From IMG/VR virus record IMGVR_UViG_3300032007_000001: a stretch of DNA of 64,000 nt. One strand, 5' to 3'. This document shows positions 1 to 64,000 of this stretch, one piece after another. Below the pieces are notes generated by a model, which saw only the letters and a list, made by a program, of their open reading frames with translations, did not search any database and was not told the origin of the DNA. Source of the stretch: a virus. Taxonomy: Duplodnaviria > Caudoviricetes. Position 1 is the stretch's first letter. Each line of letters begins with the position of its first letter. The translations under genes and the position numbers were made by a program.

Positions 1-465
1 ATCTTTAATATCATCAATATCAGATTTTTTAGCTACCATTTCATCAATTTGTTCTGAAGTATATACATTGTCCTTATCAACAAAATTTGAAATGAGATTT
101 TGAACTTCTTCTTTCGAAAAAGTTTCTGTTTTTGTAAAAACATCACTTGTATTTGCTTTTAAGCGCAAATGAGCATTTACTGTTTCTATAGTAGGATATA
201 ACGACATATCCGTATTTTCTGGCATATGTTCATTTAAGTATTCTATAGTTACAAAAGAAGAAGTATCAGGCATATGTTCGTCGACATAACCTTGCGTTGC
301 CAATCCACTTATATCAACATCTAAAACATTGTGAACTGCTTCATTTACTGTTGTTTGAGCAACAGTTTGAAGTACATTCGTTTTTGCTTCAGCTATTTTA
401 TTAGCATTATTATTTGATATTTTTTGTACTATGGATTTCGCTAACTGTGAAAGTGCTTCTGACAA
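1..465 (-). CDS. Partial fibre-like virion protein with YTKxE-type repeats (runs off the window start)
   Basis: Not in the ORF track. GAGGTG SD then TTG at 465; open to position 1: MSEALSQLAKSIVQK...LKANTSDVFTKTETFSKEEV...VYTSEQID, similar repeats to 784..3417. Confidence 0.75.
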   Translation of the reverse strand, partial: MSEALSQLAKSIVQKISNNNANKIAEAKTNVLQTVAQTTVNEAVHNVLDVDISGLATQGYVDEHMPDTSSFVTIEYLNEHMPENTDMSLYPTIETVNAHLRLKANTSDVFTKTETFSKEEVQNLISNFVDKDNVYTSEQIDEMVAKKSDIDDIKD

Positions 466-534
466 TTTATTTCACCTCAATTACTATTTTCAACATCTTT
501 TTCCATTTAACCATCTATAATAATAATTCTACTT

Positions 535-726
535 TTAATCACCGGTATTACCATTATCTGAATTATTTTGATTATCAATTTCTGCGTCTATTTCTTCGAG
601 AAGTGCTACTAATGTATTTTCAAGAATCTCATCTACTTCTTGTTTTGTATATACATCTTGCTTTTTAGCAAAATCAGCTTCACAATCGCGAAAAACTTTT
701 TTTATTAATGTAATAATATCATACAT
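535..726 (-). CDS. Small protein with one DVYTKQEVD repeat (fibre-associated)
   Basis: Same repeat as neighbouring fibre genes; in series on the - strand. Confidence 0.65.
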   Translation of the reverse strand: MYDIITLIKKVFRDCEADFAKKQDVYTKQEVDEILENTLVALLEEIDAEIDNQNNSDNGNTGD

Positions 727-752
727 TCTATCACGACCTTTTATTTTTAAAT

Positions 753-776
753 AAAGCCCGGCCGAAACCGGGCTTT
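753..776 (-). terminator. Intrinsic terminator
   Basis: aaagcccgg-ccgaaa-ccgggcttt hairpin just after the stop of 784..3417. Confidence 0.75.
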
Positions 777-783
777 ATAATTT

Positions 784-3417
784 TTAACCATTAATTTCGC
801 TTCTAATCTGTTGAAGTACATCTGCTATTGCTGTGCTAATTGCCTGATTTACTTCTTCTTTAGTATACATATTAGCAAGCAAAGCATCTACTTCCTCTTT
901 TGTATATACTGTATCTGTATCTGCTTTATCATCCATTGATGAATCGATTTCTGCTTTAGTATAAACATCTTCGGAATTTGCTTTCTTAGCTAAATCTTCA
1001 TCAATTTCGCTAATTAATGATTCAACATTTGCAACAGTGGCATATGGTTCTAATGAAGGAATTTCTGTCTTGTCGGCTTTAAGTGCCAAAGCATCATTTA
1101 CATCAGATGTATTTGCTTTAACATCAAGGTCTGTCTTATCAGCCTTGAGTGCTAATGCATCATCAACATCGCTTTCTTTAGCATATCCAACAAGAGAAGG
1201 AATTTCCGTTTTATCAGCTTTAAGAGCTAAAGCTTCATCAACCTGGGCAATTGTATAAACTGAATCCTTATTGGCCTCTAAATCAAGAAGTTCCTGAATT
1301 CTTTCAGCTGAATAAGTATCCACTTTCTTATAAACATCGGCAAGGTTTGCTTTTGCTTCTAATAACGATACAACTTCGTCTTTAGTATAAACATCGCTTG
1401 CATTTGCTTTAGTATCAACTGTTTCGCCAAGAGTTGTTACATTACTTTGTACTTCAGCAACATCTGCTTTTGAAGCAATATTTGCGATTTCCAATCCATT
1501 TGCATTTTCAGCGATTGCTTCTTGAACCGTAGTGGCTTTAACTTCTGCAATTGTATCTGCTTTTGTTTCTTGTTTTGCAGTCGCAATTGCTTCTTCAACA
1601 TCAACTTTATAAGCTTGCTTTTCACCAAGAGCTCTTAATAATTCATTCGTTGAAGTAACAACATCAGAAGCATCTTGTGAATGTCTAACAATTGAATGAG
1701 TACCTTCAACTATATCATTTAATACAATATTAAGTTCTTCTAATGTAGCGCCAACAACGGTATCAACTTTTTCATCTGTTTCTTCTTTTACATATGTTGT
1801 CGTCTTAACACCAGAAATTTCTTCATTGATTGCATCCAATGCATCTTGAACATCTTTACAATCTTTCTGATATTCTGTCTGCGTAACGATTGTTGGAGCA
1901 ACCTCTGTAAGAAGGCTATTAACGTTATTAGAAAGCGTTGTAACGGCGTCTTCCAATTCATCAAATTCGCCATCATCAACTTTAGCTTCTATAAATTCAT
2001 CAACTTCTGCCTTTGTATATACATCGGCAGCATTTGCTTTTGTTTCAATATTCGAAGTATTGGTTTCAACAGTTGTATTGATTTCTGAAACGATATTGTC
2101 TACTTCTTCTTTTGTATATACATTTTCAGCAACAGCTTTGGCAGCAACTGCTTCATCTAATGCATTTAATCTATTCGTTGTTTCCTCATTCGTTGCATCA
2201 ATTTCTTCTTTAGTATATACATCTGTTGCGTTTGCTTTTGTTTCGATTGCATCTGTGTTACCGTCAACTTTTCCATTGATTTCTGATACAAAACCATCTA
2301 CTTCTTCTTTTGTATATGTATTCTCAAGATTTGCATTGTCTGCTAATAAATTATCAACTTCGTCTTTTGTATAGGCGTCACCAACATTTAATTTGCCTCT
2401 TAAGAAATTGTCAATCTGAAGTTCTGTATATGTACTACCAACATTAAGTTTGCCATCTAACATATCATCGACAGCAGCTCTTGTATAAATTTCGTTTAAT
2501 TTAACAGTACCATTAAATTTTTCATCAATTTCTTCTTTTGTATATACAGTTTCTTTATCAACTTTTTCTGCAATTCTTGCAAGTCTTGGGTCATTATCGC
2601 CAACAGCGATTGGCATTAATATATCTTCTGGTTCCACTGAAAGTCTTAAAACACCGTCGGTATTCTTTGAAGCTTTCTTTAATGAACCATCTATGCTTAA
2701 TGCAGTTGGGAAGTCATTCCAAACAACACCGTCATTAGTGAATTCCCACATTCCACCATTTTTACGTTCATTGTAACGAATTCCAACATTAAGTTCGGAA
2801 CCACGATTTATAATAATACCAGCATTAGCAGTTGGAGTACCAGACTGAGCATTATTTAATGTAAATGTCGTTGAAGACGTACCAGAAGTTTCATCAATTT
2901 TATCACTAAAACGTTCCAAATCAGCTTTGGAAGCTTTATCATCTAATGCTGCTTGTAAACCATCAATTGAAGCAATTGGGTGAAGGTTTGGAGCGTCATT
3001 GTTATCCAATAATGTATGGTCACCAGGATGATATCCACTTGCTAAGAATGGGCGAATATCTTCAATCATATCCTCAGTGATTGCAGTGGCATTAGCACCC
3101 AAATAAATAGCTGCTAATGGTAACATATTACGTTCAATCGTTGGAAGTTCTGGAGCCCTATTCTTGATTTCTCCTGATGAAACAAAAATAGTACCCTGTG
3201 GAGTAATACCAACTATTACCCATTTATATCCAGCAGCTGGAGCTTGAATTGTTGGAGAAGTTCCACCCTCAAATTCAACAAGCTTCATACGAGATGTATA
3301 ATAAGAGCCTTCGTTAACTCTTACTGTCATATTTGGAGTAATTTGTGGTCTGACTTTAAGTTCCTCTATAGCAACACCAAGTTTGCGATATGTGGAACCT
3401 GAAACTGGTTTATTCAA
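784..3417 (-). CDS. Long fibre/whisker-like virion protein with many (V/T)YTKxE(V/I)D repeats
   Basis: More than 10 KAxxxDVYTKxEVD repeats; HPIASIDGLQAALDDKA fibre repeat; N-terminal domain shared with 16703..17734. Confidence 0.75.
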   Translation of the reverse strand: MNKPVSGSTYRKLGVAIEELKVRPQITPNMTVRVNEGSYYTSRMKLVEFEGGTSPTIQAPAAGYKWVIVGITPQGTIFVSSGEIKNRAPELPTIERNMLPLAAIYLGANATAITEDMIEDIRPFLASGYHPGDHTLLDNNDAPNLHPIASIDGLQAALDDKASKADLERFSDKIDETSGTSSTTFTLNNAQSGTPTANAGIIINRGSELNVGIRYNERKNGGMWEFTNDGVVWNDFPTALSIDGSLKKASKNTDGVLRLSVEPEDILMPIAVGDNDPRLARIAEKVDKETVYTKEEIDEKFNGTVKLNEIYTRAAVDDMLDGKLNVGSTYTELQIDNFLRGKLNVGDAYTKDEVDNLLADNANLENTYTKEEVDGFVSEINGKVDGNTDAIETKANATDVYTKEEIDATNEETTNRLNALDEAVAAKAVAENVYTKEEVDNIVSEINTTVETNTSNIETKANAADVYTKAEVDEFIEAKVDDGEFDELEDAVTTLSNNVNSLLTEVAPTIVTQTEYQKDCKDVQDALDAINEEISGVKTTTYVKEETDEKVDTVVGATLEELNIVLNDIVEGTHSIVRHSQDASDVVTSTNELLRALGEKQAYKVDVEEAIATAKQETKADTIAEVKATTVQEAIAENANGLEIANIASKADVAEVQSNVTTLGETVDTKANASDVYTKDEVVSLLEAKANLADVYKKVDTYSAERIQELLDLEANKDSVYTIAQVDEALALKADKTEIPSLVGYAKESDVDDALALKADKTDLDVKANTSDVNDALALKADKTEIPSLEPYATVANVESLISEIDEDLAKKANSEDVYTKAEIDSSMDDKADTDTVYTKEEVDALLANMYTKEEVNQAISTAIADVLQQIRSEING

Positions 3418-3516
3418 TTAAATTCACCGTCCTATCTATACTTAAAATTTACTTTGATTTTTCATCATTTTGTTTCAATTATAAAATACACTTCAAATGA
3501 ATACATATATAAATAA

Positions 3517-3541
3517 AAAAGAGGTCCATAAGACCTCTTTT
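3517..3541 (-). terminator. Intrinsic terminator
   Basis: aaaagaggtc-cataa-gacctctttt. Confidence 0.7.
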
Positions 3542-3555
3542 AATTTTTTATCAAA

Positions 3556-3999
3556 TTATTTTTTCATTTTATGCAATGCCGTTGATGTAGCAGAAATAAT
3601 CCTTCCATCAATCATTTGTATTTCATAAAATTTTTTATAATTTTGTTCATATGGACCAAAAATAATTGTTGCTTCTTTATTTCTATATGTTACCTTTTCG
3701 CCTTGTTCAAAAATTATTTCTGGTTTTTTCTTCTTAAATGTAGTTGACGGTGCTTTTGCAGATATCGGCATTCTCGCATCATCAAAATATTTTAAGAATT
3801 CGTCATCATCTATAGCATCTTTTAAGTTTTTTTCTTCATCTTCTTCCTCGTCTTCGTCATCAAAAGACGGGATTTCTATTTCCATTTCATTTTCATAATT
3901 ATCATATCCATCATAATCATCATAAAAACGTTTTTTTATCACGTTAATCTCTCCATATATAAAAATTTCCCTATCTGATTTCTTCAATAACACATCCAA
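3556..3999 (-). CDS. Hypothetical protein, acidic linker plus C-terminal SH3/KOW-like domain
   Basis: 147 aa; FEQGEKVTY...IIFGP pattern. Confidence 0.6.
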   Translation of the reverse strand: MDVLLKKSDREIFIYGEINVIKKRFYDDYDGYDNYENEMEIEIPSFDDEDEEEDEEKNLKDAIDDDEFLKYFDDARMPISAKAPSTTFKKKKPEIIFEQGEKVTYRNKEATIIFGPYEQNYKKFYEIQMIDGRIISATSTALHKMKK

Positions 4000-4022
4000 A
4001 CATTTTTATTTTAGCTAAAAAG

Positions 4023-4052
4023 AAAAAAGATGACTTTTTTGTCATCTTTTTT
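4023..4052 (-). terminator. Intrinsic terminator
   Basis: aaaaaagatgac-tttttt-gtcatctttttt. Confidence 0.65.
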
Positions 4053-4072
4053 ATAAAACATTAATTTTTTAA

Positions 4073-4306
4073 TTATCGATTATCTTCAATTTCGCTTTCG
4101 CCTGTCATGATACCTTTTTCTTTCAAAAAAGTAAATAAATCATGCATATCAAAACCGCCGCTCGTTGCGAATTTTCCTGCAGCTTCTGCAACGATTTCTG
4201 TAGTTGGTTCTACACCCATATACTGAAGCATTTCAGTAATAGAAGTATTGTCATTTTTCATAGCAAGAATGTTATGTCCTTTAATCATTTCATTATACCT
4301 CTTCAT
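4073..4306 (-). CDS. Hypothetical protein
   Basis: 77 aa; GAGG SD, overlaps the upstream stop. Confidence 0.65.
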   Translation of the reverse strand: MKRYNEMIKGHNILAMKNDNTSITEMLQYMGVEPTTEIVAEAAGKFATSGGFDMHDLFTFLKEKGIMTGESEIEDNR

Positions 4307-5765
4307 TAATATTTTCTTCTACTGAATCTTCAGTAGGTTCTTCTGCAACTTCTAATAAATTACTATTTCTTAAAAATTCGACAAATTGTTCTTTCGTTGC
4401 TGGATATACTTCTTCAACATTGCCTTTCAAAAGAACAAAATAATCTGCATCAAGAACTCCACGTTCTTTTAATAATTCAACAATTGTTTCATCGGTATCT
4501 TTTTCCAATTCAGTAACTGGGAAATATACATCTGCTGGTTCATCGTCTTCCGTTTCAACTTCTACTTTTACAACCTGTTCTGGAGTAAGACTATTATAAA
4601 TTTCAATGAGTTGTTCGTCGGAAATTTCTTCTTCAAAATCATCTAAAACCTCTTCAGGTTCTGTTTGTTCTTCTGATTCTTCTTCTTTTTCTACTTCTTC
4701 ATTGGCTGCTTCTACTGGAGCAACTGAATCCACCATTTGAACATTCCCATCAATTGGATTATCTTCAACTTCAGGTTCTTCAACAAGTTCTTCATTTTCA
4801 ACAACTTCTTGAACTGCTTCATTTACTGGATTCGTTTCAATATTAAATTCGCTTAATACATCAGATAAAAAGTCTGCATTAAGTTTTCCTCTATCTTCCT
4901 GTTTTGAAAGGTCTAATTCATGTTCTTTTTGGAGAATCTTTTCAGAAACTTCTTTATTCTTTTGAACATGTTCCATTTCTTGTTCTTCTGATTTTAAGTC
5001 ATATTTATCATTTTCAATAGTTTCATATGCATGAATCATTTCTGCCAATTTTGTTTCAAGAGAAGCAACTCTTTTTTCTAAAGTGTTTTCGCATTCTTCT
5101 CCTTCGCATTCTTCCATTGATTTTTCATATGAAGCTATAACTTCTTCTTCACTATCGCTAATTTCTGGAACCAATTCTGGTTGCGTTGCTTTATCAAGCA
5201 ATTCATTAACAAGATTCTTTAATTCAGCAACTTCTTTTCTAAGAGATTCTATTTCATTTGTATTTTCAACTTCTTGCGTTTCTGGGGCACTCATAATATC
5301 TTCTAATTCTTTCGTTAAAGAATTATCTTCAACATCAACAACAAGAGTTTCTTCCTCAACAACTTCCTGCATCGTCGATGTTTCAGTATCATCATTTATT
5401 GCCTCTTCAACAGCATCATTTGTTTGTTGAATTTCTCTTGTATCATCCAAAACTTCTTCGTTTTCGACGTCTTCTGACAATTCTTCATCAACAACGTCAT
5501 TTTCTTTTGAAGCAGCAACAACGCTATCTTCATTTAAGAAATTATCAACACCTTCGATATCACTAACACCGTCAATTTCTTTTACAACAGTTGCAAATTT
5601 GTTATAAAGAACAGCACCATGCTCATTAAATTTAACATAAAATGTTTCATCTTGCCAATTTACTGTGGGTAAATCAGCTACATTATTATCGGCAGTTTTT
5701 TCGTTGCTTCTAAGAGCATCGGCAAATTCATTCAGCCAGGTTGGCCACGAACTAGTTTTGTTCAT
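4293..5765 (-). CDS. Highly acidic coiled-coil protein (scaffold/internal head-like)
   Basis: 490 aa, very E/D-rich, coiled-coil segments, several KTA/VAS-type sites. Confidence 0.6.
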   Translation of the reverse strand: MNKTSSWPTWLNEFADALRSNEKTADNNVADLPTVNWQDETFYVKFNEHGAVLYNKFATVVKEIDGVSDIEGVDNFLNEDSVVAASKENDVVDEELSEDVENEEVLDDTREIQQTNDAVEEAINDDTETSTMQEVVEEETLVVDVEDNSLTKELEDIMSAPETQEVENTNEIESLRKEVAELKNLVNELLDKATQPELVPEISDSEEEVIASYEKSMEECEGEECENTLEKRVASLETKLAEMIHAYETIENDKYDLKSEEQEMEHVQKNKEVSEKILQKEHELDLSKQEDRGKLNADFLSDVLSEFNIETNPVNEAVQEVVENEELVEEPEVEDNPIDGNVQMVDSVAPVEAANEEVEKEEESEEQTEPEEVLDDFEEEISDEQLIEIYNSLTPEQVVKVEVETEDDEPADVYFPVTELEKDTDETIVELLKERGVLDADYFVLLKGNVEEVYPATKEQFVEFLRNSNLLEVAEEPTEDSVEENINEEV

Positions 5766-5779
5766 TTTTCTTTAACACC

Positions 5780-5983
5780 TCATCTTATATTGTGAGTTTG
5801 TTGTAACGACCATTCTGGCCGGTCAAGCTCATTCTCAAATTGATATTTTAATGGTTGCTTAAATTGGTCTTCAATCCCACCATGATTCATCATTTTTTCA
5901 TCATATGTTGGAAAATCTAATCCAAATTGTAATTCTATTTGCCTATGTGTTATTGGTCTTCCTAATCTTTTCATGTTAATCAC
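5780..5983 (-). CDS. Hypothetical protein (basic MKRL N-terminus)
   Basis: Tightly packed in operon. Confidence 0.65.
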   Translation of the reverse strand: MINMKRLGRPITHRQIELQFGLDFPTYDEKMMNHGGIEDQFKQPLKYQFENELDRPEWSLQQTHNIR

Positions 5984-5985
5984 CC

Positions 5986-6360
5986 TTAACTAATAACATG
6001 TTCACTATCACCCATAAACAATGGCTTCATCTTAAGAGTCATATCTTGCGGTTTCTCTACCAATTCTTCCATTTCTTTTTTTAACGTCTTTTTCGTTTTT
6101 GCAAAATTTTCTGCATAACTAAGACCCTTTAAGGCAATAGCCAATTCACAAAACAATTCAAAACTTCTTTCAAAATCATTTCCATCATAAATGGAAGCAC
6201 TATCAAAAGTCGAATCGCTTGTAATTGAATAGAAAGGCCGATTATTTAATAATCTAACTTGATATGCATAATATATCCCGCCAGGAGATACGAAACTTTC
6301 TATGACTTTTACTGGTTTTGAAGCTACTTTTTTTCTTAATCTTTTCATCGTCCTATCCAC
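5986..6360 (-). CDS. Hypothetical protein with MKRLRKKVAS leader
   Basis: Operon packing; shared leader motif. Confidence 0.7.
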   Translation of the reverse strand: MDRTMKRLRKKVASKPVKVIESFVSPGGIYYAYQVRLLNNRPFYSITSDSTFDSASIYDGNDFERSFELFCELAIALKGLSYAENFAKTKKTLKKEMEELVEKPQDMTLKMKPLFMGDSEHVIS

Positions 6361-6599
6361 CTTTCACTTTGAGCCCATGGCGAATATGTTCCAGGCCTCA
6401 TTTCTGTAGATAATAAATTATCATCATAATCTACTAATAAATTCCCCGGTGATAAAAAGAACGTTTTTTTATCATCATTAACCTGATTCTTTAGTTTATA
6501 ATCGGATTTTTCAGTATCTACTTGCTTATCAATAAGTTTTCGATACTGAAGCTCCAATTTTTCTATATCTGCATTAGACCATTTTTTCAAACGTTTCAT
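6345..6599 (-). CDS. Hypothetical protein with MKRLKK leader
   Basis: ATGA overlap with 6596..10087. Confidence 0.7.
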   Translation of the reverse strand: MKRLKKWSNADIEKLELQYRKLIDKQVDTEKSDYKLKNQVNDDKKTFFLSPGNLLVDYDDNLLSTEMRPGTYSPWAQSERWIGR

Positions 6600-9500
6600 T
6601 TGTTGTATCTCTGCAAATCCTTATATATTGAATCAAGTTGATGAGACGTTGTAACTTTATCCAGTAAAGCGCTAATCTTAGAAAGTTTATTCTTTGTTAT
6701 TATTGATTTTTCAACATAACTTTCTGCCAATTTCAAAACCTTATCTTTAACTTCATTAAAAGCATCATTTGTTTTACCATCTTTTATAGAAGCTAAAGTT
6801 TTTGCTTCAAAATTATTTGTATGGAATGACTTTGGAATCATTTCATTATTTTTAGAAGCATGTTTCAAATTATCATTAATAACTTCTTCCATATAAGGTT
6901 TTAGTTTTGACATTGAAATCAATTCATTCAAAGAATATTTACTTGCATATTGATTGTTTCCAGCTTCCTTAACATGTCCAAGTTCCAACCATGAATTAAT
7001 AGCATCATCTAATTGACTATCATCTGTTAAAAACCTTAAATGTTTTTTCAAAGCTTCTTTTGAAATAAGAATATCATGTTTTGTATTCTCGTTATTTCTC
7101 ATTTCATTAATCTTACTAGCAAGTAATGTATTAACAAATGCATCTTTTACATCTATTTCTTTATTCCCAATAAAGAATCTTGTATTTTTTAACTTAGCAT
7201 TATCAATATCAGATTGTGCTATAACGCTAGAAGAAATACCTTTTTCTTTATTAAACAAATGTAATTCTGCTGTAACCCATTTTTCTTTGATGTCTATATC
7301 CTTAAAATCTTCTATTTCAACGCCAGTTGGCATTTGTGAAGCCATAAGCTTTTTATAATTTGCTTTTGAAAGTTGTTCTTCTGGATTTCTCGTCCCAGTA
7401 TCTTCAACATTTATGACTTCAAATTGTTTGTTATCATTTTTATTACTAAGAATGAGATGTTTCTTCCTTAAAGTTGTATCAATATTCTTTTTACATTCAT
7501 TAAGAATCTCATCTCTCGAATATTTAGAAGCAAATTTCTTATTTCCAAGAGATTGAAGAATACCATTATCATTCAAATCAATAATAAATATATCTATATC
7601 TTCATTTGAAAGATAATCAGCTAAAATATTATTTAATTCGTCTTCTGTAAAGATACAACTATAATGGTCAACTAATTCATAATTATTATCTTGCAAATAT
7701 TGCTTCAATAAATTGCTCTTTTCGAATGCTTTTGAAACATCTTCTATTGCAACTTCTTTTGACCCAACTTTGCAAATAATTTTATCTTTGTCGACGCGAG
7801 CATACAATTTTCTACCATCAAAATCCAAAACCAAATCTTTATCATTAACTACTTTAACATCGCATTTGAGATATTTATTGATTTTTTCTTTAATGGAAGC
7901 AATTTTTTCTTTAATATTTTCATTAGCTACATTGTTTCTCGAATCGCCATCTTCAATTGAAGCAGATTCAAAACGATAACCATCTTTTTTATCTTTCAAT
8001 TTAAGATGTTTTGCCTTTAATTGCATATTCGGAGAAACATTAATATTCTTTATAAGTTCATCAAAACTTGAATTAGAAACATATTTGTCTTCTGCTATTT
8101 TATGCAATTTATTATTATCTTCAAGATAAGATATAATTGTATTTATTTCAGAATCTGAAAAATAATCATTTAATTTGTTTTCAAACATTTTTTTACTGAT
8201 TATAATTTTCTGATAATTAGAAACATCATTATCTTCAAGATATGCCTTTAATGTTGGTGTTATTTCTAAAGCATGATTTAATTTTGCAATTGAAATTTTC
8301 TTTCCATGTATATCGCAAACTATATCGTCTATGTCTCCAAGAATAGAAGCATATACATGTTTCCCATCAAAAGTAATTATAGCATTTTTCTTATCTATCA
8401 ATTCAACATAAAAATCTTTTAAGTATTGAGACAAATAAGAATTAATTTTATTTGCATAATCACTAATACTAGCAATAATTTGATAATTTCTTGAACCTGT
8501 ATCTTCTTGCCAAACACTTTCAAACAAATTATCGTTTCTCTTTGCTAATGCATAATTTACCGGTTTCTTTTCAACCAATTGCGTTTCATTACACAATTTG
8601 ATTAAGTCTTCTAAATCACATTTGCATGCAAATTTATCTTTATCAAGAGATTTTAATGTATTATTCTCTTTTAATTTTTCAATAATCTTATTAACAGTGT
8701 CTTCATTAAGATAATCTTTCAATTGGCTATAAATGGCTGTCTTTGTAACGACCATCTTAACATCTGCTCTATAAAACTTGTTTCCAAATTTTTGTTTTTC
8801 TTCTAAGATATTATCAATTTCCTCTTTTGAAAGGAATGAAATGTCTTCTGTATCAAAAAGCAATTCATTTAATGAAAGTTTTGATGCAAATTTGTTGTTT
8901 TCAATTGCGTTTAATTTTCCACTCTTACACCACAATTGAATCATACTATCAACATTATCTTTGGAAATATATTTTTCCAATTCGTCTGTAAGATTTTTCA
9001 TTGAAAAAATGTGATTTCCAAGTTTCGTGTTTTTACCAGTATAAGAAGCTATTTTCTTATCCTTTTTATCGATTTCATTTAAGAAATCGTTTATTTGCAT
9101 ATCTTTTTCATTAAAGCAAATAGATAATATATCTTTAACTTTTTCATCCTCAATACTTAACCGAATCGCAATCTTATGACGTATATCTTTATTAACTATT
9201 TCTGCGTCAAAATCAAGAATATTATCATTTCTCTTTGCATTATCAACATTTAATATATTAATAACATTTGCAAATTTTTGAACAGCTTCATGAGAAAGTC
9301 TTTCAGCTGTCTTCTTTTCATTAATATCGGTTTGACCAATGTTATCAACAAAATCGGCGGTGTGAGAAGCTTCTTTTTCTAAATTTTCTCTTTTATCAGG
9401 AAATAACATATTCATATCGTAATATGAAGCATATTCATTACTTCCAACGCCGACAATATTGCCTTCTTTAATGTTTTTGTTGATTAAATCTGTGGCTTCT

Positions 9501-10087
9501 TTTAATGAACCATTGCAACGTTTAATAATCTCATATCTAGTCATAACAGTAAAATTGTTGTTTCCAACTTTTACTTTATATGACTTTTTAGAATCAAAAC
9601 CTTCTTTTACATCATTAAAAGAATCTTCCAATCCAGCTTCGCTAAATGGATATTCATTAACATCATCATTCAATGCAACGATAAAAAACTTATCATTATT
9701 TATTTTTCCATCATTAGCATTATATGAGAATTTATATTGTGCTGGATTATTTTCAAACGTTACATCAAAAGTAATGCCATTATTTGTTGGTTCACTGTTA
9801 AGAATTGCAAATTTTGTTTTTCTCAAAAAAGAAGATAATTTAACGACTGCAAAATTTTTCAATGTTTGATTATTGAATGTATATGCAATATCTCTTGTAA
9901 AAGCAGTATTGTTGTTGCTACGTGAGGCGACAACATGTTTTTGATTGACAATATTTGCATCTGTTGCTAAATCAAACACTCTATCCACTTTTTCTTTGAA
10001 AGCAATATTATCAATCCAATCTGGAATGTCTACATTTGGAGAAGCTTTTAATGTTTTTCCATCTATTGTTTCAAAGCTATAAGACAT
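6596..10087 (-). CDS. Large internally repeated protein (putative head/internal virion protein)
   Basis: 1163 aa; about six repeats ending K(F/Y)ASKxSxxE(L/I), three with DxxxRN linkers. Confidence 0.7.
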   Translation of the reverse strand: MSYSFETIDGKTLKASPNVDIPDWIDNIAFKEKVDRVFDLATDANIVNQKHVVASRSNNNTAFTRDIAYTFNNQTLKNFAVVKLSSFLRKTKFAILNSEPTNNGITFDVTFENNPAQYKFSYNANDGKINNDKFFIVALNDDVNEYPFSEAGLEDSFNDVKEGFDSKKSYKVKVGNNNFTVMTRYEIIKRCNGSLKEATDLINKNIKEGNIVGVGSNEYASYYDMNMLFPDKRENLEKEASHTADFVDNIGQTDINEKKTAERLSHEAVQKFANVINILNVDNAKRNDNILDFDAEIVNKDIRHKIAIRLSIEDEKVKDILSICFNEKDMQINDFLNEIDKKDKKIASYTGKNTKLGNHIFSMKNLTDELEKYISKDNVDSMIQLWCKSGKLNAIENNKFASKLSLNELLFDTEDISFLSKEEIDNILEEKQKFGNKFYRADVKMVVTKTAIYSQLKDYLNEDTVNKIIEKLKENNTLKSLDKDKFACKCDLEDLIKLCNETQLVEKKPVNYALAKRNDNLFESVWQEDTGSRNYQIIASISDYANKINSYLSQYLKDFYVELIDKKNAIITFDGKHVYASILGDIDDIVCDIHGKKISIAKLNHALEITPTLKAYLEDNDVSNYQKIIISKKMFENKLNDYFSDSEINTIISYLEDNNKLHKIAEDKYVSNSSFDELIKNINVSPNMQLKAKHLKLKDKKDGYRFESASIEDGDSRNNVANENIKEKIASIKEKINKYLKCDVKVVNDKDLVLDFDGRKLYARVDKDKIICKVGSKEVAIEDVSKAFEKSNLLKQYLQDNNYELVDHYSCIFTEDELNNILADYLSNEDIDIFIIDLNDNGILQSLGNKKFASKYSRDEILNECKKNIDTTLRKKHLILSNKNDNKQFEVINVEDTGTRNPEEQLSKANYKKLMASQMPTGVEIEDFKDIDIKEKWVTAELHLFNKEKGISSSVIAQSDIDNAKLKNTRFFIGNKEIDVKDAFVNTLLASKINEMRNNENTKHDILISKEALKKHLRFLTDDSQLDDAINSWLELGHVKEAGNNQYASKYSLNELISMSKLKPYMEEVINDNLKHASKNNEMIPKSFHTNNFEAKTLASIKDGKTNDAFNEVKDKVLKLAESYVEKSIITKNKLSKISALLDKVTTSHQLDSIYKDLQRYNK

Positions 10088-10096
10088 ATCCTATTC

Positions 10097-10450
10097 TCAC
10101 CCCACTTCAGTATATATGTAATGCTTTGCTTCATCTACAGTAGAATAAAATCCTTTATAACTTACATTTGACCATTTTGCTTTTCTATACCCTTGCATTG
10201 TACAATTGGCTGCAATAACCATATATACATCTGTTTGTTGTTCATCATTCAAAGGTACTCTCCAGACCTCAAAAACTTTAACGATATCATTAACTTCTAT
10301 AGAAGTATAAAAATCTGGAACATGACTTTTTGGTTTATTTTTTTGTTTTCTGAATGAACGCACCGGAGATGGTGGTGCTGCAAGAGTTTTACCAGTTAAA
10401 GAAATAATATTTTCTGTCCCATAATTAACTGCTTCTAAAACCATATCCAA
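10097..10450 (-). CDS. Hypothetical protein
   Basis: 117-aa ORF in operon. Confidence 0.65.
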   Translation of the reverse strand: MDMVLEAVNYGTENIISLTGKTLAAPPSPVRSFRKQKNKPKSHVPDFYTSIEVNDIVKVFEVWRVPLNDEQQTDVYMVIAANCTMQGYRKAKWSNVSYKGFYSTVDEAKHYIYTEVG

Positions 10451-10473
10451 CGGGATATTTCCTATACTATCAG

Positions 10474-11361
10474 CTATTGTTTTTTTTTAGATAAATGCGG
10501 AGGATTATTATTTGTGCTTGTTGGAACTTCATATTGTTCTGGACGAACACCGTCAAATCCACGCATATCTGTTACGTAATCATATCCAAATGGAGGATTA
10601 CTATCATGAATATCATAATATAGACTATCATTGCCAGATAAAATCTTTTCTGTTTCTTCTAACGTTTTATCTGTCATTCCAAAATCTTTATAATATTCAA
10701 AACCAATATTTCTCTTTTTATTATTACATAAATTTTTTGTTAACGAAACAGCATAATCGTTTGGAAAAATCTCAGAATAATAATTCAATAAATCAATAAT
10801 TTGTCCAGCTGTAACTTGTCTTCCTATTTCTCTCATATCATCAATTTCGCCAAAAAATAACATGAGAGGCTCTGAACGATGAAATGCTGCTTTAACGTAA
10901 CGAAGTTTTGTTTCAAGATTGGTACTTGCACATCTTTCGAGTTGTTCTTCTACTTTCTTTGCGAAGAAAGCTCTATCATCTGTCAAAACAGGAACAACTT
11001 CGTAACCAGCTTTATTTATATACTTCGCGATTTCTTGCTTCATATTATTATTATATCTTAAAGTAAATCCATTGAAGAAATCTTGAAGCGTTCCATCTAT
11101 GCCATTCCAAAGAGTAAGAATCAAATCAGCTAAATACTCTGGATAGAAGTGCATTGGAATAACTTCTCTCGTCGCTCTTTTTTCCATTTTATTATTTAGT
11201 TTTGCCCATCTTGCAAAATCATAAGGGCGGTCTTGATATCCTTGTAAATAATCGTTCATAGACGGGTCCCCCACTTCATCACCATCATCTCTCCAATTAA
11301 GATTTTTTTCATAATCATAATTGTCTTCTTCAATAACAAATTTATTCTTTATTCCTTGCAT
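10474..11361 (-). CDS. Hypothetical protein (putative virion)
   Basis: 295 aa; GAGG SD; operon. Confidence 0.7.
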   Translation of the reverse strand: MQGIKNKFVIEEDNYDYEKNLNWRDDGDEVGDPSMNDYLQGYQDRPYDFARWAKLNNKMEKRATREVIPMHFYPEYLADLILTLWNGIDGTLQDFFNGFTLRYNNNMKQEIAKYINKAGYEVVPVLTDDRAFFAKKVEEQLERCASTNLETKLRYVKAAFHRSEPLMLFFGEIDDMREIGRQVTAGQIIDLLNYYSEIFPNDYAVSLTKNLCNNKKRNIGFEYYKDFGMTDKTLEETEKILSGNDSLYYDIHDSNPPFGYDYVTDMRGFDGVRPEQYEVPTSTNNNPPHLSKKKQ

Positions 11362-11368
11362 TTGATTA

Positions 11369-12106
11369 TTAACCTCTCACATCTTTTTTAGATTCAGAAA
11401 TAATAAAATTTTCAAATGCTTCCTGAGAATTCATTTTATCGTTATTTAATAATTTACTATGTAAATCATTAATCAATTCATTACTAGCAATTAATTTATG
11501 TTTTTTTAATGTATTGGCTATTTCAGATTTTAAGTTATTTTCAATAACATTTTCAAAATCTTTTTTCAAAATTTCATTATTTGCAATTTCTGCAATAATC
11601 TTCTTTGTATATTGACCATAATACATATTCATAATTCTTGTAAAAGTATCTTTATCCATTGCTGTTTTCGTTGAAGATGCTGTCTTTCTAACAACATCAT
11701 TTTCGTCATTTTCATCGTTTATTTCTTTTACAAGATATTCAATACCATCTATTTTTTGAATCTTCCAAATGCTTCCATCATCAAAAGCATAATCATACAC
11801 ACCAGCAATTTTTTGAAGTGCCTTAAATTTATCGTTCCCAACATTTTCAAAACATGCTAATGCTTCTTTTGTAGCTTTTATTTTTGGTTGTTCTGACGAA
11901 TATAATATTTTGAATATGTCATTATGTTTTTCTATGCTTACGTTATATCCATTTTTTGCCAATTTGTTTTTAATATTTTTTGCTTCATCTTCAGAACTAA
12001 CAACGCTAAATAACTTTTTGTTGTCTTTATTCTCAAGTGTCTTGGCAAGTTTTTCATAGCATTCGTCTGAAATAAAATCATATTGGTCCGCAATTCTGCT
12101 AATCAA
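11369..12106 (-). CDS. Hypothetical protein (putative virion; KTA sites)
   Basis: AAGGAG SD; RKTASSTKTAM. Confidence 0.7.
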   Translation of the reverse strand: MISRIADQYDFISDECYEKLAKTLENKDNKKLFSVVSSEDEAKNIKNKLAKNGYNVSIEKHNDIFKILYSSEQPKIKATKEALACFENVGNDKFKALQKIAGVYDYAFDDGSIWKIQKIDGIEYLVKEINDENDENDVVRKTASSTKTAMDKDTFTRIMNMYYGQYTKKIIAEIANNEILKKDFENVIENNLKSEIANTLKKHKLIASNELINDLHSKLLNNDKMNSQEAFENFIISESKKDVRG

Positions 12107-12225
12107 ACCTTATCACTCCTTACATAAAGTTACATCGCGAAGTGTCAGCTCCGTAATGTTTATGCGCACTTTTTCTTCTAAAATAAAATAATGTTAAATA
12201 TAACAAATAATTTAGAAAATATCAC

Positions 12226-12262
12226 AAAAAATGAGGTATCTTTTAGCGATACCTCATTTTTT
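12226..12262 (-). terminator. Intrinsic terminator overlapping the sigma-factor stop
   Basis: aaaaaatgaggtatc-ttttagc-gatacctcatttttt. Confidence 0.7.
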
Positions 12263-12910
12263 CTTGTCTACTTTTTTATCGCTCAATGATTTTTTTAATT
12301 CATCTAACATCATTTCGTTTTTTTCTTCGTCACTATGATTTTCATCTAATAAATTATATAAGTCTTTTAATGCTTTTTTCTTAATCACGCTTACTCTTGA
12401 TTGTGATATATTCAATTTTTGCCCAATTTCTTGTTGTTTATATCCGCCTAAAGTAAGTTTTACTATTTCAGCTGCTCTATCATCTACTAACGAATAAACG
12501 TACTCATTATATAAATCATTTTCTACATCATCTATATCGTATGTCATTTGTCCTTGCAATAAAAATTCACAATAATCACTTGGTTTTTCTCTTTTTCCCT
12601 TGAAATAATATCTTTGAATATACGCTCTCAATTTAATAATAAGATTTTTGAACAAATACCTATCAAACTTAAAAAACTTTCCCATATAATATGGGTCATA
12701 TTGCTTACATAATGCAACGTAATATATATATGTTTGTTGAAGCAATTCATCTTTATCGAAATTCTTTAGCCATGAAAGCCATTTAATTAATTTATTTAGT
12801 CTTGCTTCATATTCAAACCAAATCTTATTTGGATTCTTTTTTATATCTTCATACAATGGTTCAAATGGTATTTGTAAACTAAAATCCTCTTGAGTTTGCT
12901 GTTTCTGCAA
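12254..12910 (-). CDS. Sigma-70 family RNA polymerase sigma factor (phage)
   Basis: Region-2-like DELLQQ...YDP...FDRYL; region-4 HTH GYKQQEIGQKLNISQSRVSVIKKKAL. Confidence 0.85.
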   Translation of the reverse strand: MQKQQTQEDFSLQIPFEPLYEDIKKNPNKIWFEYEARLNKLIKWLSWLKNFDKDELLQQTYIYYVALCKQYDPYYMGKFFKFDRYLFKNLIIKLRAYIQRYYFKGKREKPSDYCEFLLQGQMTYDIDDVENDLYNEYVYSLVDDRAAEIVKLTLGGYKQQEIGQKLNISQSRVSVIKKKALKDLYNLLDENHSDEEKNEMMLDELKKSLSDKKVDKKK

Positions 12911-12920
12911 ACCAACCGCC

Positions 12921-14147
12921 TCACTTCGTTTGTACTAATTCAACAAAACTTGCATTTTCTGGAATAAAAAATTTTGCATAAAAATCATTAACATCATTTA
13001 ATGTAACAGAATCCAACTCTTTTATTACATTATCAAAATCTATATCGTCTGTTATGATTCCATTTCCACGCATGCTAATTCTAAAATCATTTAATGAACT
13101 TGTAGAAATATGTTTTCTTTTCATTGCAGTAAGCAATGAATTATATGCTGACTTAAATTCTTCTTCTGTCGCGCCATTTTTATGTATTTCTTCCATTTTT
13201 TCAAGCATCATTTTCTTTGAATTTTCGATATTATCTTTATTCAAACCTATATATACATGCATTATTGATTGCGGTTTTGCTATAAAATCATTGCAATAAA
13301 TCGTATATGCGTATCCATATTTTTCTCTTAATTCCATCAATCTTGAACAAAAACCATTGCCAAATATATCTTCCACGATATTGAGCATAAATATGTTCTT
13401 TAAGGAATCTTCCAATTCAAATGGAAAATACATAACCATATGTGATTGTGTAGAATCAATATCTTCAGAAACATCTTTTATGGTAATATCATTACTATCA
13501 TCTCTAAATTGGTTTGTTTCTGAAAAAGAAATATCTTTTGTATAATCATCTACAAAATTCACAAACTCATCGACATCAATATCTCCAGATACATATACAA
13601 CAATATTTTCTGCAACATAATAATTGTCAATAAAATCAAAAACGTCTTGCCTTGATATATTTCTGACACTTTCTATTGTGCCACCATTACTCCATTTATT
13701 TGGAGTATTTGAAAAAGCATTTTTTGTTGTTATATCCAAAACTCTCCTTGAACCATCATCATAGTACATTTTGAGTTCTTCCAAAACAACATTTTTTTCT
13801 CTTTCAAATTCTTCTTCTGGAATCGTACAATTCCAGACAATATCAGACAAAACGTCTATTGCTTCTTTCCAATATTCTTTTAATATCGTTACATAAAAAA
13901 CCGTGTTGGTTTCTGTTGTATATGCGTTTAGTTCTCCTCCAAGTTTATTGATGTCTTTGAAAATATCGTTGGCTTTTCTGTTAATAGTACCTTTGAAAAC
14001 CAAATGCTCAACCAAATGCGCAATACCAAGGTTTTCAACGGGTTCATCATATGCACCAGCATTAATGCAATATGATATAGTAACAAAATCACCAGGTATT
14101 TTCTCAATGCAAAATTCTAATCCATTCTCGAGTTTTTTGTTAAACAT
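12921..14147 (-). CDS. M16 family (insulinase/pitrilysin-like) zinc peptidase
   Basis: GIAHLVEHLVFKGT (HxxEH); GGELNAYT; EREKNVVLEE; SRL..LREKYGYAY. Confidence 0.93.
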   Translation of the reverse strand: MFNKKLENGLEFCIEKIPGDFVTISYCINAGAYDEPVENLGIAHLVEHLVFKGTINRKANDIFKDINKLGGELNAYTTETNTVFYVTILKEYWKEAIDVLSDIVWNCTIPEEEFEREKNVVLEELKMYYDDGSRRVLDITTKNAFSNTPNKWSNGGTIESVRNISRQDVFDFIDNYYVAENIVVYVSGDIDVDEFVNFVDDYTKDISFSETNQFRDDSNDITIKDVSEDIDSTQSHMVMYFPFELEDSLKNIFMLNIVEDIFGNGFCSRLMELREKYGYAYTIYCNDFIAKPQSIMHVYIGLNKDNIENSKKMMLEKMEEIHKNGATEEEFKSAYNSLLTAMKRKHISTSSLNDFRISMRGNGIITDDIDFDNVIKELDSVTLNDVNDFYAKFFIPENASFVELVQTK

Positions 14148-14179
14148 TGTTTTTCTCCTAAAAATATTCTAAACATTTT

Positions 14180-15871
14180 TTAGAACCTTGAAATACGTCC
14201 ATAACGCGCAAATGGAGCTCTTGATTGTCTACCAACAATAGCTGCAAAATTTGCCAAAACGTCAGCGTCGCAACAGTCATCATGATAACCTGCTGGAGCT
14301 TCAATTTTTTTATTAACAGTTTTACCTATCGTATATTCAAGGTCTGCCCATTCTCCTACCATTTTGTGATAAAAGCCAATATGGTCTTTGCCAGCGCTGT
14401 CTAAGTTAGAAGATAAAAACTTATCTTTTGATACGTATTTGAATTTTCCAGAATCTAATTCTGTCCTAAATTTACCATACATAACATTTTTCATATTCAT
14501 ACCAGAATGTGTATATCTGTCTCCAGAATTAAATATAATTCCTTCTATATTTGTTAACCCAAATTCACTTTGAAGAGTTTGTATAACTGGAGCACCACAA
14601 CCAGTATAATCAGCAAAGATTTTCTTTACTTCAAATCTTGGACTATACCCACCAAACATATGACTTATTTCATACATTTGTTGAGGGTACGTTTCTTCCT
14701 TAAATTCTCTTGCAAAAACCTTGTGTTTTGTTCCATCTGGGCATATTCTTAAAACAGTAATATGTGTACTGTCTCCTTCCGGATTAGACCCAGCAAAGTC
14801 AATGCCAGCAACATATGTCTCTCCTACTATGCCATGGTCTAGCCATTCAAATTCACTGTCTATCATAGAATTAACTTCTTCGGACGTCAAAAATTTGCCA
14901 GCGCCGTCAACGAATTCTAGCATATATTGCGTCTTAAAGTCTTCAATGTCCATGCCGCCTTCTGTCCAGACTTCTGGATTATTTGGAAAATATTCTTGTT
15001 TCAACGCTTTTGGCATTAATTGTTCTACAACATATCTAGAATATGGGCGTATTTCTCCAGTGTCTTTGTCTGGAAGCATAATAGCATCTAAAGCCCACAA
15101 CTGAGCACATTGCGTCCAATCTCTTCGTATTACTTTCCACTTTTCTGATTCTTTCCCTTCAACAGATTGATAAAAATGGTTTTTTGACTTTGGAGTACCA
15201 ATTTTGATTATTTTCGCGTTGGTTGCGCCGCCCATAGGTGCTATACGTTCTGACCAAGTATAGTTACTTACTTTTTGTGCTTCGTCTAATATAATAACAT
15301 CAAATGTCAAACCTTCAATATTAGCTTGGTCTGATGCAGAAACAGCAGATACATATGAATTGTTTGACATTTCAATTTTATCTTTTGTTAATTTTGCAAT
15401 TTTATTATTCAAACGTTCTTCATTCATTTGAAAGAAAGTAGACAATCTTCCAATACTAACTTCAGCCTGTGGTAGGCGAGGAGTAAAAATACCAACTTTC
15501 ATTTGTGGATAATTGTCAATCAAATATCCACAAATGGAAGCTATTGATTCTGTTTTCCCAGTCTGACGTGCCATCATGCCGGCAACCTGCTTAAATTTAG
15601 GATTGCAAGCTGCTCGTACTAAATCAACTTGATTTTGATGAAGATAACGTTTTGATTCTGGATAATGATTCCTTAATATATTTTGACAATATTCTACTGG
15701 GTCAATACGGTCTAAAAAATGTATATACATAAAATCTTTTAAGTCCATACCACCAATAAAATTTTCTCTTGAAGCTTCAGAAATTTCTTCATGAATAGCT
15801 TCAAGATTATTTTTTATATCTGTAGTCAATGCTTTTGTTGCTTCAGATACTCCATTTTTCTTTTTTGCCAT
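14180..15871 (-). CDS. terL: Terminase large subunit
   Basis: Walker A ARQTGKT, Walker B IILDEAQ, motif III IGTP, nuclease GIDFA...HDDCCDA. Confidence 0.93.
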   Translation of the reverse strand: MAKKKNGVSEATKALTTDIKNNLEAIHEEISEASRENFIGGMDLKDFMYIHFLDRIDPVEYCQNILRNHYPESKRYLHQNQVDLVRAACNPKFKQVAGMMARQTGKTESIASICGYLIDNYPQMKVGIFTPRLPQAEVSIGRLSTFFQMNEERLNNKIAKLTKDKIEMSNNSYVSAVSASDQANIEGLTFDVIILDEAQKVSNYTWSERIAPMGGATNAKIIKIGTPKSKNHFYQSVEGKESEKWKVIRRDWTQCAQLWALDAIMLPDKDTGEIRPYSRYVVEQLMPKALKQEYFPNNPEVWTEGGMDIEDFKTQYMLEFVDGAGKFLTSEEVNSMIDSEFEWLDHGIVGETYVAGIDFAGSNPEGDSTHITVLRICPDGTKHKVFAREFKEETYPQQMYEISHMFGGYSPRFEVKKIFADYTGCGAPVIQTLQSEFGLTNIEGIIFNSGDRYTHSGMNMKNVMYGKFRTELDSGKFKYVSKDKFLSSNLDSAGKDHIGFYHKMVGEWADLEYTIGKTVNKKIEAPAGYHDDCCDADVLANFAAIVGRQSRAPFARYGRISRF

Positions 15872-15880
15872 ATAAAGTCA

Positions 15881-16105
15881 TCACTTTCTTAAATCATATA
15901 ATTCGTCAGACGATTGTATGATATGTGCAATATTACTCACTGAATCCAATGCATTATCTATATGAGATTTTACATTATCATTTAATTCATCAGCATAATA
16001 ACTTAAATCATTTTGTTCCATGCTATCTACACATTCTTTAATGAGATTATCAATATCATCAATAGCATCTCTTAAAGTAATAATTTTATTTAATGTATCT
16101 TCCAT
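15881..16105 (-). CDS. Hypothetical acidic helical protein
   Basis: AGGAG SD; operon. Confidence 0.65.
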   Translation of the reverse strand: MEDTLNKIITLRDAIDDIDNLIKECVDSMEQNDLSYYADELNDNVKSHIDNALDSVSNIAHIIQSSDELYDLRK

Positions 16106-16109
16106 AATT

Positions 16110-16703
16110 TTACTCCTGATTTTTTAAGATATTTACCAACTTTAAGTATCCTTCTTGGTCTTGACGCATTAATTCTCCTAATGCAAATATTTTCGCTTCA
16201 TCCAAAGTATCAAATTCGTGCATATCATTTTCTATATCCATATCCAATAAAACGCAAGGATGTTTTTCATTCTTAAAATTTAATTGATTAAGAAGAAGTT
16301 CTACGTTATAATAATGTTTACCGTCATTATCAACAATAAACATAGCAGCTTCTCTTATTGAATCAAATAAGTCTATATTATAATCTGATAAAAAACTTAC
16401 ATATTCTTCTTCATCATACTTTAACATTAGTTGTTTCACTGCATCAAAAGAAAGAGAAGCGTAAGATGGACGATTCATTTTGTTTCTGACATCATACATA
16501 ATATCATTAATGTTGTCTTTTAACGTTTTCATTTTATTTTTTATTGAAAAAAGATTTTTCATTTCCAAATCATAACCAAGATTTGAACATTCATTAATTG
16601 CATCATCAAAATCTTTTTCATCAAATTTATTAACTATATCTCTAAGAGTCAACATTAATTCATTAATTTCTTCTTGTGACGCTTGTTTTATTAATCTTTT
16701 CAT
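16110..16703 (-). CDS. Hypothetical protein with MKRLIKQAS leader
   Basis: TAATG coupling to upstream gene. Confidence 0.7.
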   Translation of the reverse strand: MKRLIKQASQEEINELMLTLRDIVNKFDEKDFDDAINECSNLGYDLEMKNLFSIKNKMKTLKDNINDIMYDVRNKMNRPSYASLSFDAVKQLMLKYDEEEYVSFLSDYNIDLFDSIREAAMFIVDNDGKHYYNVELLLNQLNFKNEKHPCVLLDMDIENDMHEFDTLDEAKIFALGELMRQDQEGYLKLVNILKNQE

Positions 16704-17734
16704 TATTGCCTCTCCGATGTAATTGCATCTTCTTGAAAATCAACATTATACATTATTTCGCAAGAATCTATTGTATCGTGCGTTTCACTATTGTATAAAT
16801 ACATCATCAATTTATGATTACCGGCACTATGGAAATTTAATTCAAAATTCTCATTAAAACCTTCTTTAGTAAGTTCAATGCCAGTAATATTAAATTGATT
16901 TTCTTGATATTGTGGTTGATAGTTTTCACTATAAATCTTCGTATCTGGACATGAAATAACCAATGTAATTGGGACAGTTTGATTATTTGCATTTTCAGAT
17001 TTTATTCTTACATTTAATTGAACATACTGTTGAGTTGTTTGATTGACTATATTAACATGAGTATGTTCATATACAAACTTATAGTCTTGTGCTATTTCAG
17101 CTTCATTATCTTCAAAACCGACTCTTGTAAAATATGGAGTTCCGTCTTCATCATGGAACCTAATATCCCATAATAAACCAGAATCAGATTTGACTCTATA
17201 AACCTTTTGTGGTTCATGCAATAACTTCAATTCATTAATTTGTTGTTGCAAATAATCAATTTGATTTTGCGCATTTTCTATTAATGCAATTTGTTCTGAT
17301 GTCATTCCGCCTTCCATTGTGCATTTGCACTGACACAATGATTCGCTCGGAGGAGCAAAACCGAACAATTGTCTCAAATCATAAATTTTATCATTTGTAA
17401 TTTCTGTATCGTCACAACTGATTTCTATTAAAGCCAAATGCATACATTCTTCTGGAAGTCTTGGAAAAATTTTAGATTGAGATGATTGAATACCATACGT
17501 ATATACCAATTCATTTTCATTATTTAATGAAATTGCTACAAGCCAAATACCAGATTTTGGTGCAAACAAAACATCACTATTAGTTTCATCAAAATTTACT
17601 ATTTTTTTATTATTGATATATGTACCTGAATTTATATGGACAGTCATATTAGGAACTGCTAACTGTGTAACCTTAAACATGTCCAAAATTCTTTCAGCCT
17701 TAAAATATTTATCACTATTTAAGAGAGTAGCCAT
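16703..17734 (-). CDS. Putative fibre/baseplate-attached virion protein
   Basis: N-terminal PNMTVxxNxG(T/S)Y domain paralogous to 784..3417; GGAGG SD; possible C-terminal Ig-like domain. Confidence 0.65.
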   Translation of the reverse strand: MATLLNSDKYFKAERILDMFKVTQLAVPNMTVHINSGTYINNKKIVNFDETNSDVLFAPKSGIWLVAISLNNENELVYTYGIQSSQSKIFPRLPEECMHLALIEISCDDTEITNDKIYDLRQLFGFAPPSESLCQCKCTMEGGMTSEQIALIENAQNQIDYLQQQINELKLLHEPQKVYRVKSDSGLLWDIRFHDEDGTPYFTRVGFEDNEAEIAQDYKFVYEHTHVNIVNQTTQQYVQLNVRIKSENANNQTVPITLVISCPDTKIYSENYQPQYQENQFNITGIELTKEGFNENFELNFHSAGNHKLMMYLYNSETHDTIDSCEIMYNVDFQEDAITSERQ

Positions 17735-17747
17735 AACTTACCTCCAA

Positions 17748-18584
17748 TCATAATTTATATCCCATATATTCAAATTTAATTGGTTTTTCTGGGTCATACC
17801 AAACCTTTTCAACGTTATGCGTTGTTATATTTATTGTCGTTACTATATTCCCATAGATGCGTGCTTGAAAGAATACTTTTCCAGGAGTATCTTGCAATTC
17901 GTTATCAAATTTGCCAAGATTATCTACCCAAACTGTAACCAACCCAGTTTCGTTGTTAAATTCAAAATCTTGTTCGTACCCAAAGAATTCCTTAAAATCA
18001 CTTTCTATTACTTTATCCCATAATGAATACCATTTCTTTTCTTCTGTTTCTGGGAAATGTTCATTTTCTTTTACAAATTCAATATTATTGCTTCTTTTAT
18101 ATAATTTATTGAATCTGCCATAATTCTTTTCCAATTCTTTTATTTCTGGATGAGTATTATAAAATTCTTTATCTTCATCATTTTGATAATTGAAATAAGC
18201 TATTTTTTCAATTCCTCTCATATCAATACATTGATTTAATTCGTCAAACAATTTATTGATACGATTTACTATTCTTGTTGCATTATAATTCACGCAATTA
18301 TACGCATCTGATTGACGTTTCGGAACAAACTTAGAAAGTTTTCCAAACTTTCTATCACTGCAATCTTTTCCTCTCAAATAAACAAAACCATCAACGCAAT
18401 CCAATATCAAAGAACTATATTTTTCTTCATATAATGAAGGCAATTCTATTTCCAAATATCCTTGTTTTTTACAAGAAGTAATACCTCTATTCATTAATTC
18501 CTTATGAAAATAATCTACAAGCGATAATGAAAAATCTTCGTTTTTACTGTCGCTTGGAATAATACTAAGTTTAGCTAATCTCAT
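17748..18584 (-). CDS. Hypothetical protein
   Basis: 278 aa; AAGGA SD. Confidence 0.7.
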   Translation of the reverse strand: MRLAKLSIIPSDSKNEDFSLSLVDYFHKELMNRGITSCKKQGYLEIELPSLYEEKYSSLILDCVDGFVYLRGKDCSDRKFGKLSKFVPKRQSDAYNCVNYNATRIVNRINKLFDELNQCIDMRGIEKIAYFNYQNDEDKEFYNTHPEIKELEKNYGRFNKLYKRSNNIEFVKENEHFPETEEKKWYSLWDKVIESDFKEFFGYEQDFEFNNETGLVTVWVDNLGKFDNELQDTPGKVFFQARIYGNIVTTINITTHNVEKVWYDPEKPIKFEYMGYKL

Positions 18585-18633
18585 TTAATCACGTCCTTAG
18601 CGCATTCTTATACTAATAACTAAATAACATAAA

Positions 18634-18658
18634 AAATGCACGGTTTCACCGTGCATTT
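18634..18658 (-). terminator. Intrinsic terminator
   Basis: aaatgcacggt-ttc-accgtgcattt. Confidence 0.7.
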
Positions 18659-18664
18659 AACTTT

Positions 18665-19237
18665 TTATTTAATAATCTTATTTATTTCGTCTATTGTTAA
18701 ATTTATATCATTATTTATAATTCTCGTATCTGGAATTTTGAATTTATCAAACATTTCTTGTGAATAATCTTTTGTATCGCTAACAAATCTCCTACACATT
18801 TCTACATAATCATTGCTTCCATTTGTTTCTCTTGCAAAACATCTCAAAATTCTATCTCTATCATTAACATATAAATGTATAGGAATAACACAATTACCAT
18901 ATAATTCCTTAAATTTTTTTACTCCATAAAGAGTTGTAATAATAATATATTTTTTATCTGACTTTTCATCTATTTGATTATCTCTTGCTGTAAAATACAG
19001 CCATTCTCCATGAATCGTGTTATATTTTCTGTATTCAATAATAGAATATGAACTCCACAATTTATCAAAACTCTGTTTCGTTACAAAATAATATTCTTTC
19101 CCATTTTTTTCTCCATCTCTCATTGGGCGTGTTGTATACGTGATAATTGGAGTCAAATCTTTTCTTGTTTGCAACAATTTGGTCAATACAGTATCTTTTC
19201 CTGTACACGATTCACCAATAATGCAATAAATTTTCAC
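18665..19237 (-). CDS. gmk: Guanylate kinase
   Basis: P-loop GESCTGKDT; YTTRPMRDGEKNGKEYYFV signature. Confidence 0.9.
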   Translation of the reverse strand: MKIYCIIGESCTGKDTVLTKLLQTRKDLTPIITYTTRPMRDGEKNGKEYYFVTKQSFDKLWSSYSIIEYRKYNTIHGEWLYFTARDNQIDEKSDKKYIIITTLYGVKKFKELYGNCVIPIHLYVNDRDRILRCFARETNGSNDYVEMCRRFVSDTKDYSQEMFDKFKIPDTRIINNDINLTIDEINKIIK

Positions 19238-19254
19238 TTTAATTACCTCAAAAT

Positions 19255-19761
19255 CTATTTCTTTTTTCTTTTTCCGTATTTTCGCATGCCAGTATTTTTG
19301 AGGTTTGAGTTTATGTCATAAAACTTAAAGACTAAATCATTTGTAATTGAACGAATAGAATTTTTTAATACCGTGTCAAACCTTGTTTTTAATTTAGTGT
19401 TCTTTTTTGGTTTTTGTATTACAGTAACATTATCATCTTCATCAACGTACAAAAGCCCAATCTCTTTTAATACATCTTCTTTTTTAATAACATTGGTTGG
19501 ACACATAATATAAAAATAATTACAATGTGGATAATAACTTTTATCCAATTTGAAAAGTTTAGTATCTCTTGCATAATCTTGATAAGATGCCTTACATTCA
19601 ATTACTCTTGTTTCTTTTCTTTTTAAGTTAATTCCACATGCATCTGCAATTGATTTAATATTTCTAAATTTAGTCTCTGTTGATACGACATCTATGCAAT
19701 GTTTCTTTAGAAAAGCTATGGCTACTAGTTTTAAGTGTTTATGTACTTTTCCTTCAGCCAT
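19255..19761 (-). CDS. PD-(D/E)xK nuclease-fold protein (MmcB-like)
   Basis: IAD...VIECKASYQDY...CNYFYIMCP...GLL. Confidence 0.65.
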   Translation of the reverse strand: MAEGKVHKHLKLVAIAFLKKHCIDVVSTETKFRNIKSIADACGINLKRKETRVIECKASYQDYARDTKLFKLDKSYYPHCNYFYIMCPTNVIKKEDVLKEIGLLYVDEDDNVTVIQKPKKNTKLKTRFDTVLKNSIRSITNDLVFKFYDINSNLKNTGMRKYGKRKKK

Positions 19762-20197
19762 TTTTTACTTCCTCATCAAGAAACTTTTGCAAAATCTCCA
19801 TTTTCCGCTCCAGTGATTTCATATCTTTTCTAACATTCAAAATGTTTTGTTGATAGATTTCACGTTGTTTTTGATTATCAGAATGTTGTTGTTGTAAGAT
19901 ATTATAAACTTCATAATCAACTTCTTTTGACAACATTTGATATTGTGTTTTTTCCATCATTTCTATTATCATATCTTGTCTGGATTTCAATGATGGTTTT
20001 TCTTTTTTTATAACTTTGGGTTTTCTTTTTTTAGGTTTTTCTTCCTTTTGTTCTTTAGGCTTTTCTTTTTTTGGTTCTGGCAAAGGTTCATCAATAAATT
20101 GGTCCATTCTTACATCAAAATCTGTAATTTCTTCGCCAGGTGTTTCTTCTCTTTTTATAATATTCTTATCATCAAGAAACTTACTTAAATCACTCAT
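19754..20197 (-). CDS. Hypothetical protein (K/E-rich, coiled coil)
   Basis: AAGGA SD; operon. Confidence 0.65.
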   Translation of the reverse strand: MSDLSKFLDDKNIIKREETPGEEITDFDVRMDQFIDEPLPEPKKEKPKEQKEEKPKKRKPKVIKKEKPSLKSRQDMIIEMMEKTQYQMLSKEVDYEVYNILQQQHSDNQKQREIYQQNILNVRKDMKSLERKMEILQKFLDEEVKNG

Positions 20198-20210
20198 TAT
20201 TACATTCCTT

Positions 20211-20447
20211 TCAAATAAGATTTACAAGAATAACATCATCTTCAATATGAATAGACGGTTCTTCTTCAAAACTTTCGTCTAACGTTGATAAAATATCTGA
20301 TTTAGAACCTATTAATGAAACTCCTTTCATATTGGATGTTGCCAATACATCGTGTCTAAGTGCTATATTATTAATTAATTTCTTATCCCGATAATCAAAA
20401 AAATTAGTACGAAATTGTTCTGTTTGTTCTACCTGTTCTATTTTCAC
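20211..20447 (-). CDS. Hypothetical protein
   Basis: Directly abuts the upstream stop. Confidence 0.6.
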   Translation of the reverse strand: MKIEQVEQTEQFRTNFFDYRDKKLINNIALRHDVLATSNMKGVSLIGSKSDILSTLDESFEEEPSIHIEDDVILVNLI

Positions 20448-21260
20448 TCACCCCGTGGGAAGTTCATATTCCCATACTATTTGAAATGGTCCGGTATAAG
20501 CTGTAAATTCAACACTAACAGTATCTACATCTTTTACTTTAATTTCCTTATCTTCTCCGCCACTATCTCCAGATATTCCACCGGAATCTCCAGATTCTCC
20601 ACCATTATCATCATTCTGATGTTCAAGAAGATAATCATAATTTTCTTCATTTAAGCTAGTATAACGTTCTAGCCAAATATTTCCTGTTTTATAATTAACT
20701 TTTGCACTAATATAGACTTTGCTATAATCATAAATTTGTGGTGGATAGCGATTTGCATCCCATGTAACAAATCCCCATGGCATGGTTTCATGAATATCTG
20801 TATATTCAATACCTGATTGAGAATCTTTTATAAGAATAGAACCAATTTTAATTTGTATTGGCCAATACAATTGATTTTTTGTTACTGGGTCAATCGAAGA
20901 AGATGGCTTAAGTATTGAACTTCCAGCAAAACATCCAAGTTCAATTGTTGTTTTTATCTTTTTTTCAGTTGCTTTTAATAAATATAATTTGTTCCCAGAA
21001 CAAGAACCGATAACATTAACACCAATCATATCATGGTCTTGCTCAAACATTTCGTGAAAACTATTCTTTAAGTTTTCTGGTGCTTCTGGCCATTCATTTT
21101 CCAAATGAGGAACAAAATCATTTTTTATAGAATTTGGAATACGCCAACCATAAATTCTTGTTTCATTATAATCTTGTTTCCAATCACAAGAGTCTTTATA
21201 TTTATTAAATTGATTTACAAAATCAGGAAAATGCGATATAGCTGGCATTGCAACTGTCAT
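20448..21260 (-). CDS. Hypothetical protein (putative tail/baseplate)
   Basis: Follows the PAAR gene; AAAGGA SD. Confidence 0.6.
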   Translation of the reverse strand: MTVAMPAISHFPDFVNQFNKYKDSCDWKQDYNETRIYGWRIPNSIKNDFVPHLENEWPEAPENLKNSFHEMFEQDHDMIGVNVIGSCSGNKLYLLKATEKKIKTTIELGCFAGSSILKPSSSIDPVTKNQLYWPIQIKIGSILIKDSQSGIEYTDIHETMPWGFVTWDANRYPPQIYDYSKVYISAKVNYKTGNIWLERYTSLNEENYDYLLEHQNDDNGGESGDSGGISGDSGGEDKEIKVKDVDTVSVEFTAYTGPFQIVWEYELPTG

Positions 21261-21286
21261 ATTTTCTTTCCTTTCTAAAAATACTT

Positions 21287-21613
21287 CTACAAAGTAAATG
21301 TATATGGACTACCAGTAATTATTGTACCAGTCCTTGAATGTGGACAAGATTTACACCCTGGGTTGCATGACCCAAAAGTTGGATCGCCTATTCTAGCACT
21401 TTTCAAGTCATCTGTAATCCTATAAAAAGACCCATCAATAATATAACCTTTATCTCCACACGATGTACACGTTACCACATCTGTTAATCTTGCCCATGGT
21501 CTTGAATCACATAATGTATAATCTGACCCAGTAGTTATAACACCGATTGTTGGTCCATGAGGACAATCTATTAATACCAAATCACCAAGTCTTGATTGTG
21601 GAGGCCCTGACAT
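21287..21613 (-). CDS. PAAR-repeat tail spike tip protein
   Basis: Three PAAR-like repeats (QSRLGD, PWARLTD, SARIGD) with C/H metal ligands and IxxGS motifs. Confidence 0.88.
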   Translation of the reverse strand: MSGPPQSRLGDLVLIDCPHGPTIGVITTGSDYTLCDSRPWARLTDVVTCTSCGDKGYIIDGSFYRITDDLKSARIGDPTFGSCNPGCKSCPHSRTGTIITGSPYTFTL

Positions 21614-22215
21614 TAGATAAATTCAACTCCTATTTTTGATTCATTCTTTTTTGCTCTATCCAATGCATCCAATAATGTATCAATTAAATTATTTACTTTA
21701 ATCAAATCCATATGTTTTGATGCCAATTCATCATATACATAACAAGTTATTTCTTTTGATGATGTTTTATCGTTTGTAAATTGTTTCTCTTTTCTTTTAT
21801 CTATAAAATTTACTTTTGTATTAATATTATTAAATGCTTCTTCTTTCCCAGATAAATTAACGACATAAACATTTTTATTGCTTATTTTTTTCTTTATATC
21901 TTTTAATTCATTGGCAACAACATCCACATCATCATATTTAATTTCGTTTATTTCATCAAACAATGACATAAAATGAGGAAATACATTACCGACCATTGAT
22001 AAATCTTTTTCGTTTTTGTGTTCAAAATTATACCAAATGATGTCTCTTAAAATATTAAAATATTTTTCTTCAATAGTTATAACAGATATGAAATTCATTT
22101 CAAAATCTCTATAACAATTCTTATATACAGAAAGCATTTCGTGTTCTTTTATGCCATGTTTCAAAAAAACTTCGTATATATCTTTATTAATATCATTCAG
22201 ATTTTCTTTTTTCAT
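21613..22215 (-). CDS. Hypothetical protein
   Basis: 200 aa; coupled to the PAAR gene. Confidence 0.65.
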   Translation of the reverse strand: MKKENLNDINKDIYEVFLKHGIKEHEMLSVYKNCYRDFEMNFISVITIEEKYFNILRDIIWYNFEHKNEKDLSMVGNVFPHFMSLFDEINEIKYDDVDVVANELKDIKKKISNKNVYVVNLSGKEEAFNNINTKVNFIDKRKEKQFTNDKTSSKEITCYVYDELASKHMDLIKVNNLIDTLLDALDRAKKNESKIGVEFI

Positions 22216-22513
22216 TGCTTTTCACCATCACATTTATTGGCATTGGTACATTGTTTTGAATAAATGTATTGTAAGCTAATATAACGCAATCTTTACAAAT
22301 ATGTGTTTTTCCATCAATTGTAAATAATGGATCTTCGCCAGATGGCGCACCGCAAAAATTGCAAAATTTTATATTTTTAATTTTATCAGAAATATCAATT
22401 GGAATATCTTCTAATCTCTGAATTTTCCCATTATAAGAAACAATCGTTGACCCATCAACAACTTCTAATTTAACGTCTTTGTTTGTAATTATCTTTTTCA
22501 TTTTTTCATCCAA
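22193..22513 (-). CDS. Stand-alone ClpX-type C4 zinc-finger protein
   Basis: FCNFCG...HICKDCV matches the ClpX ZBD pattern CSFCG...ICxxCV. Confidence 0.7.
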   Translation of the reverse strand: MDEKMKKIITNKDVKLEVVDGSTIVSYNGKIQRLEDIPIDISDKIKNIKFCNFCGAPSGEDPLFTIDGKTHICKDCVILAYNTFIQNNVPMPINVMVKSNEKRKSE

Positions 22514-22575
22514 AATTAAGACCTTCTTTCAAAAAAAGCAGTCTATGAAGACATCATTCCTCATAGACTATCTTA

Positions 22576-23427
22576 TCAAAAAAATTTTAAGTCATTTAAG
22601 TTGTAAAAATTGTATATGTATTGGTGACCAGCATAACGTCCCAATTGTTCTTTTAAGTCTATTAATTCCTTTCTGCATCTAGCAGATTTATAATTTTCCA
22701 ATTGTAACGTTTCTGGATTTGTTGTGAAAAAGTTATTAGTATGAAATAAATGAGTATAATTAGCGCTTACATTTGGTAATTCTTCTATTCCTTTTCCAAA
22801 AAATATACAGTTTTTAACTTCATCATCTGTATAACTGATATCTTTTAGGGAATTGTCACATTTTATTCTATAAATTCGATTTGGGTCAAATTGTATGAGC
22901 ATTGCTTTACCCTTATGACGCTCATAGTTTTTGTGCATATAATTGCACCAACCATTATTATATGTTGAGATAGTGAATCTATTTTCAGCATTATCATCAT
23001 AAGAATCAATATATGATACTTCTACATTCAATCCAATTATCAACATTTTTCTAATTCCAAGTTCCTTTCTTGGAGAAGTAAAATATAAATAATCGCCATT
23101 TTTATTGACTCTACTATCAAATACATTTCTTAACGCAAAACAAGCATAATCTATAGATTGAAGATTCAAATAATATATTTCATTCGCAAACTTAACATCA
23201 AAAATATTATATGCATATGATGTATTAACTTGATATATCTTTTTTTGTTGTTGATATCTAACACCGGAATCATATGGTGCTATAATTTCATCCAACAAAA
23301 TATATTTATACATACCATTCGTTAATTGTATTTTCGCTAATTTTTGATGTTTTGGAAAAGAATCAAAATTATCAAATACGGGACATGTTAATGTTTTATC
23401 ATTTTGTACCTTAAAAACGTATCCCAT
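22576..23427 (-). CDS. Tail-fibre-associated protein, paralogue of 25522..26340
   Basis: Shared IxGLNVxV, YxNG, SY(T/S)DxxVKN motifs. Confidence 0.65.
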   Translation of the reverse strand: MGYVFKVQNDKTLTCPVFDNFDSFPKHQKLAKIQLTNGMYKYILLDEIIAPYDSGVRYQQQKKIYQVNTSYAYNIFDVKFANEIYYLNLQSIDYACFALRNVFDSRVNKNGDYLYFTSPRKELGIRKMLIIGLNVEVSYIDSYDDNAENRFTISTYNNGWCNYMHKNYERHKGKAMLIQFDPNRIYRIKCDNSLKDISYTDDEVKNCIFFGKGIEELPNVSANYTHLFHTNNFFTTNPETLQLENYKSARCRKELIDLKEQLGRYAGHQYIYNFYNLNDLKFF

Positions 23428-23430
23428 GGA

Positions 23431-25500
23431 TTATACCCCCATATATGGCACATCCACAGCTGGATTAAGTGGGTACATTGGCGTTAAATTACCTTCATCT
23501 GTTGTTTGCCACAATTCATTATCAAACTCACCTTTGCACGGCATAAAATCACCATATACATCCATTTCCCACATGGCGTCATGCGCTCTCGCAGCATCAA
23601 CAGGTATAAGATTTCTGCCAGCATCAAGTTCCCATGTCTTATTTTCTATAGTATATACATAATCTATATCGGAATCTTCTGGCCTAAACACCATCTTATT
23701 TCCAGCAACATAACCAACTTTTTTAAGTACCAAATCTTCTTCATATGGACGTTCAAATAATACTTCGCCATTTTGTCCAACATAACATGGGCATCCATCG
23801 TGAGAATCATCTGGTAAAATATAAGTACCATAAGTTAAGACTGTAACGTTGTTATCAAAATCCGTATTCGTAAGCGATAATGCAAGATTAGCACAAAGAA
23901 CTTCATTTCTATTATCTGCCAATCTATATGAACTGCCATTATATGTAAGAAGTTGCATTGGTTCACAAGATTGTTCGCTAAACACTTTACCAGTATGCAT
24001 TGTATCTGTATCTAAACCAGCTATAATGCGTTTCATTTCATTTAATTCTGATAAAAGAGCTTCAATTTGCGGAGTATATCCAACCGTACCTTCGCCGCTA
24101 ACTTCTTCTATCCAAAGTTTACCGCCTGGAACCAATAATTCTTCCGTTGCATTTATTTTTTTAGCTTCTAAGCCTTTGGCAGTTAAATTACCAGATTTTA
24201 CTCTTACATTTTCATTTACACCAATTGATTCATCATCAACACTTGTAACAAGTTTACCGTCCTTAAAAGAATTATCTCCAATAAGGAATTTTGTTGCGCG
24301 ACCTTGTTCATCAGATTCTGCATATTGGTGAGTGTGTCTTGCGAGTGAATCTGAAGTGACTAATTTACCACTACCAATATTACCATTGACATCTGTTTCA
24401 ATTTCTCTTCCAGCAGCCTCTTTGATATAAACACCATTGACGGTTTTATTTCTCATAGACTGTTCTGAAGAAACGTCTACAACTTCATTGAATTGAGAAT
24501 ATAATACTCCATCTTTTTCGAAAACAGCTTCATTTGAATATGTTTGTTGTTTCGTCCCTTGATTAAGAGTACCAACCAATAAAATTTTCTCATTTGTTTG
24601 TTCATTATTGATTGTTTTATTAACAATATCTGAATCAAGAGTTATTTGTACTTCTCTATTGGCTATTTTTGTTATCAAACCGGAACGAGAAACTGTAAAT
24701 TCTGGAACATAGAAAATTTCGCCAGGTTTAACAACCAAATCCATACCAGGACCATATGTTCCTGTTGGTACAGAACCATCTTCATTTGGAGTAATTGTAG
24801 CATTAATCTTTAAGTCTTCACTACCATCAAATTTAGCTGTACCAGTAACATCACCATATAATGTAACGTTTACTTTTTCAGTTAGTTTTCTTGCTGTTTT
24901 TGCATCACCATCTAATCTACCCTTAAACGTTGATGCCTGCAGTGTAGACTGGTCAACAGTTACACTCGTATTATATTTGAGTTTTGTTGGGTCTACATCA
25001 TCAACACCAACAAGAGAAATTTTTGTAGTAAAAACATTTTGTGTGTCTACAGACGTTGCTGCTCCGCCTTCTATAGTACTACCAGCAAATTTGTAATTTC
25101 TATTTTCAAAAGCTTGTTGTAATGCATTAAGTTTATTTAATAAAACTGTAAATTCATTATTGTCATGTCGTTCATCATTTTCTACAGTATCTTCTAAATT
25201 CTGTAATGATTCAGATAATGAATTTAATGTTGCTCTTATTTCACTAATATCAGCTAAATTCTCATCTTTATGATTATCTACATCATTTTTAATAGAATCT
25301 ACAAAACTAGAAAGAGCTCTCAATTCGTTTTTCAAATATAATGTACGATTTGATAATTGTTCATGAGGAACGTTGCTGAAACCATGTTCTCCACCATGAA
25401 CATAATCTTCTTCAGTTATTTCATAGATTCTATCTACCCATTCAGCAATTTCTTCTATATAAGAATCTGGACTGAGTAAATCAGCAGAAGTAACCGCCAT
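23431..25500 (-). CDS. Tail fibre protein
   Basis: QLSNRTLYL attachment motif; coiled coil; LYGDVTGTAKFDGS; HTH..YA repeats. Confidence 0.8.
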   Translation of the reverse strand: MAVTSADLLSPDSYIEEIAEWVDRIYEITEEDYVHGGEHGFSNVPHEQLSNRTLYLKNELRALSSFVDSIKNDVDNHKDENLADISEIRATLNSLSESLQNLEDTVENDERHDNNEFTVLLNKLNALQQAFENRNYKFAGSTIEGGAATSVDTQNVFTTKISLVGVDDVDPTKLKYNTSVTVDQSTLQASTFKGRLDGDAKTARKLTEKVNVTLYGDVTGTAKFDGSEDLKINATITPNEDGSVPTGTYGPGMDLVVKPGEIFYVPEFTVSRSGLITKIANREVQITLDSDIVNKTINNEQTNEKILLVGTLNQGTKQQTYSNEAVFEKDGVLYSQFNEVVDVSSEQSMRNKTVNGVYIKEAAGREIETDVNGNIGSGKLVTSDSLARHTHQYAESDEQGRATKFLIGDNSFKDGKLVTSVDDESIGVNENVRVKSGNLTAKGLEAKKINATEELLVPGGKLWIEEVSGEGTVGYTPQIEALLSELNEMKRIIAGLDTDTMHTGKVFSEQSCEPMQLLTYNGSSYRLADNRNEVLCANLALSLTNTDFDNNVTVLTYGTYILPDDSHDGCPCYVGQNGEVLFERPYEEDLVLKKVGYVAGNKMVFRPEDSDIDYVYTIENKTWELDAGRNLIPVDAARAHDAMWEMDVYGDFMPCKGEFDNELWQTTDEGNLTPMYPLNPAVDVPYMGV

Positions 25501-25521
25501 AACTTTTTCACCTACCTACTA

Positions 25522-26340
25522 TTAAAAAGAAATTGGTGATTCCAATAAGAAATAATTATATGCCAAATTCTTTTTATCTAGATAATTTTTCTTTACAAAA
25601 TTCACATATACAATTTTTTGAGAATATTTTCCAACACTATATATATAATGTTCATCTTTGTCATATAAAAAGTAATTATCACTTATTAAAAGCGAACGAT
25701 AATTTCCTTTTTTATCATTTAATCTTTCTACATCATAACCAATTATCATAAAATTTTTAACTAATTCATCACTATAACTTAATGATTTGAATTCATTTTC
25801 AAACTTAAATAAATATTCTTTTCCAGGAATCATTTTTATTACCATTGAACGTGATTTAAGATTATCTTTTTTAACAATTTTATCTGAATAACCATTATAA
25901 TATGTCGTTAAATTATAATCATTAAAACAAACACTAACATTCAATCCAGTTATAAAAATTTTTGTTAATCCTGAAATTGTTGAAGGAGCCTTAAAAATTA
26001 TTCCTTCATCAATTATTCTTACTCTGAAAGTACCAAACAATCCAACCAAAAGATTATACAATTCTTCATAAGAATCCAATGGAATCAACAAATTCCCACC
26101 AGGAAAATATTTATTTATTACGTTAATTGGCAAAGATGTACAAACTTGGTATTCATCATTATTTATTTTACAATGAAGAGAAGAATCATATTCATCGCTT
26201 ATATAATCCAATGGAACATATCCAACTTCTTCACCATCATTTACGCCAAGACATTTATTTATTAAAAAATGATTTTTTGAAGAATATGCTTTACAATCAA
26301 CACGTTCTCCATTTTTTTCATTATAAAGTTTTACTATCAT
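25522..26340 (-). CDS. Tail-fibre-associated protein, paralogue of 22576..23427
   Basis: Shared motifs; follows a fibre gene. Confidence 0.65.
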   Translation of the reverse strand: MIVKLYNEKNGERVDCKAYSSKNHFLINKCLGVNDGEEVGYVPLDYISDEYDSSLHCKINNDEYQVCTSLPINVINKYFPGGNLLIPLDSYEELYNLLVGLFGTFRVRIIDEGIIFKAPSTISGLTKIFITGLNVSVCFNDYNLTTYYNGYSDKIVKKDNLKSRSMVIKMIPGKEYLFKFENEFKSLSYSDELVKNFMIIGYDVERLNDKKGNYRSLLISDNYFLYDKDEHYIYSVGKYSQKIVYVNFVKKNYLDKKNLAYNYFLLESPISF

Positions 26341-26369
26341 CTACAATTCACCTCAACTGTAGATGTCTA

Positions 26370-28340
26370 TTAAGGATTTGATGGCGTATCTTCGACAATG
26401 TTTTCTTGAGTTGGCATAACATGCATAAATTCATCCATCTCCCAGAAATCGCTATAAGTACAATATGTACTCGGCATAACATCGCCTTCTTCATCCAAAT
26501 CCCACATACTATCTGCAAGTGGTTCTTCTTTTACAGTATAATTAAGTAAATTATCATATTCCCAAACGCAGTTTGTATGGTCAGGATAAAGAACATGTCT
26601 AAGACCACTATCTAACTCATCTAATTTTTCTCCGCAACCATCATCAAATGGCATAAATATAAGATAATTATTTCTTACATAACCAATTTTTTTGACAATG
26701 ATATTTTTATCCATTGGCTTACCATATATGATGTCACCATCTTTACCAACATAAGCGTCTGCGCCATCAAAATATGTTTCGCCAAGATTGTATGTACCAA
26801 ATATCATAACTTTAGCAAGCTTTGTTTCTTCATCGCTATCTTCCAAAGCAATAGCTAAATTTTTAGCATAATTTCTTGATACATTTGTTGCTAATTGATA
26901 ACCACCAGATTTATATGTAAGAAGTTGCCCTTCTTTACATCCATTTTTAGTATTTACATGTTCTAACGTTGACCTCTGGATAAAATCATCTGGATTTAAG
27001 AAATCAGTTGGGAACATATTTCCGCCAGAATCATCACTTGGAGAAAGGTTCTCAATCCAAATTTTACCACCAGGGATATACATATCATCTGTTGCATCCA
27101 ATGCTTTAGCAACTAATTTTTCATCTTTAACATAAGGGCTTGAAGAATATAATTTGTTATCTTTCTCTAATGATAATTTATATTCTTCGGAATCTTCTAT
27201 TTCAGAAACATCGATACCAATAGCATTTCCGCCAGATTCTGTTGAACCAGCATAATTATGTGTATGTTTGGCAACTGCATCTGACGTAATCAATGCATCA
27301 CTACCAATCGTACCACCAATTGTTTTATCAACACTATATTCTGATGCTTCTCCCAATTCGTAACCATTAATTGTCTTATTTGTTAATTCTTGTCTTTCTG
27401 TTAAGGTAACAACCTCGTCATTATTTGAATATAATTTATTATTTTTAGCATAAACACCAGATTGACTATATGTTGATGCATATCTGTTCTGTGAATCTGC
27501 ACCTATAACATATATTTTTCTAGCATCCTGTTGTGCTGAAATTGTATTGTTTGTACCAAGGTTGTTTGGCAAATGAACAACTCTATTTTGAATCTTTGTG
27601 ATAACACCAGATGAATTAACAGTGATATTAGGAATAATAATACTTCCATCTAATGAAAGAGTCGAATTGGAAAGTTCACCATAATCACCAGGCGAAACAT
27701 TTACTTGTTCTCTTAATGTCGTCGATAAAGTTAAATCTTTATCTCCAGTCAACGTAGCAGAACCAAGAACATCACCAGTAAGTTTAACGTTCGGACTATG
27801 AGAAAGAGTTTTAGCAGCAGAAGCTTCACCTTCTAAATCGCCAACAAAAGTTTCTGCATATAAATTTCCTTCTTCTGCATATATCCTCGAATTTCTTTTT
27901 ACATTTGTTAAATGAGAAGAATCTGTACCAAGCATTGACAAACGATTTACTTGGTCTTCTGTTATTGAAACCTCACCAGCCGGTCCACCTGGTTTTGAAG
28001 AACCGGCATATGTATGAGTATGATTTTTTAATGTATTTTCAAGTTCCGCAACATCATTCAATAATTTTTGAACAGCTCTAACGACATCATCTGATGTAGA
28101 TATTTCATGAGAACTTCCATCACCAATAACAGCTCTAATTTGATTAATTCTTTGCGATAATTCGTCTATTTTAACATCTTGTTCATCTTTTAATGTGCCA
28201 AGATAATTTGTCAAATCATTCAAAGCATTATTCAAATATCTTGTTCTATTCGCTAATTGAAGATTGGCTTCATCATTAGCTGCATCAACTTTTGATATTG
28301 CTGGTGAGTATGTATTATTTTCTACTAAATATCCTGCCAT
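26370..28340 (-). CDS. Tail fibre protein (paralogue of 23431..25500)
   Basis: QLANRTRYL; LTGDVLGSA; HTH(T/N)YAGS; IPGGKIWIE. Confidence 0.8.
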   Translation of the reverse strand: MAGYLVENNTYSPAISKVDAANDEANLQLANRTRYLNNALNDLTNYLGTLKDEQDVKIDELSQRINQIRAVIGDGSSHEISTSDDVVRAVQKLLNDVAELENTLKNHTHTYAGSSKPGGPAGEVSITEDQVNRLSMLGTDSSHLTNVKRNSRIYAEEGNLYAETFVGDLEGEASAAKTLSHSPNVKLTGDVLGSATLTGDKDLTLSTTLREQVNVSPGDYGELSNSTLSLDGSIIIPNITVNSSGVITKIQNRVVHLPNNLGTNNTISAQQDARKIYVIGADSQNRYASTYSQSGVYAKNNKLYSNNDEVVTLTERQELTNKTINGYELGEASEYSVDKTIGGTIGSDALITSDAVAKHTHNYAGSTESGGNAIGIDVSEIEDSEEYKLSLEKDNKLYSSSPYVKDEKLVAKALDATDDMYIPGGKIWIENLSPSDDSGGNMFPTDFLNPDDFIQRSTLEHVNTKNGCKEGQLLTYKSGGYQLATNVSRNYAKNLAIALEDSDEETKLAKVMIFGTYNLGETYFDGADAYVGKDGDIIYGKPMDKNIIVKKIGYVRNNYLIFMPFDDGCGEKLDELDSGLRHVLYPDHTNCVWEYDNLLNYTVKEEPLADSMWDLDEEGDVMPSTYCTYSDFWEMDEFMHVMPTQENIVEDTPSNP

Positions 28341-30298
28341 TAATTCTCACCTGCCTTTATTTCTATATCTTCGAAATCTCCTTCCTCATAAGGATTTATC
28401 TTTACATTCATGTAATAAACACGTACTGGAACGTAACGATGTTTTCCATCGTGTCTTATTTTTTTATTATACAAATTCTTATTTTTAAGAATTAATTCTT
28501 CTGTGAACGTAAAATTATCAGTTTTTGTATCTCTAACATTATGAGGAATAATACAAATATTATCCAAAAATGCACAAGTCCAATCTATGGTTGCATGTTT
28601 CATAACTTCCCATCTTATTATAACATAATCTTGGTCAACATATGTTTTTTCAAAATGTCTCCAATTAAAATCAACATCTTTGACCTTGTGATTTAATTTG
28701 AAATTATAAAACATATTTAATCTATCTTCATGATTTTTTGCTATATATTTATAATCATAAGAAAGTGTAAAACACTCTGGCATTTCTGTATCATGAATCA
28801 ATAATACGCTAACATCATGATGTTTTAGATGGTCTGATACCCAAACAACACCTCTATCATTCGGTAAATGAATTTCTCGTTTGGTTTTCAAATCGTATTT
28901 ATAAAAATCATTATGTTGATGCCATAGATTGATATCATAGAAATCTTCTTTATTTCTATAGTATTTTTTTCCGCCATAATTTGGGCCAATCATTGATATA
29001 TTTTGATATTCTAAACGTATATCTTCATCGTAATATTCATAAACCGGAAATACGCCAAATACCCATTTAGAATTACTTGCCAATCTTTCTATATCAATCA
29101 TATATTCTTCTACAGCTTTTATTGGTTTTATAGTCAAAACCTTGTAAGTATTATCGTTTAATGTATCGTAAATATACTTATCATCTTGCTTAAAATAAAT
29201 TTTTATTTCTTTTATTCTTATTGGCAATTTAATCTTAAATTCTATATGCATAGAACGTTTTCCAGGAGTAAACGTTAAATCGTAAATATTGTCTTCATAA
29301 AAATTACGATATTTTATCATCCTGACTTCACATTCTCTATTCCAAAAATACAAATCTGGATAATTCAAATGGTCGTCGGTTCCATCTTTTTTGAAAACTC
29401 TAGAACGTATATATGGCTTTAAGAAATATCTTCTATCATCTGGAAAAACAAATCTATCGTTTTCATCAAACGTTAAATCTTCGTGCCAATATGAAATTGA
29501 TGGAACGTGGTCATGATTTAACTTAAAATAAACTTTTCCAAAATTATCATCATCAACGTCATATTTAGCATACATATATTCATGTTTATTAAAATCTTCA
29601 TCCAAATATCTATGTATACGATATTCAAATTCTATTGTTTTTGGAGTGTGGTCTAATGAAGGAACCAAGAAACTTTTTTGTGATGTTCCTATAACCTCGT
29701 CCAATTCATTCATAAATGCTATTAAATATGTATATACTCTACCATCATCCAAATCATCATCAACTAATGACAATTTTTGTGTTTCTTTTAAGACATTAAA
29801 TTCTGTAATATCACTCTTTTTATAAATCCTAAAATAATGTCCAAACTTGTAATCTATATCTGTCCAAGATAATGTATGTGTTTCAAAATCATAATTTATA
29901 TATGAAGAAAGTTCAGACATAAAATGAGTATCATAAATATCATGTTTTCTTGAACCACATTCTTTGCACCAGCGACCAAACACTAATGTTGGAGCCATTG
30001 CATTATATGTGTTATACGTTACATCTTTGTTCCCTATTGTGTTCAAAGCTTTGTTTTGTATATCATCATTATAACTTTTATAATTCATCAAAGATTTATA
30101 TTTTCCGATATAATGATTTGATTCCAATACATCAACTAAATTATACCCATTTACGAGTAATTGTTCTAATTGTTTTATTTGTTTTTGGTCGTCTATACTA
30201 GACAAAGCCTTAAATTGTTCATCCAAAACCTGACAAATTTTACATTTTGGATTGGATTCATATTTATTATCAGTTATTTTGAAAACATATTTAGACAA
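28340..30298 (-). CDS. Hypothetical protein with FN3-like beta domains (putative tail)
   Basis: LSW...FRIYK...DDDLDDGRVYTYLI FN3-like pattern; GGAGG SD. Confidence 0.6.
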   Translation of the reverse strand: MSKYVFKITDNKYESNPKCKICQVLDEQFKALSSIDDQKQIKQLEQLLVNGYNLVDVLESNHYIGKYKSLMNYKSYNDDIQNKALNTIGNKDVTYNTYNAMAPTLVFGRWCKECGSRKHDIYDTHFMSELSSYINYDFETHTLSWTDIDYKFGHYFRIYKKSDITEFNVLKETQKLSLVDDDLDDGRVYTYLIAFMNELDEVIGTSQKSFLVPSLDHTPKTIEFEYRIHRYLDEDFNKHEYMYAKYDVDDDNFGKVYFKLNHDHVPSISYWHEDLTFDENDRFVFPDDRRYFLKPYIRSRVFKKDGTDDHLNYPDLYFWNRECEVRMIKYRNFYEDNIYDLTFTPGKRSMHIEFKIKLPIRIKEIKIYFKQDDKYIYDTLNDNTYKVLTIKPIKAVEEYMIDIERLASNSKWVFGVFPVYEYYDEDIRLEYQNISMIGPNYGGKKYYRNKEDFYDINLWHQHNDFYKYDLKTKREIHLPNDRGVVWVSDHLKHHDVSVLLIHDTEMPECFTLSYDYKYIAKNHEDRLNMFYNFKLNHKVKDVDFNWRHFEKTYVDQDYVIIRWEVMKHATIDWTCAFLDNICIIPHNVRDTKTDNFTFTEELILKNKNLYNKKIRHDGKHRYVPVRVYYMNVKINPYEEGDFEDIEIKAGEN

Positions 30299-30370
30299 AG
30301 CTGAACCCTCCTTCTTTAAATAAAATAAAATTGGTGTAAAAAAAAAGACTAAACATTTATAATCAAATTA

Positions 30371-30399
30371 AAAACCGATGGAAAATATCCATCGGTTTT
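30371..30399 (-). terminator. Terminator ending the rSAM/TNSSS operon
   Basis: aaaaccgatgga-aaata-tccatcggtttt. Confidence 0.75.
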
Positions 30400-30402
30400 A
30401 TT

Positions 30403-30753
30403 TTATAAGATTCTTATTGTATCGTTATGAAAATTAATAGCAAAATATCTTAATCGTTCATAATAAAAATCATAATAACAATCGTTTCTCAAAAAATCAA
30501 TTAAATTAAACATTTCTTGCCGTATCATATAATCATTGTTTTCTTCAAATCTCCCAATTATTTTATCTTTTAAGTCATCAACAAAATCAAATAAAATATC
30601 TGTAATAAAATCTATTTCATCATAATCTTCTTCATTTTCTAAACCATCTAATGCGAAATGAAGTTCGTGATTTTTTATATACATTTTTGCACTAAATTCT
30701 ATTCTTTTAGGAGTTTTTGTAATGACTTCAAAATTCATTATTTGTTCTATCAT
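30403..30753 (-). CDS. Hypothetical protein (last gene of rSAM operon, lacks the TNSSS tag)
   Basis: ATGA overlap. Confidence 0.7.
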   Translation of the reverse strand: MIEQIMNFEVITKTPKRIEFSAKMYIKNHELHFALDGLENEEDYDEIDFITDILFDFVDDLKDKIIGRFEENNDYMIRQEMFNLIDFLRNDCYYDFYYERLRYFAINFHNDTIRIL

Positions 30754-31349
30754 TCATCTTCATCCCAAATTGTATAAACTTCATATTGTTTTTTATCAAA
30801 TTTATGTCTTTCTTCTACGTCATCGCCATCATCTGATATAATCAGAATCGATTTTTTATTAAATAAAAATCTTTTTACATTCTCTGGAGATTCAAACAAT
30901 CTCATAACACCAGCATTTTCGGACCAACTGGATTGATGGTCTATCATTGCTTTTTCAGATTTAATTATTCCTTCCATATAAGAAAATTCCAAATGAGAAT
31001 TTGTATGTTCAAAATACACATCATCCAATATTGATGTCCATTCTTGTTTTAATGATTGTTTTTGTTTATCGGTTAAATATGAAAATTCTTTTTCGACAAA
31101 ATCATTTAAGTCATTCCTATGTTCTTTTAATATGTATTTATCTTTATTCAAAGCCAAAATCGACAAAAAATTTAATTTATCATCAAACGACCTTAAAACT
31201 TCATAATGTCTTAAAAATTCCAATTCGCCTTTACGACCAACTATATATCTATTTTGTTGTGGAATATCTTCATCAAATTTATCTTTCTTGAATACAACCA
31301 AATAACTAGCAGAACTAGAATTTGTTACAAAATCAATTCTTTTTTTCAA
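30750..31349 (-). CDS. TNSSS-tag protein 4
   Basis: MKKRIDFVTNSSSASYLV. Confidence 0.8.
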   Translation of the reverse strand: MKKRIDFVTNSSSASYLVVFKKDKFDEDIPQQNRYIVGRKGELEFLRHYEVLRSFDDKLNFLSILALNKDKYILKEHRNDLNDFVEKEFSYLTDKQKQSLKQEWTSILDDVYFEHTNSHLEFSYMEGIIKSEKAMIDHQSSWSENAGVMRLFESPENVKRFLFNKKSILIISDDGDDVEERHKFDKKQYEVYTIWDEDE

Positions 31350-31833
31350 TTTTCTTCAACTCACTTTCGAGAAAATCATGAAATTCTTTATATGTCTTAA
31401 ATTTTTCTTTTGCCAACTTAAAAATTTCATTATTTGATTTTCCAAGCAACACATTTTTATAATTGTTAATATCGTCAGAACTGCATTCTTTCATTTGACA
31501 AATTGGACACAGCTCACTTGGAAAAATATAATATATATCTTCGTCTTCGTTATCTGTATACCATTTATCTAATGTTTCTAATAATTGATTTTTCGTAACA
31601 TCTTTAAGTATTTGTTTTACTTCTTCACCTGAAACATCTTTTGATTTTAGATATTCTGTTACATCTTTGTTATTCAAATTGATATGTTCTGTGCAAAATA
31701 AATGTCCATTTTCACATTCTACAAATTCATATTCTCTAAAATCTACATCATATCCGCTTTCTTCTCTTCCGCAAATATTGCAAATATAGCTAGAAGAACT
31801 TGAATTTGTAACGAAATCTTTTCTGATTTTCAT
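31333..31833 (-). CDS. TNSSS-tag protein 3, with zinc-finger Cys motifs
   Basis: MKIRKDFVTNSSSSSYI; CNIC, CENGHLFC, CPIC. Confidence 0.8.
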   Translation of the reverse strand: MKIRKDFVTNSSSSSYICNICGREESGYDVDFREYEFVECENGHLFCTEHINLNNKDVTEYLKSKDVSGEEVKQILKDVTKNQLLETLDKWYTDNEDEDIYYIFPSELCPICQMKECSSDDINNYKNVLLGKSNNEIFKLAKEKFKTYKEFHDFLESELKKIEKKN

Positions 31834-31845
31834 ATTTTCATCTCC

Positions 31846-32178
31846 TTACCATTCACTATCCAATAACTGGATTTTATCATTGTTTATTGAAAACACTTTT
31901 TGCATCATATCGGAAAACGCCTCATCATCATATGCAACGTCTTTTTGATAAATTTTCCAATTATTATTCAATAAATTTTTTATCTTTTCTTTTAATTTAT
32001 CATCACTAAAATCTGTTTCATCAAATATAAATTCTTGTGCCTTATACGTATCATTACCAACTGCATCAAGAATACCTTTTATTACATTCTTAAAAGATTC
32101 ATCCATTTCTTTTTCATTAACAGCAACAATAAAGGATGATGAACTGGAATTCGTTACAAAATCATTTCTTATTTTCAT
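31846..32178 (-). CDS. TNSSS-tag protein 2
   Basis: MKIRNDFVTNSSSSSFIV. Confidence 0.8.
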   Translation of the reverse strand: MKIRNDFVTNSSSSSFIVAVNEKEMDESFKNVIKGILDAVGNDTYKAQEFIFDETDFSDDKLKEKIKNLLNNNWKIYQKDVAYDDEAFSDMMQKVFSINNDKIQLLDSEW

Positions 32179-32630
32179 AAGTTAATTCTCCTTATAATAT
32201 TGCCATTGTTTTTGACAACTGTGGATTCAAAATCAAAACTAAATTCGTTGTCAACATTAATATTAAAAACATCTTTTGAATTATTAGAAATTATTTCTTT
32301 ATATGTGTCAATATCCAAAAAATCACAATTTGTAAATTCATTAATAAGATGAATTTTTGCAAATGTTTTATCTTCAAAACTATAAAGAAATTGCAATATC
32401 TTATCATCATCATGATATTTAATTTCTTTTTCCAAAGAACTATTATAATCCTCAATGAAAATAGAATTAAATATCCAATCAACGTAATCTTTTGGAGACT
32501 TTATTGAAATCTTTTTCATTTCTCTCAAAAAATATTGCTTCATATAACTATCAAAATTTTGTCCTTTTTCAAAAGAAACCAAAAATTGAGTAGAAGAAGA
32601 ATTTGTAATGAAATCATTTCTAATTTTCAT
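32175..32630 (-). CDS. TNSSS-tag protein 1
   Basis: MKIRNDFITNSSSTQFLV; ATGA overlap with the rSAM stop. Confidence 0.8.
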   Translation of the reverse strand: MKIRNDFITNSSSTQFLVSFEKGQNFDSYMKQYFLREMKKISIKSPKDYVDWIFNSIFIEDYNSSLEKEIKYHDDDKILQFLYSFEDKTFAKIHLINEFTNCDFLDIDTYKEIISNNSKDVFNINVDNEFSFDFESTVVKNNGNIIRRINL

Positions 32631-33772
32631 TTTTTATATTTCTCCTTTTTATCACACAACACTATTTCATGTTTGATTGGACATCCACCCATGCATATAA
32701 TTCTTTTATCGCAATTCATACAAGAATGCATAAGTCTGCTTCTAAAATCATTGAATTTATCAGATTCCCATGCTTCTTTTAATGTATGATTTCTTAAGTC
32801 TACGCCCCATTTCATTTCTTGGTCAAAACTACATGGCATCATATGCATATTAGCAGAAATATAAGCAGAAAATCTACCACCTTCACAAGTATCTATGGAA
32901 TTCTCATCTATGTCTTCTGAAAAATTTACAATTGCTGGAATAGAGCATGAATCAAATCCAATCTTAAACGGATGTTCTTTGGAAACCAAAAAAAAGAATT
33001 TTTGAATCTTTTCAGAATCGTTTTCCAACGTTAACATATTGTCAATTCTTCCAAGACCAACTGGTTTATATAACAAAAAAATAAATGCATTGATTGGATT
33101 TTCTTCAAAATTATAAATATAAATTTTATTATCGTCTTTCCATTGCAACATATGTTTTTCCAATAAATCAATTGCATCATTAATTGTCTCTTTTGAGAGA
33201 ACAAAATGTATATTCGTTTTACATCCAGCATCAATAAATTTTTTCAAAGCATCTACAGTAAATTTTTGATAATACCATGAAACAGCCACTGCACCACAAT
33301 ATTTTTTTGTAGTAACAACTGCGTCATCAGTCAAATCAATACCGGATGTAGTATAATTTGGAACGATATTATTGCTTCTTGTATATTCACATATTTCATT
33401 AAAATATTGATGGTCATTAGGATTACCAGCTCCACCAAGAGCTACTTGCATTAATCCGTTTTCTTTTCCTTCATCAATAATGGATTTATAATCATCTAAC
33501 TTCATGTCCTTCTCTGGGTCATATTTCCTTGCTCCTTGGTAGCAACCAGATATACTACCACCAGCACGACACAAACCCTTAGAAGCGGCCTTACAACCTC
33601 CCATGATACCGATGTCAAGCAACCCTGGAAAAGAACGCATAAATGGGTCTATGTCAGTATCTTTTCCATCTTTCAAAATTCCACTTCTTATATATTCACC
33701 TGTCAATGTATTAAAAACTTCTATAAATTTGAATTTATAATCAGAATATTTGAGAATATGATTGTTTTCCAA
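32627..33772 (-). CDS. Radical SAM/SPASM domain protein with atypical CX7CX8C motif
   Basis: LDIGIMGGC..C..CYQ; QVALGGAGNP; NYTTSG; SPASM CEGG..PCSF..CMNC..CMGGCP; AAGGAGG SD. Confidence 0.88.
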   Translation of the reverse strand: MENNHILKYSDYKFKFIEVFNTLTGEYIRSGILKDGKDTDIDPFMRSFPGLLDIGIMGGCKAASKGLCRAGGSISGCYQGARKYDPEKDMKLDDYKSIIDEGKENGLMQVALGGAGNPNDHQYFNEICEYTRSNNIVPNYTTSGIDLTDDAVVTTKKYCGAVAVSWYYQKFTVDALKKFIDAGCKTNIHFVLSKETINDAIDLLEKHMLQWKDDNKIYIYNFEENPINAFIFLLYKPVGLGRIDNMLTLENDSEKIQKFFFLVSKEHPFKIGFDSCSIPAIVNFSEDIDENSIDTCEGGRFSAYISANMHMMPCSFDQEMKWGVDLRNHTLKEAWESDKFNDFRSRLMHSCMNCDKRIICMGGCPIKHEIVLCDKKEKYKK

Positions 33773-33825
33773 GTTAAGTCCTCCTTAATTAAAAAAGCAT
33801 ACTTTGCAGTATGCTATTTTTTATA

Positions 33826-33855
33826 ATTATACCATAAAATTAATCATAAATACAA
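33826..33855 (-). promoter_or_regulatory. Sigma-A-like promoter for the rSAM operon, followed by an inverted repeat (33796..33815)
   Basis: TTGTAT-18-TGnTATAAT on the - strand; agcatac-6-gtatgct between promoter and RBS. Confidence 0.55.
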
Positions 33856-34311
33856 TCATAATCCCAAATATAAAAGTTTTTTTGCTTTACAAGTTTTTAT
33901 ATTATCATCTATAAAATCCTGAATGAAAGTTGGAAAAGTAGTTATTCCTCCAGCAAATCCCTCATCGTATACATAGTGAATAGCTTTTGGTGATTCGTAT
34001 AAATCTCTTATGCTGTAAGTAACAGCATCATATCCGTAATATATATAAATTTTTGTTATTCCATTTCCATTTGATGGTCTATCATAATTTTTCCAATCAT
34101 TATCTATTCTTGATATATTTGAATATAATTCGTGAAATACTAAACAATCAATTAATGTTGGAATAAAACATTCTTGTATCTGTCTTCTTGTTGAATATAA
34201 GACTCTAGCCAAATCATTTCTATCGGCATCTGTCATATCTTCTTCCCATTGTTTTTCAAATTTATATTCTTGTTCTTTCAATTCAAAAAATTTTTTAAGA
34301 AGATTATTCAT
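33856..34311 (-). CDS. Hypothetical protein (ends ...YLGL)
   Basis: 151-aa ORF. Confidence 0.7.
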   Translation of the reverse strand: MNNLLKKFFELKEQEYKFEKQWEEDMTDADRNDLARVLYSTRRQIQECFIPTLIDCLVFHELYSNISRIDNDWKNYDRPSNGNGITKIYIYYGYDAVTYSIRDLYESPKAIHYVYDEGFAGGITTFPTFIQDFIDDNIKTCKAKKLLYLGL

Positions 34312-34340
34312 ACACTATCACCAAGAATATTATATAAAAA

Positions 34341-34676
34341 TCAATGCGACATTGACATGAATTTATCAATAAATTCAAACGCTTCTCTTTCATTAACTTC
34401 TTTTTCTATAATTTCTTTTCTATAATTAGAAGCAAAAAATAAAGATATCATGTCTTCATAAATTTCTATTTCAAGATATCCAAAATTATTTTCTTTTTCT
34501 ATTTGAATAGTTTGATTTGCTGTGGGAAATATTTCTACTTCGCTATTCAATTGTCGTATAAATTTTTCTGTTTTTTCAATAATATCTATTGGTATTGGTT
34601 CTGCACCGTAACCATTCCAATTATATTTTAACGTTTTCATTTCGTTCAATCTTTTTAATGATTCTTCATGCATCAT
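34341..34676 (-). CDS. Hypothetical protein (NWNGYGA motif)
   Basis: Start reassigned to the ATG downstream of AAAGGA; the track start 34727 lies just upstream of a terminator hairpin the longer ORF would cross. Confidence 0.7.
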   Translation of the reverse strand: MMHEESLKRLNEMKTLKYNWNGYGAEPIPIDIIEKTEKFIRQLNSEVEIFPTANQTIQIEKENNFGYLEIEIYEDMISLFFASNYRKEIIEKEVNEREAFEFIDKFMSMSH

Positions 34677-34695
34677 TATCATTCCTTTTTTACAG

Positions 34696-34724
34696 AAAAC
34701 CGCCACGCAGGCAGTGCGTGGCGG
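34696..34724 (-). terminator. Terminator after tRNA-Arg
   Basis: ccgccacgca-ggcag-tgcgtggcgg with U-run on the - strand. Confidence 0.65.
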
Positions 34725-34784
34725 CATCTATAAAATAAAACAATAAAAGAAAGGAGAGAAAGAAAATTGTGGTATGAGAAATCT

Positions 34785-34859
34785 TGGCCTCCCTACATCG
34801 AATCGAACGATGATTAAGGGCTTAGAAGGCCCCTGTACTATCCATTATACTATAGGGAG
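34785..34859 (-). tRNA. trnR: tRNA-Arg(UCU)
   Basis: CTCCCTA/TAGGGAG acceptor, GGGGC-CTTCTAA-GCCCT anticodon arm, TTCGATT T-loop, encoded CCA. Confidence 0.93.
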
Positions 34860-35014
34860 TTATTCTTACATTTTTATTTTATCATAAAAAAATGAAAAGT
34901 AAATTATTTTTTTTAATTCAAATAATTTTCTTGCAAAAAATATATTATAATGTATAAAACAAATTATAAAAATTTTTACTTGTAGGTTATAATAAAACAA
35001 AAAAGAGTGATAAA

Positions 35015-35419
35015 ATGATAACATTTGAGACATTCGAACATAAAAATGTTGAATGCAAAACATTATTATCAACGCAAAAAACAATATATCAATATATTTG
35101 TAAATTTTCAATGTCATGCGAAACTCCATATCCGCATAGAACATTAAACCACTATAATGTAACGATTTATTTAAGTGATAATTTCAATTTAGCAATTACC
35201 ATTTATGATATTTTTTATGATGAATATGTATTGTCATTATCATCAGATAATATATTCGCTGAAAAAATAAATAAAAAAATGTTATTAAACGAAATCCAAG
35301 AAAATTGTTCTATAAATTGGATGATTAATAATATTGGAGCTAGTGTAATAGATGATTTAATGCAATGTTTAAGTATGTTTTTTGAACGTATAAACATTTT
35401 ACAAATAGCTGGATTATAA
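35015..35419 (+). CDS. Hypothetical protein between tRNAs (ends ...IAGL)
   Basis: GAG SD, TATAAT upstream, palindromic terminator at 35439..35456. Confidence 0.7.
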   Translation: MITFETFEHKNVECKTLLSTQKTIYQYICKFSMSCETPYPHRTLNHYNVTIYLSDNFNLAITIYDIFYDEYVLSLSSDNIFAEKINKKMLLNEIQENCSINWMINNIGASVIDDLMQCLSMFFERINILQIAGL

Positions 35420-35466
35420 TCATCAATAAATAAATAAAAGAGCACTTAAGTGCTCTCATTTTTTCT

Positions 35467-35541
35467 TGGTAGTTCCAACGTGAATTGAACACGTATTTAG
35501 TCCTTGAAAGGGACTCGTCCTAACCATTAGACCATGGAACC
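35467..35541 (-). tRNA. trnE: tRNA-Glu(UUC)
   Basis: GGTTCCA/TGGAACT acceptor, AGTCC-CTTTCAA-GGACT anticodon arm, encoded CCA. Confidence 0.93.
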
Positions 35542-35543
35542 AT

Positions 35544-36122
35544 TGGTGCCGAGGACCGGAATCGAACCGGTACGGTGTTGCCACCGAGGGATTTTCTTAC
35601 TACTCTTACTTATAGGGTGTTCAATCATCATATATCCTGGCCGCTCTTTACCCATTTCGTAAGCCATTCCACTAGAAACGTTGTAGTCCGGACTATGTTT
35701 TCACCATATATGATTTATCATCCATACTTAGGTGGTTGGTCTATAGTCTCTACACATTTACTATTAAAAGAAAATATATCACAGAAAGGAGGCTGCCTTC
35801 CAGAACACTGGAAATGTCTTATGTTGATTGTAAAAAACACTTAGATTTTTTAAGATCATATGTTCATCCATTTGTTTTGTGCTTTCGCAATTTCAATTAG
35901 AGAAGCGAACTAATTAAAATTACAAATGGCATTACAACATTTGACGTTTTCTTTTAATAGACTTAGCACGGCGTTCCCAATAATGCTTCACCGTTTTAGC
36001 CAACATTCACTCGAGATGTTTCCTGTCTCGGTGCTCAGACAATTATATTGTCTTGTTGAATTGTTGTGATTCAACAAATATTGGAAAAAGTCCCTTGCGT
36101 CTGCCAGTTCCGCCACCCCGGC
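35544..36122 (-). tRNA. trnL: tRNA-Leu(UAA), exons 36088..36122 and 35544..35595, split by a group I intron
   Basis: Joined exons give an 87-nt tRNA: GCCGGGG...AGGGA-CTT^AAAA-TCCCT, long variable arm, GGTTCGATTCC, CCA. Confidence 0.92.
35596..36087 (-). ncRNA. Group I self-splicing intron (492 nt) in the tRNA-Leu anticodon
   Basis: U before the 5' splice site, terminal omega-G; P (AAACGGTGAA), Q (AACGCCGTGCTAAG), R (GTAGAGACTATA), S (AAACATAGTCC); P3 GTTGG/CCAAC; P7 GACTA/TAGTC. Confidence 0.9.
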
Positions 36123-36155
36123 ATATTCAGTTGTCAATGTACTCCAAACATTTAT

Positions 36156-36184
36156 ATTATAAAACAAAAAAAACACATTGTAAA
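36156..36184 (-). promoter_or_regulatory. Sigma-A-like promoter for tRNA-Leu/Glu
   Basis: TTTACA-17-TATAAT. Confidence 0.7.
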
Positions 36185-36226
36185 CATCGATTTATATAAA
36201 ATACAAAAATTTTGTAATTCATTGTA

Positions 36227-36252
36227 AAAAAGAGACTATATTGTCTCTTTTT
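36227..36252 (-). terminator. Intrinsic terminator
   Basis: aaaaagagac-tatatt-gtctcttttt. Confidence 0.65.
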
Positions 36253-36303
36253 ATTTTTAATGATTTTTTATCATAAACAAACCAAACAAATGTCTTAATA
36301 TTT

Positions 36304-37887
36304 TTAATCTGTTGTTTTTGTATATTGAATAGTAACATAAGATTTTGTGAAGTCAGAACTATCAGTAGTTCTTCCCATTAATTGAATAACAGCATTAGAT
36401 TGGTTTGAAAGCAATATAAATTGCACCGTAACATTTAAAGTTGTATAGTTGTCTTGTATCTTTGGTATACTTCTCCAATAGGGTTGACCAGAATTATAAT
36501 TATAGCAGATGCCTTTTATATCGATTATTTCCTTAACAATAGTTTTTTCTAAAGGTAAAGTTATTGTTTTTACTGTACTATTTGGTAATGCCCCACAATC
36601 AACTGTTATTTGATATATCGGCTTACCATCTATCCATGTACCTATTCTTTGTTCTTCTGTACTATAATTATTTTCTGGTGTAGATAATACTGATGTATTA
36701 TATTTAATGCAATATAATACAGAAGTATTTGTAGGACGGGAAGTATAGGCACGACGCACTTCAAAATTATCCGAACCAGTTGTAGTAGATGATTGCGCCC
36801 ATAATCTTCCCCCTGTGGTTTTAATAGCTTTATCTTCGGAAACTACAGCTAGTTTAGTTTCCGAAGTATTAACATCCATTTGTAATTTTGTTCCATTATA
36901 ATGAACATTAGGTATTTCAGTACCGTCTTGATGTACACCAACGTTACTCCCACTGCCTTGATTTGTGTGACTATTAGTCCCTGTGCCACGCAAAAATTCT
37001 CCGCGCAAATCTGGAACTGCAAAAGTGGTAGTTCCATCTCCACCAAAATAATTATAACTACCAAATTGTGCTTTAATATACTCTGCTAATTCTTTATAAT
37101 CTATTATATTATAGACTGTCCCGTCGCAAGCTAAATAATCTTTTGGAGCAGTATTACCCATATAAGAAATAACAGTTCCTATTGGAGTATCATTATAAAG
37201 AGTATTAGATGTATCTTTTCTATATTTTATCTGTGGTATTAATGTTATTGCTGGAGGTTGTACTGTATCTACTGAATCTGAATAGATAGAATTACTACTA
37301 TTTGCGCTAAATTTCATGTTCGTTTTATACTGCCCAGCACCGGTCGCTGTTGTAACTTGTTGGAGTTTCCCGACTGTTGCTGTGGCCTTAGAATTAGTAA
37401 ACGCGCCTGATTTTCCGCGAATATTTGCATCTTCTGACGATGGAGTTTCTAAAAACTCAGCAGACCCAAAATATTCGCCTTTTATATTAGGCAATCCTGC
37501 TTCTTTTTCTTCTACTGTACTACCACCTTGTAATACTAAATCTATATAATTTGGTAATGTTAATACATCTGTATTGCTATTATATTTGAATAAAGCTTTA
37601 TTAGAAGAATCATTAGTAATTAAATTATTATCTTGAGCATAATCTAATAATTCCTTATAATCTGTTGAAGCATCAGCTAAATTCGTACCATCTAATTTAA
37701 GATAGTCTCTTAATAGAGACATCTGCCAAGTTATATATCCAACCGGTGCATCTGATGCCACAACAGCACTAGATACATTAACATCTCCTAAATAATCATC
37801 TATATTATTTGACGTTAAATTTTTTACTACCTTAAATTTTGCAGAACCATAAGTTATAGTATCATTTAGCGCAGTCAATTTTTTCAC
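36304..37887 (-). CDS. Tail fibre / tail-collar domain protein
   Basis: Two collar domains (PVGYI...LKLDG; TPIGTVISY...YLACDG...GGDGTTTFAVPDLRGEFLRG); C-terminal YSTEEQRIGTWIDGKPIY. Confidence 0.88.
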   Translation of the reverse strand: MKKLTALNDTITYGSAKFKVVKNLTSNNIDDYLGDVNVSSAVVASDAPVGYITWQMSLLRDYLKLDGTNLADASTDYKELLDYAQDNNLITNDSSNKALFKYNSNTDVLTLPNYIDLVLQGGSTVEEKEAGLPNIKGEYFGSAEFLETPSSEDANIRGKSGAFTNSKATATVGKLQQVTTATGAGQYKTNMKFSANSSNSIYSDSVDTVQPPAITLIPQIKYRKDTSNTLYNDTPIGTVISYMGNTAPKDYLACDGTVYNIIDYKELAEYIKAQFGSYNYFGGDGTTTFAVPDLRGEFLRGTGTNSHTNQGSGSNVGVHQDGTEIPNVHYNGTKLQMDVNTSETKLAVVSEDKAIKTTGGRLWAQSSTTTGSDNFEVRRAYTSRPTNTSVLYCIKYNTSVLSTPENNYSTEEQRIGTWIDGKPIYQITVDCGALPNSTVKTITLPLEKTIVKEIIDIKGICYNYNSGQPYWRSIPKIQDNYTTLNVTVQFILLSNQSNAVIQLMGRTTDSSDFTKSYVTIQYTKTTD

Positions 37888-37922
37888 TCCTATACTTAAA
37901 AATCTGTCTCTTTATAAAATAA

Positions 37923-37950
37923 AAGATAGACTGGAAATCCAGTCTATCTT
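37923..37950 (-). terminator. Intrinsic terminator
   Basis: aagatagactgga-aa-tccagtctatctt. Confidence 0.7.
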
Positions 37951-37963
37951 GTTATCAATTAAT

Positions 37964-38110
37964 TTATTTTTTCATAAGTGCTTTTGAAATTAGACCTAAT
38001 CGTCTCTCTTTTTCTTTTTCTAATTTTTCCTTGTCTTTCAAAGCTTTTATAATATTTTCTTCAATAGGCAAACTGCTTATATGATTACCGTCTTTATCAT
38101 AAATTCCCAA
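37964..38110 (-). CDS. Small hypothetical protein (48 aa)
   Basis: Not in track; GAGGTG SD + TTG: MGIYDKDGNHISSLPIEENIIKALKDKEKLEKEKERRLGLISKALMKK. Confidence 0.6.
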   Translation of the reverse strand: MGIYDKDGNHISSLPIEENIIKALKDKEKLEKEKERRLGLISKALMKK

Positions 38111-38183
38111 TTTTTTCACACCTCAAAAATTAAATAGATTTACGCACTTCAAATTAAGAATAAATTTATTGAGTAAATCTATT

Positions 38184-38285
38184 TCAATGACCAGACATAA
38201 TGATTACCATATCTCTTATAAACATCAAAATGACCATCAAAACAAAAAATAAAATAATTACATTAAATTCGTATCTTGTAATCAT
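38184..38285 (-). CDS. Small single-pass membrane peptide (33 aa)
   Basis: Not in track; MITRYEFNVIILFFVLMVILMFIRDMVIIMSGH, starts 4 nt after the upstream stop. Confidence 0.5.
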   Translation of the reverse strand: MITRYEFNVIILFFVLMVILMFIRDMVIIMSGH

Positions 38286-38289
38286 TCAA

Positions 38290-38619
38290 TCACAATCCCT
38301 TTACAATCAAATTTATATTTTTCATTTTAGAAATACAATCGACAAATATTTTTGTATCATTTTTTATTTTGCATAAATCTTTGAACGAATTGCAAATAAA
38401 AGTGTTATTATAAGCATCAAATAACACAAACATATTATTAATCAAAAGATAGTTGGTAAATTGATTAAATAAAACTGAACACGTTTTTACAAACATATCA
38501 TCAATTTCGAAAACATATTGTTTTTCATTTTCTCTTATTTCTGAAATTATTTGTATAATATTAACATTTTCAACTTTATGTCTAACGCTTATATTAAAAG
38601 CTTCAAATGTATAATTCAT
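38290..38619 (-). CDS. Hypothetical protein (ends ...VKGL)
   Basis: 109-aa ORF. Confidence 0.6.
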   Translation of the reverse strand: MNYTFEAFNISVRHKVENVNIIQIISEIRENEKQYVFEIDDMFVKTCSVLFNQFTNYLLINNMFVLFDAYNNTFICNSFKDLCKIKNDTKIFVDCISKMKNINLIVKGL

Positions 38620-38646
38620 AATATTTCTAAAACAAAAAGATGAGAA

Positions 38647-39075
38647 TTACTCATCTTTTTTATTTTGTTCTTCAGCTTTTTCTTTTGTTTTTTCTATTAC
38701 TCTTTCAACTATTTCTTCGAGCACCGCGCCAATATCACACTGTTCTTCACCGTCTTTGCATTTTTCCAAATTCATAGACTTAAATAAACATTTTTCATTA
38801 CAAAACGTTTTATGCATTTCTTTATCCATAAAACCATTCATTGCTTCGAGATTTAAGGATAATTTATCAATCATATAACGATAAATAGTATTCCTTGCTT
38901 CGGCTAGTTCTTTACCTGCTCTTTCTGCGAGAATATCAGATACTTTTTGTAGATTATACTTCACAAATTCGCTATTCATAATAGCATCTACTACACTTTC
39001 TGATAGTTTCTTAATCATCTCACGGTCTTTTTCCAAATACTCCTTAGTAAGTTGTTTTGCATCGTGCTCTGTCAT
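38647..39075 (-). CDS. Hypothetical protein
   Basis: AGGAGG SD. Confidence 0.75.
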   Translation of the reverse strand: MTEHDAKQLTKEYLEKDREMIKKLSESVVDAIMNSEFVKYNLQKVSDILAERAGKELAEARNTIYRYMIDKLSLNLEAMNGFMDKEMHKTFCNEKCLFKSMNLEKCKDGEEQCDIGAVLEEIVERVIEKTKEKAEEQNKKDE

Positions 39076-39096
39076 TGTTTAACCCTCCTAAAAAAT

Positions 39097-39522
39097 TTAT
39101 AACCCCATAAAAATTGACTCGTCTCTATTGAAATCAATAGATTTGTCAATAAGAAAATCAAGAATTTCTTCTATAACATATGCATAATTATGCATAGATA
39201 AACAATAATCAACGTATGCTTTCTTTAGTTTTTTATAAAATCTTTTTTCGCCAATACTGCTAACTTCATAATCTTGATTAATCGAAAGAAAAAATGCATT
39301 GTTATTCAATGCATGACATAATGAAACACAAAACAAATTATCAAAAATATCTTTTATATTTGTTAAAGTAAAAAAACATAGATGGAATTTCTTAAAATTA
39401 TTTTCTATTGCGAATTGTTCTTCGACCATGAAATTTTTTGTTATTGTTGTTTTTGAATCCAACATCAAAACAGTTTTTCTATCTACAAAAAAATCAGATT
39501 CTAAATATTTCATGGATTTCAC
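39097..39522 (-). CDS. Hypothetical protein (ends ...FMGL)
   Basis: 141 aa; TTTACA-17-TAAAAT upstream. Confidence 0.65.
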   Translation of the reverse strand: MKSMKYLESDFFVDRKTVLMLDSKTTITKNFMVEEQFAIENNFKKFHLCFFTLTNIKDIFDNLFCVSLCHALNNNAFFLSINQDYEVSSIGEKRFYKKLKKAYVDYCLSMHNYAYVIEEILDFLIDKSIDFNRDESIFMGL

Positions 39523-39570
39523 CTATTGAGAATTTTAATTCTTTTTCTAATCAATGTAAACAAATAATTA

Positions 39571-40656
39571 CTATTCATTAACTTTCCAGCATTGTGGGTC
39601 TGGACTATAGAAATTCCCGTTTGTTCCACAAGACACCGCTGGACATCCACGACAGAATGCAAGTAATTTGCAATCTTTACATTTTTCAAATTTATCAAAA
39701 TCTCTATAGTAATTCATTTTATCTCCAAGCCAAACTTCAGAAATATCATCTGTTAAAGCATTTCCAACAACAGAATCATTAATTCTTCTGCATGCCAACA
39801 AATCTCCATTTGGCAAGATTGTCATATGTCCAATTCCACAATGACAACCCGTATATATCGTATCATCATTTTCTTCTACATAATTTGGAGCATCCAATCT
39901 TCCAATTTCATAATGGAATAAATTCCATAGATGGTCCTTATATCTAAAACTCGTTGTACATCCAACACTTTCATAAAAATCAAAACGGTCTTGCATTTCT
40001 TCCAAAAATTTTCTATATCTTTCTGGAGTCAATCTATTGCTTTTATCTTCATAAACTGGAACGTATCTAGAAAACGTAAATCTTCTAGCTTTCCAAGCAA
40101 CCTCATCTACAAGCGATGGAATTTCATCGATATTCTTATCACTGACTGTAGACATAATAACACTATATAAATCATTTCTATTCAAACATTTTAATGCTTC
40201 AAATGTAGCATCATAACTTCCAGGTTTTCTAAACCAGTCGTGCGTTTCTTTTAATCCATCTAAAGACAATTGATATTTAGTACATCCACTATCTTTTAAT
40301 TTTTCAGCAACTTCGTCAGTTAAATGGAATGGATTGCCAAGAATAATAAATTCAATTTTATTTTTCTTTAATTCTTTTATCAAGTCCCAAAAATTCTTAT
40401 GAAGTAACGGGTCTCCACCAGTAATAGCAAACACTGGTACTCTATGTAATTTTTTACACGAACTAATAACATTATTCAAAACTTTTTGCATATTATCCCA
40501 TGACATTTCTACAAGATTTTTGTTTCCGCCATGGAAAATATAACAATGCTTGCATCTTTGGTCGCAATTATCCGTAATGTGCCATTGAAAAGATAATCCC
40601 ATTCTTATACTATCATCATTAGTCCAAGATTTCCACATATTTATGCGGTCTAACAA
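39571..40656 (-). CDS. Radical SAM/SPASM peptide maturase resembling the ACGX-system family
   Basis: FQWHITDNCDQRCKHCY (CX3CX2C); TGGDP; SPASM GCHCG..ACRR..CKDC..CRGCP..PDPQCW; GGAGG SD. Confidence 0.9.
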   Translation of the reverse strand: MLDRINMWKSWTNDDSIRMGLSFQWHITDNCDQRCKHCYIFHGGNKNLVEMSWDNMQKVLNNVISSCKKLHRVPVFAITGGDPLLHKNFWDLIKELKKNKIEFIILGNPFHLTDEVAEKLKDSGCTKYQLSLDGLKETHDWFRKPGSYDATFEALKCLNRNDLYSVIMSTVSDKNIDEIPSLVDEVAWKARRFTFSRYVPVYEDKSNRLTPERYRKFLEEMQDRFDFYESVGCTTSFRYKDHLWNLFHYEIGRLDAPNYVEENDDTIYTGCHCGIGHMTILPNGDLLACRRINDSVVGNALTDDISEVWLGDKMNYYRDFDKFEKCKDCKLLAFCRGCPAVSCGTNGNFYSPDPQCWKVNE

Positions 40657-40700
40657 TTAAATCTCCTCCAAACAAATCTTTTCAATATATTTTATATAAT

Positions 40701-40732
40701 TAAAACCCATCATTTTATTATGATGGGTTTTA
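40701..40732 (-). terminator. Intrinsic terminator
   Basis: taaaacccatcat-tttatt-atgatgggtttta. Confidence 0.7.
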
Positions 40733-41119
40733 TAATCCAAATCGAAATGGAAAATTGTTATTCAATTGCAAATAATTTTCTTTTATCCAAACTAAAATTT
40801 TTCTATTAATATCGCTTGTTTTATCATTTTTTATTTGATTATTTAATTTATTTTCAAATGAATTTTTATCATTAGTAATAATCCAAGCGCCATTAAAAAA
40901 TTTAATATTAAAAACATTTAATTTGTCATTCATTTCAAACAATGAATAAGAATACATATCATAAAGAAATACAAATGAATACATCCTTCTACAATTTCTT
41001 AAAATTTTTAAGTTACAAACAACTTCAATGCCTTCGCTTATTGTCTTAATAAACATAAAAACATTTATTGGAACAGTTGTGTGTTCTATTTTACTTTCCA
41101 ATGTTTTCACATCCCACAT
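40730..41119 (-). CDS. Hypothetical protein (ends ...RFGL)
   Basis: Overlaps the upstream stop. Confidence 0.6.
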   Translation of the reverse strand: MWDVKTLESKIEHTTVPINVFMFIKTISEGIEVVCNLKILRNCRRMYSFVFLYDMYSYSLFEMNDKLNVFNIKFFNGAWIITNDKNSFENKLNNQIKNDKTSDINRKILVWIKENYLQLNNNFPFRFGL

Positions 41120-41514
41120 TTTTTGATAACATGAGTTTTTGCTTTATCTTTATCAAATATTAAATTATATCCTTTTTTCAAAACCCAATTACTTATGTTT
41201 TTTTGTATATCTGTTACATGATGATTGTGCTGTGTTAAAAGTTCTACATTTTCTAAAAAATCATCTTCATTTTTTCCTGATGTCGACCCTAAATCACAAA
41301 CATGACTAAAATTAAATATTTTATCGCTTACAAATAAAATCGAAATTATATCATCATGATTATAAAATTTTATTCTATGGCCAATTGAATAAAAAAAATC
41401 ATAAAAAATTTCATAAACACAAAAGTATGATACATTATCAATCGTTTGTAAAAAATTATTTTTGAAAACAACATTTTTATTATTAAAATCCAATTTAATC
41501 ACCCATAACAACAA
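41107..41514 (-). CDS. Hypothetical protein (ends ...CGM)
   Basis: Operon packing. Confidence 0.6.
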   Translation of the reverse strand: MLLWVIKLDFNNKNVVFKNNFLQTIDNVSYFCVYEIFYDFFYSIGHRIKFYNHDDIISILFVSDKIFNFSHVCDLGSTSGKNEDDFLENVELLTQHNHHVTDIQKNISNWVLKKGYNLIFDKDKAKTHVIKKCGM

Positions 41515-41734
41515 ATATAACTATAGCAACAACAGAAATAAAAAACATTTGTTTTGATTGATTTCTAAATCTGAAGCAAGCCTGAGCGACTTTCTTTCCA
41601 ATCTCAGTATTTTTCTTTCTAAAAAACAAATATCCTAAAGCATTAGTTATCCAAAACGAATAACTAACAAATGCCAAAGATACTGCAAATGAATGAATTC
41701 TATTTATATCCAACATTATCATCTCCTTTGTCAT
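41495..41734 (-). CDS. Small two-TM membrane protein
   Basis: Two hydrophobic segments; an internal AAGGAG suggests a start a few codons downstream. Confidence 0.6.
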   Translation of the reverse strand: MTKEMIMLDINRIHSFAVSLAFVSYSFWITNALGYLFFRKKNTEIGKKVAQACFRFRNQSKQMFFISVVAIVIFVVMGD

Positions 41735-41735
41735 T

Positions 41736-41764
41736 ATTATACCATAAAATATGAAAATTGTAAA
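41736..41764 (-). promoter_or_regulatory. Sigma-A-like promoter
   Basis: TTTACA-17-TGnTATAAT; shares the 15-mer attataccataaaat with 33826..33840. Confidence 0.65.
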
Positions 41765-41795
41765 TAGTTTTAGGTATATTTATAATTAAAGGAAG

Positions 41796-42071
41796 GTGAT
41801 AAATATGTCAGAAATAACAAACATGATTGACGAAAAATTAAAAACCTCTGTATTTGATTTTCTCGCAAAAGAAACGTTACCTACGTTAAAAGAAACGATA
41901 GATAAGTTTGTTGAGAAATTAAAGCAAAAAGCAGAGATATCTAGTGGATGGGTAAAATTCAGAGATGGTTCATTGCTGCCATTCGCAATCAATACATCTT
42001 ATGCAATTATTAAATTGTTAGTCGAAAATGTTATAATCAACTTCACACGGTCAGCTGATATAAAATTGTGA
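41796..42071 (+). CDS. Hypothetical amphipathic protein (GWxKxRD...LP motif)
   Basis: AAGGAAGGTG SD. Confidence 0.7.
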   Translation: MINMSEITNMIDEKLKTSVFDFLAKETLPTLKETIDKFVEKLKQKAEISSGWVKFRDGSLLPFAINTSYAIIKLLVENVIINFTRSADIKL

Positions 42072-42252
42072 TAAAAAATACTGTTTTCTTAAAAACTGTA
42101 AGATCTTAAGATTCAAAAAATCATAATAAAGACAATCATTTTTTGTGATTTTCCAAAATTTTTTATCGCTAATTATTGGATATGCATATAACAATATGCA
42201 ATAAAATGACTTAAATAAAAAGAGAAACAAATCAATGTTTCTCTTAATTTTT

Positions 42253-43632
42253 TTATTTTTCGATTAATTTATATTGAATAGAAATTGGAGTTATATAGCA
42301 ATCAATAAATTTCTTATCATTCAATTCTTCAATTTGTAAAAATTTATTAATTTGATTATTATTAATCAATCTACATATAGATGAAATAATATACTTAAAA
42401 GTATCTTTATCATATAATTTTAATTCATCTAATTTATATGCATATGCTTTGAAAAACAATTCGTTATTATTTGTTAGATTTTCAATTAAGTAATCTTTTG
42501 TTTTTACAATAATATCTTCAATATTAAATTGTTCTGAAGAATTTTGTATTGAACTTGATGCTGTTAATCTAAACGATATTTTATCATCATCAATATTTAG
42601 GTCTTTTAATGTAATATTACCAACCATATATCCCCAACGTTGTGCAATTTCATTAAATTTATTTTTATCAAAATTAAATATTTTTAAGTCAATGAAACTA
42701 TTGATATTATCATTAAAAAAATTTTGAAAAGATATATAAGAATTTTTTAATGAATCAATTGTATAATCATCAAATGTAATATTCGCGAATTTTTTATAAT
42801 AATCAAATGTAATTTCAAATTTCATTGTAAATGTTTTTTCAAATTTTGTTAAAAATGTGCATCTTGGCAATTTGAATTTTAATAAATGTATGTTTTTATA
42901 ATCCCATGCAAAATTATTTGTTAATTCATTTGATTTTTCATGTTCAATTATATTTGCAGAACATGATACAATTATACCATTTCTTGATTCTTCCTCAATA
43001 ACATGCAATGGCATGAACGTATTTTTATCTATTTTATATCCTAAGGTATCTGCTGCTGTAATAAATGAAAACAAATTTAAGTTAATATTATCTTTCATTT
43101 CATTATAAAAATTATAATATGACGATAAATAATTTATAAAACCAACCCAAAGATATATATTTTCTTCTTCAAAGTTTTTTGTTTCTTTTTCAAATGATTC
43201 TCTGGAAATATAAAAATCAATAGTTAGAATTGAAGAATTTATTGTATAATCTGATATACTATGTTTTAAGTTTAATATTGAAAAATCATAAAGCATAAAA
43301 ACATCAGCAAATGTTACATATATAATACAATCAGATTGTATAACAACATTTTTTACTTTTGAAGAAGTTATATCCTTATAACCTTTATCTTTGCACATAA
43401 AACTTACTTTTTCTGAATTAAAATTGAAAAAATTTATTGGATTATCGTAGAAATGCGATGCCATCAACTTAAAATTTTCCCATTCTTTTTCAAATTCACT
43501 TTCATTTATATTTTTTTGTTTTAATGCAAAGAAAAAATTTTCTTTCGTAAGTTCAAAATTAATTTTGCATTTGCGTGGTTGAAAATCTACTTCTATTATG
43601 TTATAATTAAAATCAAAATCATTATAATTCAT
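42253..43632 (-). CDS. Hypothetical protein with weak internal repeats
   Basis: AAAGGAG SD; repeated F(N/S)F...GY segments. Confidence 0.7.
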   Translation of the reverse strand: MNYNDFDFNYNIIEVDFQPRKCKINFELTKENFFFALKQKNINESEFEKEWENFKLMASHFYDNPINFFNFNSEKVSFMCKDKGYKDITSSKVKNVVIQSDCIIYVTFADVFMLYDFSILNLKHSISDYTINSSILTIDFYISRESFEKETKNFEEENIYLWVGFINYLSSYYNFYNEMKDNINLNLFSFITAADTLGYKIDKNTFMPLHVIEEESRNGIIVSCSANIIEHEKSNELTNNFAWDYKNIHLLKFKLPRCTFLTKFEKTFTMKFEITFDYYKKFANITFDDYTIDSLKNSYISFQNFFNDNINSFIDLKIFNFDKNKFNEIAQRWGYMVGNITLKDLNIDDDKISFRLTASSSIQNSSEQFNIEDIIVKTKDYLIENLTNNNELFFKAYAYKLDELKLYDKDTFKYIISSICRLINNNQINKFLQIEELNDKKFIDCYITPISIQYKLIEK

Positions 43633-43727
43633 TTATGTGTCTCCTTTCACTATATCATGTATATATTCTATAACCAAAAAATAATTAAGTAAATATTTTT
43701 TTGATATGCTAAAATTTTTTCAGATTC

Positions 43728-46553
43728 TTGGATTATTCATTGATTAAAATAAACGAATGGCGTGTTTTTAGTATGGAAATTATAAATATTCTTACAAAAA
43801 ACGTAATTTCTTGCGATGAAAACAAAGTAATGCATAACATTGCTTATAAACGTAAAAAACAAGTGGTGACTATCTATGATGGCCGCCGTTTCGGCGTTGA
43901 AGAATATGAAGAACATATTAGAAACACCAATTTAATGATAAATACATTAAAGAAAAATTTGACAAAATCGTTTATAAAAGAACAAATAGATTTATTTGAA
44001 AAGAAACTTTTGTTCTTGAATTTGTTATATATTAAGAAGCCAGTAGTTTTCTTAAGATTCGAAAATAACATCAAATATTATTATGAAAACAATGGTTTGG
44101 ATGTAAAAATAACAAAAAGAATGTTTTATGGTAAAAAAGCAGATGAAAAATATCCAAATCGTTTTATAGCGGAGAATATAAAGATAGTTCCGCTTATTTT
44201 CAGTGATTGGTGTCAGGCAATCAATTTCATTAAAGAATGCATATATGAAATCAATGGACATGAAATCAAGGAATTAATTAACGTATATAATGTTATTCAC
44301 GAATTCCCTATTGTCAATACAGAAAAAATTCATCATTGCATTTCAGATAAAATGGACGACAAAGAAAAAAATAATGTATTAAACGATATAGCACATCAGA
44401 TTTTCGGAAGTCACGCATATAATACGCAAGAGATGGATGTTGTTAGAAAAGATGAAATGGTCAAATCAATTGTGCAAATTCCTTTGGATTTTGATATTTC
44501 CATAATCAAAAATAAAAAAGCATATCACATGAAAAATGAAAGACCAAAAAATAAACATAAAGAATCCATTATTGAAAATTTATTGAACAATAAATTCTTT
44601 TTGCCATATTCTATAACAGAAACACACAATGGTGAACAAGCATATATAGCACTAGATAAAAGATATAAGATTTGTGATGAAAATAACGGAAAAATACGTA
44701 AAAGCAATGATTGGCTTACAAAAGAAGGATATAAGAATTTAATAGAAGTGTTGATAGAATTCATAAATAAAAATATAGATAAGCACATAGATTGCAATGT
44801 AAAACATATAACTCAGATTATGCGTCAAGATATGTGTCTGCATTATAAGAAAGACAATAAATCCATAACAATGAATAAAATTGTGTACGTAGCAGAAAAA
44901 GAAGAATGCAATAAATATTCACCGGAAAAATTATTGGATATCATAGAAAAAGAATGCATACATAAAAACCAAATGCTTTTGGCAAAAAAAGCAGCTACAG
45001 CAAAACAGCTTCTTCGCAGAAATTTATTATTAAAAAATTTGATTAAAGACGACAAAAAACAGAAAATAATACGCAAGATAGCAAAAAAACATCGTTCTAT
45101 GGACTGCATAAATAATCTATCACATGATGATTTTCGTCTTCTTGTCGACAGCGTGAGAGAGCATGAAGGATATTCTGACTATCTAACAGATAAATTTATG
45201 TCAAACAAGAAATTAATGGATGAATTGAATAAATTTCCAATAGAATTATACTTAGACAAAAATGAAAACAATGAAATACTAGATAATAACAATTCTTTTT
45301 GCGCACCAATTTCAATATTTAGGAAAAATGAATGCCGTATATTGAGTGATACTGGAAGCAATACCAATGTTAATGTTTTGAATTTATTTGCTGGAATAGC
45401 AAAATTATCAAATAAAGATTTCTTAAAGTTTGTCAGAGAAAGTTTGGATATTAATTATTCCTATGATGGCGAAGGAGAACGTCTAACTCAAACAGCAAAA
45501 AAATTGGATTGGAATATAAAAAGAATTGAAAATGTTCTTAAAAATAGAAAAGGAAAAGAAAAAAAATATTTCACTTTAGCATTAAAATATTTGGATTTCT
45601 TAAAAAATGCAGTTATTGAAAATATTGATTATAGATATAATCAATTGTTCAAAAAAGATTACGTGATAATGAATTATAATTTGCTTAGCGAATTTGTAAA
45701 AACAAAAACAAATAGAAATACAAAATTTCACAATAATGATATTGGTTATATTATCATCAAATCTTTAGCCATGCTTGGAATTATTGAAATATTTAAGGGT
45801 AACAGAGACGTTAAATATATGTTTTCAGGCGGAGCAACCAGTAAACAATGTACTGTATTAAAGTTTAATGAATTATCAGAAAAAACATTAATAGAAAATA
45901 TGAAAAAGATTATTGAAAAAGAAGAAAATGCACATAATAAATCAGTGTCTATTTTTACAAGCACTTTTAAGTTTAAGTTTTTAGAAAAAAAATATGGAGA
46001 ACTGGCAATATCTTGTCAATCTAAATTGGTAAAAGAAAAAATGTTTTCATCATTAGGGTTGGAAGCTAGATATTGCGAAGAAAAAACAGAAATAGACCAA
46101 TTAAATTTATATGAACGAAATATATGTACCAAAATAAGATACATTATTCTTGGTTCTTTTGCCAAACATATTTCTTTTAAGAATATGACAAAAGACCAAT
46201 TAATGCAATTATATAAAACATACCAAACATGGTCTATAAGATGTTTACAATTGAATAATATACGAAATATGTCCATAGCAATAAAAAATATTGCTACTTT
46301 TGTGTATAACATTTTTAGTGAAACTATGCAGGTATTTTTGGATAAAAAAATAAAACCGAAAATTGATTATAGCAATTGGGTATATAAAAGCAATATTGGC
46401 ACAAGAAGTATAAATAAAAACAATTGCAAAAAGATTATAAGAGAATTATATACAAATAAAAAAATAAAGGAATACGACAATTTCATAAAGAATGTTTGCC
46501 CTATTCCTTTGGAATTTACGAAAATACACAATAACTTTGAATTGTGTGTTTAA
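43728..46553 (+). CDS. Large basic hypothetical protein (possibly DNA-binding/replication)
   Basis: 941-aa K/N-rich ORF; no recognisable catalytic motif. Confidence 0.65.
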   Translation: MDYSLIKINEWRVFSMEIINILTKNVISCDENKVMHNIAYKRKKQVVTIYDGRRFGVEEYEEHIRNTNLMINTLKKNLTKSFIKEQIDLFEKKLLFLNLLYIKKPVVFLRFENNIKYYYENNGLDVKITKRMFYGKKADEKYPNRFIAENIKIVPLIFSDWCQAINFIKECIYEINGHEIKELINVYNVIHEFPIVNTEKIHHCISDKMDDKEKNNVLNDIAHQIFGSHAYNTQEMDVVRKDEMVKSIVQIPLDFDISIIKNKKAYHMKNERPKNKHKESIIENLLNNKFFLPYSITETHNGEQAYIALDKRYKICDENNGKIRKSNDWLTKEGYKNLIEVLIEFINKNIDKHIDCNVKHITQIMRQDMCLHYKKDNKSITMNKIVYVAEKEECNKYSPEKLLDIIEKECIHKNQMLLAKKAATAKQLLRRNLLLKNLIKDDKKQKIIRKIAKKHRSMDCINNLSHDDFRLLVDSVREHEGYSDYLTDKFMSNKKLMDELNKFPIELYLDKNENNEILDNNNSFCAPISIFRKNECRILSDTGSNTNVNVLNLFAGIAKLSNKDFLKFVRESLDINYSYDGEGERLTQTAKKLDWNIKRIENVLKNRKGKEKKYFTLALKYLDFLKNAVIENIDYRYNQLFKKDYVIMNYNLLSEFVKTKTNRNTKFHNNDIGYIIIKSLAMLGIIEIFKGNRDVKYMFSGGATSKQCTVLKFNELSEKTLIENMKKIIEKEENAHNKSVSIFTSTFKFKFLEKKYGELAISCQSKLVKEKMFSSLGLEARYCEEKTEIDQLNLYERNICTKIRYIILGSFAKHISFKNMTKDQLMQLYKTYQTWSIRCLQLNNIRNMSIAIKNIATFVYNIFSETMQVFLDKKIKPKIDYSNWVYKSNIGTRSINKNNCKKIIRELYTNKKIKEYDNFIKNVCPIPLEFTKIHNNFELCV

Positions 46554-46994
46554 TTATCCGCAAGATGTTTGCGAATCACCGCCGCTGCAACTGCATGAAC
46601 AAGACTAACTCGAACAATTTTGCGTGCAATTCGTTACTGGTGGATTTGGGTCTGAATTTTGTTCAGAAGAATCTATATTGTTTATAAAATTTTTAATTGT
46701 TTCGTCTGTTTTTATTAAGTCGATTATTTGCGATATGGCGTCATCCAATGACACTGGTTCATATCCAAGTGCGTCAACTATTTGATTTTTTGTCAGTTCT
46801 ATATTTTCTGAGTCGATTGATAAATTTTTAAGTATTAATTTTTGCAATCCATTTTTACTAAAAGTGTTTTTACTTAAATTCTTCATATAATATGTCATAT
46901 CTTTTATCTGATTAACTTCAGTTTCAAAATGATATGATTCCAATTCGTTCGTTGACGAATTGGGTAAGTTAAATTTAGATTTTTTTATTGACAT
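46554..46994 (-). CDS. Cys-rich-tail fibre-like protein C; in-frame TAG at 46605..46607 (ends at 46605 without readthrough)
   Basis: Paralogue (HFETEVxQI, LGYEP); after the TAG the frame continues SCSCSCSGGDSQTSCG-TAA. Confidence 0.7.
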
Positions 46995-47012
46995 ATTTCA
47001 TTCCTCTCGTTT

Positions 47013-47510
47013 TTAATTGTCGTTATCATCATTTGCGCTGCCGCAACTGCAACTACAACTATACGTACAATTCGTTTGCGTCGCTGTACATTGACTGCAT
47101 TCAATTGTATTTTTTATTGAATTACATTGTTTGCATTGTGTTTCTGTGCATTGATTACATTGTAGATATGTTGTTCCGCCTTTTGGTTTATTGTTTTTTA
47201 TGAATTCTTGTATTTCTTGATTTGTTTTTACAATATTGGTTACTTGTGCTTTAATTGTTTCCAATGTTGCCGGTTCATAACCAAGAACATCAATTATTTT
47301 ATTTTTTGATAATGATATATTATTGGAAGTAATTTCCATGTTTTCGGTAACAGAATTTTGCAATTCTTCTTTAGTTGTTATTGTTTTATTTAATTTTTTC
47401 ATATAAGAAGTCATATCTACTATTTGGTCGACTTCTGTTTCAAAATGATGTGGTTCGTATTCATTGGTTGAAGGATTTTGTAAGTAAATTACAGATTTTT
47501 TATTAGCCAT
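47013..47510 (-). CDS. Cys-rich-tail fibre-like protein B
   Basis: HHFETEVDQI, VLGYEP; 10 Cys in the C-terminal ~50 aa, ending CTYSCSCSCGS. Confidence 0.8.
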   Translation of the reverse strand: MANKKSVIYLQNPSTNEYEPHHFETEVDQIVDMTSYMKKLNKTITTKEELQNSVTENMEITSNNISLSKNKIIDVLGYEPATLETIKAQVTNIVKTNQEIQEFIKNNKPKGGTTYLQCNQCTETQCKQCNSIKNTIECSQCTATQTNCTYSCSCSCGSANDDNDN

Positions 47511-47528
47511 TTTTCATTCCTCTCATTT

Positions 47529-48005
47529 TTAGCTTCCGCAATTTCCACAACTGCAGCTGCAACTGCATGAATAACTGCATTCCCGATAATTGCAATTATA
47601 ATATGTACAATCTTTACATTGTGTATAAGTACACTGGTTGCAATTTTTGCATTGAACCTGAGTTGCTGCGGCGTTTTCTGGTATTTCGTTTTTAATGTAA
47701 TCCTTAATTTCTTTATTTGTTGTAAATGTATTTATAATATTCGTTTTAATTGTTTCCAATGTTGATGGTTCATTTCCCAAAGCATTTACAATAGTATTTT
47801 TTGAAATTTCAAGGTCTTCAGAATTTGCTTCTATATTTTCCGAAAGTATATCACATAATTCATTTTCATTTTTTACTGTTTTATTCAATTCTTTCATATA
47901 ATCAGTCATATCTGCTATTTGGTCTACTTCAGTTTCGAAATGATGAGTATCAAACCCACTAGCAGAAGAATTTGGTAAATGCATCGTTGATTTTCTATTT
48001 GCCAT
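47529..48005 (-). CDS. Cys-rich-tail fibre-like protein A
   Basis: Start reassigned to MANRKS (GAGAGG SD, matches paralogues); 12 Cys in the last ~40 aa. Confidence 0.8.
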   Translation of the reverse strand: MANRKSTMHLPNSSASGFDTHHFETEVDQIADMTDYMKELNKTVKNENELCDILSENIEANSEDLEISKNTIVNALGNEPSTLETIKTNIINTFTTNKEIKDYIKNEIPENAAATQVQCKNCNQCTYTQCKDCTYYNCNYRECSYSCSCSCSCGNCGS

Positions 48006-48083
48006 TTTAATTCCTCTCACATTATTTTTTTAGCTCAATTACTTATTTATAAAATAAATAAGTGAAAAAAGAAAATATATAGG

Positions 48084-48500
48084 GTGATGTTAGTGAATAT
48101 AGATTTTAATGCAAATTATTTTATAGATTTAGATGAATTACATAATAATTTGTTAAATGATTTTTGTATAGAAAATACAGAAAAATGTTTGGATTCGTGT
48201 GAAAATCTTGGAATAGAATTAGGAATGTTTAATGATATATGTAGCATTTTCGAAATGGAAAAAATTGATATTGTGCCATTAGATGAAAGAAAGAATATTA
48301 ATAAAAATGATAAGTATATCGTTGAAACTATGAATTTGGATTTTTATTCAACAAATAAAAATTTTGAAAAAGAATTGAAAAAATTAGCTGAAAAGATGTA
48401 TAAAAAAATAATAGAAAAAATAGAAAATGAAGAAACGAAAGATTTATTTTCTTCATATACACTAAGTGCTATAGATTTATCGTTAATTGAAAAAGAATAA
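48084..48500 (+). CDS. Hypothetical protein
   Basis: 138-aa ORF. Confidence 0.65.
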   Translation: MMLVNIDFNANYFIDLDELHNNLLNDFCIENTEKCLDSCENLGIELGMFNDICSIFEMEKIDIVPLDERKNINKNDKYIVETMNLDFYSTNKNFEKELKKLAEKMYKKIIEKIENEETKDLFSSYTLSAIDLSLIEKE

Positions 48501-48592
48501 TTTCTTTTACCTCATAAAAAACATAATTGTATTTATAATTAAAAAAATAAAAATATTGAATTAATGTATACAATTTATATGAGGTGAAAGAA

Positions 48593-48694
48593 ATGGAAAA
48601 GAAAAAAACAGAAAAAAAGAAACCAATCGTTGTTGGGTCAATTAAGGTATGGGATATTACTCAAAAGGAAGATAAGAAAAAGACTAACAAATAA
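48593..48694 (+). CDS. Small basic protein (33 aa)
   Basis: Not in track; GAGGTG SD; MEKKKTEKKKPIVVGSIKVWDITQKEDKKKTNK; hairpin at the stop. Confidence 0.55.
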   Translation: MEKKKTEKKKPIVVGSIKVWDITQKEDKKKTNK

Positions 48695-48759
48695 AATGTT
48701 AGTCTTTGTTTTTTTATTGTGTTTTCACATTATATATTTATAGAGAAAATAATTAGCGG

Positions 48760-49461
48760 GTGAAAATAATGTCAGTTCTTAGTAAAAAAATGACAATTGG
48801 AGATAAACAGGTTAGTTTTTATACAACTGCAGAAGAAGCTAGTGTATTTGGAGATTGCGGTCCAGCATTAGTAGATGGTGTCCAATGTTATTATCCATTA
48901 GGATTAGGAACATCAAGTGAAACTGGGATTGGATATAAAACTGCTCAAAAAGTGTTGAAAGATGGTAATGAGTATTTTATTCTTACTAAAGCTGAATCTA
49001 GTTCTGGTGAAACTACATATGAATGGACTTATAAATTTATTGTTCCAAATGGTAAATCACAAATTGATAATTTTGCACAAAAACTTGGTTTTAATGGTCC
49101 ATTTGACGAAGACGATTTCTTCGGTCCATATGTAGATGAGTTAGACGATTATGATTATGCAAATCGTAAAATTGAAATTTATTATCTCGGTTCAACGCTT
49201 CAAGATGTTAGTGATTTAAGTACAACAATTGATGAATCGCAAATTAAGAAAACAAACATAATTGATATGTATGGTGAACTTGGATTATCTGTTCCTTATA
49301 TGGCACAAGATGATAGTATAAAAGCAGAATTTACTTCAAAAGTTGAAGCAGCAACTGAATCAAGTATTACATCAATTGACTATGACCCAAGTAGCGACAT
49401 ATTATATTTTGAAGATATTACTCATTCCAATCAGATTTTCTTAATTAGAAAGAAAGCATAA
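48760..49461 (+). CDS. Putative tail-associated protein
   Basis: N-terminal YTTxEE...GxxxYxPL...Y motif resembling the N-termini of 22576 and 25522. Confidence 0.6.
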   Translation: MKIMSVLSKKMTIGDKQVSFYTTAEEASVFGDCGPALVDGVQCYYPLGLGTSSETGIGYKTAQKVLKDGNEYFILTKAESSSGETTYEWTYKFIVPNGKSQIDNFAQKLGFNGPFDEDDFFGPYVDELDDYDYANRKIEIYYLGSTLQDVSDLSTTIDESQIKKTNIIDMYGELGLSVPYMAQDDSIKAEFTSKVEAATESSITSIDYDPSSDILYFEDITHSNQIFLIRKKA

Positions 49462-49466
49462 ATAAA

Positions 49467-49489
49467 AAGGAGCTAATTATTAGCTCCTT
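49467..49489. terminator. Bidirectional terminator between convergent genes
   Basis: aaggagctaat-t-attagctcctt. Confidence 0.7.
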
Positions 49490-49754
49490 AAATTTTATTG
49501 ATTTTTACGATAACTGACGGGATATTTTGAACAAAATGAGCATCTGTACCTAAATTATCAAATACTTTCTTTATGTCTTTATTCAATATCGTTGCCAAAG
49601 AAATCATATTATCATTTACAGTAACAAAATTTCTTCCACATATAAATACTTTTCCTAAAAATATCTTAAATTGATTTAATGCTTCTTCATAATCATAAAA
49701 AGATTTTGCTTCTATTTTGTCCATATAAGAAAAAATTATAATATATTCATTCAT
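49488..49754 (-). CDS. Hypothetical protein
   Basis: AGGAGG SD. Confidence 0.7.
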   Translation of the reverse strand: MNEYIIIFSYMDKIEAKSFYDYEEALNQFKIFLGKVFICGRNFVTVNDNMISLATILNKDIKKVFDNLGTDAHFVQNIPSVIVKINKI

Positions 49755-49842
49755 TTTATCTTCCTCCTATTTTAATGTCACTAATATGAAATAACATGAA
49801 TTAATTATTTTATTCAAAACAAATAAAATAATTTTAGAAAGG

Positions 49843-50133
49843 ATGATAAAATTGTTTTTTGTAGCATGCAATTTTGCAGATAAAGATAAAATATCAAAAG
49901 GAACAGTAAAAAACGATAGTATTATGATAAATAATGAAAAATATTTGGTTTTTAATTTACAAAAGCAGATATTTGAACGTGGCAACAGAATAATTTCTTT
50001 AGATAAAAACAAAAAAGAAGCAAATGATAGATTAATCAATTATTTGGAAAACAATAAAAAGAAATTGGAAAAAGAATTAGATATTATTAATATGAATTTA
50101 GAAATGTTGAAAGAAGATGAATGTAATGAATGA
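49843..50133 (+). CDS. Hypothetical protein
   Basis: 96 aa, coiled-coil C-terminus. Confidence 0.6.
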   Translation: MIKLFFVACNFADKDKISKGTVKNDSIMINNEKYLVFNLQKQIFERGNRIISLDKNKKEANDRLINYLENNKKKLEKELDIINMNLEMLKEDECNE

Positions 50134-50326
50134 TATTGATGCTGTAGTAATCTTAAAAAAAATAATTAATGAAAAACTTTCTAAAGCAAATCCAGATGAA
50201 ATAAATGCTATAAAATTAGGAATTGAAGCAATTGAAGAAAATAGAAAGTTAAAAGAAAAAATTTGCATGTTGGAAAGAGAAATTAGTTTATCAGATAATA
50301 AAAATATATATTTAATGTCAAAATAA
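50117..50326 (+). CDS. Hypothetical protein
   Basis: Overlaps the upstream gene; ends at a terminator. Confidence 0.6.
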   Translation: MNVMNDIDAVVILKKIINEKLSKANPDEINAIKLGIEAIEENRKLKEKICMLEREISLSDNKNIYLMSK

Positions 50327-50349
50327 AAGAGAGGATTAAATCCTCTCTT
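50327..50349. terminator. Bidirectional terminator (identical copy at 59959..59981)
   Basis: aagagaggat-taa-atcctctctt. Confidence 0.75.
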
Positions 50350-50354
50350 ATTTT

Positions 50355-51317
50355 TTAACTCCAAGGCAGATTTTTAAGTTTATCTGATAAACTTTGTATT
50401 CTTCCAGAAGAAAATCTTTGGTTTTGTTCATTAATTATCTTATTATCTTGTGTATGCAGATACATATTTGTATGTACACTGTGAGCAGTCAATCCAGCAA
50501 CTCTTTCCATTATTTTGGCTTCTCTATCTGCACCAGTTGTGACAATAGATGTTTCGAAGAATTCTGGATTGATATTATATTCCATGACTGGTAACATTTC
50601 GCCATTGAATGACATTGTCATGCCCTTGTAGTTTCTAATATGTTCGCACATGTTTTCTTCTGTAGTGCATTCATTACCACAAATAGAGCATATTGATTTT
50701 TCTACAGTGCATCCCATAGAAACGTCAGTAATCATTTGTGTACGTAATGCTTTTGCCAATTCTGGGAAAGCTACCTTATCAATAGCAAAAAGAATTTCTA
50801 CTAAATATTTATCAGGATTATAGACAACATCTAATATAATGCCTCTTGCATCTTCTACATTTTCGTTGTTATGGTCAACGAAAATTGATTTGCCGCGAAG
50901 CGTTTCAAATGGGCCATTCAGTTGTTCATAATTTAATTTCTTGCCAGTAGCGGCTTCGCAGGTTTTATCATTTGTAAGATGTTCATGCATAAAAGCATCG
51001 CCATTGTCATTGCTATTTCTGCAATACTTTGAATATTTTGCTAAATTTTTCTGATAAGTCTCAAAAGGAATCAATTCATAACTTCCATCTTCGTGCTCTA
51101 TAACGTTACCAGACGTTAATGCTACAGCACGATGATATTGGAAGTCATTTTCTTTTGGAGCAACCTGTATTACTTTCCCAGCTGTTTTTACCATAGCTGG
51201 GTCAATTAATGTTTTAGATTGCTTAAGTATATCCATTCTTAAGTTATGGTAATCTTTTAAAAGGCCTTCATACTTGTTAGCTTCTATTTTACCACGTATG
51301 TTTTTCTTTGTTATCAA
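50355..51317 (-). CDS. Prohead (capsid maturation) protease with Zn-finger insert
   Basis: IFVDHNN...RGIILD...TDVSMGC..CSICG..CEH..FFETSIV..GAD..AKI; start reassigned to TTG after GGAGGTG. Confidence 0.8.
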   Translation of the reverse strand: MITKKNIRGKIEANKYEGLLKDYHNLRMDILKQSKTLIDPAMVKTAGKVIQVAPKENDFQYHRAVALTSGNVIEHEDGSYELIPFETYQKNLAKYSKYCRNSNDNGDAFMHEHLTNDKTCEAATGKKLNYEQLNGPFETLRGKSIFVDHNNENVEDARGIILDVVYNPDKYLVEILFAIDKVAFPELAKALRTQMITDVSMGCTVEKSICSICGNECTTEENMCEHIRNYKGMTMSFNGEMLPVMEYNINPEFFETSIVTTGADREAKIMERVAGLTAHSVHTNMYLHTQDNKIINEQNQRFSSGRIQSLSDKLKNLPWS

Positions 51318-51663
51318 GTATGACACCTCCATCCTCGTCACTGCAAAGATAACCGTTTTCTCTTAAATATTCTCTTGTCTTAAATAAACATTCTTTCCAA
51401 TATTTTTTGCAAGTATTTCTATCTGCTTCTACGCCAACAATATCATCAAACAACCCGTTCTTAATTTGGTCTCTTAAATCATATATTCTTTCACTTGTTG
51501 GAATCATTGGCATATCAGCAAGAAGCATTTTTGCCAATAGAAAACTTTCATCGCTTAAGTGTTTATTTGTTGAATTATTAATTACTATATCATTAATGAT
51601 ATGATGTATATATGGTGAGCCAAGTCCTTGGTCACTAGCCGTTTTCTTTCTAAGTCTTTTCAT
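51289..51663 (-). CDS. Hypothetical protein with MKRLRKKTAS leader
   Basis: In the portal-protease operon. Confidence 0.7.
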   Translation of the reverse strand: MKRLRKKTASDQGLGSPYIHHIINDIVINNSTNKHLSDESFLLAKMLLADMPMIPTSERIYDLRDQIKNGLFDDIVGVEADRNTCKKYWKECLFKTREYLRENGYLCSDEDGGVILDNKEKHTW

Positions 51664-52008
51664 TTAGGCGCTCATCTCTTCTTCATAGCCAGCAAGTTCT
51701 CTTAAAAACGCCTTCATACTTTTATCGCTTTCTTGAGTATGAAGATTGCTGACTTTATATTTTCTTGGAAGATGATAAGCAAGAGCTTTTAAGAATAAAT
51801 CATCTTTTGGCTCAAATGATTCTCTGCATAAACCATTATCCAATGATACTGTAAGAGACATAATTGGTTCATCAACAATATATTTAAGAACAGTTGCTAA
51901 CGATTCATCTTCCACTGGAATATATCCAAATTTGTTGTTTTCTTTATCAATACTGCAATAAGCAATAGTACGTTTATTTACCACGATTTCAAATACATCA
52001 TACTTCAT
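51664..52008 (-). CDS. Hypothetical protein
   Basis: AAGGAG SD. Confidence 0.7.
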   Translation of the reverse strand: MKYDVFEIVVNKRTIAYCSIDKENNKFGYIPVEDESLATVLKYIVDEPIMSLTVSLDNGLCRESFEPKDDLFLKALAYHLPRKYKVSNLHTQESDKSMKAFLRELAGYEEEMSA

Positions 52009-52072
52009 ATTTTTAGCTCCTTGTGTTAAGGTTTTTTTATTGATTGTAAAAGTATTTTTGCATTAAACCGTT

Positions 52073-52984
52073 TCAAACTATTGTTGTTAGAAAATAATTG
52101 TAGATATCTTCATCTACCAATTGCAAAGTTTCTCTATCAAGAATGAATGCAATTAATGATTCCAACAAATAATTAAACGAATTTTGTTCTGCTAGAAAAC
52201 TAATAAACCGATTGCTGCTAAAAGATTTCGTTTTTCTGTAAAAAAGTGCTTTCGTTCTTTCGTTTTCTTCTACTTTTAATAGATGTCTCAATAAATCTTT
52301 TTTATACGTAAATGCATCGAATTTCTGATAAATTTTCCTATCTTCAACGAACATTAACGTATCTTCCGATTTATTATAAGTCATTGGGTCGTTAAAGTAA
52401 GTTATTTTTAGATTTTTTTTTATTAAAAATTTATACCGCATCAACATAAAACGCATAAATGATTCAATTGCATTTTTATATTTTACAGGTACATTAAAAA
52501 ATTGATAATCATGTGTAATGATATTGATTGTATTTTCAAAGTTTTCTTTTAATTCCAAATAAGAATCACAATCATCATGTAAAAAATGGTCATCCAAATT
52601 TTTATTTGTACTCTTTAAGAATTTGCAAATATCACAACATTTATCGTTTACAACGAAATTGGTTTGTACATTTTTGCTATGCTCCAATTGGCAGTTCTTA
52701 AAAATATAGCTTAGCTCTCTTTCGAGAATTTGCTTAATAGCATCAAATGGAGCTGAAAAATCTACTTTTTCCATGTAAACTTTCGTTTCAGCGATATCGT
52801 AAGAATCAATGAATTTATGATTTTCTTCTTCCACTTTTAATGATTTTTGTGCACATGCATCTATTACTAATAGATTATTTGTAATGAAATTGCATATACT
52901 GTCTATCAATTCTTCTTTCGTTAATTTTGGAGAGAAATTATACAAAAATTCACTGAGTATGTTCTTAACAGAATTATTCATCAT
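52073..52984 (-). CDS. Putative minor head (MuF-like) protein
   Basis: Directly after portal; CCDIC...LHDDCD resembles the MuF C..C..H..C motif. Confidence 0.5.
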   Translation of the reverse strand: MMNNSVKNILSEFLYNFSPKLTKEELIDSICNFITNNLLVIDACAQKSLKVEEENHKFIDSYDIAETKVYMEKVDFSAPFDAIKQILERELSYIFKNCQLEHSKNVQTNFVVNDKCCDICKFLKSTNKNLDDHFLHDDCDSYLELKENFENTINIITHDYQFFNVPVKYKNAIESFMRFMLMRYKFLIKKNLKITYFNDPMTYNKSEDTLMFVEDRKIYQKFDAFTYKKDLLRHLLKVEENERTKALFYRKTKSFSSNRFISFLAEQNSFNYLLESLIAFILDRETLQLVDEDIYNYFLTTIV

Positions 52985-54689
52985 TTTCTCCTGTTACTAT
53001 TGGTTCTTTTTTCATTCCCATGTGTCTTCTAAATCTTGGTTTCACAGACGCTTCCGGAAGCCCAAAATCACTTGGATTGTTGTTTATGGATAATCCATTG
53101 CCTGTCATAGAAGGAGGCTCTGGTCGAGGCGTGGCGTCTTCTCCATAAGGTTGTTCTATTATACTACTACCAGTCTCAATATCATCTGGTTGTACCAAAC
53201 GTTTGCCTTCGTTTGGCAACGGACCTTCCTTAGGAGCGTTCGGGTCAAATATGGTGCCACGTTCTCTTTCAAGATTTTTCTTTTCTACTTCTGGGTCTAA
53301 TCCAATGATTGGATAAAGCGTTGTCTTAGACAACATGCCAGCTTCGCTAAGCTTTTCAAAGAAGCTCATAATAGAGTTATTGGAAGTTAAGTCTTGCTGT
53401 TGCCAAGTAATCTTTGGTACAATTAATTCAACTTCCTTGTTGGCTGCCATTTTTTTCAATTGTTTCCCACTATAACCAGCAATACTTCCACCGTGTCTAT
53501 GCTTATAAAATCCTTGTACTTCAGCTATTGGACGATAGACTTTATTTCTTACCCAAGATTCTAATCTCATACGGTAAGTCATATATCTTCTAGCTAAAGC
53601 GTCTACACCAACTTGAGCAGTGTTATATGTACTTCCATCACCATTTAATAATGCCGATGTTATTCCTAATCCCGCCATCAATTCTTTTTCTATGAAATCA
53701 AATTCAGTATTTAATGGCAAAATCTTTCCGCTTGAACCAACATATTCAAAACTTAATCCATAATGATAAACTAAGAAGAAGTTTGGGTCATCTTCACCAA
53801 TAAGAAGTATATCTCTAAAATTATCTATTTCTTCTTGAGATGGATAAGATTCTCCGGGTGTACCAAGTTTTGCTACTCTTAATGGAGTAATATGTCTATT
53901 GGCTATAGCATCTTGTGCTTGACGAAGTTTGTCTTTGTACATCAACGTCTTAAAACATCTCATCATTAACGGTGTTCCCCACATTTCATATGGAGATGCT
54001 TTATGAGCTATATGACTTACCAATCTATTGTCAAGCATAATGTTTTTGCCCATTTTGACTTGACGTATTATGTCTTCTGGGAATTGTTTGTATAATTCTG
54101 CGAATTCGCCAACTGGACCAGCTTTTATGATAGACATTACTTGGTCATCTGGTATCAATTCTATAATTTGGTCTTGAGCAAATATAGAAGAAGATATATT
54201 TACATAATCTGGATTTAATAATGTAAAACGTTCCCATTCGCCAGTTGTTTCATTGAATTGTCCGAATGGAAAAACATCACCTATTTTCCAGTATTCCAAT
54301 CCAATATCCAAAAGCAAATTAATAATATCTAATTTATCAAAAGCCAAATAATCAAAAAATTCTTTGACTTTTGGTTCAGAACATACGTTACTGAAACTAG
54401 AAATAGGAAATTCTGTATGTATATCTAATGCTGTTGCTACAACAGGCTCTGTTCGATAGTAGTGGCGCGCCCACTCATTTCTCTCGCGCCTATCTCTTGG
54501 AAGGAACATTGATAAGGCTTGGAACAGCGGATGAAAGAAATTCGGCGCGCCGAATTTCACATCCAGAGATGCTGCGGTGCGTTTCATATTTCTTTGGGTT
54601 TTTTGCGGGAGAGAATTAGAATCTATAATTGTATTAAACATTCCATTTTTAGCAATGGCAGCAGTTTTATTTATATGATTCCTTTTCAA
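52974..54689 (-). CDS. Portal protein
   Basis: YYRTEPVVATALDIHTEFP; EYWKIGDVF; LLNPDYV; HIAHK...WGTP; upstream of the prohead protease. Confidence 0.85.
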   Translation of the reverse strand: MKRNHINKTAAIAKNGMFNTIIDSNSLPQKTQRNMKRTAASLDVKFGAPNFFHPLFQALSMFLPRDRRERNEWARHYYRTEPVVATALDIHTEFPISSFSNVCSEPKVKEFFDYLAFDKLDIINLLLDIGLEYWKIGDVFPFGQFNETTGEWERFTLLNPDYVNISSSIFAQDQIIELIPDDQVMSIIKAGPVGEFAELYKQFPEDIIRQVKMGKNIMLDNRLVSHIAHKASPYEMWGTPLMMRCFKTLMYKDKLRQAQDAIANRHITPLRVAKLGTPGESYPSQEEIDNFRDILLIGEDDPNFFLVYHYGLSFEYVGSSGKILPLNTEFDFIEKELMAGLGITSALLNGDGSTYNTAQVGVDALARRYMTYRMRLESWVRNKVYRPIAEVQGFYKHRHGGSIAGYSGKQLKKMAANKEVELIVPKITWQQQDLTSNNSIMSFFEKLSEAGMLSKTTLYPIIGLDPEVEKKNLERERGTIFDPNAPKEGPLPNEGKRLVQPDDIETGSSIIEQPYGEDATPRPEPPSMTGNGLSINNNPSDFGLPEASVKPRFRRHMGMKKEPIVTGENDE

Positions 54690-54823
54690 ACTATCACCAC
54701 CAAATAAATTTGATTAAATCTATTGTATAAATAAGTTTTGATTTTTTATATGTTCTATTGTATAAAATAAATATAATAAAACAAACGAATAAGAATAATT
54801 AATTAAAAGTAAGGGATGATATT

Positions 54824-55297
54824 ATGACGCATTTAATTAAACAAAGTGTAAGTAGAACTACATTTAATTTTATTACAGATAAAGATGTAAGAGAATGGAT
54901 AACAAACAATGCAAATAAATTTAATGATGAAAATACTTACGTAGAAGTAAGTGATGGTGTTATGTATCTTGAAGATAGAGATACGCACGAAATTGCAGAG
55001 GTAAAAGCTGCTTTAGTTGGAAGATTTGGTGGTTTTATAGAATATGGGAAAAGGCATTTTTATGTAGTAGATGGTTATCAATTTAGTAAAAAAGAAAATG
55101 ATGGTAATATAGCGACAATTGCATTAGCTATAGAAATAGATGAAGATACAAAACAACCAAAAGGCAATATTTTTGGCGAAGTATTTGAAGATAAATTTGT
55201 AAAAGATGTTTTAACAACAAAGGAAATTATTACTATTAATGGCATCAAAATGAGATTAACCGATATGAGAGAATTATATAAATTTATGGAAAAATAA
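54824..55297 (+). CDS. Hypothetical protein (MTHLIKQS leader)
   Basis: AAGGGA SD. Confidence 0.7.
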   Translation: MTHLIKQSVSRTTFNFITDKDVREWITNNANKFNDENTYVEVSDGVMYLEDRDTHEIAEVKAALVGRFGGFIEYGKRHFYVVDGYQFSKKENDGNIATIALAIEIDEDTKQPKGNIFGEVFEDKFVKDVLTTKEIITINGIKMRLTDMRELYKFMEK

Positions 55298-55306
55298 TAA
55301 AAACTA

Positions 55307-55335
55307 TTTACATTTCTTTTTTTACGTGATATAAT
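55307..55335 (+). promoter_or_regulatory. Sigma-A-like promoter
   Basis: TTTACA-17-TGnTATAAT. Confidence 0.7.
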
Positions 55336-55347
55336 ATAACAAAAGAG

Positions 55348-55884
55348 GTGAGAAAGATGTTTGAAGAAATTACATTGACAGAGGAAAATATTGCAATTGG
55401 GAAATTAAATACTGAAATTGCAAATATAAGCAAAAAATTATATGAAATTTTAGAAAAAAATCATCATATTAGACTTTTTAGTGATGATAATCATATTGAC
55501 GGTTATAGAATAGCATCTTCTCGTCCATTACAACGTTTTGAAACCAATAATATTGGTGAAGATATTAAAAGAAAAAATCTTGATAATAGATTATTTGTTT
55601 CTGGAGATGAAGATAAAGAAAATAATACATTTAATATTATTTGTATTTCAAAATTAGATGAAAACAATGAATATCCTTATATAAAAATGTCAAGTAAAGA
55701 AAATTTCGATAGCAATATACATTTCGATTTATATATAACGTTTTATTTTCCATATTGGGATGATAAATTTATGAATTATATGGAAAGACAATTTGATATT
55801 GAATTGGAAAAATATGAAATGTTACATAATGAAATCTTTAAGTTAAAGAAAAAAGCAAAAGATTTATATGGTATTGATTTATGA
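55348..55884 (+). CDS. Hypothetical protein
   Basis: Own promoter and terminator; GAGGTG SD. Confidence 0.7.
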   Translation: MRKMFEEITLTEENIAIGKLNTEIANISKKLYEILEKNHHIRLFSDDNHIDGYRIASSRPLQRFETNNIGEDIKRKNLDNRLFVSGDEDKENNTFNIICISKLDENNEYPYIKMSSKENFDSNIHFDLYITFYFPYWDDKFMNYMERQFDIELEKYEMLHNEIFKLKKKAKDLYGIDL

Positions 55885-55889
55885 TAAAT

Positions 55890-55917
55890 AAAAAGAGCTA
55901 CATTAGTAGCTCTTTTT
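55890..55917 (+). terminator. Intrinsic terminator
   Basis: aaaaagagctac-atta-gtagctcttttt. Confidence 0.75.
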
Positions 55918-55921
55918 TATA

Positions 55922-55950
55922 TTTACATTCTTTTTGATTTTTGATAGAAT
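55922..55950 (+). promoter_or_regulatory. Sigma-A-like promoter
   Basis: TTTACA-17-TGnTAGAAT; 19-mer shared with 62296..62314. Confidence 0.65.
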
Positions 55951-55971
55951 TTAGATATTGGAGGTGTAAAC

Positions 55972-56673
55972 ATGGTTGGAATTGCAGGAACATTGGCTGC
56001 TGTTATTGCATGCATAAGTAATAAAAGAAGAATGAGAGAAATGAGAAAACCAAAAACAATCAAAGAAATGCTTTATGCATTACATAATTTGAAAAAGAAA
56101 AATCAATATAATTGGAAATATATAGATAAAATTTTTGATAATATTAGTACAACATCAAATATTGGCGAATCAAATATAGAAGAAATGGCACATATGATAT
56201 TCAATTTTCATGACCATTTGGATTTGTTTGCTATACCAACATGGGAATGGGTAACAAACTTTTCAAAATTTTTGGAAAATAAAAAAGTACTAGAATTTGG
56301 TGCTGGTACTGGAATCATTTCTGCTATGCTTAAAAAATTAAATATTGATATTAGAGCTATAGACAACAACAACAGACACTTAAATATCTTATTTGATGAA
56401 ATTGAAATAACAGATGGGATAGAATACTTAAAAGAACACAAAAATGAATACGATGTATTGTTTTTTGCATGGCCAGAAATGAATGATACGTGCGTTAATG
56501 CATGTGATATCTTTTTAGATAATAATAAAAAAGTATACTATCTTGGAGAAGAAGAAGGTGGATGTACAGCAAGTGATACATTTTTTAATAAATATGATTT
56601 GAAATTTATTGATGCTCATTATACGCCCTTGTTTGGACTACATGATAATTTATTTGAAATAATCAAAAAATAA
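55972..56673 (+). CDS. Class I SAM-dependent methyltransferase-fold protein
   Basis: VLEFGAGTG motif I; AID; LFFAWP; YLGEEEGGCT. Confidence 0.8.
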   Translation: MVGIAGTLAAVIACISNKRRMREMRKPKTIKEMLYALHNLKKKNQYNWKYIDKIFDNISTTSNIGESNIEEMAHMIFNFHDHLDLFAIPTWEWVTNFSKFLENKKVLEFGAGTGIISAMLKKLNIDIRAIDNNNRHLNILFDEIEITDGIEYLKEHKNEYDVLFFAWPEMNDTCVNACDIFLDNNKKVYYLGEEEGGCTASDTFFNKYDLKFIDAHYTPLFGLHDNLFEIIKK

Positions 56674-56693
56674 GAGCTACTAATGTAGCTCTT
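56672..56693. terminator. Bidirectional terminator (inverted copy of 55893..55914)
   Basis: aagagctac-taat-gtagctctt. Confidence 0.7.
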
Positions 56694-56712
56694 TTAATTT
56701 TTTAAGATTAAT

Positions 56713-57417
56713 TTATAATTTATAAGAAAGATTGTCGCAATTTAATATAAAATTTGAAATATTATATAATAATTCGTTTACAGTTGTTTTTATAATTCCC
56801 TTAAAATATCCGCGTTTTGATTCTAATGTACAATAAATTATATCATTTAAGTTATCTTTTGTTATTGGTATTTCTACTTTATATGAATCGTTTTCAAAAA
56901 ACAATTTTGAATCAATTTGTTTAATTCCATTTTTTTTAAGTTGTTCTATTACTTCATCGTAACCTAAGTTTATTTGTTCATTATTGTTATATTGTTTATC
57001 ATCGTATTCATCATTATACGCATTAGCAGCTTCTTCTGCAGCTTCTTCTGTTGAATATAAACATGCACAATTTTGAACGTCATTAAATGTTTCGTTGCTA
57101 TTATATGCATAAATTTCTTCCAAATTAACTTGTTCTTTAATTTCATTTGCAATATTGCTATTATTAGAATATAATTTTTCAAGAATTGTTTGCATAGAAT
57201 ATTCATCATATGATTTTATATCAAATGCATTTAATATTTCTTTTTGTTTTTTTGACGATAATGAATTATAATACTCTTCTAGTTGTTCTTCATTATATGA
57301 ATTACTCTCGTCAAATTCGTCAGTATCACTATCACTTAAATAATATGTAATTACTTCTTCAACACCATGCCATTCATTTGCTACTTTCTTTCTTAATCTT
57401 TTTGCTATTATGTTCAT
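56713..57417 (-). CDS. Acidic hypothetical protein with KRLRKKVA leader
   Basis: GAGGT SD; downstream of rSAM gene. Confidence 0.7.
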   Translation of the reverse strand: MNIIAKRLRKKVANEWHGVEEVITYYLSDSDTDEFDESNSYNEEQLEEYYNSLSSKKQKEILNAFDIKSYDEYSMQTILEKLYSNNSNIANEIKEQVNLEEIYAYNSNETFNDVQNCACLYSTEEAAEEAANAYNDEYDDKQYNNNEQINLGYDEVIEQLKKNGIKQIDSKLFFENDSYKVEIPITKDNLNDIIYCTLESKRGYFKGIIKTTVNELLYNISNFILNCDNLSYKL

Positions 57418-57433
57418 TGTTTTTTACCTCACT

Positions 57434-58450
57434 TTAATCTATAAAAATTTCTCGTAATTCTTTAATAGGCATAAAAAATTGTTTGCTTACATTACAAAAG
57501 TAATTATTCATAGTTTCAGTACTTTGTAGCATACATCCGCCTCTACAATATACATTAACATCGCAATTAATGCATTGTTCTTTTCTATGTTCTTTATAAA
57601 AATTTAATACCTTTTTTGTAATTAAATAATTATTATTCTTTACATTTCCTAAAACAATATCAGAATTATGACATAAATATAATTTACCATCATTGGTTAC
57701 GTTAATGATATTCATTCCATTCATGCATTTGGGAAATCTATAATCATATTTATGCAAATCTCTTTCTATAAGAGAATCAATATATAAGTCACTTGCTTCT
57801 ACATTTGTTTTTTCATCTTGTACATCAATATAATGATTGCATAATTCTTTCATTTGATTATATAATAAATTAGAATCTATGTTACTTAAATCATTTAAAT
57901 TATTATTATTTAGAAGCAAATCTAAGTTTGTTGTTACGTGTCTTTTATGTTTTTGAATATATTTTTTATTGAATTCTTTAATAGAATCAAACCAATCTTT
58001 TGGATAATTATATTTTGTAATAACACCTGTTAAACATAATCCTTTTATTTTTAAGAGTAAATCTTCTTTTTCTTTTAGAACGTTATACCCTCTAGTAATA
58101 TCAGAATTATTACCGTCATAACTAACACCAACAGAAAATAAATTCTTATTAAAGTAATTAACATATTCTTCATTTAATAATTTTCCATTCGTTACAATAT
58201 TGTATCTTATTTTTCTTTTGAATTCATTGACATATTTTTTTATATCTTCAAAAAAGATAAGCGGTTCTCCGCCAAAAAATGTTAATTTTGATTTTTCTTT
58301 TTGAGAAGATATGATTTTGTGAATATAATCAAAAACATTTGTATCAATTTCATGACTTAGTTGTTCATTGACTATATTATGTTGTATGCAATACTTACAA
58401 TTTAAATTGCATTCATGGCCAAGCATTATAAAAATATTTGCTATTTTCAT
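57434..58450 (-). CDS. Radical SAM/SPASM domain protein (anSME/thioether-maturase-like)
   Basis: CNLNCKYC; FFGGEPL; VTNG; VSYDG; SPASM C..G..YLCH..CINC..CRGGC..C. Confidence 0.9.
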   Translation of the reverse strand: MKIANIFIMLGHECNLNCKYCIQHNIVNEQLSHEIDTNVFDYIHKIISSQKEKSKLTFFGGEPLIFFEDIKKYVNEFKRKIRYNIVTNGKLLNEEYVNYFNKNLFSVGVSYDGNNSDITRGYNVLKEKEDLLLKIKGLCLTGVITKYNYPKDWFDSIKEFNKKYIQKHKRHVTTNLDLLLNNNNLNDLSNIDSNLLYNQMKELCNHYIDVQDEKTNVEASDLYIDSLIERDLHKYDYRFPKCMNGMNIINVTNDGKLYLCHNSDIVLGNVKNNNYLITKKVLNFYKEHRKEQCINCDVNVYCRGGCMLQSTETMNNYFCNVSKQFFMPIKELREIFID

Positions 58451-58523
58451 TATTTTTTACCCACTTTAATAAAAAAATTTTATTTGTTTATTCTATAAAT
58501 AGAAATGTTTTTTAAAATGAAAA

Positions 58524-59135
58524 TTGGTAGGTAATTATATGACAAAATATCATATTACGTGTAATTATTATAAAAATGATTATGAAAATATTAATGCATG
58601 GCAATTTAATAGTTGGTATGATATACCGGATTGGATAGATATTGATACAGAAAACGAATTAAAACGAAAAGTAAAAAATACATTGGACTATCTTTTTGAT
58701 GCGGATATTAGTACAAGAGGGAATATGTCGTTTGAAACAGATAAACAAATTAAAAAAGATATGGTTAAATTATTCACAGTAACATGTGATGAACCTAATA
58801 TGAGTAGAGAACCAAAATGTATCAATTATAAATATGGCGAATATAAATTGGATTTTATGTTGATTATTGAAAATCCAATTACTGGAGGAAAAACAAAAAT
58901 GAATAGAATTATAAAAAGAATTATAGCTGGTAGAGAACAAGATACGATTGAAATTCTAAGAGATTATAAACGATCATTAAAAGATATTTCTGAATTGGTA
59001 GAAGAAATAAATGATATCGTGGAAAATGAAAATATTGAAGATGATAGAGTTCTTGAATATTGGAAATTACCGTTAAAAAAAGTTGTAAAAGACTTAATTG
59101 AAATAAAAAGAGAATTATTTAATGAATATAAATGA
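58524..59135 (+). CDS. Hypothetical protein with a probable in-frame internal start at 58899
   Basis: GGAGG SD before internal MNRIIKRIIAG. Confidence 0.65.
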   Translation: MVGNYMTKYHITCNYYKNDYENINAWQFNSWYDIPDWIDIDTENELKRKVKNTLDYLFDADISTRGNMSFETDKQIKKDMVKLFTVTCDEPNMSREPKCINYKYGEYKLDFMLIIENPITGGKTKMNRIIKRIIAGREQDTIEILRDYKRSLKDISELVEEINDIVENENIEDDRVLEYWKLPLKKVVKDLIEIKRELFNEYK

Positions 59136-59144
59136 GGTGTAGTA

Positions 59145-59483
59145 ATGAAAAATAGAATTTTACAAAGAATATGTAAAAATGCGAAATTAAATAAAAAAGC
59201 AAGTTCTCCAATTGAATTAGCTGATTTATATGATAAAATTTATGAAACATGCATAGAGAACCGTGGAAATTATCCTGGTGGAATTGCTGTAAAAACAGAT
59301 ATATTTGATGAATATTTGAAAGAAGCAGATGAAATACTTTCAGATGTATTTGACGAAACCAATCCGGATTATGATATAGATGTAGCTTTTGATGAATATT
59401 TAGATGTGAATCCAGAAGGATTTAAAGAAGTAGATAGAAAAATGCACGAATTAATGAATAAAATTCAAGAAAGTATAAATTAA
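59145..59483 (+). CDS. Acidic protein with basic leader (...LNKKASS)
   Basis: GAGGTG SD. Confidence 0.7.
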   Translation: MKNRILQRICKNAKLNKKASSPIELADLYDKIYETCIENRGNYPGGIAVKTDIFDEYLKEADEILSDVFDETNPDYDIDVAFDEYLDVNPEGFKEVDRKMHELMNKIQESIN

Positions 59484-59495
59484 AATGGTGATATA

Positions 59496-59954
59496 ATGAA
59501 AAAAAATAATATTATTATAAAACGTCTTATGAAGCGTACAGCATCGAAAGAAAATGACATTGCAAATGCATTAGGTGGATTGTCGTTTGATAAACTTATT
59601 GATGTTATAATGGCTGTCAATGAAGTTTCTGGTGGATATGACCATTTAATTCCTCATCCAATGGAAGAACTTGGCGAATATGATTTTGGAATCGATAAAA
59701 ATGATACATATAAAGTTCTTCAATTTTTTAAGAAAGCTACAGACATAGATATTCAAAACGAATTTGATGTAATGAGTCCGTATTTTGTTATTGACGATAT
59801 GCAGCCAAGGTCCTGTACCAAGGATGTAATGAGAAGCTTTATATATGAATCAACAAACGATTTAATGGATTTAGCAGAAGTTATTGTTAGAAATATTGAT
59901 AGTAAATCATTTAGAGATTCATTACCAGAAAACATTAAAGAATTAGCAATGTAA
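59496..59954 (+). CDS. Acidic protein with basic leader (IKRLMKRTAS)
   Basis: GGTG SD; ends at a terminator. Confidence 0.7.
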   Translation: MKKNNIIIKRLMKRTASKENDIANALGGLSFDKLIDVIMAVNEVSGGYDHLIPHPMEELGEYDFGIDKNDTYKVLQFFKKATDIDIQNEFDVMSPYFVIDDMQPRSCTKDVMRSFIYESTNDLMDLAEVIVRNIDSKSFRDSLPENIKELAM

Positions 59955-59957
59955 AAT

Positions 59958-59982
59958 AAAGAGAGGATTAAATCCTCTCTTT
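59958..59982. terminator. Bidirectional terminator
   Basis: aaagagaggat-taa-atcctctcttt. Confidence 0.75.
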
Positions 59983-60426
59983 TTACATTAAAGAACGATG
60001 TCTTAAATTTAATTTTTTTTCAAATAATGGTTGTTGTGTAGTTCGTTCATTACTTTCAATATCTATTTCTGGGAAAGATTCATAATTGATTTGTTCAAGT
60101 AGAGATAAAAAACAATTTGCTTCGTGAACATTTCTAAATCCTTTGATTGCTATATTTGAATGTACAGATAACAATGCCATGGCTAACATGCGCATTTCTC
60201 GTTTCCCATCGTGCTGATTTAAGAAAATTAGCATTTCATCGTGTGTTTTATCAAACATATTACATAACTTATCATAATAAGCATTGTCTGTACCAACATC
60301 ATTTATATATTCTTTTACCGACCCATAAGCTTTTGTATTTCTTGACCAGATTGTATGCGCTTGGTCCAAAAATACTCCAACCACAATGGCTCCAAAATTC
60401 CATTTCTTTTTTTTGACCATTTTCAT
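59983..60426 (-). CDS. Hypothetical protein
   Basis: AAGGT SD. Confidence 0.65.
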   Translation of the reverse strand: MKMVKKKKWNFGAIVVGVFLDQAHTIWSRNTKAYGSVKEYINDVGTDNAYYDKLCNMFDKTHDEMLIFLNQHDGKREMRMLAMALLSVHSNIAIKGFRNVHEANCFLSLLEQINYESFPEIDIESNERTTQQPLFEKKLNLRHRSLM

Positions 60427-60523
60427 TACCTTTTATATTAAAATTTATTTCATTTATAAAATAATTTGATTAGCAAAAAAATTTCAATATATTAAACGTT
60501 CTAAATATAATCAATCAAGGAGG

Positions 60524-60907
60524 TTGTTATATATGACTGTATATGTATTGCCAAAATTATATGCTGATATTTTTGAATATTTAGCCAAAAAAATAAAAAT
60601 TAAAAAAGATATAGATTTATTAAAAAAAGGTTTTACTAATTATTATGAACCAGAATATTTTTTTAGCAGAGCAATAAAATATAACGATAATTACGATGTT
60701 TCGTTTTGTATTTCAGTTTCTAAAAAAACAACGAAAGTTAAAGAAGTATCTATAATTGATGAAAATTTTGGTCAGCCACATTTTTGCGATAAGATAGCAT
60801 TTGACCAAATTGTTGGTTATTTGAAAGATTTGATTAAAAAAGAAGCCATAGAAGAGATAGATTGGAAAGATATTGAAAAAAGAAAAATAAAACAATTTGG
60901 GCAATAA
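60524..60907 (+). CDS. Hypothetical protein
   Basis: AAGGAGG SD (likely start ATG 60533). Confidence 0.7.
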   Translation: MLYMTVYVLPKLYADIFEYLAKKIKIKKDIDLLKKGFTNYYEPEYFFSRAIKYNDNYDVSFCISVSKKTTKVKEVSIIDENFGQPHFCDKIAFDQIVGYLKDLIKKEAIEEIDWKDIEKRKIKQFGQ

Positions 60908-60909
60908 TT

Positions 60910-61398
60910 ATGAATAATTGGATTAATAATATAGACGAAAACAATATAAAAGTAAAACGTTACTGCAAACAATGCCATAAGCCGATGGTTTATGTTGACA
61001 AAAATAATCACATGATATATAAAAATCATGATGACATTTGCAGTTTTTGTTATGATAAAAAATATCTATTATTTATTGATGATTATTATGTGTTAGGCAA
61101 AGATTTTGATATTGATGTAACAAAAATAAGAATAAGTATTAGGCATGCATTATCGGGTTATCATACGAGAAGCGGATATAAGATAGTTATATATTTTTAT
61201 GATAATAGTGAAAAAAATTGGTATATATCATTTTTATTTAAGTTTGAAGAATTAATTAAGCTAACATATAATCAATTGATTGAATATAGAAATAAAAACA
61301 AATACGATATATTAAACGATAAATTTATAAAATATTTATATGATTGTTCTGAAGAAACATTTAATAAATACGACTTAAAAATGTATATTGGATTGTAA
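60910..61398 (+). CDS. Hypothetical protein with CxxC...CxxC zinc ribbon (ends ...YIGL)
   Basis: CKQC...CSFC. Confidence 0.65.
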   Translation: MNNWINNIDENNIKVKRYCKQCHKPMVYVDKNNHMIYKNHDDICSFCYDKKYLLFIDDYYVLGKDFDIDVTKIRISIRHALSGYHTRSGYKIVIYFYDNSEKNWYISFLFKFEELIKLTYNQLIEYRNKNKYDILNDKFIKYLYDCSEETFNKYDLKMYIGL

Positions 61399-61441
61399 AA
61401 ACAAAAACAACCAAAACATTAATTTTGGTTGTTTTTGTTTT
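61398..61441. terminator. Long (19-bp stem) bidirectional hairpin
   Basis: aaaacaaaaacaaccaaaa-cattaa-ttttggttgtttttgtttt. Confidence 0.65.
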
Positions 61442-61635
61442 GTGGGTAAATCCATTATGAAATTTAGGAGGTTGTGGCTAACAACAATTTATTCTATACA
61501 AAAAATAAATATGTTTTTTAATTATATGCTTCGTCAATTTTATTTATAACTTCTTTATAAAAATTATTCGTGTTAAATACCTCTTTTTTTATTATTTTTA
61601 CTATTAAATACATAATATTTCTAATGTAAAAAATT

Positions 61636-62223
61636 TTAATTTATCCATTTTATAATTGTGTTTCCAGTAAATCCTTTTTCCCATACAAACCATGCATAAC
61701 ATACAGCAGAACCATTTGTAAATTTTCCGTTTTTTCCACATTCAAGTCTTGACGAACTTACATATATTGTTTTTGGTGGATTTGATAGAAAGAAATTTTT
61801 TCTTTTTTTCCCTTCTAAGAATTGAAGTTTCAAAAACATTGCCATTTTGTTTCCAGTATTTAATATTTCAATTCCTCTTTGACAAAATTCCAATGCATAT
61901 TTATATGGCGGATTTGTAATGATATCTCCATTAAAATCGTTTATTGGATTTTCTTCTAAAAAATCCATTTGCGTTCCAAATCCTCTGTAGTATAAATCGG
62001 TTGATACTACTTCATATCCATGTTTTTCCAATTCTTTTGATATGTGTCCTTCTCCGCATGCTGGTTCCCATATATTATGATTGAATTTTTCTACTTCCAA
62101 AAGTAACGTTACGGCTTTTGGGTCAGTTGCATAATAATCTTCTTTTTGTCTGTTTTCATATGAATGGTTTGATGCACCCAATGTCTTAAAAACAGATGTA
62201 CTATTTCCAGTCCAATCTTGCAC
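61636..62223 (-). CDS. DNA N6-adenine methyltransferase (orphan)
   Basis: DYYAT; IWEPACGEG motif I; IITNPPY motif IV; YAWFVW. Confidence 0.88.
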   Translation of the reverse strand: MQDWTGNSTSVFKTLGASNHSYENRQKEDYYATDPKAVTLLLEVEKFNHNIWEPACGEGHISKELEKHGYEVVSTDLYYRGFGTQMDFLEENPINDFNGDIITNPPYKYALEFCQRGIEILNTGNKMAMFLKLQFLEGKKRKNFFLSNPPKTIYVSSSRLECGKNGKFTNGSAVCYAWFVWEKGFTGNTIIKWIN

Positions 62224-62334
62224 TTATATTCCTCCTTTATTTATATTATTTAGTGTTATACAAATTTTATTTTTTTTAAGATAGAAGTTCAAAAATTTTG
62301 ATTTTTGATAGAATAATTTAGGAAGTGATGTGTT

Positions 62335-63144
62335 TTGTTGAAGTTAAATAACGATGATATAAAATTAATGAATCAATATATAGAGGAAACAAGAAATACC
62401 GTTGACGAAAATAGATATAAAGAAAATATCTTAAAAATTTTTAAGTTGGCAGTAAAAGGAGAATTGTTTGTATCTGCTGGATATGTATTGAATGTTGGTA
62501 ATTATTATGATTGGATTTGCGATGAAATACTTGATGTTTTTGAGAATTTTTTGAGTGAAAATGATATATTAAGTGATTTATATTTTTCATTAGATATTGA
62601 AAATGACATAGTATCTACAGATGATTTTGCGAAAGCTGTTGGAAATGCATTTAATATCATATGCGCAACGAAAAAAACAGCTGATGTAAAATTTTCTCCA
62701 GCACAGCAATCATTAAAAGCTCTTGGCGGAGAAGGTAAAAAGATATTACAACAATTGGAAGCATTTAAGTTTAAGCTTGAACAAGCCGCTAGAATTTCTG
62801 GAAATAATGAATCAGCTGCTAAAAAGATAATGCAAAATTCTGGTATTATCGACAAAATCATGTCTTCTTTATATTCTGTTGTATTTAATGTAACAAATAT
62901 TGATGTTGTTCCAGTATATGATAATGAACAAATTAATATAAGTAATGAATCCAAACCAGATGTTGAGAAGAACGAATATAATATAAAAGATGAATTACCA
63001 GAAGAAGAAGAACAAGAAGAAGAAATAGAAGAAATTGAAGAAACGCCAGAAGATAATAAAGAAGAAAATAATGAAGAAGAAGATATGAGAGAAGAAAACG
63101 AAGAAGAGGAAACAGAAGAAAAGGAAGAGAGTGAAGAATCTTGA
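62335..63144 (+). CDS. Hypothetical protein with KKTA site and acidic tail
   Basis: 269 aa; AGGAAG SD. Confidence 0.7.
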   Translation: MLKLNNDDIKLMNQYIEETRNTVDENRYKENILKIFKLAVKGELFVSAGYVLNVGNYYDWICDEILDVFENFLSENDILSDLYFSLDIENDIVSTDDFAKAVGNAFNIICATKKTADVKFSPAQQSLKALGGEGKKILQQLEAFKFKLEQAARISGNNESAAKKIMQNSGIIDKIMSSLYSVVFNVTNIDVVPVYDNEQINISNESKPDVEKNEYNIKDELPEEEEQEEEIEEIEETPEDNKEENNEEEDMREENEEEETEEKEESEES

Positions 63145-64000
63145 AGCTTAGAATAACAAAAAAAGAAAAACCGTATATGAGAATATCATATGCAATGTTA
63201 TATCCTAAAAAAGCATTTAAGAAAAATGATAGAATTAAAAACAATGATAAATATGGAAGAATATCAAAAATAGAAAAAGAAAGTATTCAAATTACATATG
63301 ATGATAAATCAGTAGAAACAATAAATAAAAAAGATGCTAGTGCTATTTTAGAAATTGTTAATGTAACAACCGAAACAATTCCAGAACCAATAAAAGAAAA
63401 TAAAATTGTTGAAAAACCTAAAAAGGCAACTAAAAAGAAAAGCGTCGCAAAACCTAAAGATAGAATACAAGAAATACTTGAATTAGCTGTTAAAAAAGGT
63501 GAAATAGAAAAAGATGAAATGGACATCAAAAGAGTAGAATTGGAAATGCTTGATGATGACCAATTAAATGAATATGAAAGAAAAGTAATGGATTCTTATG
63601 ATGAAGATGTTTCTGTTGAAGATACAGTTGAAGAAGATATAGAAATGACTCCAGCAGAAAGAGCTTTAGCAGAATTAAGAGCAAATGGAAAAGCACAAAC
63701 AAGTACAGTTGCTTTTTCCAGTGATTCTGGTTCAAGGTCTTTATCTGAAGCTAAAATAGACCACGATATGGAAATGGAAGAATTAAAATCTATGATGAAT
63801 GCTGGAAACGTTACGAAAGATGGATTAACATTAGATTTTGGATTGGAAAATATGAATACTAATTTTATGAAAAGAAAAGCATCAGTCCAAAATGAATTTG
63901 TTAGACCAGAGACTCATTCAATGCAAAATTTACATGGTTTAACAACGCCATTGGTACAATCTTCTCCAACATCTTTTGATTCATTAAAAGACAGACTTGG
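63141..64000 (+). CDS. Partial hypothetical protein (scaffold-like), runs off the window end
   Basis: Not in track; TTGA overlap; open frame MKLRITKKEKPYMRISYAML...RIQEILELAVKKGEI...KRKAS. Confidence 0.7.
   Translation, partial: MKLRITKKEKPYMRISYAMLYPKKAFKKNDRIKNNDKYGRISKIEKESIQITYDDKSVETINKKDASAILEIVNVTTETIPEPIKENKIVEKPKKATKKKSVAKPKDRIQEILELAVKKGEIEKDEMDIKRVELEMLDDDQLNEYERKVMDSYDEDVSVEDTVEEDIEMTPAERALAELRANGKAQTSTVAFSSDSGSRSLSEAKIDHDMEMEELKSMMNAGNVTKDGLTLDFGLENMNTNFMKRKASVQNEFVRPETHSMQNLHGLTTPLVQSSPTSFDSLKDRL

Follow-up and report, generated by a model that had tools for sequence, protein, structure and literature searches.

A radical SAM/SPASM enzyme and a shared N-terminal peptide on unrelated phage proteins: a candidate protein-modification system

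Why would a giant phage place a radical SAM (rSAM)/SPASM gene ahead of four genes whose products resemble each other only in their first residues? The cluster that raises this question lies in a giant phage genome of 504 kb, on the minus strand, with the rSAM/SPASM gene first and four packed genes for tagged proteins behind it; the window analyzed here is a stretch of 64,000 nucleotides. The original prediction took the shared N terminus for a portable substrate of the enzyme. Our analysis leads to a widespread two-part system, in which a divergent rSAM/SPASM enzyme would mark full-size, mostly small acidic cytoplasmic proteins by way of a shared N-terminal peptide. We regard this reading as evenly poised between right and wrong. 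Full-text searches of the available literature found no description of an enzyme-plus-tag system of this kind.

Table 1. Features of the enzyme-plus-tag cluster, in window positions
Feature	Position	Strand	Description
Putative promoter	33826..33855	-	TTGTAT, 18 nt, TGgTATAAT; perfect TGnTATAAT extended -10; read directly from the sequence
8-bp hairpin with T-run	33796..33815	-	Terminator-like site between putative promoter and RBS
Radical SAM/SPASM enzyme, divergent	32627..33772	-	381 aa; TTG start behind AAGGAGG
Tag protein 1	32175..32630	-	151 aa; net charge -6; N terminus MKIRNDFITNSSSTQF
Tag protein 2	31846..32178	-	110 aa; net charge -8; commonest small alpha/beta body type
Tag protein 3	31333..31833	-	166 aa; 7 Cys; zinc-finger-like Cys/His-rich body CxxCG...GHxFCxxH...CPIC
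Tag protein 4	30750..31349	-	199 aa; TTG start; body a conserved subfamily of its own
Untagged acidic ORF	30403..30753	-	116 aa; net charge -13; 4-nt overlap with tag protein 4 gene
Intrinsic terminator closing the cluster	30371..30399	-	12-bp stem, 5-nt loop, T-run

The genes are packed as tightly as had been predicted, with three 4-nt overlaps (32627/32630, 32175/32178, and 30750/30753), one 12-nt gap, and one 17-nt overlap. The proposed six-gene operon stands in part. All six ORFs are present (Table 1) and the terminator is real, but the promoter is only plausible, with a weak -35 element (TTGTAT, 3 of 6 matches) and no call in a consensus scan, and the sixth gene lacks a conserved equivalent in L011, the most closely related locus. 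Because the untagged 116-aa product has no similarity to the gene in the same position of L011, we leave it out of the system. A terminator scan returned 4 terminator-like sites versus 0.7 expected; the hairpin downstream of the putative promoter may either terminate the gene upstream or form a structure in the 5' leader. A megablast search with the cluster gave no match in cultured phages, and none of the six proteins had a meaningful match among the PADLOC anti-phage defence models.

The enzyme scores above the cut-offs of the SPASM models PF13186 of Pfam (31.3 bits; cut-off 21.5) and TIGR04085 (29.7 bits; cut-off 27), and under that of the Pfam Radical_SAM model PF04055 (24.2 bits; cut-off 29.5), where the match begins past the cluster loop. 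Its cluster loop reads Cx7Cx8C (C60, C68, and C77), GGAGNP replaces GGE, and eight SPASM cysteines are present, including a Cx2Cx5Cx3C motif. Since the canonical CxxxCxxC is absent and the score lies below the Radical_SAM cut-off, cleavage of SAM by this enzyme is something that we infer. All cluster ligands are retained in the family. At least three cysteines are kept in the cluster loop after strand 1 in each of the 202 scorable homologs (about 204 aligned), C276, C296, C314, C351, C354, C360, C364, and C373 are conserved in at least 200 of about 204, and a GGxG[DN] motif, of the GGE type that binds SAM after strand 2, is found in 202 of 204. The spacing of the homologous loops is Cx7Cx6C in 163 of 202 sequences and Cx3Cx2C in only 3 of 202.

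An AlphaFold2 (AF2) model of the enzyme (pLDDT 91.8) has alternating strands and helices over residues 51-263, forming a partial (beta/alpha)6 barrel. The 50 best Foldseek matches listed are all rSAM enzymes, and the nearest solved folds are those of SuiB, PqqE, anSME, SkfB, and CteB, all of them peptide- or protein-modifying SPASM/twitch enzymes. By sequence, a profile search against solved structures found only SkfB (E 3.6e-5), phmmer against PDB sequences found no match, and none of the NCBIfam maturase models reached its cut-off, with scores far below. Among phage families, phrog_7293, of unknown function, matches residues 19-360 (E 1.4e-27). Neither of the two other SPASM enzymes in the window is a member of this family or has tag neighbors.

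The four products encoded downstream begin as quoted in the original prediction, and M-K-[IK]-R-x-D-F-[VI]-T-N-S-S-S is all that they have in common. Without their first 20 residues, the four bodies match each other pairwise at E 0.98 or worse, in agreement with the earlier statement that nothing obvious is shared past the tag. The serine codons vary, as had also been seen. They switch between the TCN and AGY boxes, and each pair of genes has 2-8 identical residues with different codons; the constraint is therefore on the protein, and a shared RNA or translation-start element was rejected on this ground.

Across the system as a whole, the tag is a near-invariant M-K-[IV]-R-x-D-F-V-T-N-S-S-S-S-S-[FY]. 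In a set of 275 distinct tags, conservation is 92-100% at positions 2, 4, and 6-16 and collapses past position 18; the tag sits exactly at Met1 in 144 of 150 profile matches. An exhaustive HMMER search returned 5990 representative tag-protein clusters. We defined the system as a tag M-K-x-R-x-[DGS]-F-V-[TS]-N-S-S-S at Met1 together with an enzyme of the same family, in the same locus or genome and on the same strand. The window cluster belongs to it, with its four tag genes directly downstream of the enzyme.

The proteins that carry the tag are diverse. The same 16 residues head two-BRCT, LRR_5, signal-anchor/lipobox-like, zinc-finger, and 257-aa-type proteins, as well as many small acidic ones. 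The tagged partners are folded proteins with a median length of 128-138 aa and a span of 100-700 aa, and up to eight of them accompany one enzyme; tag mini-ORFs of 26-47 aa are also found. The zinc-finger-like body of tag protein 3 recurs in 35 of 66 distinct viral loci, and also in L011, L013, L333, and L334, with weak matches only to Pfam zinc fingers. The family phrog_7397, of unknown function, matches the 110-aa protein (E 2.9e-5) and the other three window proteins only over their first 20-27 residues. Tag proteins 1 and 4 belong to no Pfam or NCBIfam family; tag protein 4 is 31% identical to P0244 across 180 residues. In a structural search of the Atlas, the 199-aa protein had a borderline Tad2-like resemblance (TM 0.49, from a poor model) of which Pfam shows no trace, and which we take as no more than a lead. 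We do not claim a fixed core set of bodies beyond the zinc-finger type; an 'IDHQS' regular expression for one body type failed to generalize.

Could the tag simply be the best-conserved strand of a single fold, and the genes ordinary divergent paralogs? The commonest bodies (105-145 aa) are indeed a small alpha/beta family that can be aligned end to end, and two proteins of this genome, of 110 and 113 aa, have weak similarity past the tag (E 0.001). In an AF2 model of the 110-aa protein (pLDDT 89.2, but 54 over the first ten residues), the first strand of the sheet spans residues 13-20. Residues 1-12, however, are a disordered extension ahead of the predicted fold, the bodies in the window have no significant mutual similarity, and a single paralogous family does not accommodate BRCT, LRR, membrane-anchored, and zinc-finger proteins under one N terminus. 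We therefore consider descent from one shared fold extremely improbable, and the tag is portable, as originally proposed. Foldseek searches with the 110-aa model against the PDB gave no match below E 0.08, and only generic ferredoxin- or S6-like topologies; an Atlas search returned only unnamed viral clusters.

Tag and enzyme are linked in both directions, which bears out the co-occurrence that the original prediction had proposed to look for. Starting from the enzyme, tag genes lie within 5 kb in 149 of 160 loci (74/80 viral and 75/80 bacterial), all 361 tag ORFs at these loci are on the strand of the enzyme, and many abut its gene. Starting from the tag, the enzyme lies within 10 kb in 129 of 150 loci (69/76 bacterial and 60/74 viral); the exceptions are mostly contig ends, incomplete records or fragments, or records with the enzyme elsewhere. 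The pair is present in thousands of phage and gut-bacterial loci, and its carriers include gut and rumen phages, megaphages, T4-like Klebsiella and Escherichia phages, and Clostridia chromosomes.

A tag common to unrelated phage proteins might instead be an independent sorting signal for capsid targeting, secretion, or degradation, next to which the rSAM gene would be incidental or only indirectly involved. The internal proteins of T4 offer a precedent, since a capsid-targeting sequence is common to the N termini of these otherwise unrelated small phage proteins. Some tag genes are also far from the enzyme gene: two of the six tag genes of this genome (G000 289867-290208 and 440309-440776) do not adjoin a SPASM enzyme and lie at least 20 kb from the enzyme gene, as do both tag genes in T4-like phages, a distance that also weighs against the reading proposed here. 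Against this stand the near-obligate linkage in both directions and the occurrence of the tag in two-gene cassettes of bacterial chromosomes, away from obvious virion genes. The tag has no sequence likeness to the T4 targeting sequence, and it is hydrophilic, unlike Sec or Tat signals. A sorting function that is independent of the enzyme is thus very improbable, all the more as residue 6 of the tag tracks a residue of the enzyme.

This covariation involves enzyme residue 185, which is located directly before barrel strand 5 in the AF2 model. Tags with D6 pair with K/R185 enzymes in 171 of 173 loci, tags with G, S, or A at position 6 pair with T185 in 24 of 26, and a T4-like clade combines G6 with Q185. 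Five T185 enzymes were checked afterwards, and four were accompanied mostly or only by G6 or S6 tags and one by a mixture; one T185 locus has mostly D6 tags. D and G are mixed in only 2 of 113 multi-tag loci, compared with 47 expected by shuffling. In one locus with G6 paralogs the bodies are unrelated, and homologs of those bodies elsewhere carry D6; at any one locus, residue 6 changes in step among paralogs that are not homologous. Independent events are few: the tree carries about 7 such changes, and of 4 lineage pairs that are supported and independent, 3 go the same way, none the opposite way, and 1 is unchanged (sign test p ~0.25). The covariation points to a direct contact between enzyme and tag, but with only these four lineage pairs behind it.

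Contact need not mean chemistry on the tag. The tag might be a docking handle that binds the enzyme and stays unmodified, with the variable bodies recruiting or regulating an enzyme that acts elsewhere, or it might be a RiPP-like leader for modification of the body. Linkage and covariation also fit binding without catalysis on the tag, and the conserved N-terminal piece in RiPP systems is usually a handle and not the modified site. BRCT and LRR domains are typical interaction modules, and a single enzyme can serve as many as eight tagged proteins. However, neither face of the peptide varies, and it has five serines in a row, whereas a handle that docks as a strand usually gets by with less. 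No site for modification is common to the unrelated bodies, mini-ORFs of 26-36 aa consist of little beyond the tag, and in the loci whose genes were listed no third conserved gene stood out as the real substrate. We consider a docking role rather unlikely. The predicted role of the tag as a portable enzyme substrate is supported in part: portability and two-way linkage are borne out, and the 6/185 covariation fits direct binding; the modification itself we infer.

Among known systems, anaerobic sulfatase maturation offers a close analogy for marking a full-size protein: anSME/AtsB oxidizes Ser or Cys at a short motif near the N terminus of full-size sulfatases. Like the window enzyme, anSME is an rSAM/SPASM protein with two fully Cys-ligated auxiliary clusters and no RRE, protease, or exporter partner, and chains of anSME rank with the best structural matches of the window enzyme (TM 0.55-0.58). 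The two systems also differ. The window enzyme reaches 17.4 bits against TIGR03942, whose cut-off is 349.45, its cluster loop is non-canonical, the tag lacks a (C/S)xPxR motif, and the cluster lacks a sulfatase. Moreover, anSME acts on one enzyme family at an internal active-site motif, whereas here many unrelated proteins carry the tag at their extreme N terminus.

RiPP maturases (SuiB-SuiA of streptide, SkfB, CteB/SCIFF, and PqqE) share with this system an enzyme gene beside one or several substrate genes with a common N-terminal recognition sequence and a different remainder, and SuiB is the best structural match of the window enzyme (E 2.6e-13, TM 0.66). By contrast with the 20-60-aa precursor peptides of RiPPs, the partners here are folded proteins, and the tag varies far less than RiPP leaders do and sits exactly at Met1. 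A RiPP-like variant of the system would have the N-terminal peptide or tag mini-protein modified and cleaved off as the active product, with the larger bodies as carriers. Tag-only mini-ORFs exist, the tag forms the n-region of a signal-peptide-like N terminus with a lipobox or Ala-x-Ala in some proteins and could be cut there, and SuiB, SkfB, and CteB, which are among the closest folds, are RiPP maturases. Yet the invariant product would be one peptide only, whereas the bodies diversify into subfamilies that are themselves conserved. The N-terminal 50 residues of the enzyme are predicted as three strands and no helices, and not as a winged-helix (PqqD-like) RRE, and neither a protease nor an exporter nor an immunity gene lies beside the pair in the phage and bacterial loci whose genes were listed. 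Release of a peptide is thus very unlikely, in line with the original prediction that this is not a released RiPP.

Two further comparisons concern the motif. The VMAP ternary conflict systems include FxSxx-peptide rSAM/SPASM modules, in which the conserved motif is C-terminal and processed by a peptidase and which are centered on an NTPase (Kaur, Burroughs, Iyer and Aravind 2020, PMC7159879). The likeness lies in an rSAM/SPASM gene beside variable proteins or peptides with a short motif that combines an aromatic residue with Ser, in the setting of conflict systems; here the conserved piece is N-terminal and peptidase or NTPase partners are absent. F7-V8-T9 of the tag may also be read as resembling the aromatic-x-x motif of triceptide (three-residue cyclophane) maturases, but YhhB-type and other cyclophane models fail to match the window enzyme.

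If the tag is the substrate, the enzyme would bind the free, flexible N-terminal peptide, with a salt bridge between Asp6 of the tag and Lys/Arg185 of the enzyme as one predicted contact. The SAM cluster and the two auxiliary clusters would then carry out a radical reaction on a residue within the invariant T9-S15, and the covalent mark would stay on the full-size protein, with no cleavage or export of the RiPP kind. Candidate chemistries are an anSME-like oxidation of a Ser C-beta, or formation of a crosslink or cyclophane that involves F7 or T9. In phages, the bodies are acidic, diversify fast, and stand in tandem arrays, and the bacterial pairs are cassettes of two genes located in variable regions, all of which is compatible with a role in phage-host conflict. 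It is possible, if somewhat doubtful, that a new rSAM modification on Thr, Asn, or Ser of the 16-residue tag allows phages and mobile elements of gut bacteria to arm, stabilize, or switch changing small acidic effectors, probably in such conflicts.

Should the enzyme modify the tag, the pair would amount to a new protein-modification system of great abundance, with thousands of enzyme clusters and ~6000 tag-protein clusters, and to a protein-level counterpart of RiPP maturation. The chemistry of rSAM/SPASM enzymes, known from peptides and sulfatases, would reach arbitrary full-size proteins by way of a portable tag of 16 residues. In principle the tag could then be transplanted to any protein and used as an enzymatic labelling handle, and a large block of phage 'hypothetical' genes would gain its first functional lead. 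New here are the covariation of tag residue 6 with enzyme residue 185 and a sister form of the system in cultured T4-like Klebsiella and Escherichia phages. Because these carriers are in culture, the system is testable at the bench, and with the predicted D6-K185 contact the question can be addressed directly. A tblastn search with the 110-aa protein gave no match in cultured phages, probably because low-complexity filtering hides the Ser run; a profile search finds tag genes in the cultured phages Matisse and GuL6.

The most economical reading of this cluster is that its divergent rSAM/SPASM enzyme would bind a free N-terminal peptide, namely the tag of about 16 residues from Met1 that its neighbors share, and would then act on that peptide. 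The main rival, in which the tag is a pure docking handle, is in our judgment unlikely. The window corresponds to bases 353438-417437 of one virus record of 504,279 bp (29.7% G+C), which CheckV rates as complete. The first 13-16 residues of the four tag proteins of the cluster follow the pattern M-K-[IK]-R-x-D-F-[VI]-T-N-S-S-S-x-x-[FY], and three gene junctions are 4-nt overlaps. Once the first 20 residues were removed, no significant pairwise similarity was detected among the four bodies (the tag proteins minus the tag). TCN and AGY codons both encode serines of the tag, and residues that are identical frequently differ in codon, so that the constraint acts on the protein, as the original prediction had it. 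The predicted terminator was likewise recovered as a strong hairpin closing the cluster. In the proposed promoter the extended -10 element is perfect, but the -35 element is weak and a consensus scan made no call. A terminator-like hairpin with a T-run between this putative promoter and the ribosome-binding site of the enzyme gene could be a read-through control or merely the end of the upstream gene.

Features of the phage record and of fetched homologous loci (L-numbers)
Feature	Coordinates	Strand	Remarks
rSAM/SPASM enzyme gene	window 32627-33772	-	381-aa ORF; TTG start, AAGGAGG seven bases before
Four tag ORFs after the enzyme gene		-	151, 110, 166 and 199 aa, in order
199-aa tag protein	window 30750-31349	-	
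Final ORF of the cluster		-	116 aa; tag absent
Hairpin terminator at cluster end	window 30371-30399		
Terminator-like hairpin	window 33796-33815		
Tag protein outside the window	whole record 440309-440776	-	155 aa
Tag protein outside the window	whole record 289867-290208	-	113 aa
Second rSAM/SPASM gene	window 39571-40656	-	ACGX-system enzyme TIGR04340, 480.6 bits against a cut-off of 400 (NCBIfam)
Third rSAM/SPASM gene	window 57434-58450	-	best matches PapB, SCIFF and QhpD-type maturases, all below cut-off
NrdG-like activase	whole record 438972-439463		
Short tag ORF	L104:4673-4984		Schaedlerella arabinosiphila DSM 106076; upstream of enzyme, stop after 26 residues
Tag followed by signal-like segment	L169:6071-8077		bacterial
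Tag followed by signal-like segment	L156:6062-7486		bacterial
Tag/enzyme cassette	L209:10001-11473		Lachnospiraceae bacterium NK4A144; 126-aa tag protein plus enzyme
Region with IS605 OrfB/Cas12f-like (TnpB) gene	L011:4166-5182		419-kb relative; TnpB gene ~240 nt upstream of tagged zinc-finger gene

Two more tag genes are present in the same genome, far from the cluster. By eye, one is located upstream of isochorismatase/nicotinamidase-like and NrdG-like genes, the other is flanked by a thymidylate-synthase-like and a PHP-domain gene. The 199-aa tag protein, in a poor Atlas model, shows a likeness to Tad2-like anti-Thoeris proteins (TM 0.49) for which Pfam gave no sequence support.

A profile search with the tag among 1.84 billion representatives retrieved 5990 clusters. 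Among the best 150 matches, the tag starts exactly at Met1 in 144 and the bodies are strongly acidic (median net charge -12). Across 275 distinct tags from the fetched loci, positions 2, 4 and 6-16 are conserved at 92-100%, and conservation collapses past position 18. The commonest body is a real alpha/beta domain of 105-145 aa. The identical 16 residues also stand at the start of zinc-finger proteins, of a 257-aa type, of a protein containing two BRCT domains and of one of 712 aa that matches LRR_5. For the 110-aa protein of the window, AF2 gives a disordered stretch at residues 1-12 and a first strand at residues 13-20; no solved fold matches this model. Because so many unrelated body types carry it, the tag is a portable element of the N-terminus rather than just one strand within a single fold; a plain family of paralogs is a less likely explanation than a docking handle.

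In some proteins the tag leads straight into a membrane helix or a lipobox-type signal segment. That the tag acts as an independent sorting signal is also less probable than docking. Two bacterial examples, both with the S14T variant of the tag, have directly after it either a hydrophobic segment ending in a lipobox-like LINAC or an Ala-rich segment with Ala-x-Ala, which places the tag in the n-region of an apparent signal peptide or anchor (L169 and L156). Mini-ORFs of 26-47 aa bear the tag as well. Release of the tag as a free peptide again ranks behind the docking handle, and the phage and bacterial loci whose genes were listed contained no protease or exporter gene and no other third gene that was constant. 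The shortest ORF, in S. arabinosiphila, represents a gene in decay or else a natural peptide made up of the tag alone; a 36-aa version of a short tag ORF occurs in another locus (L087).

Tag and enzyme genes are closely linked. When loci were seeded with the enzyme, at least one tag ORF lay within 5 kb in 74 of 80 viral and 75 of 80 bacterial loci. All 361 tag ORFs were on the strand of the enzyme (322 downstream, 39 upstream), many adjoining or overlapping its gene, with up to eight tag genes per phage locus. In Lachnospiraceae chromosomes, the arrangement is mostly a two-gene cassette in which the gene for a 124-aa tag protein immediately precedes that of the enzyme. When the tag was the seed, the enzyme lay within 10 kb in 69 of 76 bacterial and 60 of 74 viral loci. 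The exceptions are mostly contig ends or records with completeness ratings of 9-60%; others have the enzyme gene elsewhere on the same record, and three come from a 416-kb relative of the phage.

The SPASM domain of the enzyme scored above cut-off in Pfam and NCBIfam, its radical SAM core scored under the Pfam cut-off, and none of the named NCBIfam maturase models came near threshold. In place of the canonical CxxxCxxC, the enzyme has Cx7Cx8C. Among about 200 homologs, the three cysteines of the cluster loop are always there with variable spacing (Cx7Cx6C in 163), and almost no variation is seen in the GGxG[DN] motif or at eight SPASM cysteines. The solved folds nearest to the AF2 model (pLDDT 91.8) are SuiB, PqqE, anSME, SkfB, CteB and TigE, all of which modify peptides or proteins. 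Residues 1-50 are predicted to form a small conserved beta-sheet rather than a winged-helix RRE. The family comprises 4777 clusters at E <= 1e-5.

Position 6 of the tag is Asp in 93% of tags and Gly, Ser or Ala in some lineages. It is uniform within a locus, with D/G mixtures in 2 of 113 multi-tag loci against 47 expected from shuffling. The bodies of paralogs at G6 loci are unrelated, and homologs of these bodies in other phages carry D6, which indicates parallel change in several genes served by one enzyme. When the enzyme alignment was screened for positions at which every G6 lineage departs from the rest, residue 185 stood out: D6 tags accompany K or R185 in 171 of 173 loci, whereas G, S or A at position 6 accompanies T185 in 24 of 26, and the T4-like clade combines G6 with Q185. 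As a forward test, five further T185 enzymes were picked from the homolog list and their loci fetched; four had all or mostly G6/S6 tags and one was mixed. On the tree the pattern comes down to about seven changes, and only four independent pairs have good support, three of them concordant and none discordant (sign test p ~0.25). At the level of sequence, loss of an acidic residue on the tag matched by loss of a basic one on the enzyme is the pattern that a salt bridge would give. Residue 185 is predicted to lie immediately before barrel strand 5.

Several observations argue that the enzyme binds and acts on the tag: no possible substrate site is common to the bodies, neither face of the peptide varies, some ORFs consist of barely anything beyond the tag, which is itself flexible and cytoplasmic, and the enzyme retains every cluster ligand and looks like SPASM enzymes that modify proteins or peptides. 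Binding of the tag by the enzyme is thus very probable, and for covalent modification within the tag we put the chances at even; a reactive site would most plausibly be found in T9-S15.

Like anSME and its sulfatases, the system would combine a whole-protein substrate with the absence of an RRE and of a protease; like RiPP maturases, the enzyme would serve several leader-bearing precursors. By sequence membership, however, it belongs to neither group. No published description was found in the literature searched for motif and topic, and the nearest published case differs in that its FxSxx motif is C-terminal (Kaur et al. 2020, PMC7159879). We class the system as a candidate form of post-translational modification by rSAM/SPASM enzymes that is guided by a common recognition sequence; it is notable for being abundant and testable and for a tag that is extremely conserved and portable.

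Relatives of the enzyme, 29% identical, occur in 173 cultured T4-like phages of Slopekvirus, Pseudotevenvirus and others, with Klebsiella, Enterobacter, Cronobacter, Citrobacter and Escherichia as hosts. The T4-like enzyme gene has no tag neighbors. A profile search of phages Matisse and GuL6 identified two tag genes each, ~20-24 kb from the enzyme gene; these carry MKIRSGFVSNSSSSSF, a sister form of the tag. In Matisse the enzyme is gp164 and the tag proteins are gp113 and gp118. Records containing homologs of the two tag proteins number 174-175, and they are distributed over genera just as the enzyme is. The T4-like carriers are weak as independent evidence because they form one clade; they are laboratory models for the system, among them Escherichia phage phT4A, RB43-like phages and Klebsiella phage Matisse.

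The two other SPASM enzymes of the window belong to families different from the tag-linked enzyme, the ACGX-system enzyme having no relation to it beyond the SPASM motif. The phage thus encodes at least three SPASM enzymes, plus the NrdG-like activase. Among the fetched loci, the NK4A144 cassette is flanked, by eye, by a 583-aa ATPase-like gene on its upstream side and, directly downstream, by an apparent type I CRISPR-Cas effector operon. A dynamin-family GTPase gene precedes the tag/enzyme pair in another locus (L015), and in the 419-kb relative the tagged zinc-finger gene precedes the enzyme gene.

Follow-up and report, generated by a model that had tools for sequence, protein, structure and literature searches.

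A megaphage radical SAM enzyme as a candidate for cross-linking the cysteine-rich tails of fibre-like proteins in trans

Introduction

The radical SAM enzyme PapB links cysteine to aspartate in the repeated C-X3-D units of PapA (freyrasin), and QhpD makes intra-protein thioethers between cysteine and aspartate or glutamate in a structural subunit that is retained in the final assembly. The closest published precedent for the phage system considered here is CrpA/CrpC, in which CrpC of Methanococcus voltae installs ranthionine links at C-X-X-Q/D motifs on the 28.8-kDa, Cys-rich protein CrpA (PMC13692751, 2026). In a literature search, radical SAM modification of phage structural proteins was not found described.

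The locus analysed lies in the window, which means the whole stretch of 64,000 nucleotides of phage DNA that was studied; positions refer to it unless the genome is named. Three tandem genes, p1-p3, encode fibre-like proteins built to end in Cys-rich tails, and a radical SAM/SPASM enzyme of 338 aa (57434..58450, minus strand; the 57434 enzyme) is the candidate for modifying them in trans. As with CrpA/CrpC, a SPASM radical SAM enzyme would target an entire protein, within its Cys-rich C-terminal region, instead of a short peptide, the cysteines are paired with Q or D, and the paralogous substrates share their N-terminus; unlike the phage enzyme, CrpC belongs to TIGR04463 and has an N-terminal RRE, of which the 57434 enzyme has neither, and CrpA is a cellular protein of 17-residue repeats, whereas the phage carriers are fibre-type proteins whose candidate enzyme is encoded 9.4 kb away. 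The resemblance to PapB/PapA lies in the similar size of the 57434 enzyme and in the C-X(1-4)-[QNDE] units of the phage tails. In contrast to both PapB/PapA and CteB/CteA (SCIFF), the putative phage substrates are fibre-like proteins of 129-165 aa with no signs of leader removal or export, their tails add a Cys-Ser ladder, and in the window their genes do not adjoin the enzyme gene. QhpD/QhpC, the system of the quinohemoprotein amine dehydrogenase gamma subunit, offers intra-protein thioethers and the second-best NCBIfam match of the 57434 enzyme, but the dehydrogenase context is absent and the substrate would be a phage protein. A second radical SAM/SPASM enzyme in the window (39571..40656, minus strand) recalls the ACGX system by its family, TIGR04340, and by the S-C-G-x near the ends of the phage tails, but a TIGR04341-like peptide is absent and nothing found ties this enzyme to the tails.

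Results

Genomic setting

The window comprises bases 353438-417437 of a 504,279-bp IMG/VR virus record with a CheckV completeness of 100% and a GC content of about 28%, and it harbors the genes for terminase (14180-15871), prohead protease (50355-51341) and portal (52974-54689) together with several tail-fibre genes. Close relatives of the region were found neither by DNA nor by protein search of an annotated phage collection, and the promoter and terminator scan gave no signal exceeding that of shuffled sequences. A 941-aa protein is encoded convergently with p3 (43728-46553, plus strand), and the only match from its Pfam and PHROG searches is a weak one (E 0.03), a Gp68-like RNA polymerase component. 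Outside the window, tRNA-Gln, tRNA-Cys, tRNA-Asn and tRNA-Tyr genes are clustered at genome 2930-3294 and a tRNA-Ser(GCT) gene is located elsewhere; these tRNAs decode the residues that dominate the Cys tails, including the AGY serine codons of the CSCSC ladder.

Modular architecture and fibre relationships of p1-p3

The three genes lie in tandem on the minus strand, separated by gaps of 18 nt, each with GAGAGGAAT positioned 5-7 nt upstream of its ATG as a common ribosome-binding site. Gene p1 (47529-48005) encodes 158 aa from the ATG at 48005 and comprises an N-module (residues 1-55), a fibre repeat unit (residues ~54-100) and a Cys tail (residues 119-158); p2 (47013-47510; 165 aa) has the same architecture with a tail of 48 residues, and p3 (46605-46994; 129 aa) has the same N-module and repeat unit. 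The proteins are thus modular, consisting of the N-module, one fibre repeat unit and the Cys tail, whose C-X(1-4)-[Q/N/D/E] units give way to a C-S-C-S-C-S-C-G ladder. Relative to p1, p2 is 51% and p3 42% identical, the N-terminal ~110 residues are common to all three, and the motifs HFETEV, QIxDMTxYMK and LGxEP are invariant, as the original prediction of tandem paralogues with a shared N-terminal region of ~110 aa had proposed. The AlphaFold2 model of p1 was uninformative (pLDDT 44), and no protease or exporter gene was found adjoining p1-p3.

The N-module recurs at the N-terminus of two further proteins of the same genome, of 626 aa and 297 aa. In the longer one, Pfam detects Collar (E 6e-18) and Gly_rich_2 domains, and PHROGs gives numerous matches to tail collars and tail fibres. 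A profile search of 1.84 billion protein representatives returned 22 matches, in which the module heads proteins of 114-441 aa, among them one with a Collar domain (P0009) and one assigned to tail fibres by PHROGs (P0012). In one database protein (P0010), the N-module is joined to RecU (Pfam E 4e-33), and the gene is probably mis-called or chimeric. The module was not found in the IMG/VR pattern scan, in a word-based search of longer proteins or in five related large-phage records. Similarly, residues 54-100 of p1-p3 represent one unit of the repeat G.IS....NVT.ALGYEPP of a 1200-aa protein (genome 350300-353902), the N-terminal 155 aa of which are encoded within the window (1..465, minus strand); this protein is a tail fibre by PHROGs, and its repeat region also matches Pfam Phage_head_fibr. 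The fibre-like character that had been proposed for p1-p3 is therefore well supported by modules held in common with recognised fibre proteins. Their location would be on the virion, on the tail or possibly on the head, since the fibre repeat matches Phage_head_fibr and the genes lie near that of the head protease.

Composition and distribution of the cysteine tails

The tail of p1 contains 12 Cys within its last 40 residues, arranged as C-X(1-4)-[QNDE] units followed by CSCSCSCGNCGS, and that of p2 contains 10 Cys within its last 48 residues and terminates in CSCSCGSANDDNDN; the two tails quoted in the original prediction, with 12 and 10 Cys, match these exactly. The same tail is present on the unrelated, Ig-like N-termini of a second pair of genes (genome 480850-481470 and 481488-481835), where it reads CNQC, QCKDCTYY[NE]CN and then YSCSCSCSCG. 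By its sequence, the Cys tail is a portable module, carried either on the putative docking module of p1-p3 or on Ig-like N-termini.

All five tails of the genome are two-part, with C-X(1-4)-[QNDE] units followed by a Cys-Ser ladder that ends in G, and SCG is located near the end in five of five. The residue directly before each of the 43 non-first cysteines is S (17), Q (12), N (7), E (4) or D (3), while Tyr and Thr, abundant in the tails, never directly precede Cys; since this holds for 43 of 43, the pattern is not a product of chance. D, E, N or Q occupies the position before the next Cys in 66% of cases, versus a background of 34%. Repeated Cys-Xn-acceptor units (acceptor D/E/N/Q), as would be looked for in a thioether substrate, are therefore present in one part of the tail, and the remaining half is a Cys-Ser ladder that follows no known acceptor logic, which counts against cross-linking.

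The description of the tails as hypervariable was not borne out, as they differ among the paralogues, but in the single strain variant, a 96%-identical p1 from another sample, all 12 Cys and 38 of the 40 tail residues are kept. A tail profile gave zero matches in five phage records. The tail is too variable for a pattern scan, and a degenerate DNA pattern for SCSCSCG in the IMG/VR scan returned off-frame repeats, among which no clear relative was recognised.

The third protein, p3, ends in ...NCTQNCSS at a TAG codon (46602-46604), with just two Cys before the stop. Downstream of this TAG, the in-frame sequence (46554..46604, minus strand) encodes SCSCSCSGGDSQTSCG up to a TAA at 46554, the coordinate at which the original prediction begins, and thereby a vestigial tail of the form SCSCSCS...SCG. 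Recoding of TAG was considered and rejected: a suppressor tRNA is absent from the genome and no excess of TAG is seen between long open frames, so the standard code applies. The tail of p3 is taken as truncated or decaying, and an extension by read-through is less likely. The TAG itself may have arisen by recent nonsense mutation, may vary within the population or may be read through.

Radical SAM enzymes of the genome

The 57434 enzyme matches Pfam Radical_SAM and SPASM and carries C14-x3-C18-x2-C21 and a seven-Cys SPASM region, the combination of CX3CX2C motif and approximately seven SPASM cysteines that characterises PapB/CteB-like systems. C14, C18 and C21, together with C242, C260, C293, C296, C302, C306 and C319, are conserved between this enzyme and a 46% identical paralogue encoded at genome 478594-479619. 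Its best NCBIfam match is PapB (NF047865; 104.3 bits versus a cut-off of 340), followed by QhpD (85.8 bits versus 453), with the SCIFF maturase (TIGR03974) at 84.8 bits versus 425, and among solved structures CteB ranks first (5WGG; E 2.7e-18, with CteB residues 100-420 aligned). Each of these top matches, in family and in structure, is to an enzyme that forms thioethers; on the other hand, the 57434 enzyme passes no curated family cut-off and scores far below them, which counts against cross-linking. No RRE domain was detected in it, as the alignment begins at CteB 100 and the radical SAM motif already lies at residue 14, and TIGR04463 was absent among the best 25 of the 58 families matched.

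Within the window, the 57434 enzyme is separated from p1-p3 by 9.4 kb containing head genes, and this want of adjacency counts against cross-linking; the gene directly downstream of it encodes a protein of 234 aa that is acidic and has no Cys tail. The paralogue, in comparison, is located 1.2 kb upstream of the second tail pair. In the surroundings of that pair (genome 473033-486112), PP-loop-like genes (SGGI[DS]S) occur in duplicate, along with one more radical SAM gene and with Cys-rich genes of ~329 aa, and the whole resembles a larger modification island.

The 39571 enzyme passes the TIGR04340 cut-off (480.6 bits, cut-off 400), with SbtM as its next best match. The matching ACGX peptide model (TIGR04341) gave zero matches in the 504-kb genome at E values up to 10, and no relatives of the enzyme were found in the IMG/VR pattern scan. 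It had been supposed that the window holds two radical SAM/SPASM enzymes, at 39571 and 57434, with no adjoining precursor, and this was confirmed, as both match Pfam radical SAM and SPASM and their neighbours are not Cys-rich; the accompanying proposal of the 39571 enzyme as a tail enzyme was not sustained, this being an ACGX-type enzyme outside the Cys-tail clade described below and lacking its peptide.

The genome encodes ~13 radical SAM-like proteins in total, nine of which match Pfam SPASM (seven above the cut-off), and three of these nine are in the window, including a third SPASM protein at 32627-33772. Because of this number, another radical SAM enzyme could be the partner of the tails, which counts against the pairing with the 57434 enzyme. 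The SPASM-matching proteins fall into several unrelated clades, one of which is a trio of paralogues of 286-289 aa (genome 9445, 69683 and 239575).

Association of the enzyme clade with cysteine-tailed genes in other phages

A search of IMG/VR with the 57434 enzyme and its paralogue as queries identified 15 loci, ten of which contain a full-length relative. In all ten (GC 28-50%), the enzyme gene is directly followed on the same strand by one or two Cys-tailed genes, encoding proteins of 97-301 aa whose tails hold 11-14 Cys per 40 residues. A Cys density of this order was observed in only 18 of the 556 mechanical ORFs of those loci, and 17 of the 18 lie directly after the enzyme. In the maximum-likelihood tree, the 57434 enzyme and its paralogue at genome 478594 are placed inside the clade of these Cys-tail-adjacent enzymes (support 100/99), whereas eleven radical SAM-like proteins of the genome, the 39571 enzyme among them, fall outside it. 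The co-occurrence of Cys-tail genes with 57434-like enzymes, suggested at the outset as a check, was accordingly positive, in ten of ten loci and for the paralogue beside the second tail pair, and the Cys tail of the fibre-type proteins goes together with a single clade of phage radical SAM enzymes.

In one of these loci (L019), the genes for tape measure, Dit, a tail protein and a tail fibre precede that of the enzyme, after which come two Cys-tailed proteins, another radical SAM enzyme and putative lysis genes; the PHROG comparison covered the tail genes and this other radical SAM enzyme, and the lysis genes were read from the sequence alone. In the siphovirus-like loci L019 (7580-8212) and L027 (7289-7915), a 208-210-aa protein encoded after the tail-tip genes also carries a short terminal ladder (NCNCDCSDDSGGA, DCDCGDDSGA), and substrates may for this reason exceed the two enzyme-adjacent proteins. 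In addition, the Cys-tailed genes of L019 (11730-13928) and L023 (11734-13914) are followed by conserved proteins of ~130 aa and ~290 aa and by a second radical SAM enzyme that forms a sister clade (support 100/99); this set was not found beside the genes of the window.

The tails of the genome and those of the enzyme-adjacent proteins of other phages have in common a C-x-C-x-C-G/S ladder with a Gly/Asp-rich end. The tails of the other phages are of a CQ type, with Q at position +1 in 81%, whereas those of the present genome are of a QC type, with the amide at position -1 in 66%, and a profile comparison of p1-p3 with the CQ-tail family detected no homology. The substrates are therefore not the same, which counts against cross-linking.

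Discussion

The best-supported mechanism for p1-p3 is the ranthipeptide-like thioether cross-linking of their Cys tails in trans by the phage's own PapB/CteB-like radical SAM enzyme, to which we give a slightly better than even chance on the evidence of the enzyme clade, its gene neighbourhoods and the tail pattern. The N-module of ~55 residues would most likely dock p1-p3 on the virion, because it heads tail-collar and tail-fibre proteins both in this genome and in other phages, and the Cys tail would be the substrate of the 57434 enzyme or of its paralogue at genome 478594. The enzyme probably recognises the tail itself and acts in trans from 9.4 kb away, as suggested by the absence of an RRE and by the occurrence of tails and N-module each without the other. 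By analogy with PapB, QhpD and CrpC, a bond would form between each Cys sulfur and a carbon atom of the acid or amide residue at the end of the unit, and the flexible tail would be converted into a stack of small thioether rings, forming a rigid tip resistant to proteases and redox conditions; in p3, most of such a tail would have been lost to the TAG stop.

The main competing explanation is that the tails are metal-binding or disulfide-forming ends, resembling metallothionein or a metal site on the axis of a trimeric fibre tip, which receive no enzymatic modification while the radical SAM enzymes serve other substrates. The dense CxC and CxxC spacing and a Cys content of 24% suit metal binding, the enzyme does not adjoin p1-p3 in the window, and CrpA was itself suspected of binding metal by its authors (PMC13692751). 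However, metal binding has no need of the strict rule that S, Q, N, E or D precedes Cys, and it leaves aside the position of the enzyme clade beside Cys-tailed genes in ten of ten loci of other phages and close to the genome's second tail pair, so that we consider this explanation rather unlikely. It is more doubtful still that p1-p3 are RiPP precursors, with a leader of ~110 residues and a Cys core that is released, for instance against competing bacteria or phages: a conserved N-terminus with variable cores in tandem paralogues does resemble leader and core, and CrpA and CrpB likewise have common N-termini (PMC13692751), but the N-module is also found on Collar and tail-fibre proteins without Cys tails and the tail on Ig-like proteins without the N-module, while a protease or exporter gene is absent beside p1-p3 and the 57434 enzyme is without an RRE. 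Modification of the terminal S-C-G-x motifs by the 39571 enzyme, alone or with the 57434 enzyme, is the least probable proposal, as its passing of the TIGR04340 cut-off, its close kinship to SbtM, a thio(seleno)oxazole maturase of which it is the nearest relative, the SCG near the end of all five tails and the lack of another substrate adjoining it are opposed by the lack of any genomic match to the ACGX-peptide model up to E 10, by its place outside the Cys-tail clade and by the absence of relatives in the IMG/VR pattern scan.

Returning to cross-linking in trans, the broader proposition that Cys-rich fibre tips are cross-linked by radical SAM enzymes which phages themselves encode, and that the megaphage tip is a portable module modified in trans, appears to us evenly balanced. 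If it is true, enzymatic carbon-sulfur cross-linking of virus structural proteins would bring RiPP-type chemistry onto virus particles, and radical SAM 'RiPP' chemistry would reach phage fibres, beyond small peptides and the one archaeal protein, CrpA. The enzyme clade and the Cys tail together would provide a sequence signature for finding such tips, and cross-links of this kind could account for the stability of fibre tips toward proteases and under the reducing conditions of the gut or rumen.
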